NCBI GenBank assembly: GCA_963662355.1
Contig: OY759361.1
Location: 456,031-520,030, forward strand
Source: Gammaproteobacteria bacterium
GTDB taxonomy: Bacteria > Pseudomonadota > Gammaproteobacteria > UBA4575
Length of the DNA: 64,000 nt
Direction of reading: 5' to 3'
In this document: positions 1 to 64,000 of the stretch, one piece after another
Numbering within the stretch: the stretch's first letter is position 1
How the letters are laid out: each line of letters starts with the position of its first letter
Notes under the pieces: generated by a model
What the model was told of the DNA's origin: nothing
Databases searched by the model: none
What the model saw: the letters and a program-made list of their open reading frames with translations, nothing else
Translations under genes and position numbers: made by a program

Positions 1-1
1 G

Positions 2-424
2 CTGCCACGCGAGTCCTATCTGAAATTTTCACTGGAACCCATGCAGCGTATCGTCTCGGAACTATTGCGCATCAAGACGGAACACCAGGTCCCCATCATT
101 CTGTTCAGCAAGGGGATCAGCAACCAGCTGCCAGACATCGCTGCCACCGGGTGCCATGCCGTCGGTCTGGACTGGACCATGGAACTGGATCATGCACGCG
201 CACTGATCGGTACCCGGGTTGCCCTGCAGGGCAACCTGGACCCGGCGGTCCTGTATGCTCCGGACCAGGTCATCCGCAACGAGGTAAAAAAGATCCTGAA
301 CAAATACGGCCAAGGCACTGGCCATGTCTTTAACCTTGGACATGGCATTCAGCAATATGTGGATCCGGGAAAGGTCACGGTCCTGGTCGATGCCGTCAAG
401 GAACTGAGCCCCGCCTACCACTAG
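2..424 (+). CDS. hemE: Uroporphyrinogen decarboxylase, C-terminal part (starts before the window)
   Basis: Motifs GLDW, ALQGNLDP and HVFNLGHGI; frame is open back to position 2. Confidence 0.95.
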   Translation: MPRESYLKFSLEPMQRIVSELLRIKTEHQVPIILFSKGISNQLPDIAATGCHAVGLDWTMELDHARALIGTRVALQGNLDPAVLYAPDQVIRNEVKKILNKYGQGTGHVFNLGHGIQQYVDPGKVTVLVDAVKELSPAYH

Positions 425-496
425 CCCGGATAGGCATGCTTCGCATGCTACTGGGGCAACCCCATTCAATCCCGATGCAGCGCGGCCTGTCGGCCA

Positions 497-1126
497 TCAT
501 ATTCCCGTCCGGGCAGGCGTCATGTCGAGACGGGTCTGGTCCAGCAGGGTTGCCAGTGCCTTGGTGTTCATTCTCTGCGCACTGCGATTGCAGGTTTTGC
601 TTTTTGGAGGCTGGTGACGCTGGCGCAGGCTGAAGATCATGACCTCGATTTCATGACCCTGACAGGAAAACCCCAGGACGGGCAGGCAGGCATAGTGACG
701 GTTTTGCCGAAAACGCCGCTCTTCAACCCTTACCTCCATACCGCTGCATTCAAGGACTGTCGTGACTTCTTCCAGACAGTCACATGATACATGGATGCTG
801 ATCGGTGTATCCGCACCCGCTGTGCCTTCGAGCACCGGGCCCGTCAGATAGGGAGAAAACCGCACCAGCCAGCTCATCACCGTCAACGCGGTACAACGCA
901 GTCCCCGCAGGGTCCTCTCATGACCGGGCAAGTAGGTTCTCAGGAACGACAGGATGGCCGATTCTATCTCGAGATTGCTGGGCAACGACCCCCCGCGCAG
1001 GGCATTCAGGCGCTCACAGGCCTTGCGCTTGGCCTTCTGATAGTCGTGTACCCCCTCTGCAACAATGATCTTGGCGGCCTCGTGCGCCAGGGATTCGCGA
1101 AGCCGGTCCTGTTTTCTTGCAGCCAC
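497..1126 (-). CDS. Conserved hypothetical protein, possibly nucleotidyltransferase-like
   Basis: 209-aa ORF directly downstream of mrcA; motifs 'AKRKACERL...LPSNLEIE' and 'PYLTGPVLEGTAG'. Confidence 0.7.
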   Translation of the reverse strand: MAARKQDRLRESLAHEAAKIIVAEGVHDYQKAKRKACERLNALRGGSLPSNLEIESAILSFLRTYLPGHERTLRGLRCTALTVMSWLVRFSPYLTGPVLEGTAGADTPISIHVSCDCLEEVTTVLECSGMEVRVEERRFRQNRHYACLPVLGFSCQGHEIEVMIFSLRQRHQPPKSKTCNRSAQRMNTKALATLLDQTRLDMTPARTGI

Positions 1127-1134
1127 GGTATCGC

Positions 1135-3594
1135 TTAAAAGATCTGTTCAGGAGGTTCGGCTTCTCCATCATCTTTGCGGGTAGACGGCATAAGGTCGGG
1201 GTCGGCTTGTTTGCCCCGCACAGGCACATATCCCTGGCGAAACGTCTCTTCGATTCCCTGGTCGTTGTCCTGATCATCAATCGGCAATCCGGTTGCGGGA
1301 TCGATCCGCACGGTGACAATGGTCTCGGGCTGCTTGAGCGTGTTTTCCGCCTTGTCCTGGAGCGCAAACCGCATGAACTCGATCCACACAGGCAGCGCTG
1401 CCACCCCGCCCACTTCCCTGCGCCCGAGCGGCCTGTACCCATCAAATCCTACCCAGGCAATGGCCACAATATCACCGTTGAAGCCACTGAACCACGCATC
1501 TCTCTGTTCATTGGTGGTACCTGTCTTTCCGGCCAAATCACTGCGCCCCAGCTGACGTGCCTTACGGCCTGTGCCAAACTGTATCACGTCCTGCAACATG
1601 CTTACCATCTGGTAGGCATTCCCCCGGGGCAATACACGCTGCGCCATCTGGATCCCGGAGTCGCCCACCTCGTCCTGCTCCATGATCTCACTACTGCTGA
1701 CCAGCAACTGCTCCTGCAGCGCCAGACAGTCCTCTTCGCACACCATATGCGGACTGGACCGGAACAGGACCTGTCCCTTGTAATCTTCAATCCGTTCAAT
1801 GACATACGGTTCAATATAGTACCCGCCATTGGCAAACACCGCATACCCCCGGGCCATTTCAAACGGCGTGACCGCACCCGAGCCCAGAGCCAGACTCAGG
1901 TTTCTGGGCAAGCGCTCGCTGGCAAAGCCAAATCTGGCGATATGCTGCACAGCGTACCGATGCCCTACACCCCGCAGCACCCGGATAGAAACCATATTGC
2001 GTGATTTTGTGAGCGCATCGCGCAGACGCGTGGGACCGAAAAACTTGCCGCTGTAATTCTTGGGCCGCCAGGTATTCTCCAGGCTCTCATCCTCAAATAC
2101 CACCGGCGCATCGTTCACGATACTGGCTGGCGTGTAGCCGGATTCCAGTGCTGCAGAATAGATGAATGGCTTGAAACTGGACCCGGGCTGACGCTCGGCC
2201 TGCATGACACGATTGAACTTGCTGCGGCTGTAATCGTACCCGCCCACCAGGGCCAGCACACTGCCGTTTTGGGGATCGATGGCAATGAAGGCCCCCTCAA
2301 CCTCGGGAATCTGGCTCAGGGTCCATGTGCCGGACCCGGTTTTTACCACCCGGATGACATCACCGAGCGCAAACATGCTGACAAAGTCCCCCGGTGTCTC
2401 GCCCATGACATTTTCACTGACATAAGCCTTCGCCCACTTAGCCTGGGCGATGGACAGCGTGGCGGACTGCTGGTTGCCCAGGTACACCTCGATTTCCTGA
2501 GGGTCGACCCGGGTCACTATGGCCGGTGTCAGACCGCCCGTCTTACGCAAGCCGCCCAGTGCCTCATCCAGCTTGGCGAGATCGGCAACCCCCTCTTGCG
2601 TGTACGCAAGCTGCAGATGGGATTCCACACCACGGTAGCCATGGCGCCGGTCATACGCTTGCAACCCATCCCGCAGGGCCTGCTGTGCCTGCTGCTGAAG
2701 TTCGCTGTTGACTGTCGTGTACACACGGTAGCCCTTTTTGTAGGTATCGGTTCCGAAGGAATCAAACATCTGCGAGCGGGCCATCTCACCGATATACGGC
2801 GCATGCACTTCCACTTTGGGGTAATGCAGCGATGCGGTGACCGGCTCGTCCAGCATGCCCTGGTACACGTCCGTGCCGATGAACCGCAACTCATGCATCC
2901 TTCCCAGCACATAGTCGCGGCGCACAATGGCACGCTCCGGGTTGATGATAGGGTTGAAGCGTGAAGGGGCCTTGGGCAATCCCGCTATCATCGCGATCTG
3001 TGCAAGATTCAATTCGTGCACACCCAGCCCGTAATAGACTTCTGCCGCAGCCCCGACACCGTATGCACGGTTACCCAGGTAGATCTTGTTCAGGTACAGC
3101 TCGAGGATCTCGTCCTTGTTGAATTCATGTTCGATTCTCAGGGCCAGGAAGATTTCCTTGATCTTGCGGGTGTAGGTGCGCTCATTGCCGAGAAAGAAAT
3201 TCCTGGCCAGTTGCATCGTGACCGTGCTTCCTCCCTGACGCTTTTCTCCGGTGAGCAGTACACTGATTGCAGCCCGCAGAAGACCCTGGTAATCGACCCC
3301 GAGATGTTCGTAGAACCGGTCATCCTCGGCAGCCAGAAATGCCTGCACCAGTACTTCGGGCAGTTCATCAACTTCCAGCGGCTCACGACGTTGCTCACCA
3401 TATACCGCGATCAGTTTGCCATCGCGACTGTAGACCTTGAGCGGCACCTGCAGCTCCACATCCCTGAGCATGGACACTCCGGGCAGGGAAGGAGCGAGGT
3501 AAATGTAGGCTCCCAGCACTGCAGCGATGACAGCGAGAAATGCCCCGAACACCCCGGCCAGCCCGAGGCGCAAGAGCTTCAGGAAGGTGGACAT
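1135..3594 (-). CDS. mrcA: Penicillin-binding protein 1A
   Basis: Transglycosylase motifs EDDRFYEH and GGSTVTMQLARN; transpeptidase motifs SSFK, SRN and KTG; N-terminal TM anchor; likely start is ATG 3594. Confidence 0.97.
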   Translation of the reverse strand: MSTFLKLLRLGLAGVFGAFLAVIAAVLGAYIYLAPSLPGVSMLRDVELQVPLKVYSRDGKLIAVYGEQRREPLEVDELPEVLVQAFLAAEDDRFYEHLGVDYQGLLRAAISVLLTGEKRQGGSTVTMQLARNFFLGNERTYTRKIKEIFLALRIEHEFNKDEILELYLNKIYLGNRAYGVGAAAEVYYGLGVHELNLAQIAMIAGLPKAPSRFNPIINPERAIVRRDYVLGRMHELRFIGTDVYQGMLDEPVTASLHYPKVEVHAPYIGEMARSQMFDSFGTDTYKKGYRVYTTVNSELQQQAQQALRDGLQAYDRRHGYRGVESHLQLAYTQEGVADLAKLDEALGGLRKTGGLTPAIVTRVDPQEIEVYLGNQQSATLSIAQAKWAKAYVSENVMGETPGDFVSMFALGDVIRVVKTGSGTWTLSQIPEVEGAFIAIDPQNGSVLALVGGYDYSRSKFNRVMQAERQPGSSFKPFIYSAALESGYTPASIVNDAPVVFEDESLENTWRPKNYSGKFFGPTRLRDALTKSRNMVSIRVLRGVGHRYAVQHIARFGFASERLPRNLSLALGSGAVTPFEMARGYAVFANGGYYIEPYVIERIEDYKGQVLFRSSPHMVCEEDCLALQEQLLVSSSEIMEQDEVGDSGIQMAQRVLPRGNAYQMVSMLQDVIQFGTGRKARQLGRSDLAGKTGTTNEQRDAWFSGFNGDIVAIAWVGFDGYRPLGRREVGGVAALPVWIEFMRFALQDKAENTLKQPETIVTVRIDPATGLPIDDQDNDQGIEETFRQGYVPVRGKQADPDLMPSTRKDDGEAEPPEQIF

Positions 3595-4222
3595 GGCCCT
3601 GGTAGAGCAGTGCAGAAACCCGGGATCACCCGGCAAACGACAGGAATCCGGTCCGGACCGCCAGCCGGGACGGCATGGCATCCTTGCTTATTACCAGGTA
3701 CAGGCATACAAAGACTCCCGCAAACCTCATTGATTCAACGCTAATGGACCGCTCCGGGAAAGGCAGTTCCCAGTCCCGTCATTGTAGGGGAAAGCGCCCT
3801 GCAAGTCATGGCACAGGAGAAGTGGTGCTGCGCTCTTGCCAGCTTCTCCCGCCAGGCAGGCACCCGGGATCGAGTGTACGCAGGGTGATGGATGGTATAC
3901 CGGAACGAAGTCAAATCGTGAGAATTTTTGCACACTTTCCATCATCCCCCTTGCTGGCAAGTGTACCTGCGCTTAGAATGCTGCCCATACCAATCACAAC
4001 TATCTACGATAACTATCAGGGGACCCTTCCCAGTTTCAGACCCTGCGGGAACTGGCCCAATATGTAGATTCACATTCCGGATGAAGGTTCCCGGGTCTGG
4101 GACCTCCAGTCGGCACCCCGCCGCAATCTCCCGATTGGTTTGATTGCCCCGGATCCTAGACGGCCGGTATGCTGGATACCATACGGCCCCTAGCCCGGAC
4201 GCAGGCACCCTTCAGAATCGGG

Positions 4223-4441
4223 ATGATGGAGCTGCGCATGGCTGACAGCGACTGCACCCAGACACCCGGCTCTACGGCCCAATGCTGGTGGCAGCCATAC
4301 CGGGATACCGGGGGTATTGCCGTTTTCCATGTGGACCTGACCCCGAATAGGATTCGGGAAGCAAATGCGCTGGCGTGGCTCGACAAGAAAGAGCAAGCAA
4401 GACGGAATCGCTTTGTGCATGCCCGCCCCCGCCGGGTGTGA
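4223..4441 (+). pseudogene. N-terminal fragment resembling an Sfp-type 4'-phosphopantetheinyl transferase
   Basis: 'VFHVDL...ALAWLDKKEQARRNRF..RPRR' resembles a PPTase N-terminus, then stops abruptly. Confidence 0.45.
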
Positions 4442-4539
4442 CGGCAGCTTCCTGTGTGATGGGGTGAGCTGTTTTCATTTATACTCTTTGCACTAGGCTT
4501 TTGCCTGCCCAGCATTCGACACCAGAAACACATTGCCTG

Positions 4540-5055
4540 ATGAAAACCGGAAACATCATCCTGATCGGCGCGATGGGAGCCGGAAAATCGACCGTCGGAC
4601 GCAAGCTTGCCAATCGCCTGAAAATGCCATTTCATGACAGCGACCGGGTCATTGAAGAAAAAACGGGTGTCGATATTGCTACAATCTTTGAATACGAAGG
4701 CGAAGAAGGTTTCCGGGCACGAGAGGAAAATGCCATTGGCGAGCTATGTCGGCGGAAAAATTTTATTCTTGCAACAGGGGGCGGGGCAATCCTTTCAAAG
4801 AACACCCGGGAAGTACTGTCTGCGACCGGTACGGTGTTTTACCTGAAGGCCACAGCCGAAGTCCTGTTTGAGCGGATACGGGATGACTCGAAACGCCCCC
4901 TGCTGAACACACGGGACCGCAAGCGCACCCTTGCCGACCTGCTGCAGCAAAGAGAACCGTTCTATCTGGAAACAGCGGATCACACGATCACGACCGGGCA
5001 TCACAACACGAACTGGATAGCCGAACAGATTATGAGGCATTTGAACAGTGCCTAG
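4540..5055 (+). CDS. aroK: Shikimate kinase
   Basis: Walker A GAMGAGKST, EGEEGFR, ATGGG and RPLL motifs; upstream of aroB. Confidence 0.97.
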   Translation: MKTGNIILIGAMGAGKSTVGRKLANRLKMPFHDSDRVIEEKTGVDIATIFEYEGEEGFRAREENAIGELCRRKNFILATGGGAILSKNTREVLSATGTVFYLKATAEVLFERIRDDSKRPLLNTRDRKRTLADLLQQREPFYLETADHTITTGHHNTNWIAEQIMRHLNSA

Positions 5056-5084
5056 GCGAGAATACACAGACCAGAATTTTTCAC

Positions 5085-6170
5085 ATGACTACATTTGAGG
5101 TGCAACTGGGCGAGCGCAGCTACCCGGTGTATATCGGTACAGGTCTTCTCGCGCACTCGCGGTACCTGGAACAGCACATCCACGGCAGCTCTATTTTCAT
5201 CATCAGCAATGAAAAGGTTGCCCCGTTGTACCTGGATGCCGTCAGGCAGCATCTCGGAGCGTACCGCTGTGCGCATCTGACGCTGCCGGACGGCGAGTCC
5301 TCAAAGTCTCTGGACACCATGAACCGGGTGTACAGTACCCTGCTGGAAAACCGTTGCGATCGGGATACGACGCTACTCGCACTCGGAGGGGGGGTGATCG
5401 GCGACATCACGGGTTTCGCAGCAGCAACCTACCTGCGGGGCGTGGCATTCATCCAGATTCCCACCACATTGCTGGCCCAGGTGGATTCCTCTGTAGGCGG
5501 CAAGACCGGTGTCAATCATGCGCTGGGCAAAAACATGATCGGTGCATTCTACCAACCGAAGTGCGTGATCGCCGACCTGGATACCCTGAACACCCTGGAT
5601 GACCGCGAACTTAGTGCGGGAATTGCGGAAATCATCAAGTACGGGCTCATACGCGATGCCGAATTCTTTGACTGGCTGGAACTGAATATAGACAGGCTCC
5701 TCACGCGAGACCCGAAGGTCCTGGGGTTTGCTGTTCATCGCTCGTGCCGGAACAAGGCAGAGGTCGTCGCTGCCGACGAACTGGAGAAAAGTGGAATGCG
5801 GGCCCTGCTGAATTATGGTCACACCTTCGGCCATGCCATCGAGACCGCTACCGGGTACGGAAGCTGGCTGCATGGAGAGGCCGTAGCCTGCGGCATGCTG
5901 ATGGCCGCCCGACTGTCGATCAACCTGGGCTGGCTGGAAGAGGAGGCCGGCGTGCGGCTCGAGCGTCTGCTGCACAAGGCCGGACTGCCCACCTGCCCGC
6001 CTGACACCATACATGCCGATCAACTCCTGGAGCACATGGCAGTCGATAAAAAGACCCGTGCAGGCACGCTGCACCTGATATTGCTGCGGGCCATCGGTCA
6101 GGCCGTGCTCACTGCAGATTTCTCCGATTCTCAGCTCAAGGGCGTAGTGCAGGAATTCTGCAACCCATAG
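5085..6170 (+). CDS. aroB: 3-dehydroquinate synthase
   Basis: GGGVIGD, PTTLLAQVDSSVGGKTG, LNYGHTFGHAIE and LHGEAV motifs. Confidence 0.98.
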   Translation: MTTFEVQLGERSYPVYIGTGLLAHSRYLEQHIHGSSIFIISNEKVAPLYLDAVRQHLGAYRCAHLTLPDGESSKSLDTMNRVYSTLLENRCDRDTTLLALGGGVIGDITGFAAATYLRGVAFIQIPTTLLAQVDSSVGGKTGVNHALGKNMIGAFYQPKCVIADLDTLNTLDDRELSAGIAEIIKYGLIRDAEFFDWLELNIDRLLTRDPKVLGFAVHRSCRNKAEVVAADELEKSGMRALLNYGHTFGHAIETATGYGSWLHGEAVACGMLMAARLSINLGWLEEEAGVRLERLLHKAGLPTCPPDTIHADQLLEHMAVDKKTRAGTLHLILLRAIGQAVLTADFSDSQLKGVVQEFCNP

Positions 6171-6174
6171 CGTC

Positions 6175-7365
6175 ATGCGCGGCATACCGGCATCACATCC
6201 CGAACCGAATACCCGTGTGCGAGGCCAGGCCCCCTACGCCGCCAAGGATGCAGCTTCCAGGGGACGCCAGCACGCGGAAGCCCCTGCGTCTCACCGGGGA
6301 GAATTCCAGCGCGACCGGGAGCGGATCATCCACAGTACCGCGTTTCGCAGGCTGGAATACAAGACCCAGTTATTTGTCAATCATGAAGGGGACCTGTTTC
6401 GCACCCGGCTCACACATTCCATTGAAGTCGCCCAGGTCGCACGCAGCGCCGCGAACGCCATGGACCTCAATGAGAACCTCAGCGAAGCCATTGCCCTGGC
6501 GCACGACCTGGGCCATACACCGTTCGGGCATGCCGGGCAAGATGCGCTCAATGCATGCATGCACCAGCACGGCGGTTTTGAACACAACCTGCAGTCCCTG
6601 CGGGTCGTGGACAAGCTGGAACTGAAATACCCGCAGTTCCCGGGACTGAACCTGACGTTCGAGACACGGGAGGGCATACTCAAGCATTGCTCGAAGAAGA
6701 ATGCGCAGGCACTGGGCGAGGTTGGCCGACGTTTCATTGACCGGTCACAGCCCGGCCTGGAAGCCCAGCTTGCCAATGTTGCCGATGAGATCGCCTACAA
6801 CAACCACGACATCGATGACGGCCTGCGTGCAGGCCTGGTCACCATCGCCCAGCTCAGGGAGATCAGGCTGTTTGATCATCACTACTCGGCGGTCGAACAG
6901 GAATTTCCGGAACTCAGCGTGCGCAGAAAGATGTACGAAACTATCCGCCGCATCCGCCGGGATCTGGTCGGCGACCTGGTCGCAGCCAGTCAGGCCGCGA
7001 TCAGCCAGCAACAGATCACCAGCATCGACGATGTTCGCGGCCATGACGAGGTGCTGATCCGGTTCAGCCAGTCCATGAAACGGAAAAACCAGGAACTGAA
7101 ATCCTTTTTACGAAAAAACCTCTACCGGCACTACCGCGTATACCGCATGAACCGCCAAGCCAGAAAAGTGGTTTCGGACCTCTACGCGGTATTTTTTGAG
7201 GATACCCGTCTGATGCCGGATGAATATCACGAACTGGCGACAGCAGCCCGGAAACAGCTCGGGGAAAGCGGGCGTGCCCGGGTCATCGCCGACTATATCT
7301 CCGGAATGACCGACCGCTACGCCATCGCCGAGCACAATCGCGTGTTCAATGCAAAAATCATCTGA
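6175..7365 (+). CDS. dgt: dGTP triphosphohydrolase (HD domain)
   Basis: FRRLEYKTQ, RTRLTHS, AHDLGHTPFGHAG and DYISGMTD motifs. Confidence 0.95.
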   Translation: MRGIPASHPEPNTRVRGQAPYAAKDAASRGRQHAEAPASHRGEFQRDRERIIHSTAFRRLEYKTQLFVNHEGDLFRTRLTHSIEVAQVARSAANAMDLNENLSEAIALAHDLGHTPFGHAGQDALNACMHQHGGFEHNLQSLRVVDKLELKYPQFPGLNLTFETREGILKHCSKKNAQALGEVGRRFIDRSQPGLEAQLANVADEIAYNNHDIDDGLRAGLVTIAQLREIRLFDHHYSAVEQEFPELSVRRKMYETIRRIRRDLVGDLVAASQAAISQQQITSIDDVRGHDEVLIRFSQSMKRKNQELKSFLRKNLYRHYRVYRMNRQARKVVSDLYAVFFEDTRLMPDEYHELATAARKQLGESGRARVIADYISGMTDRYAIAEHNRVFNAKII

Positions 7366-7549
7366 AGCATCCTGCACGCCAGTGAATACTTGACCCGATC
7401 CTGATCGAAGGCGCATCATTGAATGACCGGATAACGGACCTGGACCTGCCCGGGCGCTGCCGGGCGCCTGAATCGGAACAAGCGTACAGGACCGTGAAGA
7501 AAAACCATAAAATTCGCATCTTGCACTGCGCAACAGCAACGAATCCATT

Positions 7550-9262
7550 GTGTCGACAAGAATCCCCCAGTCCTTCCTCGATGAGCTCATCACACGTACC
7601 GACATCGTAGAACTTATCAACAGCTACGTACCGCTGAAAAAGAAGGGCAAGGAATACATGGCCTGCTGCCCTTTCCACAATGAAAAGACCCCGTCGTTCA
7701 CGGTAAGCCCGGACAAGCAGTTCTATTACTGCTTCGGATGTGAGGCACACGGTACCGCCCTGGGTTTTCTGATGGAGTATGAACGGCTTGAATTTCTGGA
7801 AGCCGTGGAGGCCCTGGCACAGCATGCAGGCATGGAGGTTCCACGGGACCAGCTCACGCCCGCGCAGCAGAGTTACCAGAAGTTCTTCAACCTGCTCGAA
7901 CAGGCCCAGGCCCATTTTCGGGAAATGTTGTGTACCCACTCCACGGCCAGCGCTTATCTGAAAAACCGCGGTTTGAGTGATGAAGTCATCGCCCGGTTTG
8001 GCCTGGGTTATGCCCCGGACCGGTTTGACGGCCTGCTGAACCATCTCAGGCATGCCGCCACCGAGGCACAACTGCTCAAGTGCGGGCTGATCAAAAAGAA
8101 CGCCAGGGGAAACCTGTATGATCTCTTTCGAAACCGGATCATGTTTCCGATCAAAGACCGGCGCGGGCGCGTCATCGCTTTTGGCGGAAGAGTGATTGAT
8201 GATGCGATGCCCAAGTATCTGAACTCACCGGATTCTCCGGTGTTTCACAAAAGCGAAGTGCTGTACGGCATGCATGAAGCACGCAAGGCCAAGGCAACCC
8301 AGCACAGCGTGCTGGTGGTGGAGGGCTATATGGATGTGCTGGCCCTGGCACAGCATGGGATCGAAAACACCGTGGCCACACTGGGCACTTCGACGACGAC
8401 CCCGCACATCCAGCAGCTCTACCGTCACACCCAGGAAATCATATACTGCTTTGACGGCGATGCAGCCGGGCAAAAGGCCGCATGGCGCGCAGCGGAACAC
8501 ACCATCCCCGGATTCAAGGATGGGCTGGAAGCGAAGTTTCTGTTCCTGCCACAGGGTGAAGACCCGGACAGCCTGATCCGTTCGCGAGGCAAGACGGTCT
8601 TCCAGCAGTACATGAAAGAAAGCCTGCCGCTCTCCACTTTCATTTTTGAAAGGCTGAGCCAGGAAATTGATCTCAGCACACCTGCCGGAAAAGCCCGGCT
8701 TGCACAGATGGCCAGGCCATTACTTGAAAAATTCCCGGACGGGGTATTCAAGAAACTGATTTTTGAAGAACTGGAAAACAAGGTCGGTGTCGCAGTACAG
8801 CGCAGTCCGGCCCGGCCCGTTGCCCACACGAAAAATTTCAGGCTGACGGATGCACTGACCCGCTCGACTCCGGTTCGACTGGCGATCTCGGCCCTGCTGC
8901 ATGAACCTTCACTTGCTGCAGAGGTGTCCTCCCTGGACCTGTTGCAGAAATCACTGATTCCGGGTGTACCGCTCCTTACAAGGGTCATCACGATCTGGAA
9001 AGAGGAACCTGACCTGGGGCATGCAGCGCTGATCGAGCGCTTTCGTGGGCAGCAGGAGGCCGACCAGTTGCAAAAGCTGCTCACCTGGAACTCACCCAGA
9101 TTGCAGAACCCCAAGCAGGCATTCGAGGATGCCATGAACTGGATCTGCCGCAAGACACAGAGCACAAGAATCCAGGGACTGATCGAAAAGGAAAAGGAGG
9201 ATGGCCTGAGTGAGCAGGAAAAGCAGGAACTCAGAGACTTGCTGCACCGGAAAATGGCCTGA
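7550..9262 (+). CDS. dnaG: DNA primase
   Basis: Zn finger CPFH...CFGC, FGGR, KYLNSP, TOPRIM EGYMD and DGDAAG. Confidence 0.98.
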   Translation: MSTRIPQSFLDELITRTDIVELINSYVPLKKKGKEYMACCPFHNEKTPSFTVSPDKQFYYCFGCEAHGTALGFLMEYERLEFLEAVEALAQHAGMEVPRDQLTPAQQSYQKFFNLLEQAQAHFREMLCTHSTASAYLKNRGLSDEVIARFGLGYAPDRFDGLLNHLRHAATEAQLLKCGLIKKNARGNLYDLFRNRIMFPIKDRRGRVIAFGGRVIDDAMPKYLNSPDSPVFHKSEVLYGMHEARKAKATQHSVLVVEGYMDVLALAQHGIENTVATLGTSTTTPHIQQLYRHTQEIIYCFDGDAAGQKAAWRAAEHTIPGFKDGLEAKFLFLPQGEDPDSLIRSRGKTVFQQYMKESLPLSTFIFERLSQEIDLSTPAGKARLAQMARPLLEKFPDGVFKKLIFEELENKVGVAVQRSPARPVAHTKNFRLTDALTRSTPVRLAISALLHEPSLAAEVSSLDLLQKSLIPGVPLLTRVITIWKEEPDLGHAALIERFRGQQEADQLQKLLTWNSPRLQNPKQAFEDAMNWICRKTQSTRIQGLIEKEKEDGLSEQEKQELRDLLHRKMA

Positions 9263-9641
9263 CGCGCGAGGTCCGGGAAACCGGGATATGGGGTGTTTTA
9301 CAGCCGGATGTGAAACTGCGTATACTCAAGATTGAGCGAAAAGACGGCCAGGACCTGGCCAAGCTGAACGACAAACTGGATGACACAGGTATAGGAGAAC
9401 GTGTGATTGCACAGGCAGTGGTTGAATGACCGATAAGCGTACAACACCACCCAAGAGCCGGTTCAACAGCCCACCGTTGAGACCGTACAGCAAATGAGTG
9501 CAGAAGAGTTGCTTGCCTTTGAGCGGTTGTCTTATGCCATGAAGGAGGCTGACAAGGACGACTACCAGCCTGGTATTGATTTGGACATTTTCCCGCAAGA
9601 CGCTACCTAGAAAAGGGTTGCCTGCGGGGCACCCCCGGGAT

Positions 9642-10322
9642 ATGTACGATTTCTCACGGAAAGCTTACAAGGTACTGTTTAACAGGCACCTGATTAATCT
9701 TCTGCGTGTACACCGCATTAACACAGTCCTTGATGTTGGGGCGAATAGAGGGCAGTTCGGGTCCTTGCTTCGAAAGCTCGGATTTAAGGGAATAATTCTG
9801 TCATTCGAACCGCTTGCAGATACTTTCAATCTCCTTGAGAAACGCTCAAGACATGATGCAAATTGGCACGCATACAACTTTGCGCTAGGAGATACCCAAG
9901 GCTCGCTTGCTTTGAATGTTCTGCATGGCCGAGGGCTCTCATCCTTCCTTGAACCGAATGCATATTGCAGGAATTTTCTCCAAAAGAAATCCGGTATCGA
10001 TGAGTCATTGTCCGTTAGCGTAAAGACGCTAGATTCCGTATTCGCTGATCTCCCATGTGACGATACGAGCAGGATTCACCTGAAAATGGACACCCAGGGA
10101 TATGACCTGAGAGTATTTGCTGGAGCCACAGAGACTTTGCAGGCCGTCCAGACCATGCAGGCGGAACTGTCGATTCACGCCCTGTATGAGGGCATGCCCA
10201 ATTATCTGACTGCATTGACGGCATACGCTGAGGCAGGATTTTCCCCCAGTGGATGGTTCCCCATCTTGAGAGATAAGGTTTCCTTGATCGAATGCGATGT
10301 GCTAATGACCAGAAATCCCTGA
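9642..10322 (+). CDS. FkbM-family methyltransferase
   Basis: VLDVGANRGQF, SFEP and LKMDTQGYDL motifs. Confidence 0.9.
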   Translation: MYDFSRKAYKVLFNRHLINLLRVHRINTVLDVGANRGQFGSLLRKLGFKGIILSFEPLADTFNLLEKRSRHDANWHAYNFALGDTQGSLALNVLHGRGLSSFLEPNAYCRNFLQKKSGIDESLSVSVKTLDSVFADLPCDDTSRIHLKMDTQGYDLRVFAGATETLQAVQTMQAELSIHALYEGMPNYLTALTAYAEAGFSPSGWFPILRDKVSLIECDVLMTRNP

Positions 10323-10567
10323 AGACATCTCGCAAAACCTGCCTCTCAATTGGCTTAGCCTCCAGAGGCTGAATTTTGTTTTCTTTCGGGAGGTGTTATT
10401 CCAGCCTGCCATGCGGCGGCAAATTCTGGCTTCTGTACCAGGCCGAAACCAGATAAGGCATGATACACAGCGCGAGCAGACATTCCTTTCACAACATTGA
10501 TTTTATAATTGACCTGATAGACGCCAGGGAGCCAAAGTCCAGAAAGCGTGGACCTTGCAAAAAACGA

Positions 10568-10588
10568 ATTTCAAACTGAGACACGGCC
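10568..10588. repeat. Degenerate orphan right end of a related IS1-family element
   Basis: ATTTCAAACTGAGACACGGCC matches the right TIR at 15503-15523 (ATTTCAAACTCATACACTACC) at 17/21 positions and abuts the target duplication. Confidence 0.65.
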
Positions 10589-11112
10589 CCCAAACGGGTA
10601 GTGTATGAATTTGAAATGCACCTTTCTCGATAGAAAAAATTCTTATCTATTTACAGACTTGTCATTTAACAGGTAATTGTCTAGGTGCCTATCCCTAAAC
10701 GCTTATCTATCAAACCTACAATCAGTGACGCTTTATTCCCGTTAGCGTCTAAAAAGCCTGTCCAAACACAAAAATCTTTCCGGTGTGCAATTCCCTCCAC
10801 GAATACCTTAAACCTGTGTATATACTATATTAGAACATACTGATATACAAATTTATTGGATAGGATACAAGGAGGGTAGAGAAGTGCGAATTCTCATTGA
10901 GAATTCGACATTACATATTCTGATTAACAGGTAGCTTAGGGCGGGAAGCCGCACAGGGGAGTAAGGAGGACCCGAACGCAACCTCTTAGAATCAAATAAA
11001 ATGCCGTACCAGCAGTCGTTAGTCCACTGGTACGGCGGGAGCAAAGAGGATGTCTACTTCCTCTTGGACATCGGCCCGGAGTAATCACACAACCGGGCCG
11101 GTGTTCTATCTA

Positions 11113-12669
11113 CTACTCATTAGTAGCGCCAAAGGCACCGATTACATGACCATCAGTAAAGTGGCCTGTAAATTCGCCAGCTGCACCACCAGGATACGTG
11201 TTTTCAGCTGACTGATCAGCTGCTGTATCTGCATTTGGCCCAAAGAAAGCACCTCTCCACTGACCCATGGAGTTTCCTGTCCCTGTAGTGCCCTCAAAAG
11301 CATCTGATCGGCTACCTGTTGTGCCTAATGGAGCACGATTAAGAAGGAGGTTCCAGTTTGCGCTAATCACATCTCCATAGGCATTCTGGAAATTGTCCAC
11401 TGTGCCGCTGACTGAGAATGCCTCATTAGCAGAAATGTGACCAACCTCTATAGTGGAATCTGTAGGAGTTTCGTTTCCAAAATGTGCTGTCAAACTTACA
11501 TCAGCAGAAAATTGACCAGCATACGCCGGGGTTCCTACTACTTCTCCGTCTACCACAGAAAGTTCTTTCTTGGCATAAAGACCGGTTGCAGATCCTTCAT
11601 AGGTTGCAGTTCCATGCAGATCTGCAATAGCTTGGTTGGCGTTTGTACGGTCACCATCATCGTCAAACGGCATACTTCCACCAGAAAACGCACCCACTCC
11701 ATACTTTGTGCCACTTCCCATTGCCATGGTCTGTACCCAATATCCAAATGACAAGTAATCTGTATCTGGCATAGCACCAGCAATAGCGTGTGCATCTTGG
11801 GTGTCATCTACTGTTTTCGTAGGCGTAAACGTAAGCGAGCCTGCAGTTACTTGTACCCCGCCTGTTGATTGCTCTACTGTGCATGCGTCACCTCCGCATG
11901 CGTAAGATCCCGGAACCCCTCTGAATGTACCCGAAAACATCGAGCTAGCATCAAGCTCTCGTGTTACGGTGTCACTGCCTGTCGCACCTGATGGAAAACC
12001 AGAACCTGTGATTGCATTGTCACCTCCAGCTGTAATATCAGAATCTTCTGTGAAGGTAAGTACGCGGTAGGTTGTTTCTCCAGGATCATTAGCCGCAGCG
12101 GCACCCGTTGTGATGTCGGTATGAGTTGTGCCGTCTGCATAGACAGTATTAAATGGCACGGCTTTAGCAGCTTCTACGTTCGTATACACTGTTATTGTGT
12201 CGGTTTTTCCTGTAGTTGTTGTCCTCTCATGAACACTCGCACTAAACCCTGAACCTGACATGTCAATGCGAGAAGAATCTATATTTTGAAACTCGTTCGC
12301 ATTTCTGATATTGACATCGTTCTTGTCTAAAATATCTACCATTGTACCAGTGGTGACTGTAGTCTGGCCTCCGGTACCGAAGGCAAATTCTCCAGTTGGT
12401 CGCCTTTTTGTAAGTTCGTTGTCCATCGGTTCGGGCAGCTTGCCATCACCATCCGGATCAGCAATCGCCTCGGTCAAGCCCATGACCCTAGCTTGTTCAG
12501 CAGCCAATTCTTCTTCCGTTGGCCCTTCAGGTTCCGTAGGCATTTCAGGTTCCGTAGGCATTTCAGGCGTAACTGGTGTGTCTGGCACACTGCTACTGCC
12601 ACCGCCCCCTCCACACGCTGCTAGTGTGAAAGCAAACAGTAAAATAATAAGCATAGAAGTAAACTTCAT
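11113..12669 (-). CDS. Surface lipoprotein with C-terminal TbpB-like beta-barrel
   Basis: Signal peptide with lipobox LAAC followed by GGGGG; Pro/Glu-rich linker; C-terminal 'GQWRGAFFGP...AGEFTGHF..GHVIGAFGA'. Confidence 0.8.
   Translation of the reverse strand: MKFTSMLIILLFAFTLAACGGGGGSSSVPDTPVTPEMPTEPEMPTEPEGPTEEELAAEQARVMGLTEAIADPDGDGKLPEPMDNELTKRRPTGEFAFGTGGQTTVTTGTMVDILDKNDVNIRNANEFQNIDSSRIDMSGSGFSASVHERTTTTGKTDTITVYTNVEAAKAVPFNTVYADGTTHTDITTGAAAANDPGETTYRVLTFTEDSDITAGGDNAITGSGFPSGATGSDTVTRELDASSMFSGTFRGVPGSYACGGDACTVEQSTGGVQVTAGSLTFTPTKTVDDTQDAHAIAGAMPDTDYLSFGYWVQTMAMGSGTKYGVGAFSGGSMPFDDDGDRTNANQAIADLHGTATYEGSATGLYAKKELSVVDGEVVGTPAYAGQFSADVSLTAHFGNETPTDSTIEVGHISANEAFSVSGTVDNFQNAYGDVISANWNLLLNRAPLGTTGSRSDAFEGTTGTGNSMGQWRGAFFGPNADTAADQSAENTYPGGAAGEFTGHFTDGHVIGAFGATNE
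12526..12567. repeat. 18-bp tandem repeat encoding the PEMPTE linker
   Basis: TTCAGGTTCCGTAGGCAT twice plus a partial copy. Confidence 0.85.
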
Positions 12670-13074
12670 TTCACTCTCCCTCTTCAAAGTAGACATCAAC
12701 TTCCCGGACACTATAGGTGCCGAGCCATTTGTCAACGTCAACTAAGAAAATGGAAGTCTCTGCCTGTTTCCACAGAACATAGAAAATGAAGCCTAATTAC
12801 ATGCTCGAATGGTGTTACATTCGGCAGATAACCCAGCTTCGGGGTCTTAGTTGAATTGACAAGCGCAATATTAACTTGCAAAAAATTTGTATGCAAGTAA
12901 ATTCTTTATGATGTAAGCAAATAGGAGTCTTAATTTGTTGTATGTCTGTATACAAGGTTTACCAAATAGATAAGATTAATTGTGTATTTATATGGTATTG
13001 ACTTTGGCGCAAAATTCAAGTACGGTTTATTCCAGGAATATTAATAACTTAACTAACATTTACGGGGTAGAGAA

Positions 13075-13308
13075 ATGGGTAGAGTTATCGGACCAAATGG
13101 TGAAATAAGACCATCTGATCCTGTTGCCAATGCATTACGCATTTGTAAAATAGCTACAGGTGAAGCTAAAGAAGAATATGTAGATAATCGACGTAAAGGT
13201 GGCCTTAAAGGAGGCAAGGCTAGGGCAAAAAAATTGTCTCCTGAAGAACGGAAGGCGATTGCTGTTAAAGCTGCTAACACTAGATGGGGTAAACACGCCG
13301 CAGGCTAA
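13075..13308 (+). CDS. Small basic protein of the type often found beside IS1/IS1595-like transposases
   Basis: 77 aa, 'RPSDPVANA...IATGE...KGGLKGGKARAKKLSPEERKAIA.KAA..RW'; followed by a terminator. Confidence 0.8.
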   Translation: MGRVIGPNGEIRPSDPVANALRICKIATGEAKEEYVDNRRKGGLKGGKARAKKLSPEERKAIAVKAANTRWGKHAAG

Positions 13309-13336
13309 ATCTAATACATCTTCATTTCCCTTTTAT

Positions 13337-13365
13337 AAACCCGGATTCAAGTCCGGGTTTTTTTT
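13337..13365 (+). terminator. Intrinsic terminator
   Basis: AAACCCGGA-ttcaag-TCCGGGTTT followed by a T run. Confidence 0.85.
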
Positions 13366-13420
13366 GCCTGACGAATTCCTTAATTATAATTAGATTTTTT
13401 TATTGACACATAAGAAATGC

Positions 13421-13448
13421 TTGACAACAGCATTTTGTCAGGTACAAT
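13421..13448 (+). promoter_or_regulatory. Sigma70-like transposase promoter overlapped by an inverted repeat
   Basis: TTGACA-N16-TACAAT, containing TGACAA...TTGTCA. Confidence 0.65.
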
Positions 13449-13505
13449 TGTGGTTATGAAACTAAATGATTATTACTATGAGAGTGAGGTGCATTAACAT
13501 AAAGC

Positions 13506-14471
13506 ATGAACAGGTTGTCTACAGAGAAACGAGCATTAATCCTTCAAGCGTTGGTTGAAGGCAATTCGATGCGCTCCGCTTCCCGGCTAGCAAATGTAGA
13601 TGTCAATACGGTAACCCGGTTGATGTCAGCTGCAGGATCTGTCTGTGCTGATTACCACGATAGGAAAGTGCGCAAACTTGATGGTTTCCACAGGATTGAA
13701 ATTGATGAGATTTGGGCGTTCGTATATGCCAAGGATTATAAACTGAGGCATAACCTTGTAAAAAATGCCCCACCTGTATCAGGCAGTGCATGGACCTTCA
13801 CGGCCTTGGATGCGGACACCAAGCTGATAATCAGTTACTTGGTCGCTGAACGTAATGAATTTGGCGCAGGATTGTTTGTACAGGACCTGTGCTCAAGGTT
13901 GACTCGACCACCACAAATTACAGCAGATGGATTCATACCTTACAAGGCGGCTGTTGAAGATGCTTTTGGTGCTTATTCAAACTTTTCACAGGTAATAAAA
14001 AGTTTTGAATCCGACAAGATGAAAGAAAAATATAAATCTGAGGATGTAGACAATATTGAAAACCTAGGAGAGTACGAAGGTAGAAAATATAAACATTTTC
14101 CTAAAAGAGAAACAAAAATTGAAAAACGTATAGTCGCAGGCAATCCTGATATGGATATGGCTACTACGTCTCATGTAGAACGCAATAACCTTAACATACG
14201 AATGTTTAATCGCAGATTTACAAGGTTGACTAACGCTTTTTCAAAAAGGATAGATAAGCTTATAGACTCGATTAACCTACATTTCCTGTACTCCAATTTT
14301 TGCAGGATTCATGGTTCCCTTCGCGTAACTCCTGCCATGGAAGCAGGACTTACCGATACGGTGCATGATCTGGAGTGGCTTGTAGGTATGATCGATGACA
14401 GCACAACGCCACCCAAGCGGCCCAAGCATTACAAGAAGAAGAAAAAGGCAAGAGAGCAAGTGTCTATATAA
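13506..14471 (+). CDS. IS1-family DDE transposase (single ORF)
   Basis: N-terminal HTH (EGNSMRSASRL); catalytic region IEIDEIWAFV, ITADG, TSHVERNNL..R...RRFTRLTNAFSK; TPAMEAGL. Confidence 0.9.
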   Translation: MNRLSTEKRALILQALVEGNSMRSASRLANVDVNTVTRLMSAAGSVCADYHDRKVRKLDGFHRIEIDEIWAFVYAKDYKLRHNLVKNAPPVSGSAWTFTALDADTKLIISYLVAERNEFGAGLFVQDLCSRLTRPPQITADGFIPYKAAVEDAFGAYSNFSQVIKSFESDKMKEKYKSEDVDNIENLGEYEGRKYKHFPKRETKIEKRIVAGNPDMDMATTSHVERNNLNIRMFNRRFTRLTNAFSKRIDKLIDSINLHFLYSNFCRIHGSLRVTPAMEAGLTDTVHDLEWLVGMIDDSTTPPKRPKHYKKKKKAREQVSI

Positions 14472-14526
14472 TCATTTTTTATGTAATACTATTTTTGACA
14501 ATATTCGCAAATTCTGTATTATCTAA

Positions 14527-14588
14527 GTTGGATTGGGAGTTCCTGGTCGGCATCTAGCCTTGGTGTATACCGAGGCTTTTCGTTTTTT
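14527..14588 (+). ncRNA. Putative small RNA 1 upstream of the NYN gene
   Basis: Promoter TTGACA(14495)-N16-TATTAT(14517); GU-rich hairpin; terminator AGCCTTGGT-gtat-ACCGAGGCT plus T tract. Confidence 0.5.
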
Positions 14589-14627
14589 AAGGGAAAGTGT
14601 TTTATCCCCTAATACATTATGAAATCC

Positions 14628-14689
14628 AAAAAAAACGCCAGCCTCTAGAAGCTGGCGTTCTGGCCGAGGCATGAAAACCTCGGTGTGGT
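14628..14689 (-). ncRNA. Putative small RNA 2, antisense to the NYN leader
   Basis: Minus-strand promoter TTGACT(14723)-N16-TACAAT(14701); hairpin CCGAGG/CCTCGG; terminator AACGCCAGC/GCTGGCGTT plus U8. Confidence 0.5.
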
Positions 14690-14733
14690 AACTCAATTGT
14701 ACAGAATTAAAATTTCTAGTCAATATAAATAAT

Positions 14734-15357
14734 ATGCCAGAAAACCAAAGAGTTATTGTATATATTGATGGGTACAATTTGTATTTTGGCCTCGATTATG
14801 TGTATGGAGGCCGATATAAATGGTTAGATTTACAAGCACTTTCAGAAAGTTTTCTGAAACCTGACATGACACTAGTTACTGTTAAGTACTTCACTACTAA
14901 AACAACAATTACACCTGATGCAAATAAACGACAGGCAATCTATCTAAAAGCATTAGATACGTATTGCAACAAGCTAGAATTTTATTACGGTAAATTTTTT
15001 TCTAAGAAAAATAAGTGCGGAAAGTGTGGTTATAAACGTGTCACTCCAAAAGAGAAAATGACCGATGTAAATATTGCATGTCATATACTGAATGATGCTC
15101 ATTTTGATTTTTATGACTGTTGCTATATTGTGTCTGGTGACAGTGACTTGTTACCTCTTGTTGAAATGGTGAAAGAAAATTATCCTGATAAACACATAAT
15201 TGTGGCACACCCACCAGAGCGTAAGAGTGATGCCCTTTGTGATATGGCGAATGGTTCATTCGCAATCGGTAAACATAAATTAAAAAGAAGTCAATTGCCA
15301 AATAAGATCACAATTGCAAATGGTAAAGAATTAATCAAGCCGATAGAATGGCAATAG
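14734..15357 (+). CDS. NYN-domain (LabA/DUF88, PIN-like) ribonuclease
   Basis: VYIDGYNLY, EKMTDVNIA and VSGDSDL acidic motifs; CxxC insert. Confidence 0.9.
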   Translation: MPENQRVIVYIDGYNLYFGLDYVYGGRYKWLDLQALSESFLKPDMTLVTVKYFTTKTTITPDANKRQAIYLKALDTYCNKLEFYYGKFFSKKNKCGKCGYKRVTPKEKMTDVNIACHILNDAHFDFYDCCYIVSGDSDLLPLVEMVKENYPDKHIIVAHPPERKSDALCDMANGSFAIGKHKLKRSQLPNKITIANGKELIKPIEWQ

Positions 15358-15614
15358 TCTCAGGTTTTTAACACTTTAATTGTCGGGCATCATCCGTAAA
15401 CAAAGGAACAAAAACGATTTAAACTTTCTACCCATCTGCCTTTTGTAGGCTTACAGAATTGCGGAGGCAATCGCAACTCTATGAAGCCAAACTTAACCCT
15501 AAATTTCAAACTCATACACTACCCCCAAACGCTTAAACTATTCCGTTTTTTCATAACCTGATATACTATGTGGTTCGGCTCAAAGAATTGCAGACCAGGG
15601 GCAGTAAACACCGA

Positions 15615-17435
15615 ATGGATGAGAATCAGCAGCAATCCAACAGCATCAAACGACTTATCGCAAAAGGCAAGGACCAAGGTTTCCTGACATATACAGAAGT
15701 CAACGATCATCTCCCGAGCGGCATCGTTGACCCTGAACAAATCGAAGAGATCGTGAGCACGATCACGGACATGGGCATCAACGTCCATGAGCAGGCGCCT
15801 GATTCAGACAGCCTGATCCTTACAGACAGTACCGCAACAGACGATGATGTCGAGGAAGCAGCCGCGGCCCTGGCAACCGTTGACAGCGAGTTTGGCCGCA
15901 CTACTGACCCGGTACGCATGTACATGCGCGAAATGGGAATTGTCAACCTGCTGACCCGTGAAGGCGAAATCCTGATTGCCAAACGCATCGAGGAAGGCCT
16001 GCGCCAGGTGCTGCTGGCGATCGGTCACTATCCATCCACCATCCAGAAGCTGCTGAAGTTCTATGCAAAAGTCAAGTCAGAGGATGCCCGCCTGACAGAC
16101 CTGATTATCGGGTTTGTTGACATGGACGAAGACACCAATGCTATTCCACCCCCTGCGACGCAAGTCACCCAGAATGGCAAGAATGAAACTGCCAGTGAGG
16201 ATGAAGAAGACGAGAAAGAACTGGATACAGGTCCTGATCCCAAAGAGGTCCTTGCGTATTTTACAAAGCTGGAAAGGATGTACAAAAAATTCTGTACGGC
16301 ATCCGGCGATGAGAAAAAGCAACGAGCAGGGCGTGAAAAGCTTGCCAAAGAGTTTGCTTCGATCAATCTCACACCCAAGGTGGTCGATGTACTGACCGCT
16401 GACTTCAAATGGATGGTTGGCCGGATTCGGATACACGAGTCGCGCATCAGGCACATGTGCACCCGCGATGCAAGAATGCCGCGCGACAGGTTCATCAAGT
16501 CATTCCCCGGAAATGAGACAAACCTCGACTGGATTGTCTCCATCACCAAGTCGTCACGGGCCAAGTATGCGAAGGCCCTTGCAGAACTGAAACCCGATAT
16601 CATCAAGGAACAGGACAAGCTGATCTCGATCGAACGTGAAACAGGGCTTACGATTCGCGAAATACGGGACATCAACCGGCATATGTCAATCGGTGAAGCC
16701 AAGGCGAGCCGTGCCAAGAAAGAAATGGTCGAGGCCAACCTGCGCCTGGTCATTTCGATTGCCAAAAAATACACCAACCGGGGCCTGCAGTTCCTGGACC
16801 TCATCCAGGAAGGCAACATCGGTTTGATGAAAGCGGTGGACAAATTCGAATATCGGCGGGGATACAAGTTTTCAACTTATGCCACGTGGTGGATTCGCCA
16901 GGCTATTACCCGGTCCATAGCAGACCAGGCCCGCACCATACGAATCCCGGTACACATGATTGAAACCATCAACAAGCTGAACCGGATTTCACGGCAGATG
17001 CTGCAGGAAAAGGGGCGCGAACCGACTCCTGAAGAATTGGCCGAGCGCATGGAAATGCCCGAAGAGAAAGTGCGAAAGGTTCTGAAAATTGCCAAGGAAC
17101 CCATTTCCATGGAAACCCCGATCGGGGACGATGAAGATTCCCATCTAGGTGACTTCATTGAAGATGTCATCATTGAATCGCCTGTGGATTCCGCATCCTT
17201 TGAAGGCCTGGGTGAGGCCACACGTGAAATTCTTGCTTCGTTGACGCCACGTGAAGCCAAGGTATTGCGCATGCGTTTCGGCATCGACATGAACACGGAT
17301 CATACTCTGGAGGAAGTGGGCAAGCAGTTTGATGTGACACGGGAGCGTATTCGCCAGATCGAGGCCAAGGCCCTGCGCAAGCTTCGCCATCCGAGCCGGT
17401 CCGAACAGCTACGCAGCTTTCTCGAGATAGAATAG
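15615..17435 (+). CDS. rpoD: RNA polymerase sigma factor RpoD
   Basis: Region 1.1, [35 protein letters not shown] and TRERIRQIE. Confidence 0.99.
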
Positions 17436-17463
17436 AATCTGCACTTTCGGTGCAAGCAACCCC

Positions 17464-17540
17464 GGGCCTGTAGCTCAGTTGGTTAGAGCAGAGGACTCAT
17501 AATCCTTTGGTCGTAGGTTCGAGTCCTACCGGGCCCATCA
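17464..17540 (+). tRNA. tRNA with CAU anticodon, probably tRNA-Ile2; genomic 3' end reads TCA
   Basis: Cloverleaf GGGCCTG...CGGGCCC-A; anticodon loop CTCATAA; T arm GGTTCGAGTCC; position after rpoD favours Ile2 over Met. Confidence 0.92.
17496..17540 (+). repeat. attL, 45-bp direct repeat (tRNA 3' half)
   Basis: Identical to 32886-32930 except TCA versus CCA at the end. Confidence 0.95.
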
Positions 17541-17544
17541 ATTA

Positions 17545-17608
17545 TATCAATTACTTATGTATTTACTCTTTTCAGTCCCTGTATCATTCGGTACAATTCC
17601 GGTACACT
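17545..17608 (+). promoter_or_regulatory. IHF site and putative integrase arm-type sites
   Basis: TATCAATTACTTA fits WATCAANNNNTTR; CGGTACAATTCCGGTACACT (17589-17608) recurs near attR as CGGTACGTTACCGGAACACT (32747-32766), 16/20 identical. Confidence 0.6.
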
Positions 17609-17625
17609 TATATCGAGATAGACAT

Positions 17626-18666
17626 GTGGCGACCATAAGCAAAACTCCCTCAAACACTTGGAAGGCAATCATCCGCAAGCGCGGCTGGCCGACCACGATC
17701 AAGACCTTTCGTACTAAGCGCGATGCCCAGGACTGGGCACGTCGTACCGAGGATGAGATGGTGCGCGGAGTGTATATCGACCGGGCCGGATCAGATCGTC
17801 TTTTGTTAGATCATGCACTGAATCGCTACCTGCGCGAAGTTTCTTCCACCAAGCGAGCCACCACGGCCTATGCCGAGCACCACAAGGCCAAGGCATTAAA
17901 AGAAAGCCTGGGGGCTTACAGCCTGGCTGCAATCACTCCGAATCTCGTGGCTCAGTACCGGGATAAACGACTGGAGATGGGCAAGTCCAACAACACTGTC
18001 CGTCTGGAGCTGTCCCTGCTCTCGCACTTGTTCACCATCGCCATCAAGGAATGGCAGGTGGGCCTCTTCTACAACCCTGTGGCTAATATCCGAAAACCCT
18101 CACCTGGTAAAGGTCGCGACCGAAGACTGAGTACAGAAGAGGAAAAAAACCTGTTCAAAGCCTGTGATAGTCATTCCAATCCAATGCTGGGCTGGATGGC
18201 CCGCATTGCACTGTACACCGGCATGCGCGCCGGGGAGATCAAGTCGCTAACGCGCTTACAGGTAGACTTGGAGAAGCGCACTGTACATCTTACGGACACC
18301 AAAAACGGATCATCACGGACTGTGCCACTTTCTAGGCAGGCCACGGATGTTTTCCATGTTGCTCTCGGCAATCCTGTACGACCTTTAGATACGGACCTAA
18401 TATTCTGGGGTGAACCTGGAAGAGATGGAGTTCGCCGCCCCTATGAGTTTCGCCCGGCGTGGAGCCGCACCTTGAAGAAAGCCGGCATTGAAGGCCTTCG
18501 TTTCCACGATCTTCGCCATGAAGCGGTATCACGTCTGGTCGAGGCGGGTCTAGGAGACCAAGAGGTGTCTGCGATCTCTGGGCACAAGTCCATGCAGATG
18601 CTCAAGCGCTATACGCACCTGCGCGCAGAGGAACTAGTGGAACGTTTGGATCAGGCCATAGGTTGA
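17626..18666 (+). CDS. Tyrosine integrase of the island
   Basis: TGMRAGEI, TKNG, FHDLRH, ISGHK and RYTHL; immediately inside attL; GTG start. Confidence 0.95.
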   Translation: MATISKTPSNTWKAIIRKRGWPTTIKTFRTKRDAQDWARRTEDEMVRGVYIDRAGSDRLLLDHALNRYLREVSSTKRATTAYAEHHKAKALKESLGAYSLAAITPNLVAQYRDKRLEMGKSNNTVRLELSLLSHLFTIAIKEWQVGLFYNPVANIRKPSPGKGRDRRLSTEEEKNLFKACDSHSNPMLGWMARIALYTGMRAGEIKSLTRLQVDLEKRTVHLTDTKNGSSRTVPLSRQATDVFHVALGNPVRPLDTDLIFWGEPGRDGVRRPYEFRPAWSRTLKKAGIEGLRFHDLRHEAVSRLVEAGLGDQEVSAISGHKSMQMLKRYTHLRAEELVERLDQAIG

Positions 18667-18910
18667 ACAAGCACCCAACATGGTTCACACCCCGCGCATC
18701 TGTGATGCTCTCGAACTCCGAAGCCACCGCACCAATAGACAAAAAAGGTTTTTCCAGTATCTTATCAGTATCGGCGCTCTTTCCCGGCTCCTCCTCTGCT
18801 CGAATTAGTTTCGCTCCCAGGACATGATAATGGCTATCCAACTTTTTTGACCAACATGCAATCCGGAGAGGAATTATCTACCTGACTCCACCAGTACCTC
18901 AAATCCCCGT

Positions 18911-19807
18911 TTACTCTACTTCCTCGAAGTCATCGCTTACGAATCGGTCCAAACTGAATTCCTCGCTGAATGACGCGGAAAAATGATGGCGTCGTAGTTC
19001 CATTCGGTGCTGAGTCCCATGAGCTATTGCGTGGTTCACGACTTCCTCTATGCAGCTACGCTTCCATACCAGTCCAAGGTCCGAATCAGTACGCAATCTG
19101 CCAGAATAGACACCCAGGAAGTAGTTCATAGCTTGTTTTGCCTGCCAATCCTTATCCTTGTGCGTGATGACATCTCCCTTTTTGAACCGCGCCCACACTG
19201 GAGAACCTGACTGACCGGGGCGCGATTTGCAGTCAATTAGGAATATCGGCAAATCTGCAATGTTTACATCCGGTTCCGATGCGATGAAGCCCTTCGACCA
19301 AATCGGAAACGGTCCCCCGATTTGGCCATATGGGTATCCGATGACCTGTAGCTCACTACCCACATCCCACCGGTGCCAGTTGCCATGCGATGAGACGCTC
19401 TCTAATGAGATGCTATTTTTCTCTCCTATGATATTTACCATCTCCTTGACGGGCAGCGCTACGATGTCAGCCTTGGCGCCCAAAATGGGATGCTCGACCC
19501 AAGATGGCACTTTGGGATTTGCATGGTCTACCAAGTCGATGTGGTAGTGGACTTCCTTCGGACCATGTAGTGTAACAATGGCATGGTCCGGTATGCCGCA
19601 TCCCTTATGAAGCGGCTTACCGGTGATGTTATCGCGACCGGTGAAGTTGTGGCGGTTGGTGACAAGTACTGGTCCGTCCGCAGTCATGACGAAGAAACAG
19701 GTTCCGCTCGAAAGCAGTGTATGCCCAAAGTACATCCTTATATACCGGGACACCCCAGAGAGACTGTCGAAGAAACCCTTTACCTCAGGTTCGCCTTTGT
19801 CTTGCAT
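18911..19807 (-). CDS. Trypsin-like serine protease
   Basis: Triad motifs VTNRH, ADIVAL and PGQSGSPV; no signal peptide. Confidence 0.85.
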   Translation of the reverse strand: MQDKGEPEVKGFFDSLSGVSRYIRMYFGHTLLSSGTCFFVMTADGPVLVTNRHNFTGRDNITGKPLHKGCGIPDHAIVTLHGPKEVHYHIDLVDHANPKVPSWVEHPILGAKADIVALPVKEMVNIIGEKNSISLESVSSHGNWHRWDVGSELQVIGYPYGQIGGPFPIWSKGFIASEPDVNIADLPIFLIDCKSRPGQSGSPVWARFKKGDVITHKDKDWQAKQAMNYFLGVYSGRLRTDSDLGLVWKRSCIEEVVNHAIAHGTQHRMELRRHHFSASFSEEFSLDRFVSDDFEEVE

Positions 19808-19985
19808 CTAACTGCTCTTCATTGGGTGAGTCGATTCAAGTGGACAATTTCCATGTGGAGCACTTTTGTCTGCTTGTCGTCATGATTTACTCTCCTTTGC
19901 CAACTTGGACAAAATATTGTGCCAATTCTCTTACCTGTCGGCTCCAATTCTCACTGGTAAACCGGCTTGGACATACTCTAATGCT

Positions 19986-20444
19986 TCATTGGGAAAACAA
20001 TCCAGCACTAAGTAGCTGCAATCCAAATCCGATAATTAGGAAAATGAGGCCGAGAATACTGATCCAGAAAGAGGTTGAGGCAAGACGTTCGTCCTGATCT
20101 GCACTATTGCCAAGAATTCTTGTAATTTTAGTCACGTGCTCAGCTAGCCCGTTGACTGCAGAAGATATTTCCCTCAGACCGCCAAGAGCATGTTGGGCGT
20201 TGTATGATGTCTCATCTTCCATGTGATATCGAGAATAGGAACTCTCTGGAATCCACTCGGATTGCTTCATTATTTCATTCGCCCATGATTCGATACCACC
20301 ATAATCCTCTTCGATTTCATCAAACATTGCTCGACCCTTTCTTGCTCGTTCTCGAGTTGCCCGTTGAAATCGAATTAGATCAATGACCAATAAAGTGACA
20401 CCAATAACATCGAAAATTAAGCCCCAGATGGTGAAGTAGTACAT
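19986..20444 (-). CDS. Hypothetical protein with two TM helices flanking a helical region
   Basis: Hydrophobic N- and C-terminal segments; directly downstream of the R-M gene. Confidence 0.65.
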   Translation of the reverse strand: MYYFTIWGLIFDVIGVTLLVIDLIRFQRATRERARKGRAMFDEIEEDYGGIESWANEIMKQSEWIPESSYSRYHMEDETSYNAQHALGGLREISSAVNGLAEHVTKITRILGNSADQDERLASTSFWISILGLIFLIIGFGLQLLSAGLFSQ

Positions 20445-20490
20445 CAATTTTTTCTCGATCTTCCTTTCACGATTGACGCAGTGCAAGCCA

Positions 20491-23310
20491 TTACCGGCGG
20501 CTCTTTCGATTCTTCCGGCGTTTTTTCTTATTCGTTGCAGTGGTTAACGGTAGAGACATCCTCTCATAAAGTGTGAACAGGTACTCGACACGAGTGCGCT
20601 CGCTGGAAAATCCGCCACGTCGATAAAGACGATCAATCGCACGGTCGAGCGCCTGATGCGCTTTACGGAGATTCGGAGGCATCAAATCGGGGTCATAGAG
20701 ATTCGCAAGAGTGGCATTTGGATGAGCTTCGCGTGCATCGAGTACGGCCTGCCCCAGTGGTTCCAGTCTCGACAGGTCCGAGTCCTTGTCCGGCATCGGG
20801 TAGGTGTTATAGACGAGACCGATGGAGTAACGGTAGCGGCTTTCCAACCGTCCGCCGATATGTCGCAGCCAGGCCATATGCATCGCCGAGGTCAGTAGCG
20901 CGAAGTCCGTCAAGGTCGCATTCGCTAAAATCCTTACAAGGTTACTTGGGATGACGGGTGGCTTCAGCCACCCGATGGGCGCGTACTCCCGCCGCTCCGA
21001 GCTTACTTCGGGAATGACAAGAAACGGTGCATCAGGGATTACATTCACATGGTAGAGCGTTGGTGTTTTCGCAAGTTCCTGAGTCGGCTCACTTATACTT
21101 TCCTCACGATATGCTCGCACAGCAGCAATACGTTCTCGCACATGCGACAACCGCCCCAATACGTCGGGCGGCGTATCATGCAGAGCGAGAATCCACCGCT
21201 CGCCACCCTGCAAGTATTCGCGTGCCCCGACGAACGGTCGAAACCACTGCGCGGCTTCAGGTTCTGCTTCCAGAAACGCAGCGCGTTCCGCTACATCGAA
21301 AATGTAATTTCCGCCGTCGATGGGCTTTGAGCCTATTATTAATCTTTCCATCCCGTTGATCGGCGCACTTTCTTCTCTCACCACCAAATGAGGGTCCGAT
21401 AACCCACCAGCGTCGAACAGATACGGGGACAGCACTGTATGGCGGGTCTCTTCCGGCTCACCGTTGATATCGGGATAGCTGAATAGACGCTTCTTAGGTC
21501 GCACTACCTCCCTTCGATCGAGGCCGAGAATAACCACATGCACATGTGCTTTGCCCCGTACATCCGATCCCCAGGCGAACGTACGATGCGCGAACGCGAT
21601 CTCCAGCTTGCAGCGCTCGAACAGGATCGGCCAGAGTTGCGCCACCTGCTCGCCCGCTGTTATCGAGTTGGTCGCAACGAAGCCGATTCGGGCATCGCTG
21701 TCCTGCACATACTCTCCCGCCTTGATGTACCATGCGGCAACGTAATCCAGTGTGCCGCCGCTCCTGCCAAGTGCCGCGATCCTACGTACCTGCGCACGCT
21801 GAGTCGCTGTCTGGAACTTCGCACCTTTGAATGGCGGGTTGCCGAAGACGAAGGAACAGTTCTCCGGTGGCAGCAATTCAGACCATTCCGTTTCCAGTGC
21901 ATCACCGTGGATGATGTGTGGTGACTTCGCAAGCGGGATACGTGCATAGGACTGGCCGAAATCAAGGCTCAGCCGGTTGTTCATGATGTGGTCCATCATC
22001 CACAGTGCGGTCTCCGCAATGCGCGCCGGGAATTCGCCGAGTTCAATCCCGAAAAACTGATTGACATCGATGCAGGACAGCTGGTCTGAAGGAAGGTAGG
22101 AACCACCCTTCAAGTGCCTCATGCGAGCCAAGAATTTTTGGTGGATTTCCTTCAGGACCTCAATTTCAAGTTCACGCAACTCCCGATAAGCGATGATGAG
22201 GAAGTTGCCACAGCCACATGCCGGGTCGAAGAACATCATGCTGCCAAGTTTTTTCTGAAACCGCCGAAGCTCGGCCTGGCGCCGACTGTCCTTGCGAGAC
22301 TTCAGCCGCTCGAACTCGGCGCGCAAATCGTCCATAAACAGCGGCTCGATCACCTTGAGGATGTTCTTCTCGGTCGTATAGTGTGCGCCTTGGGCACGGC
22401 GTTCCTTCGAATCCATCACCGATTGGAACAACGCTCCGAAGATTGCAGGAGAGATGTTTGACCAGTCGAAACGGCAGGCATCCAACAGCAATTCACGCAT
22501 GACCGCATCAAAGGATGGGATGTGCAGCGGTCCATGGAACAAGTCACCGTTGACATAGGGGAATCGGGCAAGGTCTTCATCCAGGGTTGCCGTACGGACA
22601 TCCTCAGTTGTATCCAGCACCTGAAATAATTGGGCCAGCCACGGTCCAAGATCAGCACCGTCCTCACTCGTACGCGTCTCGATGAAGTCAAGGAAAATGT
22701 CACGCGGCTCGAAAACGCCCGTGTCATCGGCAAACAGGCAGAAGACGATCCGCACCAGAAAGCGTTCCAGATCATGACCTTGGTAGCCTGTTGCAGCCAG
22801 TGCATCATGCAACCGTCCAACCAGTTCCGCAGCCTTGATATTGGCCGGATTCTGGTCACGAAAGGTACGGCGTTGTACACCCATGATAAAAGCGAAGCTT
22901 TCCACATGGGCAGGTAGCTCTGCGAGCTTGAAATTTACTTGCCTTCGCTCATCCAGATCATGAAGCTCAAAGGACTGGAAATCGCTTGCCAAGACGTAGC
23001 GAGGGCGTTCGTGCTCAGGCAGTGCGTCAAAATATTCTCCAGCCTGCCCATACGCCTTTTTCAAATCTCGTCCGGCGCTCTTCTGCTCGACAATGAGAAC
23101 CCCGGGCCAGAATAGATCAATAAAGCCGGAAGTGTCGTCCAGTTTCTTTACATGCTCTTCATAGCGAGCAACGCTTCTCCGACGTACTCCAAATACTTCA
23201 AAAAATTCATTGTAGAAACTTTGCGCCTCACCTTTCTCATATGATGCATCCTGCCATTCATTGGCGAAAGCTGCCGCACGAACTCTAACCTCATTCCATG
23301 ACAATCGCAT
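20491..23310 (-). CDS. MmeI/YeeA-like fused restriction-modification enzyme (N6-adenine MTase)
   Basis: N-terminal nuclease-like motif IDLFWPGVLIVEQKS; GAHYT; DPACGCGNFL; GNPPF; C-terminal target recognition region. Confidence 0.9.
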   Translation of the reverse strand: MRLSWNEVRVRAAAFANEWQDASYEKGEAQSFYNEFFEVFGVRRRSVARYEEHVKKLDDTSGFIDLFWPGVLIVEQKSAGRDLKKAYGQAGEYFDALPEHERPRYVLASDFQSFELHDLDERRQVNFKLAELPAHVESFAFIMGVQRRTFRDQNPANIKAAELVGRLHDALAATGYQGHDLERFLVRIVFCLFADDTGVFEPRDIFLDFIETRTSEDGADLGPWLAQLFQVLDTTEDVRTATLDEDLARFPYVNGDLFHGPLHIPSFDAVMRELLLDACRFDWSNISPAIFGALFQSVMDSKERRAQGAHYTTEKNILKVIEPLFMDDLRAEFERLKSRKDSRRQAELRRFQKKLGSMMFFDPACGCGNFLIIAYRELRELEIEVLKEIHQKFLARMRHLKGGSYLPSDQLSCIDVNQFFGIELGEFPARIAETALWMMDHIMNNRLSLDFGQSYARIPLAKSPHIIHGDALETEWSELLPPENCSFVFGNPPFKGAKFQTATQRAQVRRIAALGRSGGTLDYVAAWYIKAGEYVQDSDARIGFVATNSITAGEQVAQLWPILFERCKLEIAFAHRTFAWGSDVRGKAHVHVVILGLDRREVVRPKKRLFSYPDINGEPEETRHTVLSPYLFDAGGLSDPHLVVREESAPINGMERLIIGSKPIDGGNYIFDVAERAAFLEAEPEAAQWFRPFVGAREYLQGGERWILALHDTPPDVLGRLSHVRERIAAVRAYREESISEPTQELAKTPTLYHVNVIPDAPFLVIPEVSSERREYAPIGWLKPPVIPSNLVRILANATLTDFALLTSAMHMAWLRHIGGRLESRYRYSIGLVYNTYPMPDKDSDLSRLEPLGQAVLDAREAHPNATLANLYDPDLMPPNLRKAHQALDRAIDRLYRRGGFSSERTRVEYLFTLYERMSLPLTTATNKKKRRKNRKSRR

Positions 23311-23532
23311 CAGGCAGAGCTCTCCTGCTCACACAGTATGAGTGACGGTTCGTGAGTTAGTAGGTTACTCATTAAAGAACTTTGGCTATTACACCCGAAG
23401 CTAGGATACGCGATGTTGGAAGGTGTTTCAGTTTAGAAATTACTACAATTCTTGAAACGGTTTCCTGTGGTATGTGCCTGACGTCTTATGCAGTCTTGTG
23501 CCTTCGAATCATGCATCAGGAGAAGAAGGACC

Positions 23533-23784
23533 ATGCAAGATATACAAAGTCCCAATGCAATCACATTAGAAAATCAATTGACTGAACGCTTCGGGCTGTT
23601 GCTCTCGCAAACGCAGCTGGCCCAACTGCTCGGGCGCACCACCGGCGGGCTGCGCTATAGCCTGAGTTATCCAAGTGATACCCAAACCCGCGCCCTGAAA
23701 GCCTGCGGGCGAAAGATCGGCCGACGCGTATATTACCCGGCTGCAGAAGTCGCCCAGATCATCCTTGGACCCAACGGAGGATGA
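23533..23784 (+). CDS. Small HTH DNA-binding protein (excisionase/AlpA-like)
   Basis: 'LLLSQTQLAQLLGRT...RKIGRRVYY'; RBS AAGGA. Confidence 0.7.
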   Translation: MQDIQSPNAITLENQLTERFGLLLSQTQLAQLLGRTTGGLRYSLSYPSDTQTRALKACGRKIGRRVYYPAAEVAQIILGPNGG

Positions 23785-23812
23785 GATCTACAAGTAGCTG
23801 CAGTCTGTACTT

Positions 23813-24610
23813 GTGAGCATCAGTGCCCGGGACTGGGCCCTTGCCCAGACCTTGGCGCCAGGGCCTAAGTTCGTCCTGGTGGTGCTGGCCGATGCTGCCG
23901 ATGACCAGGGTGTGTGCTGGCCAAGGATTTCCACGGTTGCAGAGAAGGTCGGGGTATCCTCCCGCACCGTGCAGCGCGCCATCCAGTATTTGGTGCAGCG
24001 AAAGTTGGTCGTGGTCGAGCCTAGGCTGCGCAATGACGGCTCGAGTTCCTCGAACCGGTACCGCCTAAGGTTGAATGCGGGTGACAGATTGACACCACCT
24101 CCTGTCATGCCTGTCACCCACCCACGACACCGGTGTCAGGGGGAGGGTGACACGGGTGTCACCCCTTTAACCGAAAGAAGAACAGAAAGAGAACCACCAC
24201 CACGCAAGCCCGTGCCAAAAGTTGAACCCAAAGCACCGGACCGTGGTGGTGGGAAGATCATTGATTTGCATTACCCGAAGGACCTGGCGCCCTCGGAAAG
24301 GGTTCGGGCTGAAGGGATGATCGGTGCACTGAACCCTCCGCTTAATCAGCAGGTGCTGGACGAATGGGCCGGAATCATCAAGGCAGGCGGCATACGCGCC
24401 TCGCCACTGGGTTGCCTTCGCGCATTGATCAAACGTGCCCAGGAAGGCAAATTTACACCGGAGCGAGGCCATCGTATCGCACAGGCGCGCCAGGCAGACC
24501 GAAGGGTTCAAGCCCAAGCAGCGAAGCTGCCAGAGCTTGCGCCCGTGGATGAAAGCAGTCCACTGGTGCGCCGTATACAGCGGATGGCCCAGCGCCAGGG
24601 CAAGGGATAG
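23813..24610 (+). CDS. HTH-containing replication-initiator-like protein
   Basis: N-terminal 'KFVLVVLADAAD..GVCWP.ISTVAEKVGVSSRTVQRAI'; C-terminal 'QQVLDEW...PLGCLRALIKRA.EG.FTP' resembles ICE Rep proteins. Confidence 0.7.
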   Translation: MSISARDWALAQTLAPGPKFVLVVLADAADDQGVCWPRISTVAEKVGVSSRTVQRAIQYLVQRKLVVVEPRLRNDGSSSSNRYRLRLNAGDRLTPPPVMPVTHPRHRCQGEGDTGVTPLTERRTEREPPPRKPVPKVEPKAPDRGGGKIIDLHYPKDLAPSERVRAEGMIGALNPPLNQQVLDEWAGIIKAGGIRASPLGCLRALIKRAQEGKFTPERGHRIAQARQADRRVQAQAAKLPELAPVDESSPLVRRIQRMAQRQGKG

Positions 24611-24896
24611 CCCGGCACACTGGAGACGGCGTATCTTCCGAGGCTCCAAACTGGCTGCACGAGATCTGACAACACTGGGGAGTCTGCCAGGCGACTGTAC
24701 GCCAGGAGGTCTTTTCTCCAAGCTGGATGTCCACGCACGAGCCCCGCGTCACTACCAAAGAGCGTAGCAAACGCGGTAGTGACGCGGCCACCTGCAGGGC
24801 TCAGAGGCTGACAGCACCGTACTGTGCGTTTTCGGGGTGCGAATGCCCCGCGAATTACGGCGTCGTAATGTTAGCCAAATGATAAGAAGATTTTCC

Positions 24897-24924
24897 GTGA
24901 CAGGATTGCACCGGATGGTATACT
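24897..24924 (+). promoter_or_regulatory. Sigma70-like promoter with extended -10
   Basis: GTGACA-N16-TATACT with TG at 24916-24917. Confidence 0.55.
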
Positions 24925-24930
24925 CACCGT

Positions 24931-25472
24931 AACGATTTTGTACCGGCGCCATGGCGGTATATCCATGGCAAAGAGGCACCTCCGGATCGTGTAACAGGTG
25001 CATCAGCCGCAAGGCTGCGATCCATCTTCAATACAGTCTGTATAGTTATACAGGCATTCGGAACCAGGCCCCTTGGGGTCGGTCCTGATCTTTAATACCA
25101 GGCTTCCTGCCTACGACACGTGCGGGGTATCCCTGTGCGCGTCACCCAAAACACTGTGTGCATGGCACATCGCCCGGACCTCTTGGTCAGGCGTTCGCTG
25201 TGCTGTACACCCGGCCATTTGTTTCAACCCCGTGGAGCGTATCCACGTAACTTCAAAATTAAGGAGGTGTAACCATCTTTAAGCATCGCCCCTTATGGGG
25301 CATCGGTACTGGCACAGGGCCACTCTTCAACTGAAGAGGACCTGTGCGGCCTTGACTGAGGCCCGACCAAGTCATTACGGGAGTCGTGTCCCATGAGCGT
25401 ATTCGCGCAAGCAAACCTGTACCGCCAAGGCGGCCAGGGGCTCAGAAACACTAACCAGACAAGAGAACACGT
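24931..25472 (+). ncRNA. Putative long structured leader or ncRNA upstream of the atypical recombinase
   Basis: A dozen or more consecutive stem-loops, GU pairs favouring the + strand, a GCAA tetraloop; no credible ORF. Confidence 0.5.
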
Positions 25473-26339
25473 ATGAAGACTTTGAACCACAACCTGAAAC
25501 AGCTCTGCAGGCACTGCCGGGAAGGCAGCTATGCCACGCAGAGAAACAGGGAACGGATCCTGACCCAGGCTGCGAATGAACTGCATGCGATGGGCTACCG
25601 GAAGATGCAGGCCAAATCGCTCAAACCGAAACACATCGAGGCCCTGGTCCAGCACTGGCAGGAAAGAGAGTTGTCCATTGGAACCATAAAGAACCGGATG
25701 GCCACCCTGCGCTGGTGGGCTGAGAAGGTCAACAAGCAGAACGTCATGGCCAAATCGAATGAACATTATGGTATCCCGGATAGAAGGTTCGTCACCAATG
25801 AAAGCAAGGCCAGGGACCTCACCGAAACCCAGCTTGACAAGGTGAAGGACGTCCACGTGCGCATGAGTCTGGAACTGCAGCGGGCCTTTGGTCTGCGACG
25901 CGAGGAGGCGATGAAATTTATGCCCAGTTATGCCGACCAAGGCGATTACATCCAACTGAAAGCGAGCTGGACGAAGGGGGGCAAGCCCAGGGCTATCCCC
26001 GTTCAAACAGAACACCAGAGAGCTGTCCTGGACAAGGCACGAGAACTTGCCGGCTTCGGCTCACTGATCCCGCCGCATCGAAGTTACGTGCAGCAACTGA
26101 GAGTCTACGAGGGCAATACCACAAGGGCCGGACTCTCAAACATGCACGGGCTTCGCCATGCCTATGCCCAGGACCGCTACGAGGAACTGACCGGCTGGAA
26201 GTGTCCGGCCACCGGAGGGCCAGATAGACGATCACTCACTCCGGAGCAACGGGAACTGGACAGAGAAGCTCGGCTCATCATCAGCCAGGAACTGGGGCAT
26301 GAAAGGGAACAAGTGACGGCAGCTTATCTTGGGCGGTGA
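25473..26339 (+). CDS. Atypical tyrosine recombinase (probably Phage_int_SAM_2 + Integrase_1 type)
   Basis: Catalytic set intact: GLRREEA, TKGG, HGLRH, ELGH and AAYLG. Confidence 0.88.
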   Translation: MKTLNHNLKQLCRHCREGSYATQRNRERILTQAANELHAMGYRKMQAKSLKPKHIEALVQHWQERELSIGTIKNRMATLRWWAEKVNKQNVMAKSNEHYGIPDRRFVTNESKARDLTETQLDKVKDVHVRMSLELQRAFGLRREEAMKFMPSYADQGDYIQLKASWTKGGKPRAIPVQTEHQRAVLDKARELAGFGSLIPPHRSYVQQLRVYEGNTTRAGLSNMHGLRHAYAQDRYEELTGWKCPATGGPDRRSLTPEQRELDREARLIISQELGHEREQVTAAYLGR

Positions 26340-26560
26340 TGTTATGTTACAAAGCCGCGATCTATAGCAAAAGAATTGTGTAGTAGAATGTGTACTCATT
26401 CCTACCAAACGCCGCTACGAAGAGCATGCGTTATAAACTAGTTATTATGTGATCCAAGGTAGAATCGGTCGTTCTAACTACTCAAACAAAATATGCTGAA
26501 CTATCTAAAAATTAAGCGCAGTCTGCTAAACAAACACAGAAAACAGGTCTGCAGAGGGTA

Positions 26561-27661
26561 ATGGCACCGGTTTGTTATCACGATGGGAAATTTCCACCCG
26601 TCAGGCAACTTGATTGGGAGGAACTGGTTCCGCTTATTGGTCCTGCATCTGCAGCTATTGCACGTTATGACGGAATGCTTGCTGCTATTCCGAATCCTGA
26701 AATTTTGTTATCGCCTTTGTCCACCCAAGAGGCAGTGCTTTCATCGAAAATAGAAGGTACACAAACTACTGTAGAAGAGGTATTAGAATTTGAAGCTGGC
26801 AAGACACCTGACACACCTGCTCGGCGTGAAGACTTTAATGAAGTGCTTAATTATCGTCACGCCATAAAACATGCTGAAGAGATGTTGAAAAATTTGCCGC
26901 TATCCGGGCGTGTAATACGCGATACACATTCTGTTTTGCTTTCAGGAGTACGTGGTGAAGGAAGAGCACCAGGCGAGTATAGGAGAATTCCCAATTGGAT
27001 TGGTCCACCTGGTTGCACCATCGAGAATGCTAGATTTGTTCCCATCGGGGCCGACAAACTTCTAGGTGCAATGAGTTCATGGGAGAATTTCTTACATGCG
27101 AAATCTCCCGACCTGCTTATACAACTTGCTATCCTGCATGCTGAATTTGAGGCATTACACCCCTTCTTGGACGGCAATGGTCGCTTAGGGCGTATGTTGA
27201 TACCGCTGTTTCTGTGGCAATACAGCCTCATACGGAAGCCTACGTTTTATATCAGCGCCTACTTCGACGCTAACCGTGAGGCTTACTATGAAAAGCTACT
27301 GGCTGTCTCCAGAGACGACGACTGGACTGGTTGGTGCAAATTTTTTCTCGCGGCAGTACAAGCCCAAGCTGAAAATAACTTGAGCAAAACTCATGACATA
27401 CTTACGTTGTACGAAAATATGAAAGAACAGATAGTGAACATGACACACTCACAGTACGCAATGCGTACACTGGATTGGTTATTTGAAAGGCCAATCTTTA
27501 GATCCTCTTATTTTGTGAAAAATGCAGGCATCCCACCAGCTACAGCAAGGCGACTTTTGAAGGTTCTGCAAAAAGAGGAGGTATTGCAAGTAATCGTACC
27601 GGGAAAAGGCCGACAGTCCACTTTATTTGCTTACATAGACCTCCTGAGTACTGCAAGATAG
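26561..27661 (+). CDS. Fic-family protein
   Basis: HPFLDGNGRLGR motif; inhibitory SSKIEG motif. Confidence 0.93.
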   Translation: MAPVCYHDGKFPPVRQLDWEELVPLIGPASAAIARYDGMLAAIPNPEILLSPLSTQEAVLSSKIEGTQTTVEEVLEFEAGKTPDTPARREDFNEVLNYRHAIKHAEEMLKNLPLSGRVIRDTHSVLLSGVRGEGRAPGEYRRIPNWIGPPGCTIENARFVPIGADKLLGAMSSWENFLHAKSPDLLIQLAILHAEFEALHPFLDGNGRLGRMLIPLFLWQYSLIRKPTFYISAYFDANREAYYEKLLAVSRDDDWTGWCKFFLAAVQAQAENNLSKTHDILTLYENMKEQIVNMTHSQYAMRTLDWLFERPIFRSSYFVKNAGIPPATARRLLKVLQKEEVLQVIVPGKGRQSTLFAYIDLLSTAR

Positions 27662-27743
27662 GATAGATTTTGTAACTCACGAATGATCCACAAAAAAATT
27701 TGTTGATCATATCAACTAATAAATGAGCTACAAAAGCGGGCGA

Positions 27744-29459
27744 TCAGGCTTTAAGAAGAATGGATACAACTTCTTTGACTGAGTCTCTGATACGTCCAGC
27801 CAATTCTTGAAAATGTTTGCGGAGTGTGCCGTAGTTCTTCCTTGCATTTGAAACCGCTTCCTGCTTCCCTTTAGTGTTGCTATGGGCTTTGACTAAAACT
27901 CGAAGTCCATGAAGTTCCTTCAATGGACTGACCAAGTTTTTGGCCTGCTCCTCTGTATATTCCGTGATGGAAAGTATGACCTCAAGAAGCTTCAGTGACC
28001 GCCAGTCCTTCTCAAAGGTACCATCATTGGCTTTGATGATGGATCTGAATTCCCTGGTAAAAAAGCCTTCGATTACCAACTGATCAAGTGCAAGGATTGC
28101 ATCAGCCCATTCTTTAGGGGAGTCTGTTGCTGGACAGAGCACGTCCTCGACCAATGCCCCACCACGTGGTTGCCACCAGGCTGGCGGATCGTGATCCAGC
28201 GATTGGACGTGCCACTTCAACTCGGCAAGCGGATCATCTTCTGTTGAGAGTTCACCAAGAATGTCCGTTTGATAGGCTCGCTTAGAAATACTGCCTTTTG
28301 GCCACTCATTGAATGATTTCCAATAGGATTGTTCCTCGCACGGCAGTGTCGCTAGATAGCCGATGTACGTATGAACTTGCCCAGCCTCGTTAATGTCATA
28401 GGATTTCAGGTACCAGGCACCCCGACAGCTGATACTGCGGTCATGGACCGTGTACTTCTCAGGGTCCTGCTTGTACTTGTTCAGGACCTCTGGCCGAAAG
28501 AATGCGGGGGAAATCTCCCATGGCAAATCTGACTTTGTAAAATAGTTAGCGATGTGATCCGGCCCGCAGGAGCTCTCCACAAGGCAGTTATTTTTCCGGT
28601 CATAGATTTTGAAAGAGGCATACTGCTTGGTGCTGGTATCCTCCTCTGCCTTCCACTCCTTGATCAAGTCATCCTCGGTCAAGTCCGTATGAAGGATGAT
28701 GTGACCATTTGCATAGCTTGCATGGTTAGAGATTACACAGGACCAATAGAAGAGGTCTCGGGCTTGAAAAGTCTGTGGATCTTGTCCATCCCAACCTGAG
28801 AAGTTTCCCGGGATATACCTGGTAAAGTCAAACTTACTCACAAGGGATGTATTGCTAAGTGCCATGTATGTCGCTAGGTCACGTCCACGGATAGTAACTG
28901 CTTGCACGCGCTGCCAAGGATCAGAGTGCTCGTCGTCATATACAGAGATCACAGATTCGATATCGCCATAATTGTCGAGACGGCAATAGGCATGCCTTTC
29001 ATCCATATAGTAAAGATCAAGCACATGCACGAGTTTCTGACTGATCTCTATAGTTGACGAGTATTCTTTGACACCCTCAAAGCTGCGCAGATAGATAAGT
29101 TTTTCTGCACCAGCTAATGTCTTACAGCGAGGATCACAGAGAGGGGGCTCAAGGTAGACCCGATGGCCTGTACCACCCCCGTATGCTCTTTGAATGCACC
29201 AGGTATCGGAAAGCATCAAGTCTGCGCCACTGAGGTCGTCATGATCCGGCGGATCAACAGCGACACACGGCACAAGAACAGAATGCACATAAAGATGTGG
29301 ACCAGAAGCGTACAGAATGATTTCCTCATTCCTTTCACAAATCTGCCTAAAGAGTTGAACGCTCTGTTCGGCATTTTCAAGCCAATCCTGAATATCTGTA
29401 TTTGGCACACTGGCAAGATTCAAAAAAGATTGCAGAATTTTTGAATCCACCCCATTCAT
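27744..29459 (-). CDS. Hypothetical 571-aa protein with a possible C-terminal HEPN motif
   Basis: Long intact ORF; C-terminal helical region with LHGLRVLVKAH (R-x5-H). Confidence 0.7.
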   Translation of the reverse strand: MNGVDSKILQSFLNLASVPNTDIQDWLENAEQSVQLFRQICERNEEIILYASGPHLYVHSVLVPCVAVDPPDHDDLSGADLMLSDTWCIQRAYGGGTGHRVYLEPPLCDPRCKTLAGAEKLIYLRSFEGVKEYSSTIEISQKLVHVLDLYYMDERHAYCRLDNYGDIESVISVYDDEHSDPWQRVQAVTIRGRDLATYMALSNTSLVSKFDFTRYIPGNFSGWDGQDPQTFQARDLFYWSCVISNHASYANGHIILHTDLTEDDLIKEWKAEEDTSTKQYASFKIYDRKNNCLVESSCGPDHIANYFTKSDLPWEISPAFFRPEVLNKYKQDPEKYTVHDRSISCRGAWYLKSYDINEAGQVHTYIGYLATLPCEEQSYWKSFNEWPKGSISKRAYQTDILGELSTEDDPLAELKWHVQSLDHDPPAWWQPRGGALVEDVLCPATDSPKEWADAILALDQLVIEGFFTREFRSIIKANDGTFEKDWRSLKLLEVILSITEYTEEQAKNLVSPLKELHGLRVLVKAHSNTKGKQEAVSNARKNYGTLRKHFQELAGRIRDSVKEVVSILLKA

Positions 29460-29603
29460 CCCTATTTCGTACCATTCTCACTTTCTCTGGCTCGTAAGCT
29501 CTGGTGTACTGAGCACAGCATCACTGTAAATTGCTTGTAAATACCCTTTTTATAGCTCCTGCACCGCAGCCGCATCATTGTCACCTGAGTGGCAGATCAC
29601 CGT

Positions 29604-30605
29604 TCACAAATCCTTAACCTGCTGTTCGAAAGCGCGGTGCATTTTGTTTAAATGCTTCACCAGCCACTCGTGCTGCCGGGACCAGTCCGACTCATCCTTC
29701 GGGTCTGCGTCACGGAAATAGTTCGATATCCGGCACTCGCTTGCGCCCGGTTTTTGATCTCCCCATTCAAGCTGATAGCCCAATCCCCGCTCGGTCTCAT
29801 CTTTTTTCTGCTCGAGGACAGCAAGTCGCTCCTCAGCAACATCCATGCCTGAAAGGTAGAGCGAAACCCGGACGTACTTCTCTGAGGTATGCATCGCGGC
29901 CACGAGCCCAAAACCGGCGACCCCGATAGGGTAACTCATCCATGACGATGGCATTGGTTTACGGTTGCCACGAACCGGCCCACCTACAGCATCTAGCCTG
30001 TTATGAAGTTCAGCCCAGTATTCCCTTTGCATGAGTTTTAGTTCAGACAATTCGGCATCACTCGTTTCACGGACTGCCCGTGACCAGTCGTTCGGCATTG
30101 AAACGATGTTGAATTTTGGCGCAGCTGGTGAATCCCCGATTCGCCACAATTCTATTTCCAGTCCGAAAAAACGGGAGTCCTGGTGCGTGATTTCATTCAG
30201 CCAGTCAAGAGTCGCTCGATGTTCGTCCCTGAACCTATCCGCCAACCATACGACTATGACGGCTTGCAGGCCTGCAGCATAAGTCAACAGCTTGCCAAGA
30301 TGATCATGATCGGTCTGCTCGAGTTGATTTTCGATCAACACCAAGGCTTCCGTGCCGGTATCCCTACAAACAATGTCAGCTCGGAATGAACCAACCTCTT
30401 TTTCCACCGTGACAAGCTCAAGGTTGAGTCCAAGCGTTTCACTGAGGACTACGAGATTTTCCGGTTCGGCAAGCCATGGTGTGAACCCTGTTGGTTCACT
30501 CGCCCATATGGTTCGAAGGTCAACAGGATGAAGACGGCCAAGAGATTGATCGTTGATGGTAGACACACTCTTATTCCTTTGTTGTACTGCAAAGTTGCAG
30601 ATCAT
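29604..30605 (-). CDS. DUF4268 protein with N-terminal PD-(D/E)xK-like nuclease region
   Basis: FTPWLAE, GSFRADI, VLIENQLEQTDHDHLGKLLTYAAG; start may lie a few codons downstream. Confidence 0.82.
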   Translation of the reverse strand: MICNFAVQQRNKSVSTINDQSLGRLHPVDLRTIWASEPTGFTPWLAEPENLVVLSETLGLNLELVTVEKEVGSFRADIVCRDTGTEALVLIENQLEQTDHDHLGKLLTYAAGLQAVIVVWLADRFRDEHRATLDWLNEITHQDSRFFGLEIELWRIGDSPAAPKFNIVSMPNDWSRAVRETSDAELSELKLMQREYWAELHNRLDAVGGPVRGNRKPMPSSWMSYPIGVAGFGLVAAMHTSEKYVRVSLYLSGMDVAEERLAVLEQKKDETERGLGYQLEWGDQKPGASECRISNYFRDADPKDESDWSRQHEWLVKHLNKMHRAFEQQVKDL

Positions 30606-30755
30606 ACTTCACCTCAACCAAACTGCAAGAATATCAGGCGAGTGCAGCGAGTTCTCAACAGCCCTAGTTTAGCCAAAGGATTTGTACCAGTCCTGTATGT
30701 GCTCAGATATAATTTAGTGCGTTCAGACTCTACGATTTAGACTAGAAATAAAATT

Positions 30756-31775
30756 ATGGAAGACAATGAGCGCTCACCGTTAGAGGATGCTGATCGTGAA
30801 CTCGAAGATCAGCTTTTGACAGTTGTCAAAAAAACTGTTCCCACCCTACGTGTTGCTAAAAATTTAGCAAAGGTTTTACACCGACTTTCATCTATTGGAT
30901 CAGATACTTTTGTGACTGCTCTTGAGGCGGGGAAGTCCTGGTTTCAACTAAAGAAAGCTCGGAATGAGTACCTCATTGCTCAACTTGCAGAACTTCCTAA
31001 AGGCCAATCGGCGATTGGTGTCCAAGTTGCCGAGAGATTGATCAAAGAACAGCGCCGTATCGACCAGCTTGTCTTTGCAGCTATAGAACATGTCCAAACC
31101 TCTGACCATTCAGCCCCTTCTGAAGATGGAAATGATGAAATAGATGATGATTGGATCGAGTGCTTCAGGAGAGAAGCAGCTGATCGAAGTTTGGGGAAAA
31201 TGCGAGAAACCTTTGCACGAATCTTAGCAGGAGAGATTCACCAGCCAGGAACTTTCTCGATTAAGACACTACGAACGGTTGGGGCTCTCAGCCAATCAAC
31301 AGCAAGCTTGTTTCGCAGAGCCGCATCATTACGTGTCGGCATGAATATCGCCACACTTAACGATAGCGGTACTTCTCGTATTGTGCATTCGGATGCTCGT
31401 ATCCCATCGCTTGGAGGAGATTTGGGCGACAATTATCTGGAAAGTGAAGGTTTACCCTATATATACCTGTTAGAACTCACAGAAAGTGGCCTCCTCCATC
31501 ACGAGTATGACTCTTGGCACAAGTACCGGATAATGTTGCCAAATTCGCAGCTCAAACAGGGTATGGTTGCATGGGTTATTCATCAAGATCAAAAATGGAA
31601 GTTAGTTCCTATGCCTAAGTTTTCTGGGGGATCGGATCTGAAGATCTATGGAGCCAAATTTACGAATGTTGGTTTTGAGCTTCTTCAAATCGTGGACATT
31701 GAAAAAGACGCCAAATTCTTAAACAAAGTTCACGCTTTTTTTAAGAAGCAACATCTTGAGATGGTTGAGTATTAG
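30756..31775 (+). CDS. DUF2806-family protein
   Basis: 'IDDDWI..F...A...S...M...FARILAGEI.QPGTFS.KTL'. Confidence 0.78.
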   Translation: MEDNERSPLEDADRELEDQLLTVVKKTVPTLRVAKNLAKVLHRLSSIGSDTFVTALEAGKSWFQLKKARNEYLIAQLAELPKGQSAIGVQVAERLIKEQRRIDQLVFAAIEHVQTSDHSAPSEDGNDEIDDDWIECFRREAADRSLGKMRETFARILAGEIHQPGTFSIKTLRTVGALSQSTASLFRRAASLRVGMNIATLNDSGTSRIVHSDARIPSLGGDLGDNYLESEGLPYIYLLELTESGLLHHEYDSWHKYRIMLPNSQLKQGMVAWVIHQDQKWKLVPMPKFSGGSDLKIYGAKFTNVGFELLQIVDIEKDAKFLNKVHAFFKKQHLEMVEY

Positions 31776-31931
31776 CCTAATATGCTAGGCTAACCTACTG
31801 CATTGAGTTAATGAGGTAAAACTAAATGTCCTGATTGCCCCAATTTATGCATGGCTATAAATTACTGACTTCACAGGCTTTCAAAATTTTATCTGTTTAC
31901 AACCTAGCTCACTTGAGGGGTGCTTAAAAAA

Positions 31932-32512
31932 TCAGGTGCAGCAACATTTCATCCACGGATCAGCTTCCAGTTCCACACGTAACTTTGTCCTAACTTCCAC
32001 CGGTGCCCTCCAGATGTATTCTTTTGCCTCCAGCTGTCCCATGGGGGACAGCCCTTTTAAATGCTTGATAGCATTCTCAATTGTAAAATACTCTCTTGTG
32101 CGTTTTTGAAAATTGCTTTCGAGGGCCGTCCACACAACAGCTTCAAAGCCCCTATGTTTACCCCACTCCCAATATGATCTACCAACTTATGAGCAGAACA
32201 GCTACCATTTATTGACCAAAATCCAATGTCTCTCCAACTTGTTCCTTCTCTGTCCTTCAAGTCGCAGACAGCATCTTCGAAATGTTTACGCTTGCTAAAT
32301 GCATACCGAAAGTAACATTCGGTACCGTTATCTCCATCAATGACAAGCGTAAGAGCATCTTTTCTTGACTTAGAGACCCGAGAGAATTCTATCGGGAGTT
32401 TCAAGTCTTTCACCGACTCCCACTTACTTTCTCGCCAGCGATCAAATTCTTTTCCTTTCTCCGTATCCTGATCCCAGATTAGGGAACCCCATCCTAAAAT
32501 TGCAATTTTCAT
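31932..32512 (-). pseudogene. Frameshifted gene, gamma-glutamylcyclotransferase-like N-terminus
   Basis: MKIAILGWGSLIW...LPIEFSR...REGT continues in another frame as WTALESNF...EYI.RAP; shift near 32160. Confidence 0.6.
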
Positions 32513-32885
32513 TGACTCGTATTTCCTTAAGGTTTCATTATGAGCATGTGCCACAAGCTATGGATTGTGAAAAATCTGCAGTCGGGTTATTTGTCGCCAA
32601 TTAAATTTTTGATTAGAGGATGGGATTTTCCAACGACTTTTAAACTTTGGACTTATATTTTGTTTTTACCTGGATACAGCAAACCTAAGTTCTCTACAAT
32701 CCAGTAACATCTTCATAAGGTTTTTCAGATAAGCACTCTGATTTCCCGGTACGTTACCGGAACACTGAACAGTTATCACCGCTTGCACTCAACTAGGCTA
32801 ACACATTGAATCAACAAGATTTACACTAGTCGTAACGGATGTCCCCTGCTTTAATAAAAACAATAACATATGAAATTTACTGGCT

Positions 32886-32930
32886 CTCATAATCCTTTGG
32901 TCGTAGGTTCGAGTCCTACCGGGCCCACCA
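32886..32930 (+). repeat. attR, duplicated 3' half of tRNA-Ile ending CCA
   Basis: CTCATAATCCTTTGGTCGTAGGTTCGAGTCCTACCGGGCCCACCA. Confidence 0.95.
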
Positions 32931-33010
32931 CATTTGTCAACAAGATAAGAATTAACAGTCCGATGACTCACTGACTTCTTAATCCCATTTGTTTCCAACG
33001 GATCGAGTAC

Positions 33011-36000
33011 CTATAGCTGGCTAGAGCTTTCTGCCCCGGCTAGCAGGGATGCGTTGCCGCCGGCTGCCGTAGTGTCTACGCATACATGCCGTTCAACTAC
33101 ATAGCGTTCACCCGCCGCAGTCTCGCTGATCAGCGGCAGAATCGGACCTGGGCGCCGGGCCAGCGCCACCCGCAATGTCGCCAAGACGTTGTAATCGGCG
33201 CAGCAGGCAACGGCGGCGATACCGTCGAGCGTCGACAGTGCTTCCGGAGCAAGCTGTCCGTCCAGGACCAACACCCGGGAATCATTGCTCCAGGAGGCAA
33301 ACGCCGCCGGCGCGCCGTCAGCAATCACAATGGCAGCATTTCCGGCATCGAGGGCAACTGCGAGCTGCGCACCCGCCGCTTCCACGCCGGGACCCAGGCA
33401 CAGCACTACTCCGCGCGGCGCAAATGCAAGCCGGTTTGATTCACCGGTCGGGCCCGGGAGATCCAACGGTGCAAATTGGAAATGCCCATCATGTCCGCTT
33501 TCTCCCTGCTGAAGCTGATCGGCGTCCGCTGCATCATCCTGACGGGAGCAGCGGACACTCCCGATTGCGCCGGAGCGCCCGGTTGCAGCGCCCGCCCCCG
33601 CACCGCGGCGATGCCGATACGACTTGAGGTCCCGTGCAACTTTGGAAACCGCTCGCTGGAGCTGTCCGTTGTCGACCACCGCACCTCCCGGAACGCCGCT
33701 AGCCGCAGAGGCATCGGCAATCAGTCGCCGCACATAGTGTGGACCACCCGCCTTCGGCCCGGTCCCGCTTTCGCCCTCGCCGCCGAAGGGCTGAGAACCC
33801 ACAATCGCACCGATCTGGTTGCGATTGACATAAATATTTCCGGCGCGCACACGGTCGACGACATGCCGTACGCGATCCTCGATGCGCGTGTGCAGTCCGA
33901 AGGTGAGACCGTATCCGGCTGCATTGACGGCGTTGAGGACGAAGTCTATATCTTCTGCGGCGTAAGTCGCGACGTGCAGCACCGGTCCGAAGATCTCTTC
34001 ACCAAGCGCCTCGATACCCTCCACCCGCAATACAGCCGGCGGCACGAACCGGCCCGTGCCCGGCCCCGGCGCACGCTTCACCAGCCGGCCTTCGCATTCG
34101 GCGTCTTTGCAGTAGTCTTCAATGCGATCCCGCGCCTCGTCATCGATAACCGGCCCGATGTCAGTGGCGAGATCCCAGGGATCGCCGATGCGCAGTTCGT
34201 CGATCGCGCCGTACAGCATCTCGAGGATCCGTTCCTCGACTTCTCGCTGGACATAGAGGATGCGCAGCGCGGAACAGCGCTGGCCGGCGCTCTGGAAAGC
34301 GGAAGCGACGATGTCACGCACCGCCTGCTCGGGCAGCGCGGTGGAATCGACGAGCATCGCATTCAGGCCGCCTGTCTCGGCGATCAGTGGCGCGTCTGGC
34401 GCAAGGCGCTCCGCCATCGCAAGATTGATGCGTCGCGCGGTCTCGATCGAACCGGTGAAGCAAACGCCATCGATGCGCGGGTCAGACACCAGCACCGCCC
34501 CCACCCTCACGCCGTCGCCGGGCAATAACTGCAACACATCCCTCGGAATACCGGCCTCGTGCATCAAGGCGACCGCGCGCGCCGCGATCAGCGGCGTTTT
34601 CTCGGACGGCTTTGCGATGACAGCGTTACCGGCAGCCAGCGCGGCGAGTATTTGCCCGGAGAAGATTGCGAGCGGAAAGTTCCAAGGAGAAATACAGGCA
34701 ATGACCCCGCGCGTGGGGCATTCGCCGGTACCACATTCCCGGATCGCCTCATTTGCGTAAAAGCGGGCGAAGTCGCATGCCTCGCGCACTTCCCCGACAC
34801 CGTCGGGCAGGGTCTTGCCCGCCTCCCGCGCCACCAGTGCAAACAGTTCCGGAGCGTGCATCTCGTAAAGATCGGCCACGCGGCGCACGCGATCCGCCCG
34901 GTCCTCGACCCCCAACGAAGTCCAGGCCGTTGCACCGTTGCGGGCCACCTCTATTGCCGCCACGATATCCGCTGGTGCCGATTCCGTGACATAGCCTACG
35001 ATATCGTCGGGACGGGCCGGATTCCGAACTTCCCGACACTCCGCTCCGGTGTGCAATCCCGCGACGGATGGCCCCGCCTCCCACCTGGCGGATCGGAACC
35101 GCTCGCGTTCGTCATTGATCGCGGCCAGTTGCACTGGATCGGTAAGATCCCAACCCTTCGAGTTTCGGCGTTCGGGCAGAAAAATGTCCGCGGGCGCGGC
35201 GATGCGTGAATTAGCAACCGAGTTGCCGAGCCGCTCGGCCACCGTCACCGGGTCCTGAGCGATTTCCTCCGGCGTCACGTTTGGGTCGACAATCTGTTTC
35301 ACAAACGAACTGTTGGCACCGTTTTCAAGCAGGCGCCGGACAAGATAAGGGAGCAGATCATGATAGGCACCAACCGGTGCATAAACCCGGCACCGGACGC
35401 CGTGCGCCGTGCGCACCGCCTCGTGCAGGGCTTCACCCATCCCGTGCAGACGCTGGAACTCGAAAAGCGAAGTATCGTCGGCCATGTGCAGCACTGCTGC
35501 AATGGTGTGCGCGTTATGGGTTGCGAACTGCGGATAGATGCGGTCTGTCATGCTGAGAAGCTTGCGTGTACAGGCAAGATAGGAAACATCGGTACCCGCC
35601 TTGCGGGTGAAGACCGGGAAACCGTCAAGGCCAAGGGTCTGTGCGCGCTTGATCTCACTGTCCCAGTACGCGCCCTTGACGAGCCGAACCATGATGCGGC
35701 GTTCCAGTTGCCCCGCCAGTTCATAGAGCCAGTCGACAACGTAGGGTGCCCGCTTGCCGTAGGCCTGCACCACGACCCCAAAACCGTCCCAGCCGGCAAG
35801 CGCGGGATCCACCAGCACGGCTTCGACGACGTCTAGCGAAAGGTCGAGCCGGTCCGCCTCTTCGGCATCCACGTTCAGGCCAATGCCAGCTGACTTGGCA
35901 AGCAGGGCGAGCGAATGCAGGCGCTCGACCAGCTCGGTCAGCACCCGGTCCCGTTGCCCGAACTCGTAACGCGCATGCAAGGCGGAAAGCTTGACCGATA

Positions 36001-36721
36001 CGCCCGACCGCTCGCGAATCCCAGTCAAACCATCCTGGTTGACGAGGGCAGCTATCGAGTTGGAGTAGTCAAGGTGGTACCGGCGTGCCTCCGCCTCGGT
36101 AAGGGCCGCCTCGCCCAGCATGTCATACGAATAGTTGTAGCCTTTTGCCTCCATTGCTGCAGCCCGCGCGCGCGCCTCGTCCATATCGCGCCCGAGCACG
36201 AAGTGCTGCTCGAGCTCGCGCATCGCATGGGCAACCGCAACGCGGATGACCGGTTCGCCGAGGCGCTTGACGGCCTGATGGAGCACTCCGGCCAGCCCGC
36301 CTTGTACGTTGCCGAGCACCTTGCCGGTCAGGAGCAGGGCCCAGGTTGTAGCGTTGACCATCAGTGAGGCTGAATGACCGAGGTGCGCTGCCCAGTCCGA
36401 CGCACCGATCTTGTCTTCGATCAGTGCGTCGACGGTTTCCGTATCCGGAACCCGCAGGAGCGCCTCGGCCAGGCACATGAGTGCCACACCCTCGCGGCTC
36501 GACAGTCCGTACTCAACGAGAAAGCCTTGCATAAGCGAGGCTCCGGCACTTGCCCGTACGCTGTGAACCAGCTCGACTGCACGCGCAACGATCACGTCCC
36601 TATCAGTTCCGGTGAGCCCGGCGGCGGCAATACCTTCGCGTACCGCGCCGGCTTCCTCCACGAGGGTTGCCGCACGCATTGACGCCCGAATTTCCGACAG
36701 TCGCTGTGGCTGGTGGATCAT
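33011..36721 (-). CDS. putA: Bifunctional proline dehydrogenase / P5C dehydrogenase
   Basis: SYDMLGE, RLVKGAYWD, RRLLENGANSSF, ETGG, SAGQRCSALR and DTTAAGGNASL. Confidence 0.97.
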   Translation of the reverse strand: MIHQPQRLSEIRASMRAATLVEEAGAVREGIAAAGLTGTDRDVIVARAVELVHSVRASAGASLMQGFLVEYGLSSREGVALMCLAEALLRVPDTETVDALIEDKIGASDWAAHLGHSASLMVNATTWALLLTGKVLGNVQGGLAGVLHQAVKRLGEPVIRVAVAHAMRELEQHFVLGRDMDEARARAAAMEAKGYNYSYDMLGEAALTEAEARRYHLDYSNSIAALVNQDGLTGIRERSGVSVKLSALHARYEFGQRDRVLTELVERLHSLALLAKSAGIGLNVDAEEADRLDLSLDVVEAVLVDPALAGWDGFGVVVQAYGKRAPYVVDWLYELAGQLERRIMVRLVKGAYWDSEIKRAQTLGLDGFPVFTRKAGTDVSYLACTRKLLSMTDRIYPQFATHNAHTIAAVLHMADDTSLFEFQRLHGMGEALHEAVRTAHGVRCRVYAPVGAYHDLLPYLVRRLLENGANSSFVKQIVDPNVTPEEIAQDPVTVAERLGNSVANSRIAAPADIFLPERRNSKGWDLTDPVQLAAINDERERFRSARWEAGPSVAGLHTGAECREVRNPARPDDIVGYVTESAPADIVAAIEVARNGATAWTSLGVEDRADRVRRVADLYEMHAPELFALVAREAGKTLPDGVGEVREACDFARFYANEAIRECGTGECPTRGVIACISPWNFPLAIFSGQILAALAAGNAVIAKPSEKTPLIAARAVALMHEAGIPRDVLQLLPGDGVRVGAVLVSDPRIDGVCFTGSIETARRINLAMAERLAPDAPLIAETGGLNAMLVDSTALPEQAVRDIVASAFQSAGQRCSALRILYVQREVEERILEMLYGAIDELRIGDPWDLATDIGPVIDDEARDRIEDYCKDAECEGRLVKRAPGPGTGRFVPPAVLRVEGIEALGEEIFGPVLHVATYAAEDIDFVLNAVNAAGYGLTFGLHTRIEDRVRHVVDRVRAGNIYVNRNQIGAIVGSQPFGGEGESGTGPKAGGPHYVRRLIADASAASGVPGGAVVDNGQLQRAVSKVARDLKSYRHRRGAGAGAATGRSGAIGSVRCSRQDDAADADQLQQGESGHDGHFQFAPLDLPGPTGESNRLAFAPRGVVLCLGPGVEAAGAQLAVALDAGNAAIVIADGAPAAFASWSNDSRVLVLDGQLAPEALSTLDGIAAVACCADYNVLATLRVALARRPGPILPLISETAAGERYVVERHVCVDTTAAGGNASLLAGAESSSQL

Positions 36722-37327
36722 GAGCGCGAGTAAACCGGTAGCTTACTGGTTATGCGGGAGCAAGTGATATTCAGTACGGTTAGCATAAATCATGTTGATT
36801 CAACAGCTTTTAGCCAGACCCAGGTAATGAAAACTTGAAGGTGTACTGAAGATGTTCTGAAAATCCAATTATATGCACTATCGCAGCATACAGATTAATG
36901 CTGTTTCCATTGCTGTAACTATATACCAGGATTTGGCCGGGAAGGGACATAACATGCCCACCAGTTCCCATGCGCTGGAGAAACCTTGCATTACGGAATA
37001 CCAGCCCGAACGGCGGCGTGGAACATTCCCTGAATCACCTGTTCCCGTGCATGCTCGAAAACCCGGCCCGCAGCATGTTGCCCTCATCGACTCTCAGCTG
37101 ATGCGGCATAATGCCTGCAACCGGCTCGCGTCTCGCACGGAAACTGAGCAGAACTTGAAGCGCCTGTACGGGCATGTTAGGGTCGGGGCTTGTTATGCAT
37201 TGCACCCAGAATGCTTGGCGCTACCTGATTCAGGCAGCGGGTGGAAATCGAAGTCAATGGAGGGGGTTGCCGGGCGGCTAGTGTATCAAGCCGGGCCTGA
37301 CTGAACCTCTCGAACCAGGGAGGACCT

Positions 37328-38200
37328 ATGCAAAGCGGCTCCGACTTTTCGGGCATCAATGAGGCCAAGCACAGGATGGATCATATCTATGATCACTGTG
37401 ACCCGCGGCTTTACTGCTCCACACTTGAACACCTGAACTACTCCATCCCTGACAACGCCAAGCCGATTTGCCAGGCGCTGATAGAACAGCTTCGCAAGCG
37501 CCTGAATCGTGACACCGTTCACGTCATCGATCTGGGTTGCTCATACGGGGTCAATGCCGCCTTGCTGAAGTATGACCTGTCGATGGAGGATTTGTATGCG
37601 CGCTGGGATATCGATCGCAGGGGAGACGATTCGTGCAAGGAGATTATCCAGTCAGAACAGGAATATTTCGAAAACCTGGATCAAGCGGACAAACTGGAGA
37701 TTACCGGGATTGATCCGGCCCGGAATGCGATCAACTTCGCCGAAGAAACGGGGCTGGTGGATACGGGACTTGCCGTGGACCTTGAGTCAGAGCCCTTTCC
37801 CGAACCAGTCGAGCAAGGCCTGGCCTCCGCTGATCTGCTGATGTCCACCGGTTGCGTGGGGTACGTGACGGAGAAAAGTTTTGATCGCCTGATGCCGGCG
37901 ATCTCCCGGGAACAGCCCGCATGGATCGCCAATTTCGTGCTTCGGATTTTTCCCTATCAACCGATACAGAATTGCCTGGAAACATGGGGATACGAGACAG
38001 AAAAGCTTGAGGACAAAACCTTCTTGCAACGCAAGGTAGCTTCTACCGATGAGCAGGAAAAGATCATCAGGCAACTCAGGGATCGCAATATCGATCCTTC
38101 AGGACAGGAGGCGGACGGAAACCTCATGGCCGAGTTTTACCTGTCACGCCCCACTGAAGAGGTCAGGCAGCAGCCGCTCCATCAACTCCTCCAGCCTTAG
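37328..38200 (+). CDS. SAM-dependent methyltransferase-like protein
   Basis: VIDLGCSYG motif I; ITGID; STGCVGY; RBS GGAGG. Confidence 0.75.
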   Translation: MQSGSDFSGINEAKHRMDHIYDHCDPRLYCSTLEHLNYSIPDNAKPICQALIEQLRKRLNRDTVHVIDLGCSYGVNAALLKYDLSMEDLYARWDIDRRGDDSCKEIIQSEQEYFENLDQADKLEITGIDPARNAINFAEETGLVDTGLAVDLESEPFPEPVEQGLASADLLMSTGCVGYVTEKSFDRLMPAISREQPAWIANFVLRIFPYQPIQNCLETWGYETEKLEDKTFLQRKVASTDEQEKIIRQLRDRNIDPSGQEADGNLMAEFYLSRPTEEVRQQPLHQLLQP

Positions 38201-38443
38201 CGCACGACAACCTGTCGGCTGAAATCCGTTGTGAACCCAGCGTGCCCTCACGGTGTCTAACCAATAGGGAACACGGTACCGGTCAGGGGATGAGTGGTTT
38301 TTCATGCCCGGGTCCATAGGGATCGCCTGACAGTCCGTCAGTATGTTCCCGAAAACCGGCGCACAGCCAGGCTTCATACCCGCAACTAGCGGTGCTACCC
38401 TGACTGACAGCCAAAATACAATCCCGACACAGGAATACGCATT

Positions 38444-38749
38444 ATGAATGTAAAATCTGTTGCACTGTCAGCACTGCTGGTGCTGATCCCCGCTATATCT
38501 GCTGCAGGCTTGTCCGGTGGCGGAGGCGGAATGGGCCTGGAAGACGGTCTTTTCTGGGGGGCTGACCTGGACCGCAATGAACGCCTGGACCCATCCGAGG
38601 CCAAGGCAGTGTACAACCTGTCTGAACCCGAAATTTTCAGCCGGTTTGATGAAAACGGAAATGGCTCGATCAGCCGGGTCGAGTTTTCGGAATTCATGCA
38701 GCACTCGCCATGGACCGACCCGTTCGTCCATCCCGCCAACGCCGAATAA
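38444..38749 (+). CDS. Secreted EF-hand protein
   Basis: Signal peptide; loops DLDRNERLDPSE and DENGNGSISRVE. Confidence 0.75.
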   Translation: MNVKSVALSALLVLIPAISAAGLSGGGGGMGLEDGLFWGADLDRNERLDPSEAKAVYNLSEPEIFSRFDENGNGSISRVEFSEFMQHSPWTDPFVHPANAE

Positions 38750-38766
38750 GCACCCAGGGCCTTCGT

Positions 38767-40677
38767 TCAGCTCCCGATCTCTCTCCCCTGGTCATGCGTT
38801 ACCGCGATCACGGCGGGACGTGGCGGCAGACGCTCATCAAAGTCTGGCCAGCGGGTTGAGGGACGGTCAAAACTGGATCGTTCACCCGGATGCTGCACGG
38901 AACAAAACATCGTCTTGTAGTCAGGCGTAAAACAGGGACTGCAAATCTCTGCACCTCTCGGGGCACGCAGGAAGTGCCTGGGCAGCGCGCGGTCCGGACC
39001 CTGTGTGACACTCACCCAGATGCCATCGGCAATGCCCTCGTCGTTAAAACCGTCGGTGGCAATCCAGAGATTGCCAGCACGGTCGAATGAACAGTTGTCC
39101 GGATTCGAGAACCACCCGTTCCCGGTCACGCCGGCGTGATACCGGGCCCCGTCCGCCTCGTTTCCCGGATTCCCCGCAAGCATGAAGGTCTCCCATCTGT
39201 ACTCCCGGGCACTGTGATCGTTGTGCGGTGCGATCAGCTCGAGAATATGGCCATGCCGGTTGGAGGCCCGCGGATTGGCGCGGTCCACCTCGTGCATGGT
39301 TCGCCGGGTGTTGTTGGTGAGCACGGCAAAAACATGTCCCGTAACCGGGCTGACCTTGATCTCTTCGGGACGGTCCATGGGCGTGGCCCCCGCCAGGTCG
39401 GCGGCCCGGCGCATATCGAGTACCACATCGGCCGGGCTGGCAAACCCGTTGGCAGGCACGTGCATCCCGGTGCCCCACACCATGGGGTTCCAGATGACTG
39501 TGCCTGACTCGGTGAACTCGGCTACCGACAGCTCCCCCCTGTCCAGCAAGGACAGGTTGTGCGCCCGGTCGCCGGGGCGGTACTGGTCCCGGCTGACGAA
39601 ACGGTAGATGTATTCAAATCTCTGGTCATCCCCCATATACACGACCACGCGCCCGTCATGATTGATGACGATCCCGCAACCCTCATGCTTGCATCGTCCG
39701 AGGGCCGTTCGTTTGACCGGCATGAACGCCGGATCGTAGGGATCGATCTCAACGATCCATCCGGCATGCAGGCCCGCCTGCGGGTGCCGGTCCAGGTCCC
39801 AGTGTTCATGGAACCTGCCCCAGGCGGAACGGGCCGATTTCGTGCCCCGCAGGCCAAACCGCTTGTAGTTCTTGCGTTCGTCGGTCTTTCTCGCGCGCCC
39901 CATGAAATAGGACTGGACATTCTCTTCTGCCGTCAGCACGGTCCCCCAGGGGGTGCGACACCCCGCGCAGTTCCCGAAGGTCCCCAGACTCTGCAGGCCC
40001 TGGGGCGAGAAGGCTGTCCGGACTCTGCGGTCCCGCAGTGCCGGGCCGGAGAGGCGCATCACGGTCAGCGGTGTGATGCGGCGGTTGTACCCGGACTCGC
40101 GATGGACCCGCCAGGCATGACCCTGCTTGCGGACTTCCACCACCGACAGGCCATGGGCCTGCATCTCGGTATCTACCTGGGAGCGGGTCAGGTCGAACGC
40201 ATCGGGCGACCCCGGGTGCATCATTGAACTGGTCACGAACTCATGGTTCACCACCAGCAGGCCGGAAGCCGAGGAATCGGTACCGCGGGGCAGGGGCATC
40301 CAGGCGAGAAAATCGTTGTTGTACCCGAATTGCCTGGCCTGGGATTCGGGGCTCTGGTCGAAAGGATCGAATGCCGGCGCGTCCGCAAACAGCGGATCCC
40401 CCCAGCGCAGCAGCGCCTGGTACGAATAGCCTTGCGCCACATGCAGCGCCTCATCCAGGCCATGCGCCAGCTCGTCGAACACGGGACGTGCAGAAGCAGC
40501 GCTGGCATGCGCAAAATCCTGCAGCGAGACGTGCAGGCCGAGCAGGGCTGCACCCTGCAGCATGGTGCGCCGGCTGATCCGCTTTTCAAGAATTTCGCTG
40601 AAAGCGGTGCCGGTGTGCTCCCTTTTTGCGGGAATGTCGTCTGGATCGAATCCGGATGCCTGTGCCATGGTGCCCAC
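38767..40677 (-). CDS. phoX: PhoX-family alkaline phosphatase
   Basis: Tat motif SRRTML; FGYNND, VVNHE, TPWGT..TAEEN, MDRPE, NPDN and VQHPGE. Confidence 0.92.
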   Translation of the reverse strand: MGTMAQASGFDPDDIPAKREHTGTAFSEILEKRISRRTMLQGAALLGLHVSLQDFAHASAASARPVFDELAHGLDEALHVAQGYSYQALLRWGDPLFADAPAFDPFDQSPESQARQFGYNNDFLAWMPLPRGTDSSASGLLVVNHEFVTSSMMHPGSPDAFDLTRSQVDTEMQAHGLSVVEVRKQGHAWRVHRESGYNRRITPLTVMRLSGPALRDRRVRTAFSPQGLQSLGTFGNCAGCRTPWGTVLTAEENVQSYFMGRARKTDERKNYKRFGLRGTKSARSAWGRFHEHWDLDRHPQAGLHAGWIVEIDPYDPAFMPVKRTALGRCKHEGCGIVINHDGRVVVYMGDDQRFEYIYRFVSRDQYRPGDRAHNLSLLDRGELSVAEFTESGTVIWNPMVWGTGMHVPANGFASPADVVLDMRRAADLAGATPMDRPEEIKVSPVTGHVFAVLTNNTRRTMHEVDRANPRASNRHGHILELIAPHNDHSAREYRWETFMLAGNPGNEADGARYHAGVTGNGWFSNPDNCSFDRAGNLWIATDGFNDEGIADGIWVSVTQGPDRALPRHFLRAPRGAEICSPCFTPDYKTMFCSVQHPGERSSFDRPSTRWPDFDERLPPRPAVIAVTHDQGREIGS

Positions 40678-40822
40678 CTTCTCAATGCATGTATTCCAGC
40701 CTCACAGGATACCCTGCAATCATTGCAAAACCGTGAAGAGATTCCACAAACTATGCGGAGGGCTGCAGACTTGCCTGGCAGAAATTCCCGAGTCCTCCAG
40801 GGCCCTGCTTCGTTGCCCGGGG

Positions 40823-41932
40823 TCAGCCGGACCGGACATTGCAGGGAAGGTCCGGAAATGTACTCGCCACACCCGCATGGCACAGCGTCCCGGCATGCAC
40901 GTTCAGGGCATTGCGCTGGCCCGCATCCTGTTCCAGAAAGGCGTCCAGCCCAAGGTTTGCAAGCTTTCGAACATACGGCAGGGTGGCATTGCACAGGGCC
41001 TGGCTGCTGGTGCGCCCGACTGCACCCGGGATATTCGTCACGCAGTAATGGACAATATCATCGATGACGTACACCGGGTCGTGGTGAGTGGTCGGGCGGC
41101 TGGTCTCGAAACAGCCGCCCTGGTCGATGGATACATCCACCAGGGCGGCACCGCGCTTCATCTGCGCGAGCATGTCCCGCCGGATCAGCCTCGGTGCGCG
41201 CGCCCCCGGAATCAGCAATGCACCGATCACCAGGTCCGCCTGCAGGGCGAACTGGCGCACCGCGTGCGGGTCGGAATAGATGGTCGTGACATTGTCCGGC
41301 ATGACCTCGTCGATGTGCCTGAGTTTCTCGATGTCGATATCCATGATCGTGACATTCGCCCCCAGCCCTGCGGCCACACGCGCGGCATTGGACCCGACCA
41401 CGCCCGCTCCCAGGACCAGCACGTCGGCAGGCGCCACGCCGGCCACTCCGCCGAGCAGGATGCCGCGCCCCATCACCGGTTTTTCCAGGCACTTCGCACC
41501 CTCCTGGATCGACATCTTGCCAGCCACCTCGCTCATGGGTTTCAGCAGTGGCAGGTCACCGCGTGCATCGGTCAGTGTCTCATAGGCCAGCGCCGTGATA
41601 CGCTGGTGCAGGCAGGTTTCCGTCAGGATCCTGGAGCCCGCAAAGTGGAAGTACCCGAACACGATCAGGGACGCCGGATACTGCTCCAGTTCCCGGGGCT
41701 GGGGCTCCTTGACCTTGACCAGCACTTCGCATTCCTCCAGGATCGTGTCCACCGAGTCGACCACGTTCGCACCCGCTTCCCGGTACTCCTCGTCACGGTA
41801 CCCGCTGCCCCGCCCGGCCCGGGTCTCGATGAACACCTGGTGGCCATCCTCCACCAGCAGGTGTGCACCCACCGGCAGCAGCGAGACGCGGTATTCGTCA
41901 GCCTTGATCTCCTTGGGGATACCGATCTTCAT
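40823..41932 (-). CDS. ald: Alanine dehydrogenase
   Basis: IGIPKEIK..EYRV, KVKEP, PMSEVAG, GAGVVG and IDQGGCFET. Confidence 0.96.
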   Translation of the reverse strand: MKIGIPKEIKADEYRVSLLPVGAHLLVEDGHQVFIETRAGRGSGYRDEEYREAGANVVDSVDTILEECEVLVKVKEPQPRELEQYPASLIVFGYFHFAGSRILTETCLHQRITALAYETLTDARGDLPLLKPMSEVAGKMSIQEGAKCLEKPVMGRGILLGGVAGVAPADVLVLGAGVVGSNAARVAAGLGANVTIMDIDIEKLRHIDEVMPDNVTTIYSDPHAVRQFALQADLVIGALLIPGARAPRLIRRDMLAQMKRGAALVDVSIDQGGCFETSRPTTHHDPVYVIDDIVHYCVTNIPGAVGRTSSQALCNATLPYVRKLANLGLDAFLEQDAGQRNALNVHAGTLCHAGVASTFPDLPCNVRSG

Positions 41933-41939
41933 CAGGGAC

Positions 41940-43202
41940 TCAATCCAGAACCAGTTTCCAGATGTCTTCCAGGACCGCCTTCAGATGTGTGCAGAATCGC
42001 GCGGCATCCGCACCGTTGATCACGCGGTGGTCGTAGGAAAGCGACAGGGGCAGCAGCTTGCGCGACGCGGTGCCACCGTCCGTGTGCACATCCTGCACGA
42101 TCATCGTGGACAGGCCCAGTACGGCCACCTCAGGAGGGTTGATGATCGGTGTGAAGGCCTGTCCGCCCAGATTTCCCAGGCTGGAGACCGTCATGCTGGC
42201 ACCTGCCATCTGCGCGGCCGTCAGCTTGCGCTCACGTGCCTTCGCGGCAAGTTCCTCCAGCTCACGTGCAACCTGGACCAGCGTCTTGCGCTCGACATCG
42301 CGCAACACGGGCACCAGCAGGCCATGCGGAGTGTCCACCGCAATGCCGATGTGAAAGAATTTTTTCAGGACCAACTGCTCGCCAGCCGGGTCAAGGGAGG
42401 CATTGAAGAGGGGATATCGTGTCAGCGTGGCCGCCAGCGCCTTGATCACGAATGCCAGCGGGGTGAGCCGCACGCCCTGGGCCTGCACCACATCACCCAG
42501 CTGCCTGCGGTAGCGTTCCAGCCCGGTCACGTCGGCCTGGTCGAAATGGGTCACGTGCGGAATCGAGCGCCAGGAATCCAGCAGATTTTGTGCCGTGCGC
42601 CGCTGTACACCGGTCACGGGCCGGACCTCGGTCTCGCCGTATCCGGAAAAATCAGGCAGGGCACCCGATGCGGCCTGTGAGCCGGCATCCCCCTTGTGCA
42701 AACGGCTACGGACGTGCTGGCGGATGTCCTGTTTCAGGATGCGCGAATATCGGCCGCTGCCCTGCACGCTGTCCAGCTCTACCCCCAGTTCACGCGCATA
42801 CCGGTACACGCCCGGACTGGCATAGTCACGCCCGGTACGCCCCGAATCCGCCGGGCGGGCCAGCGGCTCCACCGTATCCTCCGCCTGTTCCGGCTGCTCC
42901 GGGACGACAGGTTTCGGCACATCCGCCCCGGCGGCGGGCGGACCGTCCGGCAGTGATGCGGCCTGCACTTCAAGGACCAGCAGGAGATCACCCAGCGCGA
43001 CCTTGTCACCGGGCTGCACACTGATTTTCCCGACCTGCCCGGCATGCGGGGAAGGGAACTCGACCAGGGCCTTGTCCGTCTCCAGGGCCACCAGCGGCTG
43101 CTCCGCCTCGACCCGGTCACCTTGGCGCACCAGGACCTCCACCACATCGACCGGCTCGCCATCCTCGATGTCCGTGACCCGGATTTCCGTAAGCGTGTCC
43201 AT
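41940..43202 (-). CDS. aceF: Pyruvate dehydrogenase E2 (single lipoyl domain)
   Basis: Lipoyl motif ETDKA; E3-binding domain; SYDHRVING. Confidence 0.95.
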   Translation of the reverse strand: MDTLTEIRVTDIEDGEPVDVVEVLVRQGDRVEAEQPLVALETDKALVEFPSPHAGQVGKISVQPGDKVALGDLLLVLEVQAASLPDGPPAAGADVPKPVVPEQPEQAEDTVEPLARPADSGRTGRDYASPGVYRYARELGVELDSVQGSGRYSRILKQDIRQHVRSRLHKGDAGSQAASGALPDFSGYGETEVRPVTGVQRRTAQNLLDSWRSIPHVTHFDQADVTGLERYRRQLGDVVQAQGVRLTPLAFVIKALAATLTRYPLFNASLDPAGEQLVLKKFFHIGIAVDTPHGLLVPVLRDVERKTLVQVARELEELAAKARERKLTAAQMAGASMTVSSLGNLGGQAFTPIINPPEVAVLGLSTMIVQDVHTDGGTASRKLLPLSLSYDHRVINGADAARFCTHLKAVLEDIWKLVLD

Positions 43203-43208
43203 CGGGTA

Positions 43209-45854
<2,646 letters not shown>

Positions 45855-46086
45855 ACGCGACGTCCCCCGGCCTGCTCATCCCGGGGCACCCCAGATCTTG
45901 TGTGTACGGCTCGAACATGACAATTTAGGCTATACTAGTACCTTGGACAATATGTGTAATTGTAGACTGCATGCACGGGTGGTGCGAATGCTGCGGGTAA
46001 CTTTATAACAATGTTGCACCCCGCAACCAGACCCGGGCGGACCGAAATCCGTATCTCGTTACACCCCACATGGACATTGGAACATT

Positions 46087-47298
46087 ATGCCCGATTCAAT
46101 CAGCACAGATCTTGGCCTTGCGATGACCGGAGGCGGTGCGCGCGCGGCCTACCAGGTCGGAGTATTGCGCTATATCTGCAAGCATTTCGACGACTTCCAC
46201 CCGCCCATCATCACCGGTGTCTCGGCCGGAGCCATCAATGCGGTGTACCTCGCGGCCTACTCCGGGCGTTTCGATGAGGCGGTCGAACATCTCACCGACC
46301 TGTGGATACATCTGACTGCCGACAAGGTCTTTCGTACCGACAGCCGCTATTTCCTGGCCAATTTCCTGCGCTGGGGCCTGCGCCTGGTGCTCGGAGGCAA
46401 ACGGGTCGGCGGGCGCAAACCCAGCCTGCTGGACAACGCCCCGCTGCGCCGGATGCTGGAAAAAAGGCTGAATTCGAAATCCACCGAGCCTATCGCCGGG
46501 ATCCGGCAAAACATCGAGCAGGGCCGTTTGCGCGTACTCGGGATCACTGGTACGAACTACGGTACCGGCATCTCGACCACCTGGGTGCAGGGCCATGCGG
46601 GCGAGCACTGGAGACGTCCCAGACGGCGCAGTGAAATTGCACAGATCACCATCGAGCACGTGATGGCTTCCACCGCCCTGCCGCTGGTATTCCCTGCCGT
46701 CAAAATCGATGACGGCTGGCACGGGGATGGCGGCATCCGGTCCATTGCCCCCCTGTCGCCGGCCATGCACCTGGGGGCCAAGCGCATCATTGCGATCTCC
46801 ACCCGTTTCCAGGGCAGGCAGACCAGCCCGGAGGAATCCGTCATATCCGGGTACGTGCCAGTCGCGCAAATTGCCGGCATCCTGCTGGACTCGATGTTCC
46901 TGGACCTGCTCGACTACGATGCCGCCAACATGAACCGGATCAATGAAGTCTATGATGAAATCAGTGCCGCATCGCGGGCACACTACAAGAAGGCCCGGGT
47001 ACTGATCCTGCGTCCCAGCGAAGACCTCGGAAAGCTTGCCAGCGAGTACGAGATCACCCTGCCGCAACCCTTCAGGTATCTTACACGCGGGCTGGGCACC
47101 CGCGACACGGAAAGCCCGGACTCGCTGTCCCTGCTGATGTTCCAGCCCGACTACCTGCGCTACCTGATCGATCTCGGCGAACGCGATGCGCGCCGGCACG
47201 CGGGGCAGATCGCAGAATTCCTGAACCTAGGAAAAGCTGCCAACTCCTTCTGGCAATCTGACCGGCGTGCGGTCATCCTGAGCGAACAGGACGCCTGA
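46087..47298 (+). CDS. Patatin-like phospholipase
   Basis: GGGARAAY, GVSAG and DGG motifs. Confidence 0.9.
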   Translation: MPDSISTDLGLAMTGGGARAAYQVGVLRYICKHFDDFHPPIITGVSAGAINAVYLAAYSGRFDEAVEHLTDLWIHLTADKVFRTDSRYFLANFLRWGLRLVLGGKRVGGRKPSLLDNAPLRRMLEKRLNSKSTEPIAGIRQNIEQGRLRVLGITGTNYGTGISTTWVQGHAGEHWRRPRRRSEIAQITIEHVMASTALPLVFPAVKIDDGWHGDGGIRSIAPLSPAMHLGAKRIIAISTRFQGRQTSPEESVISGYVPVAQIAGILLDSMFLDLLDYDAANMNRINEVYDEISAASRAHYKKARVLILRPSEDLGKLASEYEITLPQPFRYLTRGLGTRDTESPDSLSLLMFQPDYLRYLIDLGERDARRHAGQIAEFLNLGKAANSFWQSDRRAVILSEQDA

Positions 47299-47398
47299 TG
47301 CCGGCACGTGGCTCCATCACCTGCGAGTTCCCGGCGGACCCGTGCCCGGGAGGGCCCGGCCCGACAGGGTGCGGCACGCGAAACCGTCCATGCCCGAG

Positions 47399-47806
47399 AT
47401 GAGTGACAACCCTCCAGGTTCTTTGGTCGTACAGGTCAACGGCACGCCCATGCTTGAATACGACCGCAGCCAGCCGCTGTCTGCAAGGCAGCGTGAATCA
47501 CTCGGGCGAATCGACGGGAAACTGGACCAGGGAATCCTGCTGAACGAGCAGTTTGTCTCCCGGCCGAGCCGGGAGCAGCGGGTGGAGTACGTGGCGGCCA
47601 ATCTGGTTGCTGCATTGCTGGAAGATGAGGAAGGGGTCGCCGCAGCCAGCTGCGCGTACCTGGCGATGGTCTTGCCCGAACTCAAGCAGGTCAGGGCGAT
47701 CGAGCGCGACGGGGCCGTGGCGGTCGAACTGGTCTTTGACCGGGAATACCAGAAAGAGGAGCAGATGAACTTCGTGCCGCTGGACAAGCTGAAGGCCCGG
47801 CACTGA
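47399..47806 (+). CDS. Conserved hypothetical protein
   Basis: Coding-like ORF ('LEYDRS..L...Q...L..ID.KLD.GI') convergent with rho; start uncertain. Confidence 0.65.
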   Translation: MSDNPPGSLVVQVNGTPMLEYDRSQPLSARQRESLGRIDGKLDQGILLNEQFVSRPSREQRVEYVAANLVAALLEDEEGVAAASCAYLAMVLPELKQVRAIERDGAVAVELVFDREYQKEEQMNFVPLDKLKARH

Positions 47807-47818
47807 CAGGGGCAATGC

Positions 47819-49075
<1,257 letters not shown>

Positions 49076-49281
49076 GTCATGTATAAGTGTTGGTTGAGTA
49101 AAAATTTGCAATGGATCCGTGCACGGCCCCGCAAAGCTTCACGGGAGTCGCACGGAAAACATCAATTACGCCGCAATACAGCCTTTCGTGTATTCAAGGC
49201 GTGTGGTTCACCTGAATGTGTTATGTATTGTTGTAAACTGTATACAGGTAGTTTGTTCCAGAAACCTGTCTGGCAGTGATC

Positions 49282-49608
49282 CTAGATGCTTTGATCAATA
49301 AATGCAGTGAGCTGTGATTTCGACAATGCGCCGACTTTGGTTGCTTCTGCATTTCCGTTTTTGAAAATCATTAATGTGGGAATGCCGCGCACTCCGTATT
49401 TCGGTGGTGTATCGGGGTTGTCATCCACGTTCAGCTTGGCGACTTTCAGCCTGCCCCGGTACTTCTCCGCAATTTCATCGAGTAGGGGCGACACCATCTT
49501 ACACGGACCGCACCATTGTGCCCAGTAGTCGACCAGCACAGGTTGCTCGGCGCGTAACACTTCCTCTTCAAAACTGCTGTCCGTTATATGACAGACCGCA
49601 TCACTCAC
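49282..49608 (-). CDS. trxA: Thioredoxin 1
   Basis: WCGPC motif; canonical trxA-rho order. Confidence 0.98.
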
Positions 49609-50121
49609 TCGACCGCCTCTCCCTATCCAAATATTATTATGATGCTTCCGAAAAACTATGCCAGAAACGGCGAACCCGAGGCTATGAAGATGATCCCTGC
49701 AACCGTATTCTTAAGCATTCTGTGCAGGATTACAAGCCCATGCCCGCCTCGGTCAGGCAACCTCCGTGGTCTTCAGCCTCTCTGTTATCCTGCAAAATCA
49801 AGGGGGCCGGAACTACATGAAATGTCGGCAGTCCATGGAACTCGAGCCTCTACACAGGAGAACCGCCTGGGGCAGATGGAAGTATCTTGTACCGGATTCT
49901 ATCTCAATCGATCCACACTAGGCAACCCTCTTCCCGGACCCGGCTGCTGCCGGACAGCAACACGTTGCACTGCGGGCGCATCACCCGTCTTGCCCGATAC
50001 CTTTACGGGCGTACTGTGCTCGAGACCGAAAATCCCTGTTATTTAACAGGCCCTGAAGAATCCCTATAATGCAGTCCATAAGGTAAGGTGAGCGCATGCT
50101 CAAGGCTCGGGCAAGTCCCCC

Positions 50122-51576
50122 ATGATTCTCAGCGACCCCTCTCTGTTTTGCGAACAATGCTACATCGACGGCACCTGGGCGGATGCGGACGATGGCGCCA
50201 GGATCGAAATCGATAACCCGGCGAACCACTCCATCGTCGGCACGGTCCCCAGGATGGGCGGCGGCGAAACCCGGCGTGCCATCGAGGCCGCACAATCGGC
50301 CTATCCGAAGTGGCGGGCACTCACGGGAAAAGAGCGTGGGCGGATCCTGCGAAACTGGCTGGACCTGATCCGGGAAAACCGGGAGAACCTGGCCGTTGTC
50401 ATTACCTCGGAACTGGGCAGGCCCCTTGCGGAATCACGGGGCGAAGTCGACTACGGCGCATCCTACGTCGAGTGGTTCTCCGAAGAGGCCAAGCGCATAT
50501 ACGGCGATACCATTCCCGGTCATCAGCACGACAAACGCATCATGGTGATCAAGCAGCCGGTCGGCGTCGTGGCCGCGATCACTCCCTGGAACTTCCCGCT
50601 TGCCACGGTCACCCGGAAAGTCGCACCGGCCCTCGCCGCTGGATGCACGGTCGTCGCCAAACCGGCCTCCCAGACTCCCTTCTCGGCACTGGCCCTGGCC
50701 AGGCTTGCCGAACGGGCGGGTGTCCCCAGGGGTGTGATCAACATCCTGACCGGCACCAGTTCGAAGATCGGCGAGGCGATCACGTCCAGCCAGATCGTTC
50801 GCAAACTGAGTTTCACCGGGTCGGCCAAAACCGGCAAGTTCCTGATGGAGCAGTGTGCCGGCACCGTCAAGAACATGCTGATGGAGTTTGGCGGTAACGC
50901 ACCCTTCATCGTATTCGATGATGCCGACATCGAGGCAGCCATCGAGGGCGCGATGCAGTCGAAATTCCGCAACGCCGGGCAGACCTGTGTGTGCGCCAAC
51001 CGGTTCCTGGTGCAGGACGCCATCCATGACGAGTTCACCAGAAAGCTCACCCTCGCCGTTCGCGCATTGAAGGTCGGCAGCGGACTGGATGAAGACACGG
51101 ACATCGGGCCGCTGATTGATTCGAAAGCGGTGGCGAAGGTCGAACGCCACGTCCGCGACGCCGTCTCGCGGGGAGCCCGCGTGCTCACCGGCGGTGAGCG
51201 GTGCACCCGGCCAGGAAATTTTTATCCTCCGACGGTCCTGGCCGACATGCGGCCCGACATGGCCGTCAGCCGGGAAGAAACCTTCGGGCCGCTCGCACCG
51301 GTGTATCGTTTCAAGACCGATGCGGACGCGCTTTGCATGGCCAACGATACCGAATACGGCCTGGCTGCCTACTTCTATACCCGGGACATTACCCGTGTCT
51401 GGAAGATCACGGAAGCGCTGGAGTACGGAATCGTCGGCATCAACTCCGGGCTGATCTCCACCGAGGTCGCACCGTTCGGGGGCATGAAGGAATCAGGCAT
51501 CGGACGGGAGGGGTCCCGGTACGGCATCGAGGAATTCCTCGAGGTCAAGTACGTGTGCCTGGGCGAAATCAGCTGA
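50122..51576 (+). CDS. gabD: NAD(P)-dependent succinate-semialdehyde dehydrogenase
   Basis: ITPWNFP, FTGS, KFRNAGQTCVC, EETFGP and PFGGMKESG. Confidence 0.9.
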   Translation: MILSDPSLFCEQCYIDGTWADADDGARIEIDNPANHSIVGTVPRMGGGETRRAIEAAQSAYPKWRALTGKERGRILRNWLDLIRENRENLAVVITSELGRPLAESRGEVDYGASYVEWFSEEAKRIYGDTIPGHQHDKRIMVIKQPVGVVAAITPWNFPLATVTRKVAPALAAGCTVVAKPASQTPFSALALARLAERAGVPRGVINILTGTSSKIGEAITSSQIVRKLSFTGSAKTGKFLMEQCAGTVKNMLMEFGGNAPFIVFDDADIEAAIEGAMQSKFRNAGQTCVCANRFLVQDAIHDEFTRKLTLAVRALKVGSGLDEDTDIGPLIDSKAVAKVERHVRDAVSRGARVLTGGERCTRPGNFYPPTVLADMRPDMAVSREETFGPLAPVYRFKTDADALCMANDTEYGLAAYFYTRDITRVWKITEALEYGIVGINSGLISTEVAPFGGMKESGIGREGSRYGIEEFLEVKYVCLGEIS

Positions 51577-51639
51577 CAACGCCAGGCTGCCCGGTCTCGC
51601 GGTCGCCCGATACAGTGACTCCCGAACCGCCAGGGCCTG

Positions 51640-52017
51640 TCAGACTTCAACGATATCCGCTTTCAGGCTGTTCACAAAGGCAGCGATCTCCCCGCACTCC
51701 TGTTCGGGAACGTTCAGGGCGCCCATCGTATCGGCCGCATGCTCCATGAATACCGTCCAGTCACTCTCGCTGATCCCCATGCCTTCGTGCGACAGCTTCA
51801 TGTCACGACCGGTGTAGTACATGGGTCCACCGGAATTCGCACACAGGTAATCGACCAGCAGCTGCTTTTCCCTCGCCAGGCCGTCATTGCCCCTGTGTTC
51901 CCAGAAGCGGCCCAGTTGCGGGTCGGCTTCCAGGCGCGGAAGCAGGTCCTCAACGAACGTTACGATCCCGTCATAGCCTCCCAGGCGCTCAAATAATGTT
52001 TGGTTACTCATACGCAT
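51640..52017 (-). CDS. Group 1 truncated hemoglobin
   Basis: LFERLGG, GGP..YTGRDM..SH.GMGI. Confidence 0.88.
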   Translation of the reverse strand: MRMSNQTLFERLGGYDGIVTFVEDLLPRLEADPQLGRFWEHRGNDGLAREKQLLVDYLCANSGGPMYYTGRDMKLSHEGMGISESDWTVFMEHAADTMGALNVPEQECGEIAAFVNSLKADIVEV

Positions 52018-52535
52018 CTCCTGTTGCTGGTTTGCATGTTATTTTCACCCGGGTCTGCTGAACCGGCGGCGTGAATGGGGCAGGCTCTGCCCTGCCTTGA
52101 GCCGGATGCTTTACACCAGACATTTTTTCCTTCCGGTGAGTGAATTATATACGATTGTGACGCAAAACCCTTCAGGCTTTCAGCGGCTGCCTCATCCCTG
52201 AAGGCAACCTTATAAAGAACATTCCAGTAAATCCCTGAAAGCAAACCCATCTGGAGATCACCCCTTCCTGATACCACCCCGAATGCGAATCTGGCAGGTC
52301 ATTTGCTTGCTTAGCCTAATTGTATAGGGCAGCTTGTAGCTGTATTCCGTAAGAAATCTAGTGTGTTGAAAATGCCGTGCTCTACTACTACGTAGAAATT
52401 TTCGTAATGCTTCTTTACCAATACGCGAATCCAAACTCACGTATTCTGTAAAGGCGCGACTCCCAAGTAGCGGATGAAACTACTTCCAGAAAGCCAACAA
52501 AGACCGATTTCTGCCTTCAAGGGATGTTTCCATAC

Positions 52536-52563
52536 TTTCCTGCCCCGTGTCGGGGGCAGGAAA
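52536..52563. terminator. Stem-loop downstream (minus-strand sense) of the tRNA-Arg att fragment
   Basis: TTTCCTGCCCC ... GGGGCAGGAAA, 11-bp stem. Confidence 0.45.
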
Positions 52564-52690
52564 TATAGCCATCGCTGATGAGCACTAACAAAAGGGTATG
52601 TCAATACTACAATACACCTTTGTTCATCGCCATCGAAGCTAGTACTTGACAAATACATAATGCAGAAATCGCATACTTGGAAGAAATAAG

Positions 52691-52735
52691 TGGCGCGCCC
52701 GGAGAGATTCGAACTCCCGGCCGCCTGGTTCGTAG
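52691..52735 (-). repeat. att site: 3' half of tRNA-Arg(ACG)
   Basis: Reverse complement CTACGAACCAGGCGGCCGGGAGTTCGAATCTCTCCGGGCGCGCCA; no 5' half adjacent. Confidence 0.88.
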
Positions 52736-52855
52736 TTATGCATAGCAATCACTACTTGTATTTAACGGTAATTACTGGAATGCCCGTTGCCAACTCTACA
52801 TACCAATGCTGGACGATTATTAACTGAATCCGCACAAGTAAGTGTCATGCTTCGA

Positions 52856-53146
52856 TCATGCTACCGACGAGAGCCGCCTCACCTTAATTCGGTTTGCTTT
52901 TTTCATTGCCTGAGACAGCTCATAGGCTGATTGAAGCCGATACCAGGTTCCAGCACCACCTCCAAAAGCCTTGTCTAGACGAATAGCCATCTCGGGTGAA
53001 ATTCCTGAACGGCAATTTACAACATCCGAGAGCTGCTTGCGGCTGACTCCAAGTTTCTGTGCGGCCTCGGTCACGCTGAGCCCCAGAGGCTCCAGGCAGT
53101 CATGGCGCACGGACAGACCCGGATGAGGTGGATTTTTCATAGGCAT
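52856..53146 (-). CDS. higA: HigA-family antitoxin
   Basis: PPHPG...LSVTEAA..LGVSR...ISPEMAIRL. Confidence 0.93.
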
Positions 53147-53158
53147 GCTAGAACCCTC

Positions 53159-53245
53159 CTAATGATAGTCAATCAAATCTACATCTTTGACGTCCTGCCC
53201 CTTGAAGAAAAAAATAATGCGCCAGTTCCTGGATATCCTTGCTGA
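53159..53245 (-). pseudogene. higB: C-terminal remnant of a HigB toxin
   Basis: Translates as SARISRNWRIIFFFKGQDVKDVDLIDYH*; N-terminus missing. Confidence 0.8.
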
Positions 53246-53366
53246 CACATAAGGTATTTCAAATCATAGGCCATTCACGTCGCAACATTATTCAGTTCTG
53301 GAAATACCCAGGCTACAAAACCTTTCTTTGCGTGGAGCCAGTCGCCAAGTGATATTCTTTATCTAG

Positions 53367-53672
53367 TCAAGCTGGAGAGTATCGCTCAACACTAACCTGT
53401 TCTGAGTAGGCTCGCATCTGAGAAGCGTCGTACCATGCCTGCATACGCAACAGCATATCCATACTTACATCGAAAGCCTTTTCGATACGAAGCGCCATCT
53501 CCGGCGACAAACTGGCTTTACCGTTCAGAAAGTCCGAGAGTGTCGCTCTTCGAACTCCAAGAATCTCCGCTGCTTTCGTCACAGTCAGGCCTAATTCTTC
53601 AACGATCTCTGTCCGGACGAAATCACCCGGGTGGGAAGGTGTCATATTTACTTTGATGTCGTTAGTAGTCAT
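53367..53672 (-). CDS. higA: HigA-family antitoxin
   Basis: PSHPG...LSPEMALRIEKAF. Confidence 0.93.
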   Translation of the reverse strand: MTTNDIKVNMTPSHPGDFVRTEIVEELGLTVTKAAEILGVRRATLSDFLNGKASLSPEMALRIEKAFDVSMDMLLRMQAWYDASQMRAYSEQVSVERYSPA

Positions 53673-53962
53673 CAGTGGTAATCCTCCAAGTTCAGGTCAT
53701 AGATATGCCCATTCTTTTCTTTAAAAGTAATCCTCCAGTTTCCCGAAACTGAAACGCTCCACTCTTTCCGTCGCTTTCCAGAAAGCCTATGGACATGCCA
53801 ACCTAGCGGAGCATCCGCAAGAAACTCATCCATTTCATCGGCCAGAACCAGAATGGTCAAAATCTTACGGACACGACTGGCAAGACCTAATTTCAAAAAA
53901 CGGTCGTCATCCTCTGCGAGAAGCCTGCGCAATCCACGATGACGTACAGACCGAATAATCAT
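53672..53962 (-). CDS. higB: HigB (RelE-fold) toxin
   Basis: H.GL...HRLSG....WSVSVSGNWRITF...LEDYH; coupled to higA. Confidence 0.93.
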   Translation of the reverse strand: MIIRSVRHRGLRRLLAEDDDRFLKLGLASRVRKILTILVLADEMDEFLADAPLGWHVHRLSGKRRKEWSVSVSGNWRITFKEKNGHIYDLNLEDYH

Positions 53963-54155
53963 CTAGTGATTGTACTGTATTACCGTACATCATGCAATGC
54001 GATTGCTGTTAACAGGAAATCAAAGACTGAGGCTCAAGAACCTAATCGAGGCAGCTAACCGGGTGTGCTGGAAAAGTACTGCGCTGGTATTACTGAGACA
54101 GAAAGCAGCGACCGCATGATGCGGTAACTGCCTTATTAATTAGAATACGATTCAG

Positions 54156-54200
54156 TGGCGCGCCCGGAGAGATTCGAACTCCCGACCGCCTAGTTAGTAG
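54156..54200 (-). repeat. Second, degenerate tRNA-Arg att copy
   Basis: 42/45 identical to 52691-52735. Confidence 0.85.
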
Positions 54201-54205
54201 AATTC

Positions 54206-55759
54206 CTATCGCTTCAATGCCACCTTGCCCATGCCGCCACCGAGGCGCCCGGCATCGTCCCCGCCTCGGCTCAGCGGCGAGGTGGCCGATGCGATTGAGC
54301 GACCGATGTGCACCCCTGCCCAGGCCATCATGGCACTCCATAACAGCGGCAAGCCCAGGTACAGGCTGGTCGTGATCATGTTGAGCAGCATGCGCTTAAG
54401 GTCATGCTCGCCGGGATTGGCAAACACCTGCAAGAAGACATTGACGTCCGGATACATGGACCGGATGAGATTCTGGTCCACCCACAGGGCCAGGTACCAC
54501 AGCACACTCCAGAACTTGACGGTGAAGATGGCCAGCGCACCGGTCACCATCATGGAAACCGAGTACCGGGACAACACCACGACCATGGGGAGCAGGGCAT
54601 AGATGCCGAGCAGGAACACCGCCTGCATCATGGGAAGGGCCTGCACGGCGGCGGTCACGGTCACCGAAAACAGCGCGGAGGCGGCCACGACTCCACCGGC
54701 GGCCAGCCCGCCCCTGATCCAGCTCTCCGTCGTGCCCAGCCAGCCTGTCGCTGCGGTGTTGTTTGAAACCAGGTCGTTGTTCGACCATACCGGCGGAGCG
54801 TTGGCCAGGACGGTCCTGGCAACCGCATCCTGGCGCTGCTCGCCCGCCAGCCCCGGTGCCACGGCCACAACCAGGGCTGAAAACCCGGCCGAGGTGGCAT
54901 CGGCCTGTGCAACCAGTTTCCTGCGCAGACCGATCGAGCTTTCCTCCCACCACTGCCTGCACCAGGGTCTGCCCCAGGACGGCGGAGTCCCCGGGTCGTA
55001 CTCGGTATCGCGTGTCGGCTGATAGGCCCAGCCCGGGACCGGCGTGGACGGGCGAAGCACCGTGTAGTAGCCCGGGGTTTCGCGATAGACATGCGATCCC
55101 ATCCAGTCCGGGTCATCAGGCCCGTAGGTGCCCAGCAGCATCCGGATGGCGGGGGTTGCCGGACGTTCAGCCTGGTATTTCGAGCGGGCCGGGACATAGC
55201 ACTGGCTGAAAAATTCACTGACCTCGCGGCGCAGGCGCGGGTCGGCAATGGTCGCCAGGCGCGCCTGCTGCTCGTAGGTGCGCAGATCGGCGGCCGAGGG
55301 CAGCCCTTCGACCACGGCATGGTTCAGGCCGGATGCCATGGCCAACACTGCATACCACCAGACCGGGAGGTTCACCGTTGCCGGGGAGCCGCTGAACCCG
55401 TTTGCACCGAAGGTGCCTTGCGGCGCACCGGGCGTTGCGCGAACGGGTGCCGGGTCGTTCAGGGTCGGCGGTGGCGTGTAGCTCAGGGTACCGGCATCCA
55501 GAGGTGTCAGGACGGCCGGCTGACCGGCCAGTACCACCACCAGCAACGCGATGAACAGTTCAATCTCCATGCGCCGCAGCGACAGCCCGGGAGCGGTGCC
55601 GAACTCTCCTCCCTCGGCCGGTTCCCGCCAGTGATCGATCAGGATCCCGAGAAACGGCAGATACACGATGCCCGTCCCCGAGAGCACATCCCACAGGATG
55701 TTGTAGAAAACCCAGCCGAACAGCGTGGTGAACAGCTCAAGGTAGCTGTCGAGCGTCAT
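54206..55759 (-). CDS. traG: ICE conjugal transfer protein with TraG N-terminal domain
   Basis: MTLDSYLELFTTLFGW..., P.WW, FFSQCY.PAR and D.DW.GS; multiple TM helices. Confidence 0.85.
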   Translation of the reverse strand: MTLDSYLELFTTLFGWVFYNILWDVLSGTGIVYLPFLGILIDHWREPAEGGEFGTAPGLSLRRMEIELFIALLVVVLAGQPAVLTPLDAGTLSYTPPPTLNDPAPVRATPGAPQGTFGANGFSGSPATVNLPVWWYAVLAMASGLNHAVVEGLPSAADLRTYEQQARLATIADPRLRREVSEFFSQCYVPARSKYQAERPATPAIRMLLGTYGPDDPDWMGSHVYRETPGYYTVLRPSTPVPGWAYQPTRDTEYDPGTPPSWGRPWCRQWWEESSIGLRRKLVAQADATSAGFSALVVAVAPGLAGEQRQDAVARTVLANAPPVWSNNDLVSNNTAATGWLGTTESWIRGGLAAGGVVAASALFSVTVTAAVQALPMMQAVFLLGIYALLPMVVVLSRYSVSMMVTGALAIFTVKFWSVLWYLALWVDQNLIRSMYPDVNVFLQVFANPGEHDLKRMLLNMITTSLYLGLPLLWSAMMAWAGVHIGRSIASATSPLSRGGDDAGRLGGGMGKVALKR

Positions 55760-56121
55760 GCGCCACCTCCCTGCAGGGCCTGCAGGAACCTTTGCAGCAG
55801 ATCCTGCCCGAGCATCAACTCGATCACCACCAGCCAGGCCGCGACCTGCCAGCGCCAGGCCTGCAGCCGTGCCGCCCGGAGCGCACCCATGCGGCCCCAC
55901 CGCGACAGCAGCCGGATGATGCCCGGCCAGCACAGTGCGACCAGGGCCACCACCAGCATCCGGACCGCCGTGAAGGCCGGCTGCAGCGCCTCGACCCGTG
56001 CCTGGACCTCGGCCATGGGCGAGGTGTGCAGCGCCTGCCAGAGTATCCCCCCGGTGCATGCCGCAAGCCCGAAGGCAAGCAGGGTTAGGCACACGAACCA
56101 GCGCTTGCGAAGGCCGTGCAC
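55756..56121 (-). CDS. ICE small membrane protein
   Basis: Hydrophobic ORF between the TIGR03755-like gene and traG; GTG start inferred. Confidence 0.65.
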   Translation of the reverse strand: MHGLRKRWFVCLTLLAFGLAACTGGILWQALHTSPMAEVQARVEALQPAFTAVRMLVVALVALCWPGIIRLLSRWGRMGALRAARLQAWRWQVAAWLVVIELMLGQDLLQRFLQALQGGGA

Positions 56122-56122
56122 G

Positions 56123-57505
56123 CTACGGCACGCGTCCACGTTCCAGGGGCCTCGGGTCGAGCGTGCGCACCGCGGGGACGGCAAGGGAGGCCTGGCGCCT
56201 GGCGGTCGCGCGGCGCAGCAGGACGCCCACGGTCTCGGAGACGACCTCCCGGCGCACCCGGGTCTCGAACAGCAGGCTGTCGATTTCACGGTCGAGCTCG
56301 GCGATCGAGGCATCGGCATGCTCGCGGGCGACCTCGGTGGCATAGACCTCGGGCACCTGGCGCCCGGTGAGCAACAGCCGCCTGGCCAGCAGGGCCTTCT
56401 CCACGGTCCGCGCAATACTGATCTCCGAGACCAGCCGGCTGATGACCAGGTTCTGCTCGGAGGCCGGCATGTCCCGGACCGCCTCGATGACCTGGCGCGT
56501 GATGGCGATGCCGGGCGCACCGATGGACTCCAGGTTGGCAAGCGTCGGGGGCGTGCTGCCGTCGACCAGGTGCTGGAGATTCGTGGTCACGGACCCCGCT
56601 TCCTGGTGCAGCTTGGGCAGCAGGCCGGTGCCGGGAATGCTGTCCTTGCGGCAGGTGTCGCAGGTGGTCACGATGTTCTCCCCCACCACGTCAACCACCC
56701 AGCGCCTGGCCTCAACCGGCGACCTCCAGACCTCGGCCAGCCTGGCGGCAGAGCCCGCAGGCACCGGTCCCGCGGCGGCGACCGGGCGGTTCATGTTGAG
56801 GTTGTACCCGGCCTGGACGATGTCCCCGGTGAATTCCAGCACCGGCTGGCCCGAACCCCCGGCCATGCCGCCGATCCATGGCACGCCGTTGTCCCCGTTG
56901 GCCGTCTCCACGGCATCCCTGGCCCGCACCGCATCGTTGCCTGCGATGCCCATCTGCCACTTCCAGTCATTGCCTTTCGACAGCACGACGAGATCGGCGT
57001 AGGGGTTCTTGCCCCGGGCGATTTCGGCTTCCATCTGCTCGCAGGACTTGGTCGCCAGGCGCAACGTCTCCTCGGCCTTGATCAGCGCGTTCTGGAACAG
57101 GTCGTAGAGGCCAGGGTTGGCACGCTGCAGGATGAGCGCAGGCAGGGCCGCCAGGGCGGCAGTAGCCGCGGCCGTCATGGCATTCATCATGCGCTCGGCC
57201 CCGGCCCCGATCTCGTTGAGGGTGTTGGTGACGGCCGCCACGGGATCGAACTTGCCGCAGCTGTATCCTGCGCCGAGCTGGGCCGCCCCGCCCAGGGTGA
57301 CCGAGACCACGGACGGGTTGGCGGCGGCCGATACCGGACTTGCCCCCCCGATCTCGTAGTACCAGAACCCGTCTTCCGTCGGCGCCATGGCGGCCTGGCC
57401 CGGATTTGACACGCACAGCACGGCCAGCAGCGTCCACAACCCTCCCCGCATGATCCGGGCGAGCCGGCACATTCCGGCCTGAAGAGCCTGCCTGCGGTCC
57501 CTCAT
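56123..57505 (-). CDS. Integrating conjugative element protein (TIGR03755 type)
   Basis: YYEIGGA, SCGKFDP, LQRANPGLYDL and NGVPWIGG. Confidence 0.88.
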   Translation of the reverse strand: MRDRRQALQAGMCRLARIMRGGLWTLLAVLCVSNPGQAAMAPTEDGFWYYEIGGASPVSAAANPSVVSVTLGGAAQLGAGYSCGKFDPVAAVTNTLNEIGAGAERMMNAMTAAATAALAALPALILQRANPGLYDLFQNALIKAEETLRLATKSCEQMEAEIARGKNPYADLVVLSKGNDWKWQMGIAGNDAVRARDAVETANGDNGVPWIGGMAGGSGQPVLEFTGDIVQAGYNLNMNRPVAAAGPVPAGSAARLAEVWRSPVEARRWVVDVVGENIVTTCDTCRKDSIPGTGLLPKLHQEAGSVTTNLQHLVDGSTPPTLANLESIGAPGIAITRQVIEAVRDMPASEQNLVISRLVSEISIARTVEKALLARRLLLTGRQVPEVYATEVAREHADASIAELDREIDSLLFETRVRREVVSETVGVLLRRATARRQASLAVPAVRTLDPRPLERGRVP

Positions 57506-58524
57506 GGTGGCCAGTCCATCCAGTCAATGTCGAACAGGAACCACTGGCCGCGCCGCCGGCAGCATTGGTAGGGACGCCACAGGGACCAGGCGTAATCGCC
57601 CCCTTCATCCACCCGCCCGGCCCCCCAGCTTCCCGGCGTCCCCAGATCGCTGGTGCCGAACACGCCGCAGCCCGTTTGCGCGCGCGGATGCAGCATCTGC
57701 CAGACACCGGTGCGCCGGTCACGTTCCACCAGCGGGCCTGCGGGCCACAGCTTCTGGCCCGATGCGGATGACCCCGTGAGCGGAACGTACACATGCGGCT
57801 GTCCCGTGCGGGTGACGATATCTCCGGCACGCTGTGCGATCACGGCCGCCGCCTTGGGTTCGTCCACCTGCGTGAGCCACCCCGTGCGCGGGTACACCCC
57901 GCCCCAGGTCTGCAGCGGCCAGCCACCGATTTCACGCAGGCCCGGAGTAAAGCTCGCGGGATACAGCATCTCGGGGACCGCCTGGCGCCAGGACAGCGCA
58001 TCGATGCCGGACTGGAAGTAGGGGACGAGCGCCCGGGTCTGCGAGCGGCACGTGAAGGCGGGAACGGGCAGGACCGTGAGCGGATGCCCGATCGCATCGG
58101 CCTTACGAAAGACCAGGCTGCGGTGCTCGCGGGCGGACCCCTCGGTGCGATGACCGCCACCGCCTGCAGCCACCGGCAAGCGGGCACCCAGTACGGCCGC
58201 ACGCTGGGCCCGGCCGAGCACCGTGCGGGCCTCCACCCAGGGATTGGCGCCCAGTTCGTGGTAGCTGCTGACCACCAGGTCCGGGCGGTAGTGCCCGACC
58301 TTGACAGAGGTGCGGACCTTGCACCCGGACCACGAGCACCGCAGCCAGAAGCATGACCCGACGGGTGTCCACTGCATGCACGAGGAGGCCGCAGCCGACG
58401 TGCGGGCCATGATCCCGGAGGTCGTGATCGAACCGCCCTGTACGGGGCCCGCCATCCCCAGCACGGCGGCTAAAAGCAAGGGCCCCCGGTACCAGGCGCT
58501 CATGGAGGATTCGCGGCGCGCCAT
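57502..58524 (-). CDS. Integrating conjugative element protein (TIGR03756, TraU-like)
   Basis: GSCFWL.C....C.V.TS.KV.HY.PD; WG.VYPR.G; YAW.LWRPY.CC. Confidence 0.88.
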   Translation of the reverse strand: MARRESSMSAWYRGPLLLAAVLGMAGPVQGGSITTSGIMARTSAAASSCMQWTPVGSCFWLRCSWSGCKVRTSVKVGHYRPDLVVSSYHELGANPWVEARTVLGRAQRAAVLGARLPVAAGGGGHRTEGSAREHRSLVFRKADAIGHPLTVLPVPAFTCRSQTRALVPYFQSGIDALSWRQAVPEMLYPASFTPGLREIGGWPLQTWGGVYPRTGWLTQVDEPKAAAVIAQRAGDIVTRTGQPHVYVPLTGSSASGQKLWPAGPLVERDRRTGVWQMLHPRAQTGCGVFGTSDLGTPGSWGAGRVDEGGDYAWSLWRPYQCCRRRGQWFLFDIDWMDWPP

Positions 58525-58973
58525 GCCCGGTAGTGCCCGAGCGCCGCCGCCACATCGGTAAGACCGTACACGGCCACCTGGCCGTCAAACACCATGGCCG
58601 GATAGCGGTCGATTGCGTAGTGAGCCGCCCTTGCCAGGCCGACGGCAGCATGGCGCATCCGTGCACGGTCTGTTTCGTTTACCTGCTGGACCCGTTGCCA
58701 TGCGATGTCCCGCGACGTTCCGGGACCGCCAGGCAGGTTCGCGGACAGCCAGGCCTCAAGCCTGGCGAGGCCGTCCAACTCGTACACCCGCATCTCGACA
58801 TGCGCCCGGGTGGCGTTTCGGCGGGTCGGGGGCAGGTCCGAGGCCGTGAACACCTCGATGAGCCGGGGGAGCGCGGTGGCCGGTTCAAGTGCCCGCACCG
58901 CAGGCCCGGCGGCCATCATGAAAACCAGTGACCCCCAGCAGACAAACTGTTTCCAGTGCAGGCTTTCTGTCAT
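58500..58973 (-). CDS. Integrating conjugative element protein (TIGR03757/DUF1525 type)
   Basis: IEVFT...LSANLP...YPAMVFD...VYG. Confidence 0.82.
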   Translation of the reverse strand: MTESLHWKQFVCWGSLVFMMAAGPAVRALEPATALPRLIEVFTASDLPPTRRNATRAHVEMRVYELDGLARLEAWLSANLPGGPGTSRDIAWQRVQQVNETDRARMRHAAVGLARAAHYAIDRYPAMVFDGQVAVYGLTDVAAALGHYRAWRAANPP

Positions 58974-59378
58974 TCCTCAGCATTCCCGGTCAATTCCAGG
59001 AGACATCGTGGGGCCGGGTGCATGACGGTGAAAGTGAAAACCATTCCGGCAGGTGACTGGGTTTTCGATGTCCGGCGCATACAGGCACCGATCGGCCAGG
59101 TGCTTGTCGCACCTGCATCGGCCGCGAGGTGCCCGAAGGCCTGCGGGAATGCAAGGATGCCGGCCGGACCAGTCAGGACGCATTGCCTGAATGGCCGGAA
59201 ATCGTGACATCAGGCGTGAGGACACCCTGCGGGAACGCGTGCGTTCGTGAAATAATCAGTAGAACTATATAAATAATACTATATAATATATTTATATATA
59301 TTAACTATTCAGATTCTATGCATATTTATATGTAAATATAAATTATATAATTATTCATATATATAATATTATATTATT

Positions 59379-59984
59379 ATGAAGTACACCACCGAGTACC
59401 TTGCCCGCATGCTGCACCGCGCAAGAAAGACCAAGGGACTGAGTCAGCGTCTGCTGGGCACGATGACGGCCGTGCCGCAGGGCCATATCTCACGAATCGA
59501 AAATGGTGAGGTCGATATCCGGGTATCCAGCCTCATCGAGCTGGCCCGGGCCCTTGACCTGGAACCGATGCTCGTACCCCGCGCAGCGGTCCCGGCTGTC
59601 GAGTCGATCATACAGGGCAGCCTGGAGGACACGGAGCTTCCTGGCGGGCCTGCCCTGCAGACGCGACGCGAGCTCAGGCGCCTGGATGCCCGCACGGGAG
59701 ATCTCATGCGCTCGCACCCGCAAGCAGGAGAGCTGGCCCAGCTCCGCCACCAGGTGCGCGGGCTGCTGCAGGTCCGGGTCCCGCGCCGCAGCCTCGCGGT
59801 GATCCAGGATGCCGCCAAGGCCGTGCATGCCTTCCAGCACAACACGCAGCAGCGTGCGGGCCTGCGCGATGCGCTCTCACAGCTTCGCAGCCTGCACAAC
59901 GCACTGACTCACGGGACAGCCGACGAGGCCGGGAGCAAGGCGGCCCGTTCGGCCTACCGGCTGGATGAAGACGGTCATGACTGA
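59379..59984 (+). CDS. XRE-family HTH antitoxin (HipB-like, extended)
   Basis: N-terminal HTH 'ARKTKGLSQR.L......PQGHISRIENG'; overlaps the hipA start. Confidence 0.82.
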   Translation: MKYTTEYLARMLHRARKTKGLSQRLLGTMTAVPQGHISRIENGEVDIRVSSLIELARALDLEPMLVPRAAVPAVESIIQGSLEDTELPGGPALQTRRELRRLDARTGDLMRSHPQAGELAQLRHQVRGLLQVRVPRRSLAVIQDAAKAVHAFQHNTQQRAGLRDALSQLRSLHNALTHGTADEAGSKAARSAYRLDEDGHD

Positions 59985-61197
59985 TGTGCAGGTCCTGGAC
60001 GTCCTGCTGCATGGCACACCGGTCGCAACGCTGGTGCATACGAGCGGGGAGCGGATATTCTTCACGTTCAGCGACGACTACATCGCCGATGGCAGGCGAC
60101 CTGTGCTTGGCCTGAGTTTCAAGGACGAGTACGGTGCACTGATTACCGACTTCAGGCCGACCCGGACCAGCGCACTGCCGTTTTTCTCCAACCTTCTGCC
60201 GGAAGGGCCCCTGCGAGCGATACTGGCCGGGCGGGCCGGTGTGCATCCTGCACGCGAATTCTTCCTGCTGCGTGCACTGGGCCGCGATTTGCCGGGGGCC
60301 ATCACGATGCGCCCCGCCGGGGACAACCGCACAGCCGACTCCCGCAGGGAAGGCCTTGGGGAGGCGGACCGGGGCGGGGGTGCATTGCGATTTTCGCTTG
60401 CCGGCACGCAGCTCAAGTTCCCGGTCACAACCGGGGACGGGGACAAGCCTGCGGTGCCGGCCAACGGGGTGGGCGGCTCGTGGATCATCAAGCTGCCCTC
60501 GCCCAGTTTCCCGGGCCTGCCTGAAAACGAATATGCGATGATGACCCTGGCCAGGCGCGTCGGACTGGATGTGCCGGACCTTGCCCTGTCAGACGTCAGG
60601 GAGATCGAAAATCTGCCCGGCGACACCGGCCCACTGCATGGACAGGCACTTGCCGTTCGGCGTTTCGACCGCCAGCCGGATGGCACGGGCACCCACATCG
60701 AGGACTTCGCCCAGGTGTTCGCCGTCTACCCCGGCGACAAGTACAGGAAAGCCAGCGCGCGCAGCATCGCCCGCGTCATCGGTGCGGAATGCAGCGATAC
60801 GGACATCTGCGAGTTCATCCGCCGGCTCACGTTCAGCATGCTGATCGGCAATGCCGACCTGCACCTCAAAAACTGGTCACTGGTCTATCCCGACCGGCGC
60901 CATGCAGCCCTCGCGCCCGCCTATGATCTCGTATCCACGATTCCCTACATCCCGGATACGAAGGCAGCGCTTTACGTCAGCCGCACGAATCGCTTCGACG
61001 AGTTCTCCGCGGGTGAGCTGTCACACCTTGCCGCCGGGGCCCGGCTGGCGGAAAAGCCGGTGCTCGACACCGCCCATGAAACCGTGGCACGGTTTCATCA
61101 GCACTGGCAGGGCGAAAAAGCCCACCTGCCGGTCTCCCCCGAAGTGATCCGGGCCATTGAGGCCCACCTGAAAACGATACCGATTGCAAGGCAGTGA
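59977..61197 (+). CDS. hipA: HipA-family kinase toxin
   Basis: PFFSNLLPEG, FSLAGTQLK, GNADLHLKNWS and APAYD. Confidence 0.92.
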   Translation: MTDVQVLDVLLHGTPVATLVHTSGERIFFTFSDDYIADGRRPVLGLSFKDEYGALITDFRPTRTSALPFFSNLLPEGPLRAILAGRAGVHPAREFFLLRALGRDLPGAITMRPAGDNRTADSRREGLGEADRGGGALRFSLAGTQLKFPVTTGDGDKPAVPANGVGGSWIIKLPSPSFPGLPENEYAMMTLARRVGLDVPDLALSDVREIENLPGDTGPLHGQALAVRRFDRQPDGTGTHIEDFAQVFAVYPGDKYRKASARSIARVIGAECSDTDICEFIRRLTFSMLIGNADLHLKNWSLVYPDRRHAALAPAYDLVSTIPYIPDTKAALYVSRTNRFDEFSAGELSHLAAGARLAEKPVLDTAHETVARFHQHWQGEKAHLPVSPEVIRAIEAHLKTIPIARQ

Positions 61198-61538
61198 GAC
61201 AGGTCCGGATGTCTGCTCACAGCATCCCCTGGCGCAGCACAAAAGCCCAGCACGGATACGGCCCTGCAGGGCTTCAAAGATCCCGCCAGGCCACGCGGTT
61301 TCTCCCCGGCACTCATCGGCCATATCTTGAAAATTCATTTTTAATCAACAACCTAATGTACATGACTGCACTTGCCGTCCAGCTCGCACCCCCGGTTCAC
61401 CCCGACCCCCGGGATCAGGGGTGGTGGTTTGGGCTATCATTGAATACTCTGTCAACGGGGGCGAGCCCGTATGGGAAAAACAGCGTTTGTTGAATTCTTC
61501 AGTGCGCGGTACACGGACCGGGGTCCGACATCCTGCCT

Positions 61539-62885
61539 GTGCCCGTGAAACCAGACACCCCCGGACCCGGTGATGCTTGCGCGACTGCCCTGTGCCGCGA
61601 CTGCGGCCGCCGCCCGGATGCACAGGCCCTCGCCTGCGAGACCTGCGGGTCCGAGCGCATCGTGCGCCACCGCGAACTGCACACCCTGGCCATCGCCCAT
61701 CTTGACTGCGACGCGTTCTACGCCGCCATCGAAAAGCGCGACCGGCCGGAGCTGCGCGAAGTGCCGGTGATTGTCGGCAGGCACCATCGCGGCGTGGTGG
61801 CCGCATGCTGTTACCTCGCGCGGACCTACGGTGTGCACTCGGCCATGCCGATGTTCAAGGCCCTGAAAGCCTGCCCGGATGCCGTGGTCGTGAAACCCGA
61901 CATGCAGAAGTACGAGGCGGCGGGCCGTGAAGTCCGCTCGATGATGCTGCGCCTGACACCCCTGGTGGAACCGCTGTCTATAGACGAGGCGTTCATGGAT
62001 TTTACCGGCACGGACACCGGGCACCGGGCAAGCCCCGCCCGGATGCTGGCGGGACTGGCGCGCAAGGTGGAGGCAAGGCTCTCCATCACGATCTCCATCG
62101 GGCTGAGCTACAACAAGTTTCTCGCCAAGATCGCCTCGGACCTGGACAAGCCGCGAGGGTACGCGGTGATCGGCCGGGCAGAGGCCCGGGAGTTCCTCGC
62201 CGGCCGGCCGGTCGGACTGCTGTGGGGGGTGGGCCAGGCCCTGCAATACCGCCTTGCGCGTGACGGCATCACGCAAATCGGCCAGATTGCCGGGATCAGC
62301 GAGAAAGAGATGGTGTCGCGATACGGAAAAATCGGCCGGCAGCTTTGGTCGTTCGCCCGCGGCGAGGACGAGCGCCCGGTGAACCCCGTGCGTGAAGTCA
62401 AGAGCATCTCCTCGGAAACCACCCTGGCCGAGGATCTCTCGGACCCTGCCCGGCTGCGCCCGATCCTGCGGCAACTGAGCGGGAAAGTCGCGCAGCGAAT
62501 GAAAAAGGCCGGTGTGATCGGGCGCGGCGTGACCCTGAAGCTCAAGACCTCGGATTTTCGCCTGCTCACCCGTTCACGACGCCTGGAGCATGCGACCTGC
62601 TCGCCCGAGGCCATCTACCGGGCCGGTGATCGCCTGCTGTGCGGAGAAACCGACGGGCGTGCATTCCGACTGATCGGCATCGGCGCCCATTCGCTGACCA
62701 GCACAGATACCCTGCACCAGGGAGAGGGAGACCTGTTCGGGGCCGATCCCGCAGAAGGACCCGGCGATGCCCCCGTTGAGGAGATGCTGGATGAAATCCG
62801 GGAAAAATTCGGCCCCAGGTCGGTGATCCGCGGGCGAGACTCCGACCACGAAATGAGGGCGAAGGAGCCCGGCAAGGCCGAGTAG
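61539..62885 (+). CDS. dinB: DNA polymerase IV with N-terminal CxxC...CxxC extension
   Basis: HLDCDAFYA, CY.AR.YGV.SAMP, SIDEAF and NKFLAKIAS. Confidence 0.93.
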   Translation: MPVKPDTPGPGDACATALCRDCGRRPDAQALACETCGSERIVRHRELHTLAIAHLDCDAFYAAIEKRDRPELREVPVIVGRHHRGVVAACCYLARTYGVHSAMPMFKALKACPDAVVVKPDMQKYEAAGREVRSMMLRLTPLVEPLSIDEAFMDFTGTDTGHRASPARMLAGLARKVEARLSITISIGLSYNKFLAKIASDLDKPRGYAVIGRAEAREFLAGRPVGLLWGVGQALQYRLARDGITQIGQIAGISEKEMVSRYGKIGRQLWSFARGEDERPVNPVREVKSISSETTLAEDLSDPARLRPILRQLSGKVAQRMKKAGVIGRGVTLKLKTSDFRLLTRSRRLEHATCSPEAIYRAGDRLLCGETDGRAFRLIGIGAHSLTSTDTLHQGEGDLFGADPAEGPGDAPVEEMLDEIREKFGPRSVIRGRDSDHEMRAKEPGKAE

Positions 62886-62970
62886 ACCATGGACAGGACC
62901 ACGCGCTTCGCGTATAAGCCGGACTCATAGTTACCGCTGCCCATTGCTTGATCAAACCCGACCCGCCTTG

Positions 62971-63750
62971 ATGAACCCCTTCCCCTTGCAAGCCCCCATG
63001 TGCAGGATCCTTCTCACCCTGGCCATCGGGCTGATGTGGGCAGGTAGCGCGGGCATGGCCCGTGCCCAGGCACCGGACACATCCGGTGCAATGTACGCCG
63101 GTGTGTTTGCAGGATCGGCCTGGACCGACAACCAGATCGAGGACGTGGAGGGCTTTGCCAACTGGGGACTGCCCGGCTGGTCGCTGGATTACCACGACTC
63201 CGGGCTGGTGGCAGGGATGCTCGCAGGCCGCAGGCTAGAGCTTGCAGGCATACCGCTGCGATTCGAGGTCGACGGCATGCTCGGAGACCTGAGCGCGCGC
63301 TCGAATCGCCTGGACCCCGAGGGCCTGGATGAGACCGTGGAAACGGAGATTCGCTGGATCGCCACGGCCCGGGTTGGCGCAGAACATGCGATCGGGCCAG
63401 TGCTGTTATTTGCCACCGCCGGCATGGCCGTCTCCCGCATCGATCGCTCGGTCACCGACATCGATTCGGGGCGTGACATTGCCCCGCATGTCGACCCGGA
63501 CGACTCCTTCAGCGACCAGACCACCGAGGTGGGCTGGGTGGCCGGGGCCGGGCTGGAAACCCGCTGGATGAAAGCCTGGGAGGTGCGCCTTGAGGGCCTG
63601 TACATGGATTTCGGCAAGAGCACCCATGTTGTGAACCATTCCGGGAACAACCGCTGCGGACCCGGTGGCCCGCAAAAGCCCTGCCCCTACAGAATCGACA
63701 ATGCGCTCGGGGTGGTGCGCCTGGGTATCACCTACCGGTTCGGGTCCTAG
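62971..63750 (+). CDS. Outer-membrane beta-barrel protein (Omp25-like)
   Basis: Signal peptide; 'TARVG', 'GWVAGAGLE' and C-terminal 'VRLGITYRF'; start uncertain. Confidence 0.8.
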   Translation: MNPFPLQAPMCRILLTLAIGLMWAGSAGMARAQAPDTSGAMYAGVFAGSAWTDNQIEDVEGFANWGLPGWSLDYHDSGLVAGMLAGRRLELAGIPLRFEVDGMLGDLSARSNRLDPEGLDETVETEIRWIATARVGAEHAIGPVLLFATAGMAVSRIDRSVTDIDSGRDIAPHVDPDDSFSDQTTEVGWVAGAGLETRWMKAWEVRLEGLYMDFGKSTHVVNHSGNNRCGPGGPQKPCPYRIDNALGVVRLGITYRFGS

Positions 63751-64000
63751 CAGGACACTTTAGGCAGTCGCGTACGGCCTGCTGCGGCCCCTGATCCTCT
63801 CGGGTGACTGCGTGAGAACACCGCGAATACAACGATATATGTAGTATCCGGACCATCCCTTAATGATTACGAAATTATGGGAACCTGTAAAAATTCTAGA
63901 CTTTGAAAAAGACCTCACGCGCATCTGCCGGGGGCTTCAGGCACTGGCCCATCCGACCCGGCTGAAATTATTTGTGCAATCTGCCATCAGGAGTTAACGA

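Follow-up and report, generated by a model that had tools for sequence, protein, structure and literature searches.

A gene for a small two-hairpin RNA was identified beside the gene for an NYN ribonuclease in a gammaproteobacterial genome, and copies of this RNA were found beside related NYN genes across bacteria and, alone, in phages. Because the RNA accompanies the NYN family across phyla and phages carry it without the nuclease, it is probably the antidote to a toxic anti-phage nuclease. The pair was found in a window of 64,000 nt (the whole stretch of DNA that was analysed), and the features of the locus are listed in Table 1.

Table 1. Features of the NYN locus, with positions numbered from the first nucleotide of the window
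Feature	Position	Strand	Basis
IS1-like transposase ORF	13506-14471	+	Context only; profile matches below cut-offs
Plus-strand unit (promoter-like site, hairpin, terminator)	14495-14589	+	No RNA-model match
Promoter-like TTGACA-N16-TATTAT	14495-14522	+	11/12
G-U-rich hairpin	~14531-14548	+	Fold
Terminator, stem 14556-14577 then TTTTCGTTTTTT	14556-14589	+	Terminator search
Small RNA gene, ~62-65 nt, predicted start near 14689	14692->14628	-	Covariance-model matches, fold, homologous upstream DNA
Hairpin 1, CCGAGG-UUUUCAUG-CCUCGG	14664-14683	-	Fold and family-wide covariation
Intrinsic terminator, 13-pair stem 14661-14632, U8 14635-14628	14628-14661	-	Terminator search
RNA promoter TTGACT-N16-TACAAT	14723-14696	-	10/12 consensus match
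NYN (LabA/DUF88-type) ribonuclease gene, 207 aa	14734-15357	+	Pfam PF01936, PADLOC HEC-09

The gap between the transposase ORF and the NYN ORF is 262 bp long (14472-14733). An earlier note on this DNA had described in it two mirror-image units, each with a promoter, a hairpin and a terminator. Every feature listed there was recovered in its place, and reading of the sequence confirmed that AATTCTG lies immediately 5' of the -10 box in both promoters and that ACCGAGG is common to both units; by a rough estimate, the shared 7-mer ACCGAGG is not by itself improbable. In 2000 shuffles of the gap, two promoter-like sites scoring 10/12 or better arose in 1.8 % and one scoring 11/12 or better in 1.1 %. 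No tandem repeat was found within the 262 bp, and Rfam 15, searched at E<=1 from 12500 to 18000 of the window, returned only a tRNA and two weak matches overlapping that tRNA. The two units are not equivalent: the minus-strand unit alone belongs to a conserved family.

The minus-strand RNA consists, from 5' to 3', of single-stranded ACCACA, hairpin 1, the terminator hairpin and U8. Two covariance models matched 14630-14692 on this strand (R2, 79.4 bits; R3, 52 bits, E 2.9e-14), and this was the only R3 match in the whole 2.0-Mb genome. None of 200 shuffles was as stable as the predicted fold (-31.7 kcal/mol, z -6.3). The -35 box of the RNA promoter stops 10 nt short of the NYN start codon. The RNA itself lies outside the NYN ORF, although it may overlap an untranslated leader of the NYN mRNA. 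The earlier note had suggested looking for a conserved two-hairpin motif upstream of close NYN homologues, and such a motif was found for the minus-strand RNA: homologous DNA lies upstream of the NYN gene in loci L003, L007, L014 and L106, and in four loci besides the window the promoter boxes are kept, with a diverged spacer. Compensatory pair changes were present in the terminator of L106 (three) and in hairpin 1 of L193 (two), whose RNA is of the same type as the window's. An RNA subtype in which an 8-nt loop (WUUUCRUG) replaces the common pentaloop is shared by the window and four other loci. By pattern, this subtype was present in 2 of 401 genomes of the same class, the window's genome included; viral contigs gave no matches to it, nor did plasmids and phages searched by blastn. 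The window copy has both hairpins, an NYN gene beside it, its own promoter and a U-rich tail, the features by which the two-hairpin RNA was recognized.

The NYN protein matched Pfam PF01936 over residues 6-174 (43.7 bits against a cut-off of 24.2, E 5.2e-11), its sole Pfam family, and the PADLOC profile HEC-09 (PDLC04163) over positions 2-203 of 203 (241 bits, E 1.9e-72). It has 916 homologues, and among solved structures the closest in sequence is 2QIP (E 4.4e-6). The acidic motifs had been noted as intact, and D12, D111, D136 and D138 are all present, being invariant in 39 sequences with the window protein among them. The catalytic assignment of these columns follows the comparison with MARF1 by Payne et al. 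(bioRxiv 10.1101/2024.01.29.577857), whose preprint, in the portion available, gives HEC-09 an NYN/MARF1-like fold with three conserved aspartates. The same portion reports that an HEC-09 representative, cloned with its putative native promoter region, gave no protection against the coliphages tested. In the window, the NYN gene lacks a Shine-Dalgarno sequence and has no space for a promoter separate from the RNA promoter region.

The neighbours of the window NYN gene are the IS1-like transposase and rpoD, and this copy is not embedded in a defence system, the setting in which the family was discovered but one that family membership does not require. Relatives are embedded in helicase/DUF1156 (Hma-type), type I and type ISP/IIG restriction and cas3-cas5d loci, and also stand beside GmrSD. 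No protein neighbour was conserved across 63 related loci, the largest neighbour clusters comprising 8 loci each; these loci and the gene list of the window agree with the statement in the earlier note that no protein antitoxin is adjacent. The transposase ORF scored below the cut-offs of both NCBIfam IS1 (50.2 bits against 100) and Pfam DDE_Tnp_IS1 (21 bits against 24.1). The suggestion that the module is borne by a transposon was not upheld: no terminal inverted repeats were found flanking the transposase ORF, its DNA is single copy in the genome, and in same-genus relatives the module instead adjoins the end of a tyrosine-recombinase-like gene (translated DNA read by eye, without a family search).

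The near-obligate linkage of RNA and nuclease was measured in 160 NYN loci, which were picked by similarity to the window protein and are not a random sample; among the matches listed, R3 found at least one RNA copy beside 151 of them at E<=1e-3 (75 of 80 in species genomes and 76 of 80 on metagenome contigs). The metagenome relatives were those of 38-48 % identity among the matches listed, a clade of 55-64 % being left out, and the species-genome relatives were found with an alignment query; a single-protein query had given 80 pattern matches, none a confirmed relative. Without filtering, weak matches at the canonical place were seen in four of the remaining nine loci (L149, L183, L030 and L056). 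Four of the nine have less than 170 nt of upstream DNA, and in L071 no RNA was found despite 1 kb of upstream DNA. Peripheral homologues L005, L008, L009 and L012 (125-179 bits to the HEC-09 profile) gave no R3 match even unfiltered, and L004 gave a weak one only; such relatives either dispense with this RNA or have a form too diverged to detect. A phylum-wide R3 search gave matches in 16 of 151 genomes, only six of them strong. The ten weak matches (22-27 bits) had no NYN gene nearby and were treated as false.

The NYN relatives that have the RNA span many phyla, and its structure is supported by covariation. Among 88 copies, the paired fraction of cells is 99.1 % and compensatory changes are seen at each of the 14 model pairs, in alignments that were fitted to the model and are hence biased towards it. 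None of 500 shuffles reached the real value, and slid controls paired at 39-51 %. In another 88 copies, RNAalifold gave 17 pairs, 15 of them with compensatory changes. Since G-U cells outnumber A-C cells by 37 to 7, the strand called sense appears to be the right one. The unpaired 5' AAC, the pentaloop and the linker CCCGAC are conserved across phyla, in company with NYN proteins that are only ~40 % identical. Tails are U-rich, and a sigma-70 match of at least 10/12 lies within 50 nt upstream of 80 of 176 copies (45 %); for 1760 random stretches of those loci the corresponding figure is 0.2 %. Two to four RNA copies are present in 12 of the 151 loci; those in L040 abut, with no promoter between them. 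Rfam at E<=1, AbiF family included, gave no match at the RNA position in 10 related loci, and the open literature searched, subscription-only papers aside, yielded no description of an RNA partner for NYN or HEC-09.

The earlier note had itself allowed that the hairpins might be only terminators insulating the transposase. Extended to the NYN gene, with the promoter boxes taken as chance in AT-rich DNA and with no RNA partner, this reading is extremely improbable for the locus as a whole. It agrees with the frequent occurrence of convergent terminators between genes and with a count of promoter-like sites over 3 kb no higher than in shuffles (8 found against 7.3 +/- 2.7), and for the plus-strand unit the reading is a reasonable one. 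The minus-strand unit contradicts it by its conservation in many phyla and linkage to NYN, by covariation in the hairpin that is not a terminator, by conserved loop and linker bases, by the promoter enrichment and by solo copies in phages.

The plus-strand unit is placed outside the conserved NYN-RNA module by comparison of the loci, and probably either belongs to the transposase unit, as its terminator or 3' end, or encodes an unrelated small RNA. Its fold (-21.4 kcal/mol, z -2.65) was equalled in stability by 5 of 200 shuffles, neither R2 nor R3 matched it, and no counterpart was seen upstream of four close homologues. In 1 of 40 relatives searched, the same-genus genome G002, 81 nt (14529-14609) are 89 % identical in a non-NYN context. 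That both units act together, the plus-strand RNA being a second regulator whose terminator arm CCUUGGUGU pairs with the 5' ACACCGAGG of the minus-strand RNA, is very improbable. A 9-bp duplex could form, AATTCTG precedes both -10 boxes, two strong promoter-like sites in so short a gap are infrequent in shuffles, and the transcribed part kept in G002 has a G-C to G-U change that preserves the hairpin. However, besides having neither a counterpart beside the close homologues nor an RNA-model match, the unit in G002 lies ~665 kb from that genome's NYN homologue and its -10 box is degenerate. The earlier note proposed that small RNA controls the NYN nuclease, in defence or addiction and in place of a protein antitoxin. 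This fits the minus-strand RNA, on the strength of linkage, covariation and phage copies, and does not extend to the plus-strand unit.

The orientation of the RNA relative to the NYN gene varies. It is upstream and divergent, as in the window, in 137 of 151 loci; upstream on the NYN strand with its own promoter, in the order promoter-RNA-terminator-NYN, in seven; downstream and convergent in six; and in both layouts in one. The ToxIN-like layout proposed earlier does not describe the window, where the RNA is single copy, on the opposite strand and divergent from NYN. The RNA 5' end lies a median of 60 nt from about codon 5 of the NYN gene. No conserved pairing site for the RNA was found in the NYN mRNA, the best duplex sites being scattered along it. 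Duplexes of cognate RNA and mRNA were marginally more stable than non-cognate ones (-43.7 vs -41.8 kcal/mol, P 0.04), in a weak test whose values are inflated by long gapped duplexes.

Regulation in a type I-like manner, with the RNA acting on NYN in cis or through base pairing and not through binding of the protein, is unlikely. In such schemes a strong RNA promoter would occlude the NYN promoter, or the RNA would pair with read-through transcripts, which contain its complement immediately 5' of the NYN start, and block translation or direct cleavage. At the divergent loci the short distance means that the promoters must overlap, read-through from upstream genes in operon-embedded loci would make a perfect antisense target, and the duplex energies lean slightly the same way. 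However, neither mechanism works at the seven loci with the RNA on the NYN strand or the six with it downstream, phage copies far from any NYN gene cannot act in cis, and the best duplex sites are scattered. Unpaired nucleotides that are conserved beside NYN proteins of such low identity also fit recognition by protein better than pairing with a variable mRNA. Since orientation varies and no pairing site in the mRNA is conserved, action in trans is favoured.

Copies of the RNA without NYN were found among viral contigs, where 47 of 72 pattern matches are true RNA copies (at least 37 bits) in 23 sequence clusters; 23 of the 72 had no R3 match and were set aside as chance. No NYN gene was found by tblastn within 1.2 kb of the 47 copies, and genes for terminase, baseplate, DNA polymerase, primase and endolysin are among their neighbours. 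In cultured phages the RNA lies in unannotated gaps of Thermus phage phiLo (58.5 bits) and Dolichospermum phage Dfl-JY45 (49.5 bits), and NYN was absent from four of five whole phage records searched. In phiLo, a stump of ~22 N-terminal residues is all that is left of NYN; it diverges from the RNA gene, whose promoter matches at 12/12. In bacteria, L007 has an intact RNA with its promoter beside an NYN pseudogene, and in L193 the RNA stands as an orphan. It may be that phages use the RNA for some function of their own.

These copies also bear on the reading in which NYN depends on the RNA to act or to sense infection, the RNA being a cofactor, guide, scaffold or bait and no inhibitor, with phage copies acting as decoys or in phage RNA metabolism, a reading we consider improbable. 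The near-obligate linkage and the conserved unpaired nucleotides would fit any specific RNA-protein pair, and a specificity factor is conceivable, as, according to Chi and White, the NYN enzymes characterized to date show no sequence preference in cutting single-stranded RNA. Against this, the RNA and an intact promoter persist where NYN is broken or gone (L007 and L193), the reverse being rare; phiLo, which has lost NYN, retains the RNA with a perfect promoter, a pattern of decay that fits an antidote and not a cofactor; and a phage has no obvious gain from making an activator of a host nuclease.

The preferred reading, which we regard as probable, is that the RNA is a type III-like antitoxin of an NYN toxin and has been copied by phages as counter-defence. 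The NYN gene and the divergent RNA gene would form one two-part module, shared across the HEC-09 NYN family, with the RNA transcribed from a strong promoter of its own and ended by its own terminator. The RNA would inhibit the ribonuclease in trans, most likely bound as a pseudo-substrate, following type III toxin-antitoxin logic, a mechanism supported indirectly by the varied orientation of the RNA and by the solo phage copies. Because the RNA -35 box is so close to the NYN start codon, the NYN promoter must overlap the RNA promoter; a weak NYN promoter placed back to back with it would compete poorly and keep the RNA in excess over NYN. If the supply of RNA stopped, for example by phage shut-off of host transcription, the short RNA would decay, and the freed NYN would cut RNA and abort the infection. 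Phages would counter NYN by carrying their own copy of the RNA. The broader proposal, that HEC-09 is a widespread toxin-antitoxin or abortive-infection system of a new RNA-protein family, with an NYN (PIN-like) toxin, a single-unit two-hairpin RNA of ~60 nt that restrains it, and many unrelated phages, Thermus phage phiLo and a Dolichospermum jumbo phage among them, carrying the captured RNA as an anti-defence gene, appears to us about evenly balanced.

In ToxIN-type systems the antitoxin is a tandem array of ~35-45-nt direct repeats on the toxin strand, upstream of the toxin gene and separated from it by a terminator. The module proposed here resembles the type III systems ToxIN, CptIN and TenpIN (Blower et al. 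2012, PMC3401426) in combining an endoribonuclease with a proposed RNA antidote, no protein antitoxin and links to phage defence, and a minority of HEC-09 loci come closer still, with the promoter-RNA-terminator-nuclease order (the seven loci above) or head-to-tail RNA arrays. It differs in having an NYN fold and not a ToxN-like one, and an RNA that is a ~60-nt two-hairpin unit, usually single and usually on the opposite strand, in place of tandem repeats. To our knowledge, no ToxIN-type system described so far has the divergent single-copy layout that is commonest here. The one reported case in which a phage captured an RNA antitoxin is a laboratory escape mutant. Placing the module in the ToxIN or AbiF families, to which the earlier note had likened it, fails on toxin fold and repeat structure.

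In phage PhiTE, pseudo-ToxI is likewise a phage copy of a host RNA antitoxin without the toxin (PMC3475682); as far as that text could be consulted, it describes escape from ToxIN by RNA mimicry, whereas here the copies are in 23 viral-contig lineages and two cultured phages, known by sequence only. AvcID, in the available text of PMC10511110, works by a type III mechanism, in which the toxin is bound and inhibited by a small RNA that lacks repeats. This RNA is labile and lost when phage stops host transcription, and is present far above the toxin transcript. In AvcID, however, the toxin belongs to the deoxycytidylate deaminases, the AvcI RNA measures ~170-300 nt, and the two genes have no predicted terminator between them. 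The AbiF RNA motif (bioRxiv 10.1101/2025.04.15.648962, on AbiF in Clostridioides difficile, seen in part) is a structured RNA upstream of an abortive-infection gene and a proposed antitoxin; its protein family, Abi_2, and its RNA are both distinct from NYN and the two-hairpin RNA. HEC-09 was named as Hma-embedded candidate 9 by Payne et al.; the window protein belongs to the same family, and embedding with the helicase and DUF1156 methylase was also seen in relatives here. It was presented as a single-gene candidate, the terms 'non-coding' and 'RNA antitoxin' being absent from the available preprint text (bioRxiv 10.1101/2024.01.29.577857), and the RNA partner and the phage copies are added here.

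The two-hairpin RNA would be a new covariation-supported family for annotation. If the proposed explanation is true, a defence candidate orphaned without a phenotype becomes a testable two-part system, and as a practical rule HEC-09 should be cloned with and without its upstream RNA and challenged with phages that lack an RNA copy. The NYN fold, paired with an RNA that is a single unit with its own promoter and may lie in any orientation, would join the few RNA-antitoxin families. Capture of RNA antitoxins by phages would then be a common natural form of counter-defence.

The 262 bp between the transposase and NYN ORFs (14472-14733) were scanned for consensus sites and read directly. All of the sequence elements described for this gap in an earlier note, which had proposed two convergent small-RNA units as candidate antitoxins of the NYN nuclease, were present (see table). 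Two sites matching at least 10 of 12 promoter consensus positions occurred within 262 bp in 1.8 % of 2000 shuffles. The minus-strand RNA folded far better than shuffled sequences (z −6.3) and the plus-strand RNA moderately better (z −2.65). The NYN start codon has no Shine-Dalgarno sequence and lies 10 nt from the −35 box of the minus-strand RNA, from which we infer that the NYN mRNA is leaderless or nearly so, with a weak promoter overlapping that of the RNA.

Features of the transposase-NYN region of the window
Feature	Position	Strand	Evidence
IS1-like transposase ORF	13506-14471	+	NCBIfam IS1 50 bits (cut-off 100) and Pfam 21 (cut-off 24.1), both below cut-off
Plus-strand promoter-like site	14495-14522	+	11/12 consensus match (consensus scan)
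Plus-strand terminator, then T-rich tail	14556-14577 (stem-loop)	+	Consensus scan and direct reading
Minus-strand terminator, 13 pairs, then eight U	14661-14632	-	Consensus scan and direct reading
CCGAGG/CCTCGG hairpin	14664-14683	-	Consensus scan and direct reading
Minus-strand promoter-like site	14723-14696	-	10/12 consensus match (consensus scan)
NYN ORF	14734-15357	+	Pfam PF01936 43.7 bits (cut-off 24.2)

The region from approximately 12750 to 15450 is AT-rich (GC 0.33-0.42 versus about 0.5), is flanked by a lipoprotein gene and rpoD, and occurs once in the 2.0-Mb genome searched. Within this island are also a 77-aa basic ORF (13075-13308), which has a terminator of its own (13337-13360), and a TTGACA-N16-TACAAT site (13421-13448) preceding the IS1-like transposase. 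A tRNA gene (75 bits) immediately follows rpoD, and behind it comes a tyrosine-integrase-like ORF (17557-18666). The region (17464-18666) is likely to be an integration site of another element.

The two units were compared upstream of NYN in the nearest relatives whose DNA was obtained, namely two same-genus genomes (L003 and L007), Candidatus Poriferihabitans (L014) and a member of the same class (L106), whose NYN proteins are approximately 61-64 % identical to that of the window where measured. A conserved upstream motif was found for the minus-strand unit, which recurs nearly base for base in all four, but not for the plus-strand unit, which has no counterpart upstream of NYN in any of them. 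In the minus-strand unit, the −35 and −10 boxes are conserved around a diverged spacer, the transcribed part has a mean identity of 83 %, and L106 carries three compensatory pairs in the terminator. Judged by this conservation, the two units are not equivalent. The stretch transcribed in the plus-strand unit (14529-14609) has an 89 % identical counterpart in one of 40 relatives searched (G002, same genus), approximately 665 kb from the NYN homologue of that genome and with a degenerate −10 box. This copy (L207, ~1520-1600, minus strand) lies ~1 kb downstream of a tyrosine-recombinase-like ORF and has a G-C to G-U change that preserves the G-U-rich hairpin; the plus-strand part may be a small RNA or the end piece of another mobile element. 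In L003 (~2190-2330) and L007 (~1850-2100; both on the NYN-sense strand) the RNA-NYN module comes after the 3′ end of a conserved ORF, which on reading by eye looks like a tyrosine recombinase (...LRHAYA...LGHERIQIVATYCGR).

A covariance model (R2) was built from the window RNA and the L003, L007, L014 and L106 copies. Matches to R2 adjoin most of 160 more distant NYN loci, picked by protein similarity (38-62 % identity) and consisting of 80 species genomes and 80 metagenome contigs, the latter from among the matches listed; record titles name Chloroflexota, Actinomycetota, Bacteroidota, Planctomycetota, Proteobacteria and others. A second model (R3), built from 88 matches and giving rough E-values, detected one or more RNA copies in 151 of these loci (E<=1e-3). 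Four of the remaining nine have weak matches at the canonical place with filters off, in four the upstream DNA is shorter than 170 nt, and one (L071) has no RNA even with filters off. The RNA is upstream and divergent only in 137 loci (median of 60 nt from RNA 5′ end to approximately NYN codon 5), downstream and convergent only in six, and on both sides of NYN in one; in seven it is upstream on the NYN strand. Most loci carry one copy (139), with two in 10 loci, three in one and four in one. The four copies of L054 (3666-4039) lie downstream of NYN in convergent orientation at intervals of ~105 nt, and every copy has a TTGACA...TAATAT promoter to itself. At E<=1, neither the window gap nor 10 of the loci matched any Rfam 15 family, and R3 found the RNA once in the genome of the window.

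In its common form the RNA begins with a 5′ tail of 8 nt (nnAACCnC); then come an 8-bp hairpin whose pentaloop is (U/G)AG(C/U)A, a CCCGAC linker and a variable terminator hairpin followed by GUUUCUU and more U. The window RNA and those of its four closest relatives constitute a subtype in which the loop is 8 nt long. In alignments that were fitted to the model, and hence lean towards structure, 99.1 % of cells pair across 88 copies with compensatory changes in all 14 pairs, a level reached by none of 500 shuffles, and RNAalifold independently returned the same two hairpins for another set of 88 copies, with 17 pairs of which 15 show compensatory changes. For slid partners the pairing is 39-51 %, and these controls, together with the many pair types, argue that the covariation is real despite the fitting. 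G-U cells outnumber A-C cells by 37 to 7, which fits transcription of the strand taken as sense. A sigma-70 match of at least 10/12 lies in the 50 nt upstream of 80 of 176 RNA copies, versus 0.2 % of 1760 random windows from those loci. The RNA is predicted to be a separate, strongly promoted and terminated transcript.

The window NYN matches the PADLOC-DB family HEC-09 over the full profile length (E 1.9e-72). This family and its defence context are already known, as a candidate: Payne et al. (bioRxiv 10.1101/2024.01.29.577857) found this NYN/MARF1-like family embedded in Hma systems. One representative, which they cloned together with its putative native promoter region, gave no protection against the coliphages tested, in the only phage test published, and their text has no mention of a non-coding RNA. 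The window copy lies outside any defence system. Pfam searches of 35 large neighbour ORFs at 18 loci identified a helicase (Helicase_C and NOV_C) with a DUF1156 methylase (L020, L022, L040 and L080), type I restriction hsdM/S/R (L045, L052 and L077), type ISP/IIG enzymes (L015, L051 and L074), cas3 with cas5d (L063), GmrSD (L016), PLD (L036) and ribonucleotide reductase (L062 and L078). Clustering of all neighbours at 63 loci detected no conserved protein partner (largest clusters, eight loci each), leaving the RNA as the only constant companion of NYN.

The RNA also occurs without the nuclease. A 151-genome sample of the phylum contained six strong R3 matches, comprising the window, four with NYN adjacent and one orphan. 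The orphan (L193, 1501-1561, minus strand) is a window-subtype RNA with two compensatory changes in hairpin 1 and a TTGTTA...TATAAT promoter; it lies downstream of a Fic/DOC family gene, with no NYN within 1.5 kb. In L007 the NYN gene is cut off after about 56 residues (~1500-1680), next to an RNA gene (1721-1781) and promoter that are both intact. In IMG/VR, an exact-pattern search restricted to a single common loop variant picked out 72 viral contigs, which R3 divided into 47 true copies (at least 37 bits; 23 sequence clusters), two weak and 23 chance matches. In none of the 72 did tblastn, run with five family members, detect an NYN within 1.2 kb (best E 0.77). Among 35 neighbour ORFs of the viral copies, PHROGs annotation identified phage genes, including both terminase subunits (small and large), baseplate wedge, endolysins, DNA polymerase, primase, exonuclease and ribonucleotide reductase. 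Two cultured phages, Thermus phage phiLo (58.5 bits) and Dolichospermum phage Dfl-JY45 (49.5 bits), have the RNA in gaps that bear no annotation. When five whole phage records were searched with a profile, four had no NYN, one of these being a contig rated 100 % complete. In phiLo there is only an NYN stump of ~22 residues (MERIIAYVDGFNLYFGLREAKL), followed by unrelated sequence and a stop. This 40-codon ORF (L281, 1280-1444, minus strand) has a good ribosome-binding site and is divergent from the RNA gene (1465-1555, plus strand), which has a 12/12 promoter (TTGACA-N17-TATAAT); the phiLo record annotates neither. The arrangement reads as the host layout with the nuclease deleted.

The divergent layout is compatible with promoter competition between the RNA and NYN, or with antisense action of the RNA on NYN read-through transcripts. 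Action in trans is argued by the free orientation of the RNA relative to NYN, by the phage copies far from any NYN gene and by the lack of a conserved pairing site in NYN mRNAs in an RNA-mRNA duplex comparison, a weak test. Unpaired RNA bases are conserved across phyla, which suits recognition by a conserved protein, and an RNA that outlasts a decayed NYN and is kept by phages that drop NYN shows the pattern expected of an antidote. Together, these observations suggest that NYN is a toxin for which the RNA most likely serves as antitoxin, following the logic of type III systems. Against this reading stand the divergent layout, with the alternatives that it permits, and four peripheral HEC-09-like homologues (L005, L008, L009 and L012) which, like L071, have no RNA beside them. 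With L004, which has a weak same-strand match only, the peripheral homologues, all from related genomes, score 125-179 bits on the HEC-09 profile and could form a sister group whose partner is a different one or that has none.

The seven same-strand loci have the order promoter-RNA-terminator-nuclease. Three abutting RNA copies upstream of NYN in L040 (2744-2921), head-to-tail with no promoter between them, resemble ToxI arrays, and such arrays may suggest RNA processing. By its toxin fold, repeat array and strand, the module does not belong to the ToxIN-type families. Neither Rfam, the text of the Payne preprint nor full-text searches of the open literature yielded the RNA partner, its structure or the phage copies. 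The HEC-09 RNA-NYN module is proposed to work like a type III system, with expression, toxicity, binding and release all inferred from sequence. As in AvcID, in which the toxin is freed when RNA supply fails during infection (PMC10511110), NYN would be released on loss of the RNA. The phage copies would be mimics of the host RNA, like the pseudo-ToxI of PhiTE (PMC3475682).

Follow-up and report, generated by a model that had tools for sequence, protein, structure and literature searches.

The DNA analyzed here, a 64,000-nt stretch of a gammaproteobacterial genome (the window), contains an integrated island with an integrase of its own and, in addition, a gene for a 288-aa protein of tyrosine-recombinase fold that is preceded by a leader of about 540 nt. 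The question raised by this locus is what the leader and the enzyme encoded behind it do. The first-pass annotation, made from the sequence alone, had offered two options: a recombinase partnered with a large cis-encoded RNA (cofactor, guide or regulator), or a relaxase or resolvase acting on a folded single-stranded origin. As described below, the cis-encoded RNA of the first option and the relaxase of the second each received partial support, and a guide role did not.

The island and the 288-aa protein

The island is about 15.4 kb long and is located at a tRNA-Met gene (17464-17537, + strand; identified by ARAGORN and Rfam). The 3′ part of this gene (17496-17537) constitutes attL and its right copy, found as a direct repeat, constitutes attR (32886-32927, + strand). 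A canonical tyrosine integrase of 369 aa is encoded separately at 17557-18666 on the + strand (NCBIfam Xer/integrase-type matches, E 7.7e-18 to 1e-12), as had been claimed. The gene for the 288-aa protein (25473-26339, + strand) is indeed far from both att sites. Its upstream neighbor (23813-24610, + strand) encodes an HTH_36 protein; by Pfam and NCBIfam it is weakly similar to the STY4528-family island replication protein.

Pfam analysis of the 288-aa protein identified PF12834 (Phage_int_SAM_2) with 74.7 bits (cut-off 22) and PF12835 (Integrase_1) with 53.1 bits (cut-off 23). The full R-K-HxxR-H-Y set reported at the outset was confirmed by Pfam and by an alignment of 62 sequences, and consists of R142, K168, H225, R228, H276 and Y285; K168 and R228 are invariant and the other four residues are kept in at least 90% of the sequences. 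The AlphaFold2 model (pLDDT 97.1, pTM 0.88) has the two-domain fold, core-binding and catalytic, with TM scores of 0.55-0.62 to IntI4, lambda Int and XerH. Forty-five PDB chains matched it at E <= 0.001 (TM 0.5-0.62), nearly all of those listed being tyrosine recombinases or their close kin, and the helical N-terminal domain aligns with recombinase chains over ~290-345 columns. The top Foldseek match was an integron integrase (PDB 2a3v; E 9.7e-7, TM 0.59). Its score does not exceed those of lambda Int, XerH or Tn1549 Int, and the identity is 14-15%. PDB 2a3v, bound to single-stranded attC, is an example of a tyrosine recombinase acting on a DNA hairpin; no integron features are present at our locus. 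The enzyme family is large, comprising 3319 clusters at E <= 0.001, with roughly 450 close clusters.

These properties could be explained by an ordinary site-specific recombinase, serving as a resolvase of multimers or tandem islands or as a second integrase, with a core site in the upstream repeat described below and a long regulatory 5′ UTR in the leader. The complete catalytic set, the presence of both tyrosine-recombinase domains and the confidently modeled fold all suit such an enzyme; against it, the island already has an integrase.

Structure of the leader

In the region 24500-26600 a single sigma-70-like site was found, with 10 of 12 matches; it is the promoter with an extended -10 (GTGACA-N16-TGgTATACT; 24897-24924, + strand) that the first-pass annotation had proposed. 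Its TAnAnT -10 is kept in all 25 aligned same-genus copies and GTGAC of the -35 in 18 of the 25. The absence of a credible ORF downstream of it was also borne out, only short unconserved ORFs being present in 24925-25472. No conserved ORF was found in the ~550 nt before the ATG at 25473, and the lengths of indels in the leader alignment are not multiples of three. A 27-codon ORF at 25393 was considered as a leader peptide and rejected, its ATG being replaced by GTG, ATT, ACG or ACA in the alignment. An antisense RNA was likewise rejected: the terminator-like site on the - strand (25169-25157) is within chance expectation and unconserved, and a search of the leader region gave neither a conserved antisense promoter nor a conserved antisense terminator. 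No terminator was found on the + strand of the leader either. The structure described below begins a few bases 3′ of the -10 and stops at the ribosome-binding site.

Every stem-loop listed earlier is present in the sequence at its position. The + strand leader folds with -217.7 kcal/mol, as against -183 +/- 7.2 for shuffled controls (z -4.80), and none of 100 shuffles was as good; for the - strand, too, folding is better than in its own shuffles (z -3.15). Leaders from Haliea and pSIO1 gave z values of -2.42 and -2.16, and that of an Acinetobacter plasmid gave -5.22, driven by its 20-bp GTCACT hairpin. RNAalifold analysis of 25 same-genus leaders predicted 62 pairs, 23 of them with compensatory changes. 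The 3′ domain and both helices of a pseudoknot covary among these homologues. The comparison with shuffles and the covariation demonstrate that the leader fold is real and under selection.

The fold is biased toward one strand. In the MAFFT-based alignment 45 cells are G-U and 19 are A-C; the earlier statement that the GU pairs work only on the + strand thus had the direction right, and its "only" was an overstatement. Among tetraloop hairpins with stems of at least 4 pairs in 25 related leaders, GNRA loops make up 43 of 386 on the + strand versus 7 of 360 on the - strand, and GCAA, GAAA and GUAA interchange in the alignment within the same leader loops.

The leader could not be assigned to a family in Rfam 15. 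A search of the whole window at gathering score returned tRNA only, and a search of the leader at E <= 10 returned only chance matches to microRNA, snoRNA and HIV models. None of the riboswitch, EFASI, STAXI and ColE1 RNA models in Rfam 15 matches the leader, no EFASI or STAXI motif was found at gathering score in 14 related loci, and no similar DNA was found in E. coli genomes. Conserved, covarying and strand-biased in its structure, the leader is uncatalogued so far (absent from Rfam 15).

Its 5′ domain (24932-25034, + strand; 121.9 bits with model R2) starts with the hairpin GCCATGG/CCATGGC (24948-24969). The proposed pairing of GCACCT (24976-24981) with AGGTGC (24996-25001) crosses that of GGATCG (24984-24989) with CGATCC (25018-25023). 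Both helices of this pseudoknot are well supported, being 96.7% and 100% paired, respectively, with two covarying pairs in each, and CAGCC-GCAA-GGCTG (25004-25017) forms an inner hairpin. Single-sequence folding and RNAalifold also predicted long-range pairing of CACCTCC (24977-24983) with a Shine-Dalgarno-like AAGGAGGTG (25261-25269); this has a double change in one cell only and several C-A mismatches, and competes with the better-supported GCACCT/AGGTGC pseudoknot. Outside the genus the 5′ domain is weakly conserved (E 0.003-0.7 in Halieaceae). Orphan copies of it are present away from the recombinase-like gene.

The middle part (25035-25310, + strand) is variable in the alignment and consists of hairpins of variable length, with a motif CCATCTTCAA recurring after stems. 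Among the minority of its stems that were counted formally, CGTGGA/TCCACG has UA at pair 402:418 in 16 sequences and CG in 9. This part is nearly absent from a third copy in the same genome, where matches to models R1 and R2 lie 46 nt apart (G000:C1:556053-556348).

The alignment and a covariance model define the 3′ domain (25311-25464, + strand) as five hairpins closed by a GAGC/GCUC helix, with a near-invariant unpaired box GAAACACTAACC (25445-25456) preceding the ribosome-binding site. For its 39 pairs, 93.7% of cells are paired in the 25 same-genus copies, compared with 33-44% when partners are slid, and double-sided changes occur in 15 pairs compared with 3-7. In a wider set of 44 distinct sequences, 29 of the 39 pairs show compensatory changes in an alignment fitted to the model. 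In 44 of 54 sources the covariance model matches immediately 5′ of the gene. Neither the 5′ nor the 3′ domain was found ahead of the plasmid homologues that are most distant. A candidate second pseudoknot, between a hairpin loop UGACU (25355-25359) and AGUCA (25374-25378), has modest support from the sequence comparison: the mean number of pairs is 4.47 versus 3.44 with shuffled linkers, and all 5 pairs form in 8 of 17 versus 9.8% of shuffles.

A leader that is conserved, covarying and strand-biased, and that starts at a conserved promoter, fits an RNA. However, a particular DNA strand that folds while being transferred would show equal covariation and strand bias, and the - strand, too, folds better than its shuffles; that the fold acts as RNA rather than as single-stranded DNA is what we infer from the sequence evidence. 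In the latter case the fold would belong to the strand transferred after nicking near the upstream repeat, its hairpins being accessory oriT structures or a signal at which the recipient starts synthesis of the complementary strand, and the transcript would be incidental. Covariation and wobble bias suit any single-stranded + strand, and such a role would also be consistent with the orphan 5′ domains lying apart from the gene and with the top structural match being an integrase with a folded single-stranded site, the equal scores of lambda Int and XerH notwithstanding. We nevertheless consider it unlikely. The structure is bounded by the conserved -10 and the ribosome-binding site, and crossing helices and long invariant unpaired boxes are more usual in RNA. 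The excess of GNRA tetraloops on the + strand and their exchange point the same way: GNRA exchange is typical of RNA, although DNA loops of the GNA type are stable too.

A replication pre-primer resembling ColE1 RNA II, made for the excised island or for small plasmids, would also fit the leader's length (~550 nt), strong promoter and dense folding. The upstream neighbor resembles island replication proteins, and pSIO1 is without an annotated Rep gene. Yet ColE1-type RNAs in Rfam do not match, a conserved antisense promoter or terminator was not found, the majority of plasmid carriers encode a Rep of their own elsewhere, and the leader always adjoins the recombinase-like gene and never Rep. 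This makes a pre-primer very improbable.

The upstream repeat and gene neighborhoods

The most widely conserved cis element is located 5′ of the promoter, outside the coordinates covered by the first-pass annotation. It is the inverted repeat CCGCGTCACTACC / GGTAGTGACGCGG (24744-24787; 13 bp, loop of 16-18 nt), the best upstream repeat in most loci. Its core GTCACT...AGTGAC is invariant, and the arms outside the core change on both sides. The exact core pattern is present in single copy in 94 of 126 fetched loci (Alpha-, Beta- and Gammaproteobacteria), and the half-site spacing varies from 3 to 23 nt across loci; the same GTCACT hairpin appears in the Acinetobacter plasmid fold. The spacer between the repeat and the promoter (24788-24896, + strand; CACCGTACTGTGCG..., GAATGCCCCGCGAATTACGGCGTC) is conserved at the genus level only, as judged from the alignment and flanks.

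Core sites of tyrosine recombinases have a fixed 6-8 bp spacer, so a hairpin accounts better than a recombination core for the variable spacing of the repeat. The changes in both arms are no proof of a hairpin, since symmetric protein-binding sites in double-stranded DNA also co-vary on both arms. In many same-genus copies, the arms CGTGTCACT / AGTGACGCG contain a T-G wobble readable solely on the + strand, which also suits the single-stranded DNA interpretation of the leader. The repeat is a probable recognition hairpin, or oriT core.

A guide RNA, with loops that would direct the recombinase to its DNA site, might be expected from a large structured RNA with a variable middle part beside a recombinase-fold gene. 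Exact matches between leaders and their own repeat regions were compared with those between unrelated loci (64 loci, 300 cross pairs). The longest matches averaged 8.58 for own loci versus 8.59 for other loci in the same sense, and 8.38 versus 8.60 in the complementary sense. Own-locus matches being no longer than unrelated ones, and the best-conserved loops being invariant while the repeat arms vary, a guide role, as suggested earlier, appears extremely unlikely.

A gap of ~800-900 nt 5′ of the gene is common to most loci, while the genes around it differ. Of 71 upstream ORFs, only 6 contain HTH_36, the domain of the upstream neighbor here, and 9 are integrases. Among 70 downstream ORFs there are 29 integrases, the rest being defense or cargo genes, and only two coupling proteins. 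The varying neighbors and the recurring gap indicate that the cassette travels as one unit.

Of 13 plasmids examined, four have a type IV coupling protein encoded immediately 3′ of the homologue: pSIO1 (4.9 kb), a Pleionea plasmid, Acinetobacter pIEC338SC2 (5.6 kb) and Psychrobacter pA15BP2 (7.9 kb). Each of the four has been typed as "non-mobilizable" and is without another annotated relaxase in the stretch examined. This proximity of plasmid homologues to coupling proteins fits a relaxase. No coupling protein was found within 3.5 kb of the homologue on the other nine plasmids, nor in the present island. Small ORFs of 73-96 aa follow the homologue on 6 of the 13 plasmids.

These observations bear on the possibility of an ordinary recombinase raised above. 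Many carriers are small plasmids with Rep and without a nearby transfer gene (pFNL10, pHS-Rec, pSHE-2), and in Halieaceae the gene adjoins a canonical integrase and a tRNA, both of which such an enzyme would explain. On the other hand, there is one copy of the repeat per locus, its half-sites are 3-23 nt apart, and the gene forms an operon-like unit with the coupling protein on the four small plasmids. A recombinase is therefore an unlikely explanation, and we infer relaxase activity from gene context and sequence.

A putative mobilization cassette

In the interpretation that we prefer, and to which we give an even chance, the leader and the hairpin are the control region of a portable mobilization cassette within the 15.4-kb tRNA-Met island. 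The order of its elements would be the GTCACT/AGTGAC hairpin, the sigma-70 promoter, the ~540-nt leader, a near-invariant box AACACTNACC adjoining the ribosome-binding site, and the 288-aa protein, a probable recombinase-like (MOB_M-type) relaxase. After excision of the island by the canonical integrase, the relaxase would recognize the hairpin, cut one strand with Tyr285, and pass the excised island to a helper conjugative element's coupling protein and secretion system. The leader would be transcribed as RNA together with the gene, as the promoter suggests; a look through the public runs listed for 24600-26400 found no RNA run. This RNA may either set the amount of enzyme or be a component on which transfer depends, in the manner of sgm-sRNA of Salmonella Genomic Island 1 (SGI1).

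Recombinase-like relaxases were recognized only recently. The described examples include TcpM of pCW3, MpsA of SGI1 and MobK of pIGRK (PMC8152469, PMC6414798), and MobK, TcpM and MpsA are described by Nowak et al. as being without the arm-binding and core-binding domains of recombinases (PMC8152469). According to a 2026 preprint, recombinase-like relaxases are the commonest chromosomal relaxases; the MOB_M group is common in chromosomes, 96% being near an integrase, and its profile is used with a score cut-off of 84 (bioRxiv 10.64898/2026.01.13.699239). Compared by description rather than by sequence, our protein resembles MOB_M in having a tyrosine-recombinase catalytic domain with a Tyr nucleophile, and in being found near integrases on islands and also on small plasmids typed as non-mobilizable; as reported for MOB_M, such proteins are usually annotated as integrases and missed by relaxase typing. 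It differs in belonging to another Pfam family (PF12834 with PF12835) and in its core-binding-like N-terminal domain, residues 1-83 matching PF12834, and its relaxase role is predicted.

The cassette is comparable, by analogy, to mobSGI1 with its sgm-sRNA. In the published accounts mobSGI1 consists of promoter P5, oriT, sgm-sRNA, mpsA and mpsB (PMC6414798, PMC9299015), and a 650-700-nt primary transcript upstream of mpsA gives rise to an RNA essential for mobilization (PMC9299015). As far as these descriptions, rather than sequences, can be compared, both are integrated mobilizable islands (putatively so in our case) with a canonical integrase elsewhere, and in both a tyrosine-recombinase-like gene is preceded by 550-700 nt of non-coding sequence with abundant inverted repeats; the present sequence is presumed to be transcribed. 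The functional core of the SGI1 RNA is described as adjoining the gene. In contrast to the SGI1 oriT, which is placed inside the transcript in those accounts, the repeat here is 5′ of the promoter. The protein here also has its own N-terminal domain of core-binding type, and no mpsB-like gene is present, with no + strand ORF of at least 40 aa in 26339-26561 (222 nt).

More tentatively, the leader might be a large RNA of 300-600 nt that is a dedicated partner of the relaxase, an RNA subunit of the relaxosome, the part that sgm-sRNA seems to play in SGI1. This arrangement, which we regard as possible but unlikely, would be general for the class, with RNA families differing by lineage, and the subunit encoded here would contain at least one and perhaps two pseudoknots.

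The mobilization cassette proposed here would provide another RNA family, independent of the first and strongly covarying, on a different lineage of such enzymes. It would also supply a clearly delimited candidate DNA site in the GTCACT hairpin, which is common to loci ranging from Alphaproteobacteria to small plasmids of Acinetobacter and Vibrio. Halieaceae include harmless cultured carriers of the 3′ domain, namely Haliea salexigens DSM 19537, Kineobactrum sediminis F02, Pseudohalioglobus lutimaris HF004 and Parahaliea mediterranea DSM 21924. The locus thus makes it testable how recombinase-like relaxases find and cut their origins, and why SGI1 needs an RNA for transfer. Our data also suggest that many plasmids typed as non-mobilizable may be mobilizable.

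Conserved structure of the leader

Folding of the 548-nt leader (24925-25472), the non-coding stretch between the promoter at 24897-24924 and the gene of the 288-aa protein, gave -217.7 kcal/mol (z -4.80), where dinucleotide shuffles gave -183 +/- 7.2; the z value for the opposite strand was -3.15. Every stem-loop listed in the first-pass annotation was found in the sequence. The promoter proposed there is the sole sigma-70-like site within 24500-26600, and its -10 element TAnAnT is retained in 25 of 25 same-genus leaders and the GTGAC of its -35 element in 18. Of 12 further genomes of the genus, 10 carry leader and gene, in several copies each and with DNA identity of 71-85%. The genome carrying the window has three copies: the gene of the second (L021:2356-3222) is interrupted by an in-frame stop (codon 118) and has an ATC start while its leader is intact, and in the third only 46 nt separate the 5′ and 3′ domains of the leader.

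RNAalifold predicted 62 pairs for 25 distinct same-genus leaders, and compensatory changes occur in 23 of these. The leader was also said to lack a credible ORF, and this is borne out by the same alignment: the start codon of the sole candidate is lost in many copies, and the indels have lengths that are not multiples of three. The aligned start codon of the enzyme gene is ATT in L010, L007 and L109 and ATC in L011, L021 and L111 (6 of 26 distinct same-genus copies) and ATG in the others; these six, with an in-frame TTG three codons further on, may start at a rare codon or at a shifted position. In locus L115 (1600-3900) the hairpin repeat and the entire leader are kept, together with an IS-like integrase insertion, and two small ORFs resembling a putative toxin-antitoxin pair stand in place of the enzyme gene.

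The 5′ domain (24932-25034) contains the pseudoknot GCACCT/AGGTGC noticed at first reading, which is paired in 96.7% of cases, one pair alternating between A-U, C-G and G-U. The helix that it crosses, GGATCG/CGATCC, is paired throughout (100%), with two covarying pairs. Within the genus the 5′ domain is strong, even in copies at only 73% protein identity; in Halieaceae it is weak (E 0.003-0.7), yet in the equivalent position. Orphan 5′ domains were found 2-3.5 kb from any gene copy (G000:C1:558163-558264 on the - strand, in the genome carrying the window; L097:349-455; L094:158-264; L012:116-210); the domain may act as an independent module.

In the alignment the middle part consists of hairpins with tips of variable length. 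CGTGGA/TCCACG, the sole middle hairpin counted, has U-A in 16 sequences and C-G in nine. The motif CCATCTTCAA (variants GATCTTTAA and CCATCTTTAA) occurs three times in the leader (25022-25031, 25087-25095 and 25273-25282), each time directly 3′ of a stem ending in CC, and loci L018, L020, L105 and L007 have additional inserted units of hairpin and motif; the repeated unit may serve to bind protein or RNA. A perfect and conserved Shine-Dalgarno-like AAGGAGGTG (25261-25269) lies ~210 nt upstream of the real start with no ORF following, and the 5′ domain holds an anti-SD-like CACCTCC (24977-24983). Long-range pairing of the two is predicted, but scarcely covaries.

For the 3′ domain (25311-25464) 39 pairs in eight helices were written down. 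Pairing was found in 93.7% of cells, as against 33-44% when the 3′ partners were slid by 1-3 columns; both sides had changed in 15 pairs (3-7 when slid) and in 69 cells (3-12 when slid). A second pseudoknot within this domain has modest support. Full-length matches to the covariance model of the domain (R1) were obtained from 44 of 54 sources (E <= 6e-9), all ending a few bases 5′ of the start codon. They included every Halieaceae locus (protein identity 61-65%) and two betaproteobacterial records; among the sources searched, pSIO1 and the Pleionea, Francisella, Acinetobacter and Psychrobacter plasmids gave no match. In the wider alignment 29 of 39 pairs were compensatory and 94.4% of cells paired, but that alignment is model-fitted and so biased towards the structure. 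Among 150 further genomes of the class, each from a different genus, six have the 3′ domain (genome G177 is one of them), a patchy spread consistent with a mobile element. The consensus structure does not visibly occlude the ribosome-binding site, and a simple translational switch is thus not evident.

RNA or single-stranded DNA

The first-pass annotation offered two options, an RNA encoded in cis with a recombinase or a folded single-stranded DNA origin for a relaxase or resolvase. The MAFFT alignment has 45 G-U cells and 19 A-C cells in its supported pairs; the model-fitted alignment, itself biased, has 78 and 13. In hairpins of the 25 related leaders with stems of at least four pairs, GNRA accounts for 43 of 386 tetraloops on the + strand (11%, with 3% expected from composition) and for 7 of 360 on the - strand; GCAA, GAAA and GUAA interchange within the same loops. 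The conserved structure begins directly after the conserved -10 element and runs to the ribosome-binding site, with no + strand terminator within it. Together these sequence features lead us to favour an RNA made together with the gene. The + strand may also have a role as single-stranded DNA, with which the same points are compatible.

A family-wide hairpin signature

Upstream of the promoter, and outside the region first described, lies a 13-bp inverted repeat with the invariant core GTCACT...AGTGAC (24744-24787). From lineage to lineage its outer positions change in both arms (CCGCG, CCGTG, CCCTCG, CCCACG, CATGGCG), and its loop is 3 to 23 nt long. The exact core pattern occurs exactly once in each of 94 of 126 loci, some of which are duplicates or short contigs; the chance expectation, estimated from pattern length, is ~0.01 per locus. 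The carriers include Vibrio pSIO1 and plasmids of Acinetobacter, Psychrobacter, Shewanella, Agrobacterium and Legionella. The Acinetobacter plasmid has a GTGACA-type -35 element and the box AACACTAACC 5′ of the gene, and the same box, as GAAACACTNACC, is near-invariant everywhere the 3′ domain is found. The signature common to the family is therefore hairpin, promoter, box and gene, and the large folded leader between them differs in detail from lineage to lineage. The -35 hexamer GTGACA (24897-24902) has GTGAC in common with the repeat core, as is also the case on the Acinetobacter plasmid (L117), so a repeat-binding protein might bind the promoter as well. In pSIO1 a PAGEV RNA (RF03037, 122 bits; L001:348-565) lies outside the leader, ~1.4 kb upstream of the gene copy.

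The enzyme, its island and related systems

The tRNA-Met gene in the window is the host site of a 15.4-kb island with a 42-nt direct repeat at its ends (17496-17537 and 32886-32927). The canonical integrase already attributed to it was located at 17557-18666 by NCBIfam profile matches. Among the cargo genes are one for a complete MmeI-family restriction-modification protein (20491-23310, - strand) and, after the 288-aa gene, one for a Fic/DOC-domain protein (26561-27661, + strand). In sister copies EcoRII, Mrr, methylases, PIN or AbiEii genes occupy the matching position, which indicates that the islands shuttle defence genes. An HTH_36 protein weakly like island replication proteins (23813-24610) is separated from the 288-aa gene by 863 nt without a credible ORF; the usual non-coding gap 5′ of the gene is ~800-900 nt. 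Elsewhere in the window a 47-nt direct repeat is present twice (52689-52735 and 54154-54200), its copies being 94% alike at a spacing of 1465 nt; both resemble tRNA gene ends on the opposite strand, and ARAGORN called no tRNA at either.

The 288-aa protein (25473-26339) matches PF12834 (N-terminal SAM-like domain) and PF12835 (Integrase_1), and the catalytic set recognized at first reading (R142, K168, H225, R228, H276, Y285) is kept across 62 family members. At E <= 0.001 the family comprises 3319 clusters, and at E <= 1e-30 it has 454. A confident structure model (pLDDT 97.1) had IntI4, lambda Int, XerH and Tn1549 Int among its best PDB matches (TM 0.5-0.62, identity 13-19%), nearly all of which were tyrosine recombinases or close kin. 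Downstream of the gene, 29 of 70 ORFs are canonical integrases (the Halieaceae arrangement, with a tRNA adjoining), two are coupling proteins and the remainder defence and cargo genes; upstream, nine of 71 are integrases and six HTH_36 proteins. Since the neighbours vary on both flanks, the cassette travels as one unit.

In four of 13 plasmids examined a type IV coupling protein is encoded directly downstream of the gene; these plasmids are small and typed non-mobilisable, and the annotation of the stretch examined lists no further relaxase. No transfer genes were present within 3.5 kb on the remaining nine. A relaxase and a coupling protein form the classical mobilisation pair. The tyrosine-recombinase-like relaxases TcpM, MobK and MpsA have been described (PMC8152469, PMC6414798), and a 2026 preprint reports that among chromosomal relaxases this kind is the most common, 96% being near an integrase (bioRxiv 10.64898/2026.01.13.699239). 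On the coupling-protein pairing and these precedents we consider the 288-aa protein rather probably a relaxase of the general TcpM/MobK/MpsA kind, and a candidate member of the MOB_M family. It has a core-binding-type N-terminal domain, a feature said to be absent from the three founders.

SGI1 is the closest precedent and has a similar layout. In that island a primary transcript of 650-700 nt starts from a promoter and crosses the oriT region in the direction of mpsA; its 3′ part, adjoining mpsA, is an RNA essential for mobilisation (PMC9299015). The present locus differs in the position of its conserved hairpin, 5′ of the promoter, and in having no mpsB-like gene after the enzyme gene. Matching of the leader with the repeat region gave no support to the earlier idea of a guide RNA. 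Our reading is that the leader is a transcribed RNA functionally tied to the putative relaxase, either controlling its synthesis or acting as its RNA partner; of the two we lean slightly towards cis regulation. The leader has no match in Rfam, and the literature found under the PF12834/PF12835 names contains only annotation-level mentions, such as a 'phage integrase' beside mcr-4.3 (PMC9769806). The locus thus adds an RNA family and an enzyme lineage, both new, to a known kind of module.
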